The position numbers were made by a program, and so were the translations under genes. A DNA stretch of 29,296 bases, from contig CALJHI010000118.1 in assembly GCA_938075575.1 (NCBI GenBank), positions 1 through 29,296 on the forward strand, given 5' to 3'. The DNA comes from an uncultured SAR86 cluster bacterium (GTDB lineage: Bacteria; Pseudomonadota; Gammaproteobacteria; Magnimaribacterales; D2472). The notes beneath the pieces were generated by a model. It did no database searches and had not been told where the DNA came from. It worked only from the letters and a program-made list of their open reading frames with translations. Positions 1-29,296 of this stretch are shown here, piece after piece. How positions within the stretch are numbered: position 1 is the stretch's first letter; each line of letters starts with the position of its first letter.

Positions 1-844
1 ATAAAAGCCATAATAAAAGTTCAGGTAAATTAGGATTGCTGTTATAGCCAAAAAACCCTTTTAAGAAAACTCCAATATTTCCTTTGTCATGAAAAAGATG
101 AACATATTTTTGCTTAGTTTCATCAAAAGTATACATATAGCTATTATCTGAAGCTTCTAAAGCGGCCTTTGGCTCTAAAATATTCCATGGTCTATATATT
201 TCTTCAGATTTAAAATCTTCAATAACCTCAGATTTAACAATATATTCTTCAACCTCATGCGTTCCATAAGCAATCATTCCTGATGCAAGAAAAACTAATA
301 AAAGAGTTGAATATTTAAAAATATTTCTAATATCTACTTTTCTACCCTGGATAACAATTAGATATCCTATTAGGGTTGCGAGCAAGGCCCCGAGAAGAAA
401 TCCAATATAAGAGAACTTGCCTGTTACAGAGAAACTAGAGATGAGGAACACAGCTGTTTCGAAGCCCTCTCTAAGAATTGCAAAAAAGACTACGAAAAAA
501 ACTCCCCATGAAGAGATTTTAATTGCTTCTAGTGTGCTAGATTCAAGTTCATTTTTATTTGAAACATTCTTAGAAAGCCAAAAAATTACATACCATATAA
601 GAAAAGCTGTAAGGTATAGAAATATTCCTTCAAACAAAGCTTTCATAGAATCGTTACCGAGCGAATTCTTGGCCATAATTACTAAGTAACCTACCGCAAT
701 ACTAGCTAAAATTGCTGCGCCAACACCTAGCCATAATTTTTTGAAATGACTTTTTAAATCAGATTTTTCTAAAAGAAGATAGATAATACCCACAACCAAT
801 GATGCCTCTAAAACTTCTCTAAAAACAATAATAAATTCACTCAT
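1..844 (-). CDS. FTR1/EfeU-family iron permease (3' end runs off the window)
   Basis: Absent from the ORF track because there is no stop in the window. My translation from ATG at 844 gives MSEFIIVFREVLEASLVVGII...FAILREGFETAVFL...YGTHEVEE..., open to base 1. It has two RExxE motifs (R9, R125) in hydrophobic helices, the FTR1 signature. The frame was checked at codon 125 (AGA at 472-470). Confidence 0.92.
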   Translation of the reverse strand, partial: MSEFIIVFREVLEASLVVGIIYLLLEKSDLKSHFKKLWLGVGAAILASIAVGYLVIMAKNSLGNDSMKALFEGIFLYLTAFLIWYVIFWLSKNVSNKNELESSTLEAIKISSWGVFFVVFFAILREGFETAVFLISSFSVTGKFSYIGFLLGALLATLIGYLIVIQGRKVDIRNIFKYSTLLLVFLASGMIAYGTHEVEEYIVKSEVIEDFKSEEIYRPWNILEPKAALEASDNSYMYTFDETKQKYVHLFHDKGNIGVFLKGFFGYNSNPNLPELLLWLL

Positions 845-871
845 ATTTCTTTCTATTAGTTAATATATTTA

Positions 872-900
872 AATGTAAATGAATCTCATTTACAAATCAA
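872..900 (-). promoter_or_regulatory. Candidate sigma70 promoter of the FTR1 gene (TTGATT-N17-TACATT)
   Basis: On the minus strand, -35 TTGATT (900-895), 17-nt spacer, -10 TACATT (877-872). The palindrome fills the spacer and overlaps the -10. Chance matches are common in AT-rich DNA. Confidence 0.5.
874..894. promoter_or_regulatory. Fur-box-like perfect inverted repeat TGTAAATGA-ATC-TCATTTACA
   Basis: Perfect 9-3-9 palindrome. The central 19-mer GTAAATGAATCTCATTTAC matches the classical Fur consensus GATAATGATAATCATTATC at 12/19, including AATGA...TCATT. It lies 30 bp upstream of an iron permease. Confidence 0.75.
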
Positions 901-984
901 TAACTCATCATTTTATTTAAAGATTTTAAAAAAACTTGAATTAAACTAAGTTAATTATATAAACAAATATGAGATAATTTGTCT

Positions 985-2223
985 GTGAAAAAAATAGCTA
1001 TTATTGGTGCCGGAATTGCTGGAATAACTACGGCATATTCCCTTGCAAAGAGAGGTTATCCTGTAACAGTTATAGATTCTAGAAGGTACCCTGCCATGGC
1101 AACTAGCTATGCAAATGGTGGTCAGCTGAGTGCAAGCAATGCAGAAACATGGAATACGCGTAAAAACATAATTAGTGGCATTAAGTGGATGTTTAAAGCA
1201 GATGCTCCTCTTCTTTTTAACCCGACACCAAATGTACAGAAATATAAATGGATGCTTGGATTTTTAGCAGAGACCTTAAGAGGAACTCATAAAGACAATA
1301 CCCTACATACAATTGAATTAGCGAAAAGAGCTAGGGATATATATTTTAAAATTGCTGATGAAGAAAATATCGAATTTAGCCTTTTGAAAAAGGGTATTTT
1401 ACGATTTTATGATTCAAAAAAAGAATTCGGTGAGGATGTTGCAAAGAAATCCTGGATTGAGCAGCCTGGCATGGAGTGGGATGTTTTAACTCCAGATGAG
1501 GTTGTTTCACTAGAGCCGGCTCTACGAACTGCAAATGCTAAAAATAAAATAGTGGGTGGTGTTTATACAAAGTCAGATGCTAGTGGAGATATCCATAGGT
1601 TCTGTATGAATTTAGAAAAAGTTTTAGAAAGTAAATATGGAGTAGAGATATTAACTAATACCTCAGTGAATGATATATCGCTAGAAAAAGAAAAAATTAT
1701 TCTTAAGTGTGGTGAAGCTAATAATTTTGAAAACAAAGAATTTGATAATGTTGTGATATGTGCTGGAGTAAATACTCAAGAATTTGCCAATAAACTTGGC
1801 GATGCAATGAATGTCTATCCTGTGAAAGGGTATAGTGTGACTATAGATCTTAAAGATGATGAGTCAAAGCTTGGTGCCCCAATGGTCTCATTAATTGATC
1901 AGCCGGTAAAAATAGTAGCTTCTAGGCTTGATGATAAATTCAGGGTTGCTGGAACTGCTGAGCTAGCTGGTATTAATACTGATATTAGGCAAGATAGGAT
2001 TAGACCTTTGCTGAAATGGGTTAAAGAATTTTTTCCAGAAGTAAGCACTGAAACCTATACACCATGGGCTGGCTTAAGGCCTATGACTTCAAATATGATG
2101 CCGCTAACTCATGAAAGCAAAATGCCTGGGGTTTTCTATCATACTGGGCATGGACATTTGGGTTGGACGCTAAGCGCTGCAACAGCTGAAATTGTTGCTG
2201 AAAAAATACTTTCTAAAGGCTAG
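985..2223 (+). CDS. dadA: D-amino acid dehydrogenase (DadA family, FAD-dependent)
   Basis: Motifs IAIIGAGIAG (Rossmann), TSYANGGQLS, YPVKGYS, WAGLRPMT, TGHGHLGWTLS. I prefer GTG at 985 (MKKIAIIG) over TTG at 979. Confidence 0.88.
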   Translation: MKKIAIIGAGIAGITTAYSLAKRGYPVTVIDSRRYPAMATSYANGGQLSASNAETWNTRKNIISGIKWMFKADAPLLFNPTPNVQKYKWMLGFLAETLRGTHKDNTLHTIELAKRARDIYFKIADEENIEFSLLKKGILRFYDSKKEFGEDVAKKSWIEQPGMEWDVLTPDEVVSLEPALRTANAKNKIVGGVYTKSDASGDIHRFCMNLEKVLESKYGVEILTNTSVNDISLEKEKIILKCGEANNFENKEFDNVVICAGVNTQEFANKLGDAMNVYPVKGYSVTIDLKDDESKLGAPMVSLIDQPVKIVASRLDDKFRVAGTAELAGINTDIRQDRIRPLLKWVKEFFPEVSTETYTPWAGLRPMTSNMMPLTHESKMPGVFYHTGHGHLGWTLSAATAEIVAEKILSKG

Positions 2224-2876
2224 GGCAAATCTATAATTTTCCAAGAATTCCTTAAACATTCTTCTCTTAATTTTTTATCTGGATTGACTGCCACTGGGTT
2301 ACTTACAGCAGACAGCAGAGGCAAATCATTATATGAATCAGAATAAAATGTAGTATTCTCAAAGTTATTAATATTGTTTTGAGATGCCCATTCTCGAACC
2401 TTAACAAGCTTCCCTTCTCCCAGAGCCGGGATTCCTAAAGGTTTACCAGTATATAGACCATCATGCATCTCTACCTCACTGGCAATAATATTTTTAAAGC
2501 CAAGCCTCTTCCCGATAGGCTCTACAATTACTATGTTGGTGGCAGATGCAAGTAGCATAGTATCATTATCATGAGTATGATTATGCAAAAGCCTTAATGC
2601 ATAAACATTTATCATAGGCTCAATAATATTTTTTAAAAACTTTGCTAGAAGTGGCTTAATTTCATTTGGGCGCTTGCCTTTTACAGTAGAAAGTGCAAAC
2701 TCGGCCCACTCTTCAAAATCAAGATTTCCTTCATAGTACTTATCATAGAAGTACTTATTCTTCTGCTCATATTCTTCTTTGTTAACAAGACCCTCATCTA
2801 TTAAAAAATTAATCCATGAATAGTCAGAATCTCCATTAAGAATGGTATTATCAAGGTCAAAGATAGTTAATTTCAT
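2220..2876 (-). CDS. HAD-IB family hydrolase (SerB-like; candidate histidinol-phosphatase)
   Basis: Motif I FDLDNT, motif II SAT, motif III K in GEGK, motif IV YSDSYND, plus AVNPD. Start ATG 2876 is preceded by GGAG; the track's 2885 start includes this RBS. Confidence 0.85.
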   Translation of the reverse strand: MKLTIFDLDNTILNGDSDYSWINFLIDEGLVNKEEYEQKNKYFYDKYYEGNLDFEEWAEFALSTVKGKRPNEIKPLLAKFLKNIIEPMINVYALRLLHNHTHDNDTMLLASATNIVIVEPIGKRLGFKNIIASEVEMHDGLYTGKPLGIPALGEGKLVKVREWASQNNINNFENTTFYSDSYNDLPLLSAVSNPVAVNPDKKLREECLRNSWKIIDLP

Positions 2877-2887
2877 GCGCTCCATTA

Positions 2888-3379
2888 ATGAACGAAAGTA
2901 ATGCTTATAGGTTAAACGTAGGGCTAATCATTGTAAATGATTTTGGTAAAGTCTTACTGTGCAGAAGACAAAATAGCAATCGATGGCAATTCCCTCAAGG
3001 CGGCATTGATGGAAAAGAGAAACCTGTAAATGCAGCAAAAAGAGAAATGTTTGAAGAGGTTGGTATAAAGCCTAAATCTGTGAAGCTCATTGGGAAAACA
3101 ACTAATTGGGTAGAATATAAGGTGCCTAGAGAAAAAATAAAATTACATTTTAAAAAAAAGGGGATAATCGGCCAGAGACAAAAATGGTTTATGTTTAAGT
3201 TAAAGGAAGATGTAGATATCTCATTTGATAATGATCCAGATAATGAATTTGATAGTTATTCTTGGGTTTCTTATTGGCACCCTCTCTCTAAAATAGTTTC
3301 ATTTAAAAGACATGTATACCAAAGGGTCTTACATGAACTACTCCACAACTATAATAATGAGTTTTTAAATGATAATTGA
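2888..3379 (+). CDS. rppH: RNA pyrophosphohydrolase
   Basis: YRLNVGLII, WQFPQGGI, Nudix box GGIDGKEKPVNAAKREMFEEVGI, GQRQKWF, WVSYWHP, FKRHVY. Confidence 0.95.
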   Translation: MNESNAYRLNVGLIIVNDFGKVLLCRRQNSNRWQFPQGGIDGKEKPVNAAKREMFEEVGIKPKSVKLIGKTTNWVEYKVPREKIKLHFKKKGIIGQRQKWFMFKLKEDVDISFDNDPDNEFDSYSWVSYWHPLSKIVSFKRHVYQRVLHELLHNYNNEFLNDN

Positions 3380-4160
3380 AGCTATTGGATACTTGCTAGC
3401 AGGTTCATTCGCGGGGATTCTCGCTGGAACATTCGGAGTTGGAGGGGGAATTATTATTGTTCCTGTTCTAGTGCTTATTTTTGGTTTAATAGGGTTTGAT
3501 AATCATTACATAGTTCATCTAGCGATTGGTACATCTTTAGCTTCAATTTTTTTTACAGGCATATCATCCACAAGGTCACATTTCTTAAAAGGTGGTATCA
3601 ACTTTCAAGCCTTTTATCCAGTAGCTTTTGGTATATCTATTGGTTCGATAGTTGGCGTTCTGATAGCAAACAATTTAAGTGCTGACGTGTTGAAATATAT
3701 CATAGGTATATTTGCACTATTCATTGCAGCTCAAATGCACCTAGTAAAAGAAAATGATAAGACCTTTAGGCCCTCAAAAGGGCTATCATTTGCTGTTGGA
3801 TCTGGTGTAGGAAGTATTTCAACTATTCTTGGTATTGGAGGCGGTAGTTTCACTGTGCCTTTCTTTAGGTATTCAGGATTAGATATGAAAATATGTGTTG
3901 GTACTGGAGCAGCGTGCGGAATTCCAATTGCTCTATTTGGGTCCTTAACCTTTGCTATTCTAGGTTTAGAAAATTCTGATTTGCCAAATTACAGCATTGG
4001 ATATATTTATCTCCCTGCTCTCATTGGAATATCAGCGTCAAGTATTTTTACTGCTTCAATTGGAGCTACCATTGCTCATTCAATATCAGATAAAATGTTA
4101 AGTATGCTATTTTCATTGATGATGATTACCATATCTATGTATATGTTATTTGCGAGCTAA
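3369..4160 (+). CDS. Sulfite exporter TauE/SafE-family membrane protein
   Basis: Multi-TM protein with internally repeated GxFGVGGG...VP / LGIGGGSFTVP and AIGTSLA motifs. Its position before lgt matches the Pseudomonas-type order. Confidence 0.88.
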   Translation: MIIEAIGYLLAGSFAGILAGTFGVGGGIIIVPVLVLIFGLIGFDNHYIVHLAIGTSLASIFFTGISSTRSHFLKGGINFQAFYPVAFGISIGSIVGVLIANNLSADVLKYIIGIFALFIAAQMHLVKENDKTFRPSKGLSFAVGSGVGSISTILGIGGGSFTVPFFRYSGLDMKICVGTGAACGIPIALFGSLTFAILGLENSDLPNYSIGYIYLPALIGISASSIFTASIGATIAHSISDKMLSMLFSLMMITISMYMLFAS

Positions 4161-4163
4161 CCT

Positions 4164-4958
4164 ATGATTATTGAATTGTCTAATTTCTTTAACAACCCAA
4201 GTATAGTAGAGCTTGGGCCTCTAAAGATTCAATATTATGCAGCTACATGGCTCTTTTCTGCAGTATTTATTTATTTATTTCTAAGAAGCCATAAAATTAT
4301 TAAAGACTTTGGATTTTCATATGAAAAGGTTAGTGATCTAGTATTTACCTATGGCCTTTTCTTTGGCGCATTTGTAGGTGGAAGAACTGGTTACATGCTT
4401 TTTTATGGAACTGACCAACTTCTTTCCAACCCTTTGTCAATATTCTTTGTTTGGCAGGGAGGTATGAGCTTCCATGGCGGTTTGCTGGGTGTGGCGATTA
4501 GTTTCTATGTTTTTTCTAGAAAAAATAATGTTGATTTTTTAAAACTATGTGATGCTCTTACGCTATCAATGCCCATAGGTCTGGGTTTAGTTAGGCTTGG
4601 TAATTTCCTTAATGGCGAACTTTATGGAAGACCAACTGATGGAAGTTGGGGTTTTATTTTCCCTACAGATTATTTAGGAATTGCAAGACATCCCTCTCAA
4701 CTGTATGAAAGTTTTGGAGAGGGATTATTACTTTTCATTATTTTGAAGTTTATTTACTCACGTAATAGTGAAAAAGGTATAGTTTGCTCATCATTTCTTA
4801 TCTTTTATGGATTGATACGATTTATAATTGAAAATTATAGAGAGCCTGATTCTCATTTAGGATTCCTTATATTTGATCTAAGTATGGGTCAGATATTATG
4901 TATTCCTATGATTGTTATAGGTCTATTGATACTGAATAAATCTAGGAAAGTCGCATGA
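4164..4958 (+). CDS. lgt: Prolipoprotein diacylglyceryl transferase
   Basis: GGRTGY, GGMSFHGG, GLVRLGNFLNGELYGRPT, RHPSQLYE, RFIIENYREPD. Confidence 0.97.
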   Translation: MIIELSNFFNNPSIVELGPLKIQYYAATWLFSAVFIYLFLRSHKIIKDFGFSYEKVSDLVFTYGLFFGAFVGGRTGYMLFYGTDQLLSNPLSIFFVWQGGMSFHGGLLGVAISFYVFSRKNNVDFLKLCDALTLSMPIGLGLVRLGNFLNGELYGRPTDGSWGFIFPTDYLGIARHPSQLYESFGEGLLLFIILKFIYSRNSEKGIVCSSFLIFYGLIRFIIENYREPDSHLGFLIFDLSMGQILCIPMIVIGLLILNKSRKVA

Positions 4959-5818
4959 AAGCATATTTAGAACTTTTAGAATACATCCTTAACAATGGAG
5001 AGGTTAGAGATGATCGAACCAAGACTGGTACTATTTCTTCGTTTGGTCATCAACTTCAATTCGATTTAGAGAATGGATTTCCCGCTATCACCACTAAATC
5101 ATTAGCCTGGAAGGGTGTGGTTTCGGAGCTATTATGGTTTTTAGAGGGTTCTAGTGATGAAAGAAGGCTGGCAGAAATTAGGTATAAGAAATCAAGAAGT
5201 GAATTAACAGATCTTGCAAAGTACTCTACTATATGGACTGATAATGCTGACAATCAAGGAAAAGAATTAGGCTATATAAACACCGAAACTATTAAAGAGC
5301 TTGGTCCTGTTTATGGTGTTCAGTGGAGAAACTGGTCGGGTACTGATCAAATAAAAAAACTACTAAATGACCTAAAAAATAATCCTGATGGAAGAAGGCA
5401 TATTCTTTCAGCATGGAATGTTGACGAATTAGATAAAATGGCCCTGCCGCCTTGCCACGTAATGTCACAATTTTATATAAGTAATGGGACTATAAGCTGC
5501 CATATGTACCAAAGAAGTGCTGATATGTTCCTTGGTGTCCCGTTTAATATAGCTAGCTATGCTTTATTGCTTAGTATATTAGGAAAAATTCTTGATCTAA
5601 CTCCTAAGAAATTTATCCATTCTTTTGGCGATGCCCACATATATAGCAACTCAATAGAGCAAGTTAAAGAGCAGCTGTTAAGAGAGCCCAAACCTTTGCC
5701 TAAATTAATAATCCCTGACCTAAAATCAATAGATGATATCAAGGATTATACTATCGATGATTTTACTCTAAAGGGTTATGAGCACCACCCGCCAATCAAA
5801 GCAAAAATGGCCATTTAA
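4955..5818 (+). CDS. thyA: Thymidylate synthase (ThyA; T4-phage-like indel pattern)
   Basis: DRTKTGT, ELLWFLEG, LGPVYGVQWR, ALPPCH (catalytic Cys), YQRSADMFLGVPFNIASY. ATGA overlap with lgt. Confidence 0.97.
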   Translation: MKAYLELLEYILNNGEVRDDRTKTGTISSFGHQLQFDLENGFPAITTKSLAWKGVVSELLWFLEGSSDERRLAEIRYKKSRSELTDLAKYSTIWTDNADNQGKELGYINTETIKELGPVYGVQWRNWSGTDQIKKLLNDLKNNPDGRRHILSAWNVDELDKMALPPCHVMSQFYISNGTISCHMYQRSADMFLGVPFNIASYALLLSILGKILDLTPKKFIHSFGDAHIYSNSIEQVKEQLLREPKPLPKLIIPDLKSIDDIKDYTIDDFTLKGYEHHPPIKAKMAI

Positions 5819-5819
5819 A

Positions 5820-6305
5820 ATGATAATTTCTCATCTTGTAGCTGTATCAAAAAATAATGTAATTGGAAAAAATAATGATCTTCCATGGAAGCTTAAAAGA
5901 GACCTACTCCATTTTAAAGAATACACAATGGGAAAAACCATAATAATGGGAAGAAAGACTTATGAGTCTATTGGAAGGCCACTGCCTAAAAGAAATAATT
6001 TTATTATTTCATCAACTATTAATAGAATAGAAGGTGCGTCAATATTTTCAAGCCTAAAGGAAGCAATTAGAAATGTTCCTGGTGATGATGAGGCTGTAAT
6101 AATAGGCGGTGGATATCTATTTAATGATTCTATAAATTACTTTAATAAGTTAGTTCTGACTTTAGTGGATTGCGAAATTGATGGAGATGTATTTTATCCA
6201 AAAATTGATTTAAAAAAGTGGAATCTAGAGGACTCAATCGATTTTAAGAAAGACATTGATAATGAGTATGATTTTTCTGTAAAAACTTATACTAAGAATT
6301 TTTAA
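5820..6305 (+). CDS. folA: Dihydrofolate reductase
   Basis: VIGKNNDLPW, D..HFK, IIMGRKTYESIGRPLPKR.N, IIGGG, GDVFYP. Start ATG 5820 lies 1 nt after the thyA stop; the track's 5778 extension is spurious. Confidence 0.95.
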   Translation: MIISHLVAVSKNNVIGKNNDLPWKLKRDLLHFKEYTMGKTIIMGRKTYESIGRPLPKRNNFIISSTINRIEGASIFSSLKEAIRNVPGDDEAVIIGGGYLFNDSINYFNKLVLTLVDCEIDGDVFYPKIDLKKWNLEDSIDFKKDIDNEYDFSVKTYTKNF

Positions 6306-7698
6306 TAAACTCTCTTCTTAAAGCCAAGTTCTTTACTCTTACTTCTTCATTTTCTGTATATCTAATCCAGTTATTGGCTGTAGAAATAACTTTCTTATCT
6401 TTATCTCTTGCTGCAATATTAAATTGCTTCTTAGCCTCATCAAATCTCTGCAATTCAAAGTAGGCTTGGCCAAGAGTAAGATGAACTTGAGAAACTTTAG
6501 AGATTTTTCCTTTATCTAAACCCTTTTTAATTGATTCTATAGCAAGTTCTAACTTATCTTCTGCTAGATATAAATTTCCAAGCAAAACATAATTCTTACC
6601 TTCTTTAGACATTTTTGCTGCTTTTTCCAAAATTGGTATGGCCTTATCTATTTCCTGAGACATTCTCCAAGAGTCTGCCAACAGTCTTAGATTTTTTTCT
6701 GAGTCTTTTACAACACTAACTATAGTCTCTTCCTTGGTTTTATCATCGACCTTGGTAATTTTTTTAATTCTTCCAGCCTCAAGAACTTTGGCTGCTTGAT
6801 ATGGGTTTTGATTAAGTAACAAGAGCTGGGCCAATGTGACATATTCAGTTTCTTTGTCTAAAAGATCTTTTAGATATGCTGAATTTAAAGTGACCATAAA
6901 ATCTTTTTCTCTGTCGAGTTGGCCATACGTCTGGCCTAATCTTACAAAATAAGATTTCTTTGGATAGAGATTTACAAGGATCTCATATATATCAACCTGC
7001 TTAAGCATAGCTTTTTTAGGTCCAATTTTATTTTTTAGCTCTTCTACTGATGCAACTATAACTATGTACCAATTTTCTTTAGGCTTATAACCCTCCTCTT
7101 CTGCAAGAGTTATGGCTTTTTCCATATTTAATAAGGATTTATCAAAGTCACCAAGTTGATAGTATGCGGTAGCTAATATTGACCAAGACTGAGCTGTAAC
7201 TTTTTCTACTTGAGCCATCCATTCTAATAATAGATCTACTGATTTTTGAAACTCTTCTGTTGCCATGTAAAGCTGGGCTAAAGTCAATAACCCTGCATTT
7301 CTAAGGCCTAGAGTGACTTCTGGTTCATTAATTAATTTTGTATATGAATCAATTGCTTTTTCTACATCCTCATCAACTATATACATATACCCCCATGAGT
7401 TCCAGAGCACAGATCTATCATAACTTCTTAAGTTTTCTGCATCGTCTCTCAGAGCTCCTAAAAGTTCTTTAGCTGTATCGTAATCTGGATCCTCTTTGCC
7501 AGTCTCCTCATCCATTCTTTCAAGAGCTTCGTAAACTTTAGCCATTCTCTTTGCAGTAGAGGATTGAAGTGCTCTTGCTTTTTTATATTTAATGTTTTGA
7601 TCTGATTTTGCACTAGACTGAGACTGGGTTTCAAAAGGAGTTAAAATTAGTGCAAATGATATAAATATTATTTTTATTACTCTTGTATTAAATTTCAT
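6292..7698 (-). CDS. Exported tetratricopeptide-repeat protein (TtpD-like, last gene of the TonB operon)
   Basis: N-terminal signal-like segment and repeated TPR-like helices (WNSWGYMY, TLAQLY, ILATAYYQLG, LLGNLY, LTLGQAYF). It starts 2 nt after the tonB stop. Confidence 0.85.
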   Translation of the reverse strand: MKFNTRVIKIIFISFALILTPFETQSQSSAKSDQNIKYKKARALQSSTAKRMAKVYEALERMDEETGKEDPDYDTAKELLGALRDDAENLRSYDRSVLWNSWGYMYIVDEDVEKAIDSYTKLINEPEVTLGLRNAGLLTLAQLYMATEEFQKSVDLLLEWMAQVEKVTAQSWSILATAYYQLGDFDKSLLNMEKAITLAEEEGYKPKENWYIVIVASVEELKNKIGPKKAMLKQVDIYEILVNLYPKKSYFVRLGQTYGQLDREKDFMVTLNSAYLKDLLDKETEYVTLAQLLLLNQNPYQAAKVLEAGRIKKITKVDDKTKEETIVSVVKDSEKNLRLLADSWRMSQEIDKAIPILEKAAKMSKEGKNYVLLGNLYLAEDKLELAIESIKKGLDKGKISKVSQVHLTLGQAYFELQRFDEAKKQFNIAARDKDKKVISTANNWIRYTENEEVRVKNLALRREFIKNS

Positions 7699-7700
7699 GC

Positions 7701-8399
7701 TTAATCATCCTCTGCCAAAATAAACGTAAACCTATGGAGCACGCCTTCAACTGCAACAGATTTTCCATCAACCACCTTAGGTTTATATTTTAATTTTAAC
7801 GCAGCTCTTGAAGAAGCACTATTAAACATGGTGCATGGTCTAAATTCTGTATCAGGATTTGAGGGATCTCCACAAAAGCCTTCAACAGGAACAACATCTT
7901 CAACTGTCCCACTTTCTGTAATCGTAAATTTAACAAGGGCATAACCTTGGGTGCCTCTCTCTTGAGCTCTTCTTGGATAAATTGGTGTAACTTTGAATAA
8001 AGGTATATATTCGCCATCCCTAAAAAAGCTACCACTTGTCATTTTTTGAGCCTTTGGCTTGCTGATTGTTACATCTAAGCCTGTAAGTGGTTGAAGGTCA
8101 ACATCAGGCTGGGCAATATCTTCAGGCTGTTCTTCTGGTTTTTCAGGCTTATCAACCTCGGTCATAAATGTTTCTATTTGTCTCTCGGGCATTACAATAT
8201 CTGCAAGTTTTACAGATTTGTCCTCTTTCATGCTCATATCACCTAAAGAAATAAGCAACACCATTACTGCGAAAAGAACTGTTGTAATAAGAACTGAAAA
8301 AGTAATACCTGCGACCCATCTGTTAGCATTGAATGCTTTTACATATAGGCTATGAATAACTCCGAGTGGAATTGATATTATCTTTAGAACTGACTGCAT
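7701..8399 (-). CDS. tonB: TonB energy transducer (TonB2/TtpC-system type)
   Basis: N-terminal TM, Pro/Glu/Lys-rich spacer (KPEKPEEQPE), TonB_C with PIYPRRAQERGTQGYALVKFTITESGTV and KYKP. Confidence 0.92.
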   Translation of the reverse strand: MQSVLKIISIPLGVIHSLYVKAFNANRWVAGITFSVLITTVLFAVMVLLISLGDMSMKEDKSVKLADIVMPERQIETFMTEVDKPEKPEEQPEDIAQPDVDLQPLTGLDVTISKPKAQKMTSGSFFRDGEYIPLFKVTPIYPRRAQERGTQGYALVKFTITESGTVEDVVPVEGFCGDPSNPDTEFRPCTMFNSASSRAALKLKYKPKVVDGKSVAVEGVLHRFTFILAEDD

Positions 8400-8408
8400 T
8401 TAAACTGT

Positions 8409-8819
8409 TTATTTAGGCTCTGACGCTAATGAAATAGCTGAAACTCCAGCCTCTCTAGCCCCATCCATTACTTTAATTATGGTATCAGCAACGGCTTTTT
8501 CATCTGCCTGGATAACAACAGAGCCTTGAGGATTATCAGCAAGCATTTTCACAACATTTGCCTTTACCTGCCTCACATCTATTCTCCTTCCATCCATCCA
8601 AACTTCTCCAGTTGAGCCAACTGCTATTAAAATTGCAGCATTTTCTTGAGTTTCAGCTGTATCAGAATCTGGTCTATTAATTTCTAAACCTGGCTCTTTA
8701 ATAAAGTTAGCTGTAACAATAAATAAAATTAACATGATAAATACAACATCCAACATTGGTGTTAAATTTATCTCACTTTCCTCTTCTTTTACTGCAGTTG
8801 TAATTGCGTTTCTTCTCAT
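8409..8819 (-). CDS. exbD: Biopolymer transport protein ExbD/TolR
   Basis: INLTPMLDVVFIMLILFIVT (conserved TM Asp), VVIQADE, GGAG RBS. Confidence 0.93.
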   Translation of the reverse strand: MRRNAITTAVKEEESEINLTPMLDVVFIMLILFIVTANFIKEPGLEINRPDSDTAETQENAAILIAVGSTGEVWMDGRRIDVRQVKANVVKMLADNPQGSVVIQADEKAVADTIIKVMDGAREAGVSAISLASEPK

Positions 8820-8828
8820 AAAAAACTC

Positions 8829-9359
8829 CTATAACTCTCTCTTAATTAATTCTCTCAGATTGGTTTCGTGTTTATCGCTAGCACTAGTCAAATATATTGA
8901 AACAAAAACTCCTGACAGGGCAACCACCATCCCAGCCATTGTTGGAAGAGTTGCTTTTGATACTCCTCCCGCCATCGCTCTTGCATCTCCGCCTCCATTA
9001 AAAGCCATCACTTGGAAAACTTCGATCATACCTGTGACAGTTCCAAGCAAGCCAAATAAAGGAGCTAACATCACACATGTTTGAATCATTGTCATGTTTT
9101 TATTAATTTGAATTCTTGCCTCTGACATCAACTTCTCTCTGATTTGTAGTGCATGCCATGAAGTCTTATCTTCTCTTGAGTTCCACTTTTCTGATAGCTT
9201 GCTAACATAAACGTTATGTCCGTGAGAGAAGTACCATATTCTTTCAAAAATCATCCCCCACATAAAAAATACTAAAATTGCTATTAGCCATAGCACGCTT
9301 CCGCCCGCTTCCATAAAGTCTCTTATGGATGAGAATGCTTCTACAAGTGCATATGGCAT
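8829..9359 (-). CDS. exbB: Short MotA/TolQ/ExbB proton channel protein
   Basis: APLFGLLGTVTGMI, AMAGGVSKATLPTMAGMVVA. Confidence 0.9.
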   Translation of the reverse strand: MPYALVEAFSSIRDFMEAGGSVLWLIAILVFFMWGMIFERIWYFSHGHNVYVSKLSEKWNSREDKTSWHALQIREKLMSEARIQINKNMTMIQTCVMLAPLFGLLGTVTGMIEVFQVMAFNGGGDARAMAGGVSKATLPTMAGMVVALSGVFVSIYLTSASDKHETNLRELIKREL

Positions 9360-9367
9360 ATTAATAA

Positions 9368-10753
9368 CTATTTAGCTTCTGAGTGCTCAGCTAAAATACC
9401 AGTACTTTGCTCTTCTAATGTACTAATTATTCCTCTAGCAGATGAAGCTGTAAAAGAATGTAAAAGAGTTGTTGGTATTGCAACTAACAAACCTAAAACA
9501 GTTGTAACTAGGGCTTGAGAGATACCACCAGCCATAAGCTTAGGGTCTCCTGTTCCATATAACGTAATCATTTGGAATGTAACAATCATACCTGTAACTG
9601 TTCCAAGCAACCCAGCTAAAGGTGCAACAACAGAAATGATTCTTACTGCTCCTATGCCTCTTTCAATGGCAGGTCTTTCAGCCATAATCGCTTCTGCAAG
9701 TTTAAGCTCTAGAGTATCGATATCTTTTTCAAAATTATCTTGGCCAACTTTTAAAACCCTTCCTAGAGGATTCCTGGAATCTGCTGCTTTAGAGGTAGCC
9801 TGATTTCTTACAGCTTTTGCAACACCGGCAAGCTCTATAAGCTTATATATAGCCAATAATATACCTACGGCTCCAACAGCAATAATGGCATAACCCACCT
9901 CTCTACCTTGCTGAGCTCTCTCTAACAATGAGGGTGTTTGGATTAAGTTAGCTAATAAGCTTCCGCCAGTAGGCCCAGTTGGATCGATTCCAAATTTAAC
10001 TTGCTCTCCAGTCTCAGATGCAGCAATATTTTTTGCAGTTTTTGTAAATCTACCTGCTGGTTGTCTTGGTAAAAAGGAATATTCCCCTTTAGTAGCTGAA
10101 TACTCTAGGTATTTGCCATCACATACAGCATTAAATAATCCAACTCTTACAACATCACATTCTGCAGATGTGCCATCAACATCATTTACTTGAGTAGTGA
10201 ATCCAACTACTTGGCCACTAGCTATCATCTCTCTTTGAAGCTCATACCAGAGACCTTCTATTTCTCTAATGGTTGGCAACTCAGTTGTTTCTGACATCTT
10301 CTTAGTCAGATCGTTTAAAAAGGCAACTCTTTCGGTACCAAATTGTGCTGAAGTAAGGGATCCAGAAAACTGAACGGCGGCTTCACCGGCAGAGCTTTGT
10401 AAATGTCCAAATAGCTCAACAAGTGAACCAAGCTCTTTTTTATAAGCCTCTTCTTTGACCCTTAAAGTCTCTTCATTCTTTTTGTACTCAGTTTCTAACT
10501 GATCTGCTATTTTCTCTTGTCTTGCAAGCTCTCTTTTCTCAGCAGCAAGTATTGAGGCTTGCTTGTTCTTATTTGCTAGAAATTTTTTCTCTCTATCTTG
10601 ATTCTCAGCCTGTTCTTTTGTTTTACCTTCTTTAACTAAAGAAAGAAGGGCTTCAACCGTAGTTGGTTCTTCAACAACAGCATCTTCTTGAGCAAAAACA
10701 GAAGCGACAAATGAAAATAATATAAAAAATGGTAATAATCTTAAATTTTTCAT
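9368..10753 (-). CDS. Long MotA/TolQ/ExbB protein with large periplasmic coiled-coil N-domain (TtpC-like)
   Basis: Signal peptide, coiled-coil (KRELARQEKIADQLETEYKKNEE), then an ExbB module APLAGLLGTVTGMI...MAGGISQALVTTVLGL. Confidence 0.9.
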   Translation of the reverse strand: MKNLRLLPFFILFSFVASVFAQEDAVVEEPTTVEALLSLVKEGKTKEQAENQDREKKFLANKNKQASILAAEKRELARQEKIADQLETEYKKNEETLRVKEEAYKKELGSLVELFGHLQSSAGEAAVQFSGSLTSAQFGTERVAFLNDLTKKMSETTELPTIREIEGLWYELQREMIASGQVVGFTTQVNDVDGTSAECDVVRVGLFNAVCDGKYLEYSATKGEYSFLPRQPAGRFTKTAKNIAASETGEQVKFGIDPTGPTGGSLLANLIQTPSLLERAQQGREVGYAIIAVGAVGILLAIYKLIELAGVAKAVRNQATSKAADSRNPLGRVLKVGQDNFEKDIDTLELKLAEAIMAERPAIERGIGAVRIISVVAPLAGLLGTVTGMIVTFQMITLYGTGDPKLMAGGISQALVTTVLGLLVAIPTTLLHSFTASSARGIISTLEEQSTGILAEHSEAK

Positions 10754-11538
10754 TACGCTTCTCCTTTAATTACTGGCATCATTAACATATCAACAGGTGT
10801 TAACTTCTTAGCCATTCTTATGCCATCTCTGATAGCTTTGGTATAACCACCTGACAGGCTTTCCCATTCGCCTATTTCGTTATTCCATCGTCCGCTAGAT
10901 CTCTCATCTTTTGTTTGATAGAACATGCCTACTCTTCCAATGACTAAAATATTTACTTCCAAATCATTGCCATCGATTGAAATTGTTTGAGGATAAGTAT
11001 CAACTTTTCTACCATATTCAGCTTCGATATTATAAGCCTCTAAAACTTGCCTAACTTGTTCTGAAGCGGTTACCTTTGGCTTCGCTAGTGAAGCTCTAAC
11101 TATGTCAATTCTATTCTGTCTTTCCTCTAGTCTAAATGGAGTATCTAGAGAAATAAAACTCTCCAAGCTTTCAAGCATTCTTTGTGCTAAAGGGGGAATC
11201 TGCCTTTGCATAACTACTACTTGAACAAGCTGTTCATCAAGTTTTTCCATGAGCTCAATTTGAGCTTTGATTTGTATTCTTTTTTGCTCGTTATAAACTT
11301 TTAAACCTTCTACTTGCTTGGATACTGCTTTCCACTCGTTAACAATTTTGTCAGTTTGTCTTTCCGTAGCATCTATCTTGTCCTGAGACGAAGCAGATAG
11401 TCTTTGATTTTCTCTTCCAACCTCAAGAACATTTTCCATATTTACAGAAGCAGTCTCAGCTACATTTTCAGCAGATTGGATAAATAGAGGAAAGGAAAAA
11501 GCAACACATAATTGTGCTATTAACAATTTATTATTCAT
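10753..11538 (-). CDS. DUF3450-family exported coiled-coil protein (TtpB-like)
   Basis: Signal peptide, coiled-coil, FISLDTPFRLEER, SEQVRQVLEAYNIEAEYGR, GRVGMFYQT. AGGGAG RBS. 1-nt overlap with the next gene. Confidence 0.85.
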   Translation of the reverse strand: MNNKLLIAQLCVAFSFPLFIQSAENVAETASVNMENVLEVGRENQRLSASSQDKIDATERQTDKIVNEWKAVSKQVEGLKVYNEQKRIQIKAQIELMEKLDEQLVQVVVMQRQIPPLAQRMLESLESFISLDTPFRLEERQNRIDIVRASLAKPKVTASEQVRQVLEAYNIEAEYGRKVDTYPQTISIDGNDLEVNILVIGRVGMFYQTKDERSSGRWNNEIGEWESLSGGYTKAIRDGIRMAKKLTPVDMLMMPVIKGEA

Positions 11539-11562
11539 AATTGACTCCCTAAAAGTTTGCCT

Positions 11563-11590
11563 ATAATAACAGCAAGATAATTATATGCAA
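11563..11590 (-). promoter_or_regulatory. Candidate sigma70 promoter of the TonB operon (TTGCAT-N16-TATTAT with extended TG)
   Basis: On the minus strand, TTGCAT at 11590-11585 and TGtTATTAT at 11571-11563, 24 nt upstream of the DUF3450 ATG. Confidence 0.4.
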
Positions 11591-11608
11591 AATCTATATA
11601 TAACTCTA

Positions 11609-12460
11609 TTATTTTATCTTTGGAAAAAGCATTGGGGTACTGTTTAGGTATTTTTTGTACTCTTCTAGGTGCCCCCATTTTTTATTGCCCCTGGCTTCAA
11701 GCATCCTTACTCCACTTACATGAACTAAAAGCAAGTATGTAAAAATTGGGGAAATTAAAGTTATAAATTGAAGGCCCTTTAAAGAGGATAGAGACATTAC
11801 GGCTATAGCTGCCCATAATACTATTTCACCAAAATAATTTGGATGGCGAGATTTTGCCCACAATCCTGAAGTAATAAATTTATCTCTATTTTCTGGAATA
11901 GATCTGAATTTTGACTTTTGCTTATCAGCAACAACCTCGGTCATGAATCCGTATATAAACAAACCAATTCCTATATAGAAAAACATATTAACAACTACTC
12001 CAGGCTCAGAAGATATAGCAGTTAAAGCACACATTGAGCAAATTGATACCCATAAACCTTGCAGAGTCCATGTCATAAAGAATTGTGTTGCCGATGGCTT
12101 AATAGCTCTAAATCTTTTATCTTCTCCATCTTTATGGATTCTTGAGAAAAGAAAACTTCCCAATCTAATTGCCCACATACTTATGAGGAGAACGATTGCA
12201 ATGTTTGCTCCATTTAAATTAGCAAAATTGTTTGAGCTAATAAACAATGAATACCACATTACCGTTAAGTAAGTAATTGTGCCTGTTAAGTCATAAAATT
12301 TTTCTGTTTGCCATAGATATGCTGGTATAAAGGCTGCCCACTGAATTAAAAACGCAATTAAAACGGCATCTTTAACTAGGCTAATTCCAGTTGCGCAAGC
12401 AATCGAGAAAGCAAAAATGAATACAGCCAAGGATATAATAATGTTTATAAAATTTTTCAT
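11609..12460 (-). CDS. DUF1295-family membrane protein (steroid 5-alpha-reductase/isoprenylcysteine-methyltransferase-like fold)
   Basis: YDLTG, WAIRLGSFLFSR, EDKRF, ADKQK, GLWAKSRHPNYFGE, Y..Y...TP. Start ATG 12460 has a GGAG RBS and an ATGA overlap with the upstream stop. Confidence 0.88.
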   Translation of the reverse strand: MKNFINIIISLAVFIFAFSIACATGISLVKDAVLIAFLIQWAAFIPAYLWQTEKFYDLTGTITYLTVMWYSLFISSNNFANLNGANIAIVLLISMWAIRLGSFLFSRIHKDGEDKRFRAIKPSATQFFMTWTLQGLWVSICSMCALTAISSEPGVVVNMFFYIGIGLFIYGFMTEVVADKQKSKFRSIPENRDKFITSGLWAKSRHPNYFGEIVLWAAIAVMSLSSLKGLQFITLISPIFTYLLLVHVSGVRMLEARGNKKWGHLEEYKKYLNSTPMLFPKIK

Positions 12461-14277
12461 GATGTACTCCATCCACATAACCTTTCTTTGTTTTGCTCAT
12501 CGAGCCATTTTTTAAGGGGTTTATAGTAATTCATAATAGATTCTCCGCTCAATTTTTCTGTTCCTGTTATTTCCTTAAAAGCTTCTTGCCAGGGTACACT
12601 TTTGCCAAGTGCCATGGTAGAAATAATTTTATTGCCAGCTTCTTTATTTCCATAAATTGAACATTCATGAAGAGGGCCCTCAAATCCGGCCGATTGGCAT
12701 AAAGCCTCATGGAACTGGTACTGCATTATTCTTGCTAGGTAATATCTTGTATAGGGTGTATTTGCTGGTATGTGATATTTGGCTCCTGGATCAAAACTAT
12801 CAGTTTTTCTTTTAGATGGAGGAGCAATCCCTTGATATGAGTTTCTTAATTTCCACCAAGAGTCATTTAATTCATCAAAAGAGGTTTCTCCTTTAAAAAT
12901 GCCTGCCCGCCATTTATCAAGCATCAGTGCCCAAGGCACTACTACAACTCCTTCAAGAGCCTGCTTCATTAACAAACCAATTTCATCTTCTTTTGCTTGC
13001 ATTGCTTGGTTCTCATCGATGAATCCAATCTGATTAAGATAGTCTGGTGTAATAGATAGGGTGAGAAGATCTCCAAATGCTTCGTGAAAACCATCATTCG
13101 CACCTGATCTAAATAATGAAGGCAGATGATTGTATGCTTGATAGTAGAAAATATGACCAAGCTCATGATGAATGGTAGAAAAGTCTTCCTCATTTCGCTC
13201 AATGCACATTTTAATCCTTAGGTCATTGTTTGATGGGTCTAAATTCCAAGCAGAAGCATGGCAGACAACCGACCTATCTTGTGGCTTAACAAACAAAGAT
13301 CTTTCCCAGAATGTCTTTGGCAAAGGGTCAAAGCCGATTGACAAGAAAAAGTCTTCTGCAATCTCTACCATTTCTATTTCGCTCAAGTCTTTTTCTAAAA
13401 TAATTTGAGTGACATCTACTTTTTTCTCACTTTTCTCTGTTTTATATACAATATCGAAAATGTTTGACCAAGATTGGCCCCACATGTTTCCTAAAAGATG
13501 GACGGGTATAGGTCCTTTAGGATCTATAATCTCATTGCCATACTCTTGATTTAGCATATCTCTGGCATGGCAATGCAATGCATCATAAAGTGGCTTTACT
13601 TCTTCCCATGCCTCATCAAGACTTGTTAAAAAATCTTCTGAGGGCATGTCATATTTACTAAACCATAAATCAGATAAATCAGAGTAACCTAGCTCTTTAG
13701 CTCCCTCATTGCCTATCTGAATCATTCTCATATAAGGGCCTTTCATTGGCTTGCCAATTTCATGCCAGCCTTCCCATGCTCTCTTAAGCTCAATAGGATC
13801 TCTAGAGTTATCAATTATATTCTCAAACCCCTCTAAGTCATTACAATCATCCTCTGAGAAACAATGTGTCGCACTTCCATACATTGCGCTTAACTTGGTT
13901 TCTATTTTTGAAAGTTCAGAAGCAAGCTCATTATCAAGAGGTGGTGGCATAACAAATGCTGATTTTAGGATATTAAGTTTTCTTGCTTGTTCCGCTGTTG
14001 CTTTTGATACTTCATATGTGCTTGCGTCTTTTGATCTTTGTAAATCAACTAAAGTACTTCTTTTAGAATAGTCGGACAGGATAAGTTGCGAGTCATGCGT
14101 TATAAAGTTAGAACTAATCCATGATGCTGAATAAATAATTGGATTTAAAAGTTCATCCTCTTTTTCAATATTTTTTAAAAATTCATCCAAGCTCTGATTT
14201 TGATTAGTTTGTTCGCCAGAATTGCTACAAGAAGTTACAATGGCAAAAGCTATAATAAATATAAATAATTTTTTCAT
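12457..14277 (-). CDS. M2-family zinc metallopeptidase (angiotensin-converting-enzyme-like), predicted lipoprotein
   Basis: HHELGH (HExxH), GFHEAFGD (third ligand), LLGNMWGQSW, VVCHASAW, DPGAKYHIPANTPYTRYY. Start ATG 14277 with GAGGT RBS gives MKKLFIFIIAFAIVTSC, a lipobox with Cys17. Confidence 0.93.
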   Translation of the reverse strand: MKKLFIFIIAFAIVTSCSNSGEQTNQNQSLDEFLKNIEKEDELLNPIIYSASWISSNFITHDSQLILSDYSKRSTLVDLQRSKDASTYEVSKATAEQARKLNILKSAFVMPPPLDNELASELSKIETKLSAMYGSATHCFSEDDCNDLEGFENIIDNSRDPIELKRAWEGWHEIGKPMKGPYMRMIQIGNEGAKELGYSDLSDLWFSKYDMPSEDFLTSLDEAWEEVKPLYDALHCHARDMLNQEYGNEIIDPKGPIPVHLLGNMWGQSWSNIFDIVYKTEKSEKKVDVTQIILEKDLSEIEMVEIAEDFFLSIGFDPLPKTFWERSLFVKPQDRSVVCHASAWNLDPSNNDLRIKMCIERNEEDFSTIHHELGHIFYYQAYNHLPSLFRSGANDGFHEAFGDLLTLSITPDYLNQIGFIDENQAMQAKEDEIGLLMKQALEGVVVVPWALMLDKWRAGIFKGETSFDELNDSWWKLRNSYQGIAPPSKRKTDSFDPGAKYHIPANTPYTRYYLARIMQYQFHEALCQSAGFEGPLHECSIYGNKEAGNKIISTMALGKSVPWQEAFKEITGTEKLSGESIMNYYKPLKKWLDEQNKERLCGWSTS

Positions 14278-14310
14278 TTTGATGACCTCAACAAATAAAA
14301 TAACATAAGT

Positions 14311-14871
14311 ATGAAAATTTCTACAAGTCAATTTAAGAATGGGACAAAACTTCTGCTTGATGGGGCCCCATGCTCAATAGTTAGCCATGAGTTCCATAAG
14401 CCAGGTAAGGGGCAAGCTGTAATGAGAGTCAAATATAAAAATTTACTTACAGGGAATACAAACGATAAAACTTTTAAATCTGGAGAATCTGTTGAAACAG
14501 CTGATATCAATCACAAGGAAATGGAGTTCTTGTATGCCGATGGCAATAATTGGCACTTTATGGATTCATTAACATATGAACAAATTGAAGTTGGGCCGGA
14601 AATTATGAAAGATGCAAAAAAATGGATTACTGGACAAGAAATATGTGAAATCGTTACATGGGACGATTCCCCTATTCTTATAGAGCCTCCGGTATTTGTG
14701 GAACTAACAATAACTAAGTCGGAGCCAGGCGTTAAAGGTGATACAGTTTCTGGGGCAACAAAGTCAGCAGAGTTAGAGACTGGTGTTGCCGTTCAAGTTC
14801 CTTTATTTATTAATGAGGGCGAGAAGGTGAAAGTTGATACAAGGACTGAGGAATACGTCAGCAGAGCATAA
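14311..14871 (+). CDS. efp: Elongation factor P
   Basis: HKPGKGQA (modifiable Lys), PGVKGDT, KSAELETG, VQVPLFI, VDTRTEEYVSRA. Confidence 0.98.
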   Translation: MKISTSQFKNGTKLLLDGAPCSIVSHEFHKPGKGQAVMRVKYKNLLTGNTNDKTFKSGESVETADINHKEMEFLYADGNNWHFMDSLTYEQIEVGPEIMKDAKKWITGQEICEIVTWDDSPILIEPPVFVELTITKSEPGVKGDTVSGATKSAELETGVAVQVPLFINEGEKVKVDTRTEEYVSRA

Positions 14872-14875
14872 TTTA

Positions 14876-16612
14876 ATGATTAATAGTGTAAATGAAATTA
14901 TAGATTCTTTTTTTACAGAATCATTTGAAATTGATAAAGAAAGCTTCTCTAAGATTAAAAAGAAATATACAACCTCAATAACTGACAGTCTTGATAAAGG
15001 GCATTTAACAACCAATGTTTGTATGATTGCTGCGGGAATCTTGAAAAAGAATCCTCGGGAGCTATCTGTAAGCTTGGCTTCTGAACTTCAAAAATCAATA
15101 AATATTGAAGAAGCTATTTCAGCAGGTCCTGGGTTTATTAATATCTATTTAACACGAGGCGCCTTTGTTCATTCAATTAAACAAGCTAACAATGAGCTAT
15201 TAAGCTATGGAAATAGTAAAGGTGAAAATAAAAGAAAAATCCAAATAGAGTTTGTTTCAGCAAACCCGACCGGGCCTCTTCATGTAGGCCATGGCAGAGG
15301 CGCTGCCTATGGAGATGCAATAGGAAGAATACTTGAAGCCTGCGGACATGAGGTGGAAAAAGAATACTACGTGAATGATGCTGGTAGGCAAATAGATATT
15401 TTAACAAGTAGCGTTTCTTTAAGATTAATGGGTGTTGATGATGAAGAAATGCCTGAAAGTTCATATAGAGGAAAATATATAGCTGAGATTGCAGAAAAAT
15501 ATATTCAATCTTATGGAAATTCTGCTCATGATAAAGATATTATTATGGCCAATTTACCTGGAGATAGTGAAAAAGAGATTGATGAGATAACAAGAAGAAT
15601 AAAAAAAGATCCTACTTTATGGAATAGTATCAAAGAGCTTTCACTTAATGAGGTATTGCACTCAATAAAGCATGATCTTAAAGAATTTAATGTAATCCAT
15701 GACAGATGGTATTTTGAATCTTCGCTAGGTCGACTTGAGGACCCTTCCTCTCAAATAAGTAATGCTATGAGTTACCTTGAAAAAAAAGGCCAGGCTTACA
15801 AAGAAGATGGGGCATTATGGCTTAACACATCATTAGCAAAAGACGATAAGAATAGGGTCTTAGTCAGAGAGGATGGAAGACCAACCTACTTCGCGTCTGA
15901 TGTTGCCTATCACAAAGATAAAATAGACAGAGGGTTTGATACTTTGATTAATGTATGGGGTGCTGATCATCATGGGTATATTAAAAGAATTGAATCTTCT
16001 ATTGAGGGACTTGGATTTGATAAAGAAAAATTGAATGTCCAACTTGTTCAATTTGCCAACCTCTTTAGAGATGGGAAGAAAGTTAAGATGTCGACTAGGA
16101 GTGGTGAATTTTATACTCTCAAAGATCTTATAAAAGAAATTGGGAGAGACGCGGCAAGGTTTTATTATCTTTCTAAACAGGCTGATCAACACCTTGACTT
16201 CGATATTGATCTGGCAAAGTCGGATAATAAAGAAAATATCTTTTATTACATTCAATATGCTCATGCGAGGATATGCTCATTACAAAATAAGTTCATGGAA
16301 GATAACGCATCCCTACCAAATTCAAGTATAGAGATTGAATTAAATAACTATAAAAAATGCGATGAACTTATTCATGAAATCAGTAAGTTTCCGGGAGTTG
16401 TTCAAAGGTCTGCCGCGAATCTTCATCCTCATTTAATAATTTACTTTCTAAAGGATTTTGCTCAATCATTTCATAGCTTCTATAACGATAATCACGTTTT
16501 ATCAGAATCTAGTAAAAATACTGAATCAATTCTATATTGCTTGAATGCAGCAAAGCAGGTTCTTGCAAATGGTTTAAATCTCCTTGGCATTAAACCTATT
16601 GAAAAAATGTAA
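14876..16612 (+). CDS. argS: Arginyl-tRNA synthetase
   Basis: EFVSANPTGPLHVGHGRGA (HIGH), EYYVNDAG, YFASDVAYH, WGADHHGY, KMSTR, YIQYAHAR. Start ATG 14876 (the track's TTG 14834 lies inside efp). Confidence 0.98.
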   Translation: MINSVNEIIDSFFTESFEIDKESFSKIKKKYTTSITDSLDKGHLTTNVCMIAAGILKKNPRELSVSLASELQKSINIEEAISAGPGFINIYLTRGAFVHSIKQANNELLSYGNSKGENKRKIQIEFVSANPTGPLHVGHGRGAAYGDAIGRILEACGHEVEKEYYVNDAGRQIDILTSSVSLRLMGVDDEEMPESSYRGKYIAEIAEKYIQSYGNSAHDKDIIMANLPGDSEKEIDEITRRIKKDPTLWNSIKELSLNEVLHSIKHDLKEFNVIHDRWYFESSLGRLEDPSSQISNAMSYLEKKGQAYKEDGALWLNTSLAKDDKNRVLVREDGRPTYFASDVAYHKDKIDRGFDTLINVWGADHHGYIKRIESSIEGLGFDKEKLNVQLVQFANLFRDGKKVKMSTRSGEFYTLKDLIKEIGRDAARFYYLSKQADQHLDFDIDLAKSDNKENIFYYIQYAHARICSLQNKFMEDNASLPNSSIEIELNNYKKCDELIHEISKFPGVVQRSAANLHPHLIIYFLKDFAQSFHSFYNDNHVLSESSKNTESILYCLNAAKQVLANGLNLLGIKPIEKM

Positions 16613-16618
16613 CCACAT

Positions 16619-17155
16619 ATGAAGGACTTTGCAAAGAGAAAATCTCAGGCAACTCTGAAGAAATCAAAGAATAGGCCATCCTATAAGGCTAGACACTCAC
16701 AAGAAAAAGTTATTCCAAATAGCCAGCTATTCTTTCTTCTTTTTTTAGCAATTATTTGTATATTTACCTCTTTATATTATTTTGGAACAGATATAAAAAC
16801 ATTTGAGCCCAGAGAAATTAATAATGAAATTGAATTTAATTTCCCTACGAAATTTGAGGAGAATGAGATCCTTATAAAAGTGGATGCGCAAAATAATAAT
16901 AATGTTTCATGCATTTATCTATTACAGGTAGAGACCTATGGCAAGAAAGAGTATGCAAATGAGACTCTTGAGGCTGTTAAAAATGAAGGGGAAGCTATTA
17001 TTGATGAAGTGGATAGTGTCGCAAGACCAGGAAAGATTTTTTATAGGGTCCTTATTGGACCTTATGCAAATAGATCTCAAGTAAATAACTCAAGAGAGCG
17101 ACTTATAGAAAAGGGTTATTCTCCTCTAGTGAGGCAGTCATGCTCAAAGAAATAA
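16619..17155 (+). CDS. SPOR-domain membrane protein (FtsN-like)
   Basis: Basic N-terminus MKDFAKRK, a single TM, C-terminal SPOR (YLLQV...FYRVLIGPY..R......L...G). It follows argS as in many gammaproteobacteria. Confidence 0.75.
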   Translation: MKDFAKRKSQATLKKSKNRPSYKARHSQEKVIPNSQLFFLLFLAIICIFTSLYYFGTDIKTFEPREINNEIEFNFPTKFEENEILIKVDAQNNNNVSCIYLLQVETYGKKEYANETLEAVKNEGEAIIDEVDSVARPGKIFYRVLIGPYANRSQVNNSRERLIEKGYSPLVRQSCSKK

Positions 17156-17832
17156 AAAATAATATTAATTTATTGGAGGCTGATTTTAGCTCTATTAAAA
17201 GACAAGATAATGAAATTTTTAGTCTTAGCAGTGTCGTTGCGGTCTCTAAAAAAAAATTATATGAGCATATTAAAAAAGCTTACGAAAACAAAATTAAGAA
17301 CTTTGGAGAAAACTATGCCCAAGAGCTTGATGAAAAAAACAGGCTATCTACAAATGATGGTTTAGATATTATTTGGCATTTTATTGGCCCTATTCAGTCT
17401 AATAAAATTAGAATTATTGCAAGGAGTGCAGACTGGGTGCACTCTCTTAGCAGGACAAAAGAAGCAGACATTTTAAATAATGAATGTTCTTCCCTAGGCA
17501 AAGTTATGAATGTTCTGATACAAGTTAATATTTCAGAAGAGGTTACTAAAAGTGGTATCAAGAAAGAAGAACTTCATAGCTTTGCTCAATATATTTCTGA
17601 AAAAAAGCATCTTTCCTTAAAAGGCATTATGGTAATGCCTAGGATTAGTCGAGATACTAATGAAATAATATCTTCAATGAAAGAATCTAAAAAATTACAT
17701 GCATCTCTTCTAGAAATATACCCCGAGGCATCCAGCCTTTCTATGGGAACAACCTCTGATTATAAGATAGCTATTGCTTGTGGTTCAACGATGATTAGAA
17801 TAGGTGAATTGATCTTTGGCAAACGAAAATGA
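17140..17832 (+). CDS. yggS: PLP homeostasis protein YggS
   Basis: VAVSK (PLP Lys), FGENYAQE, WHFIGPIQSNK, IQVNIS.E..KSG, LSMG, GSTMIRIG. Confidence 0.93.
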   Translation: MLKEIKNNINLLEADFSSIKRQDNEIFSLSSVVAVSKKKLYEHIKKAYENKIKNFGENYAQELDEKNRLSTNDGLDIIWHFIGPIQSNKIRIIARSADWVHSLSRTKEADILNNECSSLGKVMNVLIQVNISEEVTKSGIKKEELHSFAQYISEKKHLSLKGIMVMPRISRDTNEIISSMKESKKLHASLLEIYPEASSLSMGTTSDYKIAIACGSTMIRIGELIFGKRK

Positions 17833-18614
17833 ATAAAATTTTATTTTATGGTGGGGGCAATATTGCTCAGGCAATAATATCTGGGCTGCTAAGCGCTGGA
17901 TTTAATAAAAAATTAATAAGTTTTGTTGACAGAAATGATTCTAATAGATCTAAACTCAGCGAGCTAGGAATAAAAGAGAGAAATCTAAAAGATAAAATTG
18001 ATCTTGTTATTTTGTGTGTAAAGCCTAAGGATATATCGCTTGCGCTTAAAGAAATTTCCTCTGGTTTTAATAATCCTAAAGTGCTGAGCTTGGTTGCTGG
18101 AGTTAGTTCAAGAAAGTATCTGACTGCTGTTCACAATATTAAGCTTATTAGGGGGATGCCTAATACATCGTCAGAATTTAGAATGGGCATAACAGCACTA
18201 TTGAACATTAATGCATCGAAGAAACTTTATAAAGATACTAAGACTCTCTTTAAACTTGTTGGAATAACCTTAGATTTAAAATCAGAAAATCAGATTAATG
18301 ACTTTACGGGTCTTATTGGAAGTGGCCCTGCTTATTTTTTTTATATACTAAAATCATATGAAAAATTGCTGCTTAAGATGGCAGATGGCGATGAGAGCTT
18401 GGTTAAGTCTATAATGGCTAACCTAATGAATGGTGTGGGCGAGTCTGTTAAAGGCAAAGAATCTTTGGATGAATTAATTTCAGCTGTAGCGTCCAAAAAA
18501 GGCACAACCGAAGCAGGAATAAATTCAATGAAATCAGAAAAAATTACCGTCTCTTTTAATAGGTCTTTAAAAGCTGCGATGAAAAGAGCTAAGGAGATTG
18601 CTGATGAGTCCTAA
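17829..18614 (+). CDS. proC: Pyrroline-5-carboxylate reductase
   Basis: GGGNIA, ILCVKP, IRGMPNT, GSGPAYFF, VASKKGTTEAG. Follows yggS. Confidence 0.92.
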   Translation: MNKILFYGGGNIAQAIISGLLSAGFNKKLISFVDRNDSNRSKLSELGIKERNLKDKIDLVILCVKPKDISLALKEISSGFNNPKVLSLVAGVSSRKYLTAVHNIKLIRGMPNTSSEFRMGITALLNINASKKLYKDTKTLFKLVGITLDLKSENQINDFTGLIGSGPAYFFYILKSYEKLLLKMADGDESLVKSIMANLMNGVGESVKGKESLDELISAVASKKGTTEAGINSMKSEKITVSFNRSLKAAMKRAKEIADES

Positions 18615-19131
18615 CGCTGCTCAATTGATAGTTCTTCTAAGCGGATTACTGAGCTATATTGTAAACATATACTTTATATTTAATCTTTTAAAAGTAGATT
18701 ACTTTAATCCTGTTGTTAAAATTTTTGTAAAGTTATTTAAACCTGTATCTCAGCTCTTATTCTTCATACCAAACCAAATTATGCTTGCTTTAATTGTTGC
18801 GGTATTTCTTAAATTTATTGGGTTTTATGTTGCGTATGGAAGCGAATATGCTATCGGTAATCTTCTTGGTATTGCATTTCTTGCTACAGTGAATATTACC
18901 CTTCAGATATTACTTTACTCAATAATAGGAGCAGTCATTATAAGTTGGGTTGCTCAAAACAATGAGCATCCCTTATTAAAAGTGATAGGAGAGATTTCAG
19001 ATAAGATTCTTTATCCTATTAAAAATGTTATCCCTGCTATGGGAGGCTTGGACATATCTCCATTGTTTGGTCTTATCTTAATACAATATCTGCAGGCTTT
19101 TGTTGGCGGAATTATTCAATCATTAGCATGA
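18604..19131 (+). CDS. yggT: YggT-family membrane protein
   Basis: DYFNPVV, IISWV, ILYPIKNVIPAMGGLDISP. Follows proC. ATG 18604 is preferred to TTG 18598. Confidence 0.85.
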   Translation: MSPNAAQLIVLLSGLLSYIVNIYFIFNLLKVDYFNPVVKIFVKLFKPVSQLLFFIPNQIMLALIVAVFLKFIGFYVAYGSEYAIGNLLGIAFLATVNITLQILLYSIIGAVIISWVAQNNEHPLLKVIGEISDKILYPIKNVIPAMGGLDISPLFGLILIQYLQAFVGGIIQSLA

Positions 19132-20222
19132 GAATAGAAAGCAAGAAAATTGAATTTAATCAAGAGCTAACTCTTGAGTGTGGTAAGTCACTTCCTAAGT
19201 TTGATTTGATGGTTGAGACATATGGGGAGCTTAATGAAAAGAAAACAAATGCTATTTTAGTTTGTCATGCCTTCTCAGGAAACCATCACGCTGCAGGAAT
19301 GTTGGAATCAGAAACAACTGCTGGCTGGTGGGATCAAATTATTGGTCCGGACAAAGCAATAGATACTAATAAATACTTTGTTGTAAGCTCAAATAATATA
19401 GGTGGCTGCAGTGGCTCTTCCGGCCCTGCCTCTGAAAATCCATTAAATGGAGAAATTTATGGTGCAGATTTCCCAGTTGTCTCTGTAACTGACTGGGTAA
19501 ATACACAAAAGATATTAATGGATCATCTTGGTATAGATAAATGGGAGCTGGTGCTTGGTGGAAGTTTGGGTGGAATGCAGGCATTGCAGTGGGCCATATC
19601 ATTCCCAGAACATGTAAAAAAAGCTGGAATATTTGCAGCCGCCGCTCAGGCAAGTACACAAAATATTGCCATGAATGAAGTTGCAAGAGAGTCTATAAGA
19701 AAAGATGAAAACTTTTATGGGGGCTTTTATTTAAAAAATAAAACTAAGCCTAAAAAAGGTCTAAAAACTGCTAGGATGCTTGGGCATATCACCTACCTAT
19801 CAGAAGAACATATGGATCTAAGATTTGGTAGAAAGTTTCAAGATATTGAATCGCGAGTTGCAACAGATGTGGATTTTCAAATAGAAAATTATCTTCAATA
19901 CAAGGGAGAAAAATTTTCTGATGCCTTTGATGCAAATACATATATCTTGATGACAAAGGCAATGGATAATTATGATCCAGCAAGCCTGACCGGAGGCATT
20001 CTGGAAGACGCACTAAAAAATGTAAAATCTAGGCTATTAGTTGTCGGATTTAAAACAGATTGGCTTTTTCCTCCAAAAAAAGGAAAAGAAATTCAACTTG
20101 CTGCTATGAGGTCCGGTGTAGACTCTTCTTTTGTAATTCTTGATGGCAAGCATGGACACGATAGTTTTCTGTTCCTATCAGATAGATATTTTAAATTAAT
20201 TCGCTCTTTTCTTGAATCATAA
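19128..20222 (+). CDS. metX: Homoserine O-acyltransferase MetX (acetyl or succinyl donor not determinable here)
   Basis: NAILVCHAFSG, GWWDQIIGP, GGSLGGMQA (Ser), DWLFP (Asp), HGHDSFL (His), FDANTY. Confidence 0.95.
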   Translation: MRIESKKIEFNQELTLECGKSLPKFDLMVETYGELNEKKTNAILVCHAFSGNHHAAGMLESETTAGWWDQIIGPDKAIDTNKYFVVSSNNIGGCSGSSGPASENPLNGEIYGADFPVVSVTDWVNTQKILMDHLGIDKWELVLGGSLGGMQALQWAISFPEHVKKAGIFAAAAQASTQNIAMNEVARESIRKDENFYGGFYLKNKTKPKKGLKTARMLGHITYLSEEHMDLRFGRKFQDIESRVATDVDFQIENYLQYKGEKFSDAFDANTYILMTKAMDNYDPASLTGGILEDALKNVKSRLLVVGFKTDWLFPPKKGKEIQLAAMRSGVDSSFVILDGKHGHDSFLFLSDRYFKLIRSFLES

Positions 20223-20227
20223 TAATT

Positions 20228-20815
20228 ATGCCAATAACTGAAATCATAAAAAACTGGGTTCCAAGCAAATCTAGGGTAATAGACTTTGGATGTGGCGATG
20301 GTACCTTGTTATGTGATCTTAAAGCATCAAAAAAAATTATAGGTTATGGCGTGGAAATTGATAAAGATCAGATTGAGCTATGTATTGGGAACGGGGTATC
20401 AGTCATCGAACAAGATATTGATCAGGGGATTCAGGATTTTTATTCATATGATTTTGATATAGCCATTATGGCTAGCTCCATCCAGTGTCTAAAAAATCCA
20501 GACATTGCTCTTGAAAGAATGTTAAATATTGCTGATGAGTGCATAGTAACCCTGCCCAACTTTGGTTTTTGGAAATGTAGGTTGGATATTATTCTTGGTA
20601 AAATGCCTGTAACTAAAAGCCTGCCACTATCCTGGTATGAAACTAATAACTCTCACCTTTGCACAATTAGAGACTTTGAAAGATTGTGTGATGATAGGGG
20701 TTTTTTAATTAAAAAAAGAAAGTACCTTAATCATAATTACAAACAGGACTGGCTATCATCCCTTAGACCAAACTTATATGCATCTGAAGGAGTTTATTTA
20801 ATTGCAAAAAAATAA
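20228..20815 (+). CDS. metW: Methionine biosynthesis protein MetW (SAM-methyltransferase fold)
   Basis: VIDFGCGDG, GYGVEID, IVTLPNFGFW, WYETNNSHLCTIRDFE. Follows metX. Confidence 0.92.
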   Translation: MPITEIIKNWVPSKSRVIDFGCGDGTLLCDLKASKKIIGYGVEIDKDQIELCIGNGVSVIEQDIDQGIQDFYSYDFDIAIMASSIQCLKNPDIALERMLNIADECIVTLPNFGFWKCRLDIILGKMPVTKSLPLSWYETNNSHLCTIRDFERLCDDRGFLIKKRKYLNHNYKQDWLSSLRPNLYASEGVYLIAKK

Positions 20816-21398
20816 AAAGGCACTAATAGCATCTTCAAATAAAGGGAAGATTAAAGAGTTCCAGAAAATTTTTTCAGAGCTAGACTTGGTTTCTCTTAGA
20901 GATCTTGAAATTCATGATGCCATTGAGGACGGTCTTAGTTTTTTAGAAAATGCTATTTTAAAAGCAAGACATGGAGCAAAGCACTCCGAACTTTATTCTA
21001 TTGCTGATGATTCTGGATTAGTAGTTCCAGATCTAAACTTTCAGCCTGGAATATACTCAGCTAGATACGCTGGCGAGAATGCCAATGATAAGCTAAATAG
21101 AGAAAAGCTTAGAGCTTCAATTGCCAACTTTGGTAAAGAGAGTCTAGATGCTTATTATGTATGCATTATTGTTGGGATGCATGATGAGAATGATCCTATG
21201 CCAATAGTTGCATCTGGGAAAATACATGGAAAGGTCTCAATTCAAGAAAGTGGTGAAGGAGGCTTTGGATATGACAAGCTCTTTTATCCCGACGGCTATG
21301 ATATGTCCATGGCATCCATTAGCGCTGATATCAAAAATAGCATTAGTCATCGAGGAATCGCTGCAAAGCAATTTATAGAGAAGTTCAGGGCAAATTGA
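20802..21398 (+). CDS. rdgB: Non-canonical purine NTP pyrophosphatase
   Basis: ASSNKGKIKE, ENAILKA, ADDSGL, PGIYSARYAG, GFGYD, ISHRG. TTG start. Confidence 0.95.
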   Translation: MQKNKKALIASSNKGKIKEFQKIFSELDLVSLRDLEIHDAIEDGLSFLENAILKARHGAKHSELYSIADDSGLVVPDLNFQPGIYSARYAGENANDKLNREKLRASIANFGKESLDAYYVCIIVGMHDENDPMPIVASGKIHGKVSIQESGEGGFGYDKLFYPDGYDMSMASISADIKNSISHRGIAAKQFIEKFRAN

Positions 21399-22519
21399 AT
21401 CTAAAAAAAATACCCTTAAGTCTATATATACATCTTCCATGGTGTGAAAAAAAGTGTCCCTACTGCGACTTTAATATAAGTACAAATAAGAATGATATTG
21501 ATGAAAAAAAATTAATTGAATCAATTATCAGGGACATAGAAAGTTCTTATGAAAAAATTAATGGCAGGCGATTTATATCTATATACTTTGGCGGCGGAAC
21601 TCCCTCCCTAGTTAAAGCCAAGATGATAGAAAAAATAATCTCACATCTTGAAAACAAAAATCTTATTCAGAATAATGCAGAAATAAGTTTTGAATTTAAT
21701 CCTAATGAAATAAATAATAAATATTTAGATTCAATATGCTCTATCGGGATAAATAGACTTTCAATTGGCATTCAGAGCTTTGATAATAAAACATTGAATT
21801 CTCTTGAAAGAAATCATGATGAAAATAAATCTATAGAAGCCTTAGAAATTATATCTAAATACCATCATGTTAAATCAAGCATAGATTTAATTTATGGCGT
21901 AATGGATCAGAGCATAGATTCATTTGTAGAGGATTTAGAAAAATTTTGCAGTTATGATTTAATACATTTATCTTTATATCAGCTTACTATTGAGCCAAAT
22001 ACAATCTTTTATAAAAAAGAACTGAGAATACCCAGCGAAGAGATAATTGAGAGCATGGAGCTTTCTGCAAAGAGAATTCTTAATTCAAATGGATATTCTC
22101 AGTATGAGGTTTCGTCTTGGAGCAAAAAAGGTTTTGAGGGGATTCACAATATGAACTATTGGACCTATGGCGATTATCTTGGGGTTGGGCCAGGAGCTCA
22201 TTCAAAAATCACTAAAAAAAATGGAATTTACAGAAGTCTTAAATTGAAGAAGTTATCTTCATATATTGAAAATCCCATTAAAGATAATGGAGGCCTTGTT
22301 CCACCAGAAGATATTGATATTGACATTGCTATGAATTTTTTAAGAATAAAAAAAGGCGTTAGCTTTGAGAAAATCCAACAAAATTGTTTGTTTGTATCAG
22401 ACCAATTTCAAAATAAACTTTATGATGCAATTGATAGGGGTTTAATTTCATCAGACAGGTTCAAGGCAACAAAAAAGGGATTTAAATTTCTAAACGACAC
22501 TGTAAATCTTTTTAGCTAA
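21395..22519 (+). CDS. hemW: Radical SAM heme chaperone HemW (YggW)
   Basis: LYIHLPWCEKKCPYCDFN (H-x-P-x-CX3CX2C), IYFGGGTPS, NRLSIGIQSF, YEVSSW, HNMNYW..GDYLGVGPGAH. Follows rdgB. Confidence 0.92.
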   Translation: MNLKKIPLSLYIHLPWCEKKCPYCDFNISTNKNDIDEKKLIESIIRDIESSYEKINGRRFISIYFGGGTPSLVKAKMIEKIISHLENKNLIQNNAEISFEFNPNEINNKYLDSICSIGINRLSIGIQSFDNKTLNSLERNHDENKSIEALEIISKYHHVKSSIDLIYGVMDQSIDSFVEDLEKFCSYDLIHLSLYQLTIEPNTIFYKKELRIPSEEIIESMELSAKRILNSNGYSQYEVSSWSKKGFEGIHNMNYWTYGDYLGVGPGAHSKITKKNGIYRSLKLKKLSSYIENPIKDNGGLVPPEDIDIDIAMNFLRIKKGVSFEKIQQNCLFVSDQFQNKLYDAIDRGLISSDRFKATKKGFKFLNDTVNLFS

Positions 22520-23160
22520 GCTTTATATAAATTAAATTTATGAATCTTTCTGCCTTCCTTCATGGCTCGTGCTTGAAATCTTGTAATCGGCAAGTTGCTG
22601 AAAAGCTCAGATCTAGAAACAAGAAGCTTGTCTGTATTGGCAACAGCTTCATCTATATTTTCAGCATAATCTTCCCAGTCAGTAGCTATATATAGTGATG
22701 ATTTTTTTTTGAGTTTTGACGCAACCAGTTCAAGGAATTCTTTTTTTATTAGCCTGCGCTTATGATGTCTTGCTTTTGGCCAGGGGTCTGGGCAAATAAT
22801 TAAAATACCATCCAATACTGGGATCTTGATACCATCTAATAGCTCCCTGACATCTCCATTATGTATCCTTATATTTTGGATATCTTTTTCTAAAATCTTT
22901 CCTATTAAAGAACCTATTCCTGAAAGATATACTTCAGATCCAATGAATAAAGAATCTGGATTATTTAGAGCCATTGAAATGATATTTTCACCATCTCCGA
23001 AACCTATCTCTATAAATACTTTGCTGAACTCTTTAGACAGAGCTGTGAAATCCTCACCATCTTTAACCTCATAAGCGCTAAGCTGCTTAACATTTGATTC
23101 TTGGTGTTTAGTTATTCTGCCTCTTCGTTTTACAAAAGATGGTAAATACTTGAATTGCAT
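22516..23160 (-). CDS. trmB: tRNA (guanine-N7)-methyltransferase
   Basis: SFVKRRGRIT, EIGFGDG, FIGSEV, PDPWPKARHHKRRLI, ATDWEDYA, TRFQ. Confidence 0.95.
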   Translation of the reverse strand: MQFKYLPSFVKRRGRITKHQESNVKQLSAYEVKDGEDFTALSKEFSKVFIEIGFGDGENIISMALNNPDSLFIGSEVYLSGIGSLIGKILEKDIQNIRIHNGDVRELLDGIKIPVLDGILIICPDPWPKARHHKRRLIKKEFLELVASKLKKKSSLYIATDWEDYAENIDEAVANTDKLLVSRSELFSNLPITRFQARAMKEGRKIHKFNLYKA

Positions 23161-23195
23161 TATTTGCTAGCTTTCAGATATAGCTTTATAGATTC

Positions 23196-24056
23196 TTAAG
23201 CGGCATCACCCATAGAAGCTTTTAACTTTTTAAGAGCTCCGGTTTCTATTTGCCTTATTCTTTCTGCAGAAACGCCATATTCATCAGCAAGGTCATGGAG
23301 TGTAGCTTTTTGATCTGATAAGTATCTTCTTGATAAAATATCCTTACTTCTATCATCTAGAAGCTTTAATGCGGTCATTAGATTTTGATTGTTAACTTGC
23401 TCAACTTCAGCATCTGAAACCATCATCTCTGGATCGTATCTCTTATCTTCAAGATATTGAGCAGGTGACATCATCTCTTCATCATCAGCTGAAGAAATAG
23501 GACTATCAAAGGCTGCATCTGTTGAAGAGAGTCTATTCTCCATATGCAAAACATCTTTTACCTCAACATTTAAATCATTTGCAATTTTTTCTGCCTCATC
23601 TTTTGTTAACCAATCGAGTGATTTCTTTTTACTTCTAAGGTTAAAGAATAATTTCCTTTGGGCTTTAGTGGTGGCAATTTTGACTAGCCTCCAGTTTCTT
23701 AAAATATACTCATGAATCTCAGCCTTTATCCAATGAACTGCAAAAGAAACTACTTTCACGCCTTTATTTGGATCAAATTTATCTACTGCCTTCATTAGCC
23801 CAACATTGCCTTCTTGGATGATGTCTGCAAGAGGAAGTCCGTACCCTTGGTACGATCTTGCTATATGCACAACAAATCTTAAATGATGAATAACCAGCTG
23901 TCTTGCCGCATCAAGATCATCTTCGTCGTAAAGCTTAAATGCTAGCTCTTGCTCTTGTTCTTTTGTGAGAATAGGAATTGAATGCACAGATGCAAGATAA
24001 GTCTCTATGTCCTTACCCGGCGTAGTTAAATTGATCGGCTGTAAACTTGTTCCCAT
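23196..24056 (-). CDS. rpoH: RNA polymerase sigma-32 factor
   Basis: LRFVVHIARSY.GYGLP.ADIIQEGNVGLMKAV, RpoH box IATTKAQRKLFFNLR, GVSAERIRQIE. Confidence 0.97.
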   Translation of the reverse strand: MGTSLQPINLTTPGKDIETYLASVHSIPILTKEQEQELAFKLYDEDDLDAARQLVIHHLRFVVHIARSYQGYGLPLADIIQEGNVGLMKAVDKFDPNKGVKVVSFAVHWIKAEIHEYILRNWRLVKIATTKAQRKLFFNLRSKKKSLDWLTKDEAEKIANDLNVEVKDVLHMENRLSSTDAAFDSPISSADDEEMMSPAQYLEDKRYDPEMMVSDAEVEQVNNQNLMTALKLLDDRSKDILSRRYLSDQKATLHDLADEYGVSAERIRQIETGALKKLKASMGDAA

Positions 24057-24076
24057 ATTCTATCTATATTTAAAAT

Positions 24077-24094
24077 TTATATTATATTATATTA
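24077..24094. repeat. Pentamer tandem repeat (TTATA)x3.6 upstream of rpoH
   Basis: TTATA TTATA TTATA TTA read directly. On the minus strand it generates two overlapping TATAAT hexamers. Confidence 0.55.
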
Positions 24095-24115
24095 ATTTTT
24101 TATAACGAACTAGAT

Positions 24116-24124
24116 ATTATAGCA
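24116..24124 (-). promoter_or_regulatory. Perfect extended -10 element TGCTATAAT, candidate rpoH promoter
   Basis: Minus strand TG-C-TATAAT overlapping the last codons and stop of cysQ, 59 nt upstream of the rpoH ATG. Confidence 0.45.
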
Positions 24125-24935
24125 ATTTTTTACTAAATTCTCTCAATAATGGTGTTATTTTTTGTTTAACTAGATTATTCCTAAAACCATAGAACTGAGG
24201 GTTTAGTATCGAATCTGTCTTACCATAGTCAAGTGGAGTAAAGTCTACTGCTTTTAAGATTACTCCTCCTCTGCTTTGAAGATAGCCATCAGCTGCAGCA
24301 ATATCCCACTCAGAAGTTGGTCCAAATCGAGGGTAAAAATCAGCCTCTCCATTAGCAAGAGAGCAAATTTTTAAAGAACTGCCCTTTTCGATTATATTAA
24401 AAGAGACGCCCGAGCTATTTAAGAAATCTAAAAATAACTTATCTATTTCAGTTTGATGACTCTTGCTCATTACCACCCTTATGGGATCTTTTTCATTAAA
24501 TACATCAACTGGGCGCTTATCATAAATAGATCCGCTCCACATCTTTTTCAACGAGGGGCAGCCAACTATTCCAAATACTGGCTTGCCGTTCTCAATCAGG
24601 CCAATATTTACAGTAAATTCATCAGATTTATTTATAAATTCTCTGGTGCCGTCTAGAGGATCTATAATCCAGAACAATTGATGGCCATGATCTGTATTGT
24701 TGGTAGAAAATGTCTCTTCAGAGATAATGGGTATAGCAGGAGTTAGTTTTTCTAAATCGTCTAAAATAATTTTATTTGCAGCTAAGTCTGCCTTGGTGAC
24801 TGGTGAGCCATCTTTTTTATCCTGCATACCAATATCATTACTTAAATAAATTTTCATTATTGCAGCAGATGATTTCCTTACAGTTTCCTCTAAAGAAGAT
24901 AAAATACTATCAATTAATTTTTTTGAAATTTGCAT
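24117..24935 (-). CDS. cysQ: 3'(2'),5'-bisphosphate nucleotidase CysQ
   Basis: KDGSPVTKADLAAN, PIISEE, FWIIDPLDGTREF, FTVNIGLI, GSSLK, YPRFGPTSEWDIAAAD. Confidence 0.93.
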   Translation of the reverse strand: MQISKKLIDSILSSLEETVRKSSAAIMKIYLSNDIGMQDKKDGSPVTKADLAANKIILDDLEKLTPAIPIISEETFSTNNTDHGHQLFWIIDPLDGTREFINKSDEFTVNIGLIENGKPVFGIVGCPSLKKMWSGSIYDKRPVDVFNEKDPIRVVMSKSHQTEIDKLFLDFLNSSGVSFNIIEKGSSLKICSLANGEADFYPRFGPTSEWDIAAADGYLQSRGGVILKAVDFTPLDYGKTDSILNPQFYGFRNNLVKQKITPLLREFSKKLL

Positions 24936-25598
24936 ATCGTTAATTTAGATAAATATGAGTTTATTTTACTTGATATTGATGGGGTAATCCTAGATCAGTG
25001 CTTTGATAATATTTTTTGGTCAAAATTAGTACCTCGGGAGGTTGCTATTAAATGTGGCATATCTCTAGATAAAGCAAAAATAAAAGTTCAGGAAATGGGC
25101 GAAGAGCTTTCAGGCACTTTGCCTTGGTATGAAATTAGTTATTGGGAAGAATTCTTTGGTATTGATTTAATTGCATGCGCAAGAAGAAATTCCTCTTTAA
25201 TTAATTTTCTCCCAAATGCAGAATTTGCACTAAAAAAAATTTCTAAACTAAAGGCTGAGGTTATTTACTTAACAAACTGTGATGCGAGACTGTTACAAGT
25301 TAAGTCAGAGTCTGTTCCTTTTTTAAAGTACTGCTCATCATTTCAGTCAAGTACTGATCTTAGATTAGTAAAGGAAGATGATTCTTACTGGCCATTGATA
25401 TATAAAAAATTTAAGATCAACCCATCTAAGTCTATTTTCCTGGATGATAATAAAAAGATAATCAATACCGCTAAATCATCTGGACTGTCTGCAGCATATC
25501 ATGTGCTGGAGCCTACATCTGATGGCTCAGTTATATACAGAAGGGATAATGTTAATAGTCTTTGCAGGCTTTCGGATCTTCTTAAAACTAACAGCTAG
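24930..25598 (+). CDS. yrfG: HAD-IA hydrolase, YrfG-like (GMP/IMP nucleotidase)
   Basis: LLDIDGVILD..FDN.FW..LVP, LPWYEISYW, LTN, VKEDDSYW, IFLDD. The TTG start gives MHI..., like the N-terminus of E. coli YrfG, and there is no in-frame ATG before motif I. Confidence 0.82.
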   Translation: MHIVNLDKYEFILLDIDGVILDQCFDNIFWSKLVPREVAIKCGISLDKAKIKVQEMGEELSGTLPWYEISYWEEFFGIDLIACARRNSSLINFLPNAEFALKKISKLKAEVIYLTNCDARLLQVKSESVPFLKYCSSFQSSTDLRLVKEDDSYWPLIYKKFKINPSKSIFLDDNKKIINTAKSSGLSAAYHVLEPTSDGSVIYRRDNVNSLCRLSDLLKTNS

Positions 25599-26712
25599 AA
25601 TCAGGAATATCTGAATAATTTAAAGCATCAAGGATCTTATAATGGATGTCTGTATTATCCATTGTGCCAGTAAAAATACCTGCTCCTGGGCCATACGAAA
25701 AAACGCCAACAGGAATGCCGGTATGACTTCCGGTGCCCCATTGAATTATGATATTGCCTTCAGCTTGATTTAGTATTTGCAATCCGCCAGTCTCATGATC
25801 AGATGTGATAATTAATAACGTATCGTCTCTTGAATTAACAAAATTAATAGCCGCCCCAATCGTTAAATCAAAATCTCTAAACTCTTCTATCATCTTTTTT
25901 GCGTCATTGTCATGGCTAGCCCAGTCAATCTGGCTGCCTTCTGACATAAGAAAAAACCCACTGCACTTACTTGTTTTTTGTGAGAGGATGTGTAGAGCAG
26001 TTTTTGTCATCAATAATTGTGTTGGATTTTCTGGAGACCTGTTGATACCATCACTATCAAAAAGTCCTAGAATTTTTTTTGCATATGGTGGTTCTATTTT
26101 ATTAAGATCGGTAACATCAAAAATATAATCAATATTATCTTTGTGGATAGATGTATTAAAAAAATCTGTTCCTCCTCCAAGCGCAATACTGATATCTGAT
26201 GACTGTAGCTGTGATGCAATTTCTTTTTCTTTGTATCTATAGTCAACATGGGAATAAAAAGCTGCAGGTGTTGCATGGGTTATTGATGATGTTGCGACTA
26301 TTCCTGACAAAAAGCCTTTTTTATAAAGCATCTCTGGCAGTGTAGGCAAAGATTTTTTTTGGGGCGAAACAGAAACATACCTATTATTTGTTTTATGCCC
26401 AGTTGCCCATGATGTGGCTGCTGCAGCTGAATCTGTGATTATGCTGTCTGCTGAATGTGTAAGTGATATTCCTGAAAATGGAAGCTGGTCTATATATAAC
26501 TTAGAACTTTCTCCAACAATTGCCATTCTTGATAGACTAATTTGATTTAATCCAGTTCCATCTCCGATTATAAGAATAATATTTCTAGGATTACCTTTAA
26601 ATTCTTTTATCTCTATTGGGGTCAAAATTTCATTGCCAAAAGGGATTTCTTCTGTGTTTGATCCACAAGCAGAAATTGCAAAAACTAACAAAAACAATAG
26701 ATTGTTTTTCAT
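25588..26712 (-). CDS. phoA: Alkaline phosphatase (PhoA family), compact predicted lipoprotein
   Basis: IIGDGTG, TDSAAAATSWATGHKT (Ser nucleophile), THATPAAF.SH, EGSQIDWASH, TSDHETGG, HTG. ATG 26712 gives MKNNLLFLLVFAISAC (lipobox). Confidence 0.92.
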   Translation of the reverse strand: MKNNLLFLLVFAISACGSNTEEIPFGNEILTPIEIKEFKGNPRNIILIIGDGTGLNQISLSRMAIVGESSKLYIDQLPFSGISLTHSADSIITDSAAAATSWATGHKTNNRYVSVSPQKKSLPTLPEMLYKKGFLSGIVATSSITHATPAAFYSHVDYRYKEKEIASQLQSSDISIALGGGTDFFNTSIHKDNIDYIFDVTDLNKIEPPYAKKILGLFDSDGINRSPENPTQLLMTKTALHILSQKTSKCSGFFLMSEGSQIDWASHDNDAKKMIEEFRDFDLTIGAAINFVNSRDDTLLIITSDHETGGLQILNQAEGNIIIQWGTGSHTGIPVGVFSYGPGAGIFTGTMDNTDIHYKILDALNYSDIPDSSC

Positions 26713-26722
26713 TAAAAAATAG

Positions 26723-27568
26723 TTATTTTGGGTCAAGTGCGTCTAATCTAAGTTTTTTTGTTTCATTTTGAGAGCTAGGGTAAACGTTATTATATATTGC
26801 GCCCTCCCATTTGCCGTACATCGGATTTGTAATCATGAACCATTTTTCTCCCCACATCTTTTTATATTTTAATGAGAGCGCCAGCCTATCTTCAATTGAT
26901 ACAGATGACTCCTCTAGAGAAATAAAATCAGTTATCTGATCTCCAGCCATTAATATAATTCTATAATCTTTTGCAATGAGTGCCCTTCTAGAAGTTTTTT
27001 CAGAGCCCCAGCCGTTCTCCCCTTTCATCATTAAAGGATTTATTTTATCTTCATAGGGCAATCCAAGTTTAATAATGTTTTGTCTAGTAGAATCCCTAAG
27101 CTCTGCGACTCTATTGGTAACATAGAAGATAGTGATATTTTTTGAATCAGCATAATTCAAGAAGCTTTTAACTCCTGCAACTGCTGGTGCTGCAGCTTCA
27201 TTGCCCCACTTGATCCATCCAGTTGGATACGAAAAGCCGCCCAGTATAGCTCTTGCTTGATGCGCAGAGTTATCAAGAACCGTTTCATCTATATCAAGAA
27301 TTATTGCTGGAGGTTTTTCTGAAAAATTTGTTCCTTGCTCAAGCGCTGCGGTCCAGGTTTTCTCTTTTAAAGCTTTGTCTATTTTTGAGGTAGCTGTTTG
27401 ATAGGTTTGTATATTATTAGCTGCATATTCTGGAGCTGTCTGAACAAAAAGAACCGATAACATAGATTGTTCCTGTAGAGATCTTTCTATTTCTTCAGCG
27501 CCTGAAGGGATGCTAAAAAGAAATGTAAGCCAAAAAGTTAATAATTTATTGCTGTTTAATGATTTCAT
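26723..27568 (-). CDS. Class C acid phosphatase / 5'-nucleotidase, e(P4) family
   Basis: ILDIDETVLDN (DxDxT), FYVTNR, KTSRR, AGDQITDF, NPMYGKWE. N-terminal signal peptide. Confidence 0.9.
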   Translation of the reverse strand: MKSLNSNKLLTFWLTFLFSIPSGAEEIERSLQEQSMLSVLFVQTAPEYAANNIQTYQTATSKIDKALKEKTWTAALEQGTNFSEKPPAIILDIDETVLDNSAHQARAILGGFSYPTGWIKWGNEAAAPAVAGVKSFLNYADSKNITIFYVTNRVAELRDSTRQNIIKLGLPYEDKINPLMMKGENGWGSEKTSRRALIAKDYRIILMAGDQITDFISLEESSVSIEDRLALSLKYKKMWGEKWFMITNPMYGKWEGAIYNNVYPSSQNETKKLRLDALDPK

Positions 27569-27576
27569 AAGGTAGT

Positions 27577-27590
27577 AGCATTATAATGCT
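27577..27590. promoter_or_regulatory. Perfect 14-bp palindrome AGCATTATAATGCT in a divergent intergenic region
   Basis: Self-complementary, with TATAAT on both strands (plus 27582-27587; minus 27585-27580). Confidence 0.5.
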
Positions 27591-27613
27591 TATAATTAAT
27601 TTATAGTAAAAAT

Positions 27614-27775
27614 ATGAACGCCGAATTATTAAAAAACTTAGAGCAATTAAAAAAAGACCTAGTATTGCTTAGCAAAGAAAGAAAGGTGGTCTTGTCTCAT
27701 CATAAAACATTTGAACATGTTGAAAAGATGAGAAAAATAGTAAACGAATCAATAGAGCTATCTAAAAATGACTAG
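27614..27775 (+). CDS. Small hypothetical protein, 53 aa
   Basis: Below the track's size cut-off. Translation: MNAELLKNLEQLKKDLVLLSKERKVVLSHHKTFEHVEKMRKIVNESIELSKND. ATG start; it fills an otherwise empty 200-bp gap; its stop overlaps the next ATG (ATGACTAG). Confidence 0.7.
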   Translation: MNAELLKNLEQLKKDLVLLSKERKVVLSHHKTFEHVEKMRKIVNESIELSKND

Positions 27776-28628
27776 CTACGAATGTTTTGATCTTGATATA
27801 AAGGATCATATTGCTCACCTATCCATGAGCAGGCCAGAAGCATTGAATGCTATGTCTAGAGTTTTTTGGAAGGAACTTCCCGAAATAATAAAAGACATTG
27901 ATAGGAATTCACAAGCACGGGTTATTGTTTTGTCAGGCCAAGGAAAGCATTTTAGCGCAGGAATGGATCTAGCTAATTTTATGTCAAATGATAAAAGTGG
28001 TGAAAAAAAAGACCCTGCGAGAATGAGAGAAATTTTTTACCATGAAGTATTGGAGTTACAAGATACATTTTCTGCATTAGAAGAGTGCAGAATGCCAACT
28101 ATAGCTGCTATTCACGGCGCTTGTGTTGGAGGTGCTATTGATATGGCTGCAGCTTGTGATATGAGATATTGCTCAGATGATGCATTCTTTAAGATTGCAG
28201 AGGTTGATATTGGAATAGCTGCAGATGTTGGAACTCTACAAAGGCTGCCATCTTTAATTCCACTGGCAGCAGTTAGAGAGCTTGCATATACTGGAAGAAA
28301 ATTTGATGCAAATGAAGCTAAGGAGCTAGGGCTTGTTAATAAGGTCTTTGACTCGCAAGAAAGCTTAACTGATGAGGTCAACAAAATAGCTGAAAAAATT
28401 GCAAATAAATCACCGCTTGTTACTAGAGTTATAAAAAAACAAATTAATTATTCTAGAGACCACTCTGTAAAAGAATCCCTTGATTATCATGCAGCTTGGA
28501 ATTCTAGCCTTATTAGTTCAAAGGATATGGAAGAGGCAATGAAAGCATATATGAATAAGTCAGATGGAGATTTTGAAGACCTAGAACCAAAGAGATCTTT
28601 TTGGGAGAAAGACGAAAAGCTAATTTAG
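27768..28628 (+). CDS. Crotonase/enoyl-CoA hydratase family, delta(3,5)-delta(2,4)-dienoyl-CoA isomerase-like
   Basis: RPEALNAM, GKHFSAGMDL, AAIHGACVGGAIDMAAACDMRY, AEVDIGIAADVGTLQRLP, RELAYTGRKF. Confidence 0.9.
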   Translation: MTSYECFDLDIKDHIAHLSMSRPEALNAMSRVFWKELPEIIKDIDRNSQARVIVLSGQGKHFSAGMDLANFMSNDKSGEKKDPARMREIFYHEVLELQDTFSALEECRMPTIAAIHGACVGGAIDMAAACDMRYCSDDAFFKIAEVDIGIAADVGTLQRLPSLIPLAAVRELAYTGRKFDANEAKELGLVNKVFDSQESLTDEVNKIAEKIANKSPLVTRVIKKQINYSRDHSVKESLDYHAAWNSSLISSKDMEEAMKAYMNKSDGDFEDLEPKRSFWEKDEKLI

Positions 28629-29296
28629 TCTCTTAAAAAAACTGGTTCTGTCATCGATGAATTCTCTTTTGAAAAATAGTATCCATCTACATTAAACTCA
28701 ATTAGCCTTTCAAAATCTTTAATATCATTTTTTATAATCCATCTTGCCATCAAGCCTCTAGCTTTTTTTGCATAAAAGCTGATGATCTTATATTTTCCAT
28801 TTTTAAAATCTTTAAATGCAGGTGAAATTATATTCAATTCTTCTGGTAGTTTCCCCATAACGCTGAAATACTCTTTGGATGCTAGGTTGATAACCAAATC
28901 AGATTTTTGTGAAGCAAGGTCAGCTAGAACATTATCCTGAATTAAGTCTCCCCAAAACTCATATAGGTTTTTTCCTAATGTGGTTTCTAACTTAGTTCCC
29001 ATCTCAAGCCTGTAAGGTTTAATGACATCCATAGGCTTAAGAATCCCATAAAGCCCTGACAAAATTCTAAGATGTTTTTGAGCAAACTTTAGTTCTTTCG
29101 AATTTAATGTTTCTGCATCTAGCCCTTGGTATACATCACCCTTAAATACAAGTAGAGAGGGTTTTGCAGTCTCAGACACCTTTTTTGATGCTTTCCAGGA
29201 CTGATATCTATCAAAATTTAAAGTTGCAAGCTTGTCACTTAAACCCATTAAACTTGCGATATCTTTTGGCTCTTTTTCTTTAAGAACTTTAATTAA
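28625..29296 (-). CDS. yaaA: Peroxide stress protein YaaA (5' end beyond the window)
   Basis: FKGDVYQGL, LRILSGLYGILKPMD.I.PYRLEMGT, LYEFWG, INLASKEY, IISFYAKKARGLMARW. The frame stays open upstream of the track start (LIKVLKEKEPKDIASL-MGLS) to base 29296. Confidence 0.93.
   Translation of the reverse strand, partial: LIKVLKEKEPKDIASLMGLSDKLATLNFDRYQSWKASKKVSETAKPSLLVFKGDVYQGLDAETLNSKELKFAQKHLRILSGLYGILKPMDVIKPYRLEMGTKLETTLGKNLYEFWGDLIQDNVLADLASQKSDLVINLASKEYFSVMGKLPEELNIISPAFKDFKNGKYKIISFYAKKARGLMARWIIKNDIKDFERLIEFNVDGYYFSKENSSMTEPVFLRD

Follow-up and report, generated by a model that had tools for sequence, protein, structure and literature searches.

Thymidylate synthase is an essential enzyme and a classic case study of genes passing between viruses and cells. 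That thy genes are transferred laterally is well documented, and phages have been proposed as the vehicles (PMC2826268). In Bacillus subtilis, thyA2 is related to thyP3 of phage phi3T, a relationship that has been taken as phage-mediated transfer (Tam and Borriss 1998; Stern et al. 2010, PMC2826268). Orthologous replacement is not counted by the model of Stern et al. (PMC2826268). The nearest relatives of thyA2 are phage genes, and B. subtilis keeps both of its thyA genes, at different loci.

In situ displacement within conserved gene strings is a described phenomenon. Omelchenko et al. (2003, Genome Biology) reportedly described xenologous displacement in situ, in which a distant homologue replaces one gene of an operon and the neighbours are inherited vertically.

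Here, we describe a thyA locus from the window, by which we mean the whole 29,296-nucleotide stretch of DNA that was analyzed. The window (about 35% GC) belongs to family f1, a marine gammaproteobacterial group with genomes of about 1.2 Mb and about 35% GC, which is one of four families in an order of small genomes (about 0.9 to 1.8 Mb). Like thyA2 of B. subtilis, the gene under study encodes a bacterial chromosomal ThyA; unlike thyA2, it stands exactly where the ancestral gene stood, and the native copy has disappeared. The locus resembles the in situ displacement of Omelchenko et al. 2003 in its discordant thyA, vertically inherited flanks, and conserved synteny. It differs from such cases in that it concerns an essential DNA-precursor enzyme, a streamlined planktonic lineage, and a phage-associated allele pool. 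The f1 thyA is a new instance of an already known kind of gene swap, and no literature report tying this bacterial group to thymidylate synthase replacement was found.

Identity of the thyA gene and its predicted product

The thyA gene (4955 to 5818, plus strand) is an unbroken open reading frame (ORF) whose 287-aa product is a folate-dependent thymidylate synthase (EC 2.1.1.45) of the "DERRLAEI-insert" subtype. This assignment draws on the ORF and its translation, PF00303 and NCBIfam matches, and an AlphaFold model. The residues read exactly as the original prediction had quoted them, and the ATG of thyA shares the letters ATGA with the stop codon of lgt. At the downstream junction (TAA-A-ATG), folA starts at 5820, 1 nt past the thyA stop. 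The protein length, the overlap, and the spacing that the prediction had given can all be read directly from the sequence.

PF00303 is precomputed for the window ThyA, and ThyA family models were matched significantly. TIGR03284 scored 323 bits (cut-off of 108) and NF002497 scored 337 bits (cut-off of 327), the latter being the best NCBIfam model and describing the 264-aa canonical type. In a 25-sequence alignment that included E. coli-type and T4-type enzymes, C167 (LPPCH), R21, R147/R148, R187, and N198 (PFNIASY) were invariant. The Arg residues of ThyA bind the dUMP phosphate, and the Asn of PFNIASY specifies uracil. An alignment-based AlphaFold2 model reached a pLDDT of 95.2 and a pTM of 0.93, and Foldseek placed it in the canonical ThyA fold, with TM scores of 0.86 to 0.88 to the E. 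coli, human, and mouse enzymes. Foldseek was rejected as a discriminator of subtypes, as the E. coli and human enzymes rank equal and the subtypes are inseparable by this measure. Neither ThyX nor a second ThyA match was found in the window's genome, which is 79% complete. Because the catalytic residues are intact, the fold is canonical, and no other thymidylate synthase was found, the window ThyA is predicted to be an ordinary dUMP-to-dTMP synthase and the sole thymidylate synthase found in this genome. The earlier reading of the catalytic Cys and the PFNIASY Asn as intact, and of the protein as a normal dTMP synthase, is upheld in this prediction. RNA-library contigs identical to thyA exist.

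Comparison with phage T4 Td and canonical ThyA

The original prediction had set the window ThyA beside eight segments of T4 Td and E. coli thymidylate synthase (TS). T4 Td, put together from the two exons of the T4 record (183 + 103 = 286 aa), reads FPAVTTKKLAWK, VWDENYENQAKDLGYHSGELGPIYG, WRDFGGVDQI, and HPPIKGKMAV; in the PDB alignment, E. coli TS reads HPGIKAPVAI at its C-terminus. All eight segments were correct, and the four corresponding segments of the window ThyA side with T4 and differ from E. coli.

The likeness to T4 Td (PDB entry 1TIS) extends beyond the shared enzyme identity, fold, and length (286 versus 287 aa). Both proteins have the FPA.TTK.LAWK motif, an enlarged small domain with an "NxxNQxKxLGY" element, a short WR.(F/W).G.DQ loop, and the HPPIK..MA C-terminus, and the core columns of the window ThyA are T4-like, not gammaproteobacterial-like. 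The differences are also substantial. The two proteins are only about 50% identical, and T4 Td has shorter inserts and no DERRLAEI motif; conversely, the T4-type small-domain sequence (STNVNDLRL...NYENQAKDLGYHSGELGP) is not found in the window ThyA. In addition, T4 td contains a group I intron and follows frd, whereas the window gene is unbroken and precedes the native folA.

Canonical gammaproteobacterial ThyA (E. coli TS, 264 aa; NF002497) shares with the window ThyA the predicted reaction, the catalytic residues, the fold (TM score of 0.86), and the chromosomal slot downstream of lgt. Canonical enzymes also give the top raw PDB and NCBIfam scores, although whole-protein scores are nearly flat (274 bits for E. 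coli TS and 268 bits for T4 Td in the PDB search). Unlike the window ThyA, canonical ThyA lacks both small-domain insertions, has a loop after WR.W that is 7 residues longer, and carries FPL.TTK..HL(K/R).

The variable small-domain region (residues 64 to 131; 5144 to 5347, plus strand) was delimited by alignment with sister families, phages, and cellular relatives. It holds two insertions (GSSDERRLAEIRYKKSRSELTDLAKYS and NADNQGKELGYINTETIKE), which are 7 and 4 residues longer than those of the T4 type, and the short WRNWSGTDQ loop. Across family f1, the small domain follows the pattern WFLEGS.DERRLAEIR..K.R.EL.DL.KY.TIWTDNADNQGK.LGY.N....K.LGPVYGVQWR.W.G.DQ; in the alignment, the small domain of the sister families is E. 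coli-like. We use "DERRLAEI-insert" for a ThyA subfamily delimited in the present analysis, with the small-domain signature GS.DERRLAEI...TIWT.NA..QGK.LGY.N....K.LGPVYG. The motif W-F-x-E-G-[ST]-x-[DN]-E-R-R-L-x-E-[IL] followed by TIWT.NA is present in the window and in 14/14 aligned family sequences.

Over residues 64 to 131, the window ThyA is 66% identical to DERRLAEI subtype A, 41% to the gammaproteobacterial type, and 38% to T4/T5. The f1 insert is homologous residue for residue with those of IMG/VR viral contigs, Sinorhizobium phages phiM9 and phiM12, and several metagenomic cluster representatives. It is related in sequence, and not in length alone, to phage contigs and to many cellular ThyA proteins. 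T4 and T5-like phages have a related, shorter version of the insert without the DERRLAEI motif.

Distribution of the long allele in the order and class

The 287- to 288-aa allele was found in 74/75 f1 genomes, representing 10 genera, at 64 to 88% identity. All matching genomes but one have a single thyA locus (the exception, G504, has two copies on two contigs), and a canonical-type second match was not seen in any of these 74 genomes. The three sister families yielded matches in 74/79 genomes at 46 to 59% identity. These alleles are either canonical (262 to 264 aa) or of a type of about 300 aa with an unrelated insert, the latter being confined to a few genera. In a 400-genome sample of the class, the long type was confined to family f1. 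Matches of 271 to 301 aa in seven other genomes of the class (L110 to L116) were considered and rejected as members of the same type, being over-extended canonical starts or the 300-aa type. The allele type is a simple marker that separates f1 from its sister families. Mapping the allele across the clade had been proposed as a means of dating the swap. Because the long allele is fixed in ten genera, the swap predates the f1 radiation.

Flanking genes and integrity of the locus

The order nudix-tauE-lgt-thyA-folA is identical in the loci of all four families, as judged by tblastn. Genes for a nudix hydrolase (2888 to 3379) and a TauE/SafE-like membrane protein (3369 to 4160) make up the conserved upstream synteny block. 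The native upstream neighbour of thyA is lgt, encoding prolipoprotein diacylglyceryl transferase (4164 to 4958; TIGR00544, 212 bits), and the native downstream neighbour is folA, encoding dihydrofolate reductase (DHFR; 5820 to 6305; NCBIfam DHFR matches). All of these genes lie on the plus strand.

In the lgt tree, f1 adjoins f2 and f3, which are sister families of the same order; in the folA tree, f1 groups with sister family f4 (100/99). A separate clade of the folA tree (100/98) unites phage DHFR with the DHFR of HTCC2255, Marinimicrobia, and SAR11-like genomes. In those cellular genomes, both genes are phage-like and stand in the phage order, folA and then thyA. Co-transfer of folA into f1 was ruled out by the folA tree. 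Because the lgt and folA trees keep f1 within its own order, only thyA was exchanged in f1, and lgt and folA are native.

A misassembly is ruled out by 13 further f1 genomes that share this gene order, several of them in one or two contigs. The stretch itself recurs, at 95% of the words sampled, in 14 listed DNA runs that come from nine studies or more. One DNA contig from another run bridges the thyA-folA junction, and RNA-library contigs cover positions 4935 to 5481 as well as the thyA/folA junction. DNA contigs from two of the three DNA runs did not align across the stretch, and no contig in the runs compared bridges the lgt/thyA junction with at least 31 letters on both sides.

Phylogenetic placement of the f1 ThyA

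A quick tree recovered the DERRLAEI clade with a split support of 98 and its subtype-A set with 95. We then relied on a careful ThyA tree of 98 sequences (LG+C20 PMSF), in which full length corresponds to 289 columns. In this full-length tree, f1 was monophyletic (100/99) and nested inside the DERRLAEI clade, with nested nodes at 93/98, 92/94, and 95/89. Its sister group (95/89) was a marine mix of five viral contigs and bacteria, namely HTCC2255, one genome each of Paracoccaceae, Flavobacteriaceae, and Marinimicrobia, and Robiginitomaculum. The sister families of f1 fell with other Gammaproteobacteria in the canonical clade, and T4 and T5 formed part of a separate 9-row group outside the DERRLAEI clade. 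An AU test in which f1 was forced to group with the gammaproteobacterial clade rejected this arrangement on the full length (delta lnL of 110, p = 8e-5). Thus, the two ThyA types are separated both by phylogeny and by the full-length AU test, the groups for which were named after the first tree had been seen.

Residues 64 to 131 were then dropped to avoid circularity, leaving 217 columns. On these columns, f1 was sister (96/82) to a group of T4, a T5-like phage, phiM9, phiM12, and viral contigs, and the constrained placement of f1 with the gammaproteobacterial clade was not formally rejected (delta lnL of 35.5, p = 0.07). The deep branches of ThyA have moderate support only and shift with the column set.

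These trees bear on two expectations of the original prediction. It had named grouping, outside phage clades, with vertically inherited ThyA of related marine gammaproteobacteria that share the indels as an outcome that would speak against a swap; the full-length data reject a grouping with the gammaproteobacterial clade, with the p value of 0.07 on the reduced columns as the weaker result. It had also expected ThyA to nest among phage sequences and lgt and folA to follow the species tree. The flanking genes indeed group with their own order and ThyA is discordant, but the clade into which ThyA falls is not composed of phages only.

The reduced-column result gives some room to vertical descent, in which the ancestral thyA would have gained the insert and diverged fast, its likeness to phage enzymes being convergent or an old shared polymorphism. 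The unchanged slot and tight junctions, the native composition of the gene, and the best PDB and NCBIfam scores, which go to canonical enzymes, would all suit such a history. We nevertheless consider it very improbable. Convergence does not explain why the inserted residues match those of unrelated phages and cells at about 66% identity, the full-length AU test stands against it, and no alleles intermediate between the long and sister types were found among 155 genomes of the order.

Extent of the foreign-type sequence

The foreign signal is strongest by far in the insert region, and gene conversion could in principle have imported the small-domain region alone, leaving the remainder of the gene native and gammaproteobacterial in type. 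The AU test without the insert (p = 0.07) is compatible with such a mosaic, and Arcobacteraceae ThyA proteins suggest that such mosaics may exist. In these proteins, the insert scores +106 to +115 bits toward the foreign type and the flanks score about -28 to 0; a foreign score confined to the insert may be what a mosaic looks like.

To obtain these log-odds scores, each f1 member was compared with two residue profiles, one for the canonical group and one for DERRLAEI subtype A. Every f1 member scored positive in all four segments (N-terminal, +30 to +76 bits; insert, +107 to +131; middle, +52 to +74; C-terminal, +25 to +67), and the window ThyA totaled +283 bits. Left-out DERRLAEI subtype-A controls resembled f1, and left-out gammaproteobacterial controls were negative in every segment. 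Outside the insert, f1 proteins have an identity of only 0.51 to 0.59 to the gammaproteobacterial type, compared with 0.64 to 0.69 between the sister families and other gammaproteobacterial sequences. Furthermore, of the sites outside the insert, three are strictly diagnostic (positions 51, 55, and 229), and each of them shows the foreign state. We therefore regard a mosaic origin of the f1 gene as very improbable. Because the log-odds are positive in all four segments and identity to the gammaproteobacterial type is lowered outside the insert, the replacement in f1 covers the whole gene.

Taken together, the data make it highly probable that canonical thyA was swapped in place, as a whole gene, for a DERRLAEI-subfamily allele in the f1 ancestor. 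The allele is family-wide, the sister families have canonical genes in the same slot, the flanks are native, the AU test rejects the alternative placement, and the whole gene is foreign in character.

The DERRLAEI subfamily in phages and cells

A degenerate DNA pattern of the motif, written to skip f1 by excluding its own "EIR" codon, was run against a single genome for each prokaryotic species. At least 120 matching stretches were found in species genomes of bacteria and archaea. Among the matches listed are Arcobacteraceae (including complete chromosomes), many SAR11-like alphaproteobacterial single-cell genomes, HTCC2255, a Paracoccaceae genome, Marinimicrobia, Flavobacteriales, and CPR bacteria, as well as DPANN archaea (Woesearchaeota, Nanoarchaeota, and Aenigmatarchaeota). 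Cellular contexts that were spot-checked are chromosomal, with genes for M16 peptidase, EamA transporter, aldehyde dehydrogenase, RecQ, and Mrp/NUBPL. The closest cluster outside the family, P0121 (61 to 64% identity), likewise lies in a cellular context of recA, dcd, thyA, folA, and dut, in which thyA sits between dcd and folA.

On the viral side, the best identity to the window ThyA among GenBank phages is 54%, with phiM9 and phiM12 as the top matches, and IMG/VR viral contigs reach 58 to 60% overall; no phage allele above about 60 to 62% identity was found. The closest viral allele (60%) is encoded on contig L026, a genuine phage fragment with further genes for a clamp loader, thymidine kinase, DHFR, PhoH, virion proteins, and a spanin. 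The DERRLAEI clade is neither T4-specific nor phage-only, and the subfamily circulates both in marine phages and in several cellular lineages that are unrelated to one another and mostly streamlined.

These observations divide the fate of the original prediction, an in-place exchange of the host gene for a myovirus-type allele. The displacement is well supported by its family-wide occurrence, the native flanks, and the AU test. The label "T4-type" is unproven and the tie to T4 is loose, as T4 and T5 fall outside the clade on the full length and f1 stands beside the T4/T5/phiM9 group only when the insert columns are omitted. A phage donor is likewise unproven, given that the subtype is chromosomal in many cellular lineages and that the sister group combines marine phage contigs with bacteria of four phyla.

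Capture of a T4-like (myovirus-type) phage td during infection, with displacement of the host thyA, deserves consideration as a specific form of the exchange. On the columns without the insert, the sister group of f1 includes bona fide phages (96/82), the closest viral allele sits in a real phage fragment, and there is a published case for virus-driven thy transfer, which cites B. subtilis thyA2 from phi3T (PMC2826268). Set against this are the full-length position of T4 and T5 and a sister group in which phage contigs mix with chromosomal genes of Rhodobacterales, Flavobacteriaceae, Marinimicrobia, and Robiginitomaculum. The closest cluster outside the family is cellular, and phage alleles all stay at or below about 60 to 62% identity. 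Gene order also differs, in that T4 and marine phage L026 have the DHFR gene (frd in T4) upstream of that for TS, whereas the window has thyA and then folA between native lgt and folA flanks. On balance, we judge a T4-like donor to be somewhat less probable than its absence. For phages in general, a donor of the f1 thyA is plausible but not demonstrated, with the chances roughly even, because the sister group of f1 interleaves phage and bacterial sequences and the two kinds of donor are indistinguishable. Recent capture from a phage is ruled out by the phage identities (54% or less in GenBank and about 60% in IMG/VR) together with the native composition of the gene.

The original prediction had offered, as its second possibility, a host lineage that donated this type to phages, so that f1 would be the source from which phages and other microbes acquired the subtype. 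Transfer direction is unreadable from an unrooted tree, and the family is abundant in seawater, judging from the 14 listed runs. However, because no sampled viral or foreign cellular sequence nests inside the monophyletic f1, the family is not the source of the sampled alleles. Diversity of the subtype is far larger outside f1, with at least 120 matches in species genomes in addition to the IMG/VR contigs, and canonical genes fill the same slot both in the sister families and in the remainder of the class. We give f1 as the ultimate source only a very slight probability.

Age and proposed course of the swap

The GC content of thyA is 0.365, compared with 0.351 +/- 0.024, and its GC3 lies at +1.2 sd; composition and codon usage fall within the range of the window. 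A codon-usage comparison with the flanking genes had been suggested; the composition of thyA keeps no trace of a transfer. The swap is old, because composition is unremarkable and f1 is monophyletic.

We propose that the common ancestor of f1 lost its canonical gammaproteobacterial thyA, which lay between lgt and folA, to a whole-gene replacement in the same place. The foreign allele may have been acquired first and the native copy lost later, or recombination may have exchanged the two at the locus. The new allele would then have been inherited vertically through all ten sampled genera as its composition drifted to that of the genome.

Implications for thymidylate synthase evolution

The locus is an unusually clean natural experiment, in which an essential single-copy gene was swapped, its neighbours and tight junctions were left undisturbed, and the new allele became fixed family-wide. 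As an orthologous replacement, the swap belongs to a class of events that presence/absence models of thy evolution miss (PMC2826268). The locus also exposes a large ThyA subfamily common to marine phages, DPANN archaea, CPR bacteria, and several planktonic bacteria.

A broader reading, which we put forward tentatively and think unlikely on present data, is that DERRLAEI ThyA may be a phage-borne, "travelling" synthase, often accompanied by a phage-type DHFR. Such an enzyme would have repeatedly displaced thyA or thyX in streamlined planktonic and episymbiotic lineages, including f1, SAR11-like alphaproteobacteria, Marinimicrobia, DPANN archaea, and CPR bacteria. If this reading is true, the window would be the cleanest single-gene, same-slot case, and the enlarged small domain would be selectable (e.g., through dNTP-synthesis complexes or phage conflicts), not a neutral passenger. 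For the family itself, the pairing of a native enzyme in the sister families with a foreign enzyme in f1 provides a basis for asking whether such swaps are neutral.

Surroundings of thyA in the window

Within the window, the longest open reading frame for folA spans 5778 to 6305 and begins inside thyA. Because alignments of folA homologues begin at the ATG at position 5820, one base past the thyA stop codon, we judge 5820 likely to be the true start. Downstream of folA and on the opposite (minus) strand, positions 6292 to 8819 encode a TPR-like lipoprotein of 468 amino acids as well as one TonB-like and one ExbD-like protein, names that were assigned solely by reading the translations. In the translations read, no phage-like genes were seen near thyA.

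Phage-like, apparently chimeric, and possibly interrupted thymidylate synthase genes in other genomes

In five loci from HTCC2255, Paracoccaceae, Marinimicrobia, and SAR11-like genomes (L121, L179, L133, L118, and L127), folA and thyA both cluster with marine phage genes. At all five, folA precedes thyA, which is the phage order, and a spot check of three (L118, L121, and L133) found ordinary chromosomal surroundings. Taken together, the phage-like sequences, gene order, and chromosomal context suggest that the entire frd-td cassette was either captured from phages or given to them.

A ThyA of 287 amino acids is also encoded in species genomes of Halarcobacter, Campylobacteraceae, and Sulfurospirillum (L119, L147, and L199). 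By segment log-odds (DERRLAEI subtype A profile versus canonical profile), the small-domain region of the two proteins scored, those of L119 and L147, is DERRLAEI-like (+106 to +115 bits); outside this domain, the same proteins score approximately −23 bits in the N-terminal segment, 0 in the middle, and −28 in the C-terminal segment. Once the insert columns (residues 64 to 131) are removed, 3/3 proteins move into the canonical clade of the tree. These ThyA proteins look chimeric.

Many thymidylate synthase cluster representatives (P0123 to P0135 and many more) are 400 to 560 amino acids long. Their thymidylate synthase match is broken in two at approximately query residue 115, 130, or 179; together with the length, this points to elements inserted within the genes (e.g., inteins, homing endonucleases, or read-through introns).

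A third ThyA type in a sister family

Certain genera of one sister family (L015 and L023, genus g16 of family f2) have, in the same slot between lgt and folA, a third type of ThyA, of ∼300 amino acids with a long insert (WNEWPFQ...). This type resembles the ThyA of an unrelated gammaproteobacterial family (f194; L115 and L116). Given this sequence resemblance, a second change of thyA allele may have occurred within the order to which the window's family belongs.
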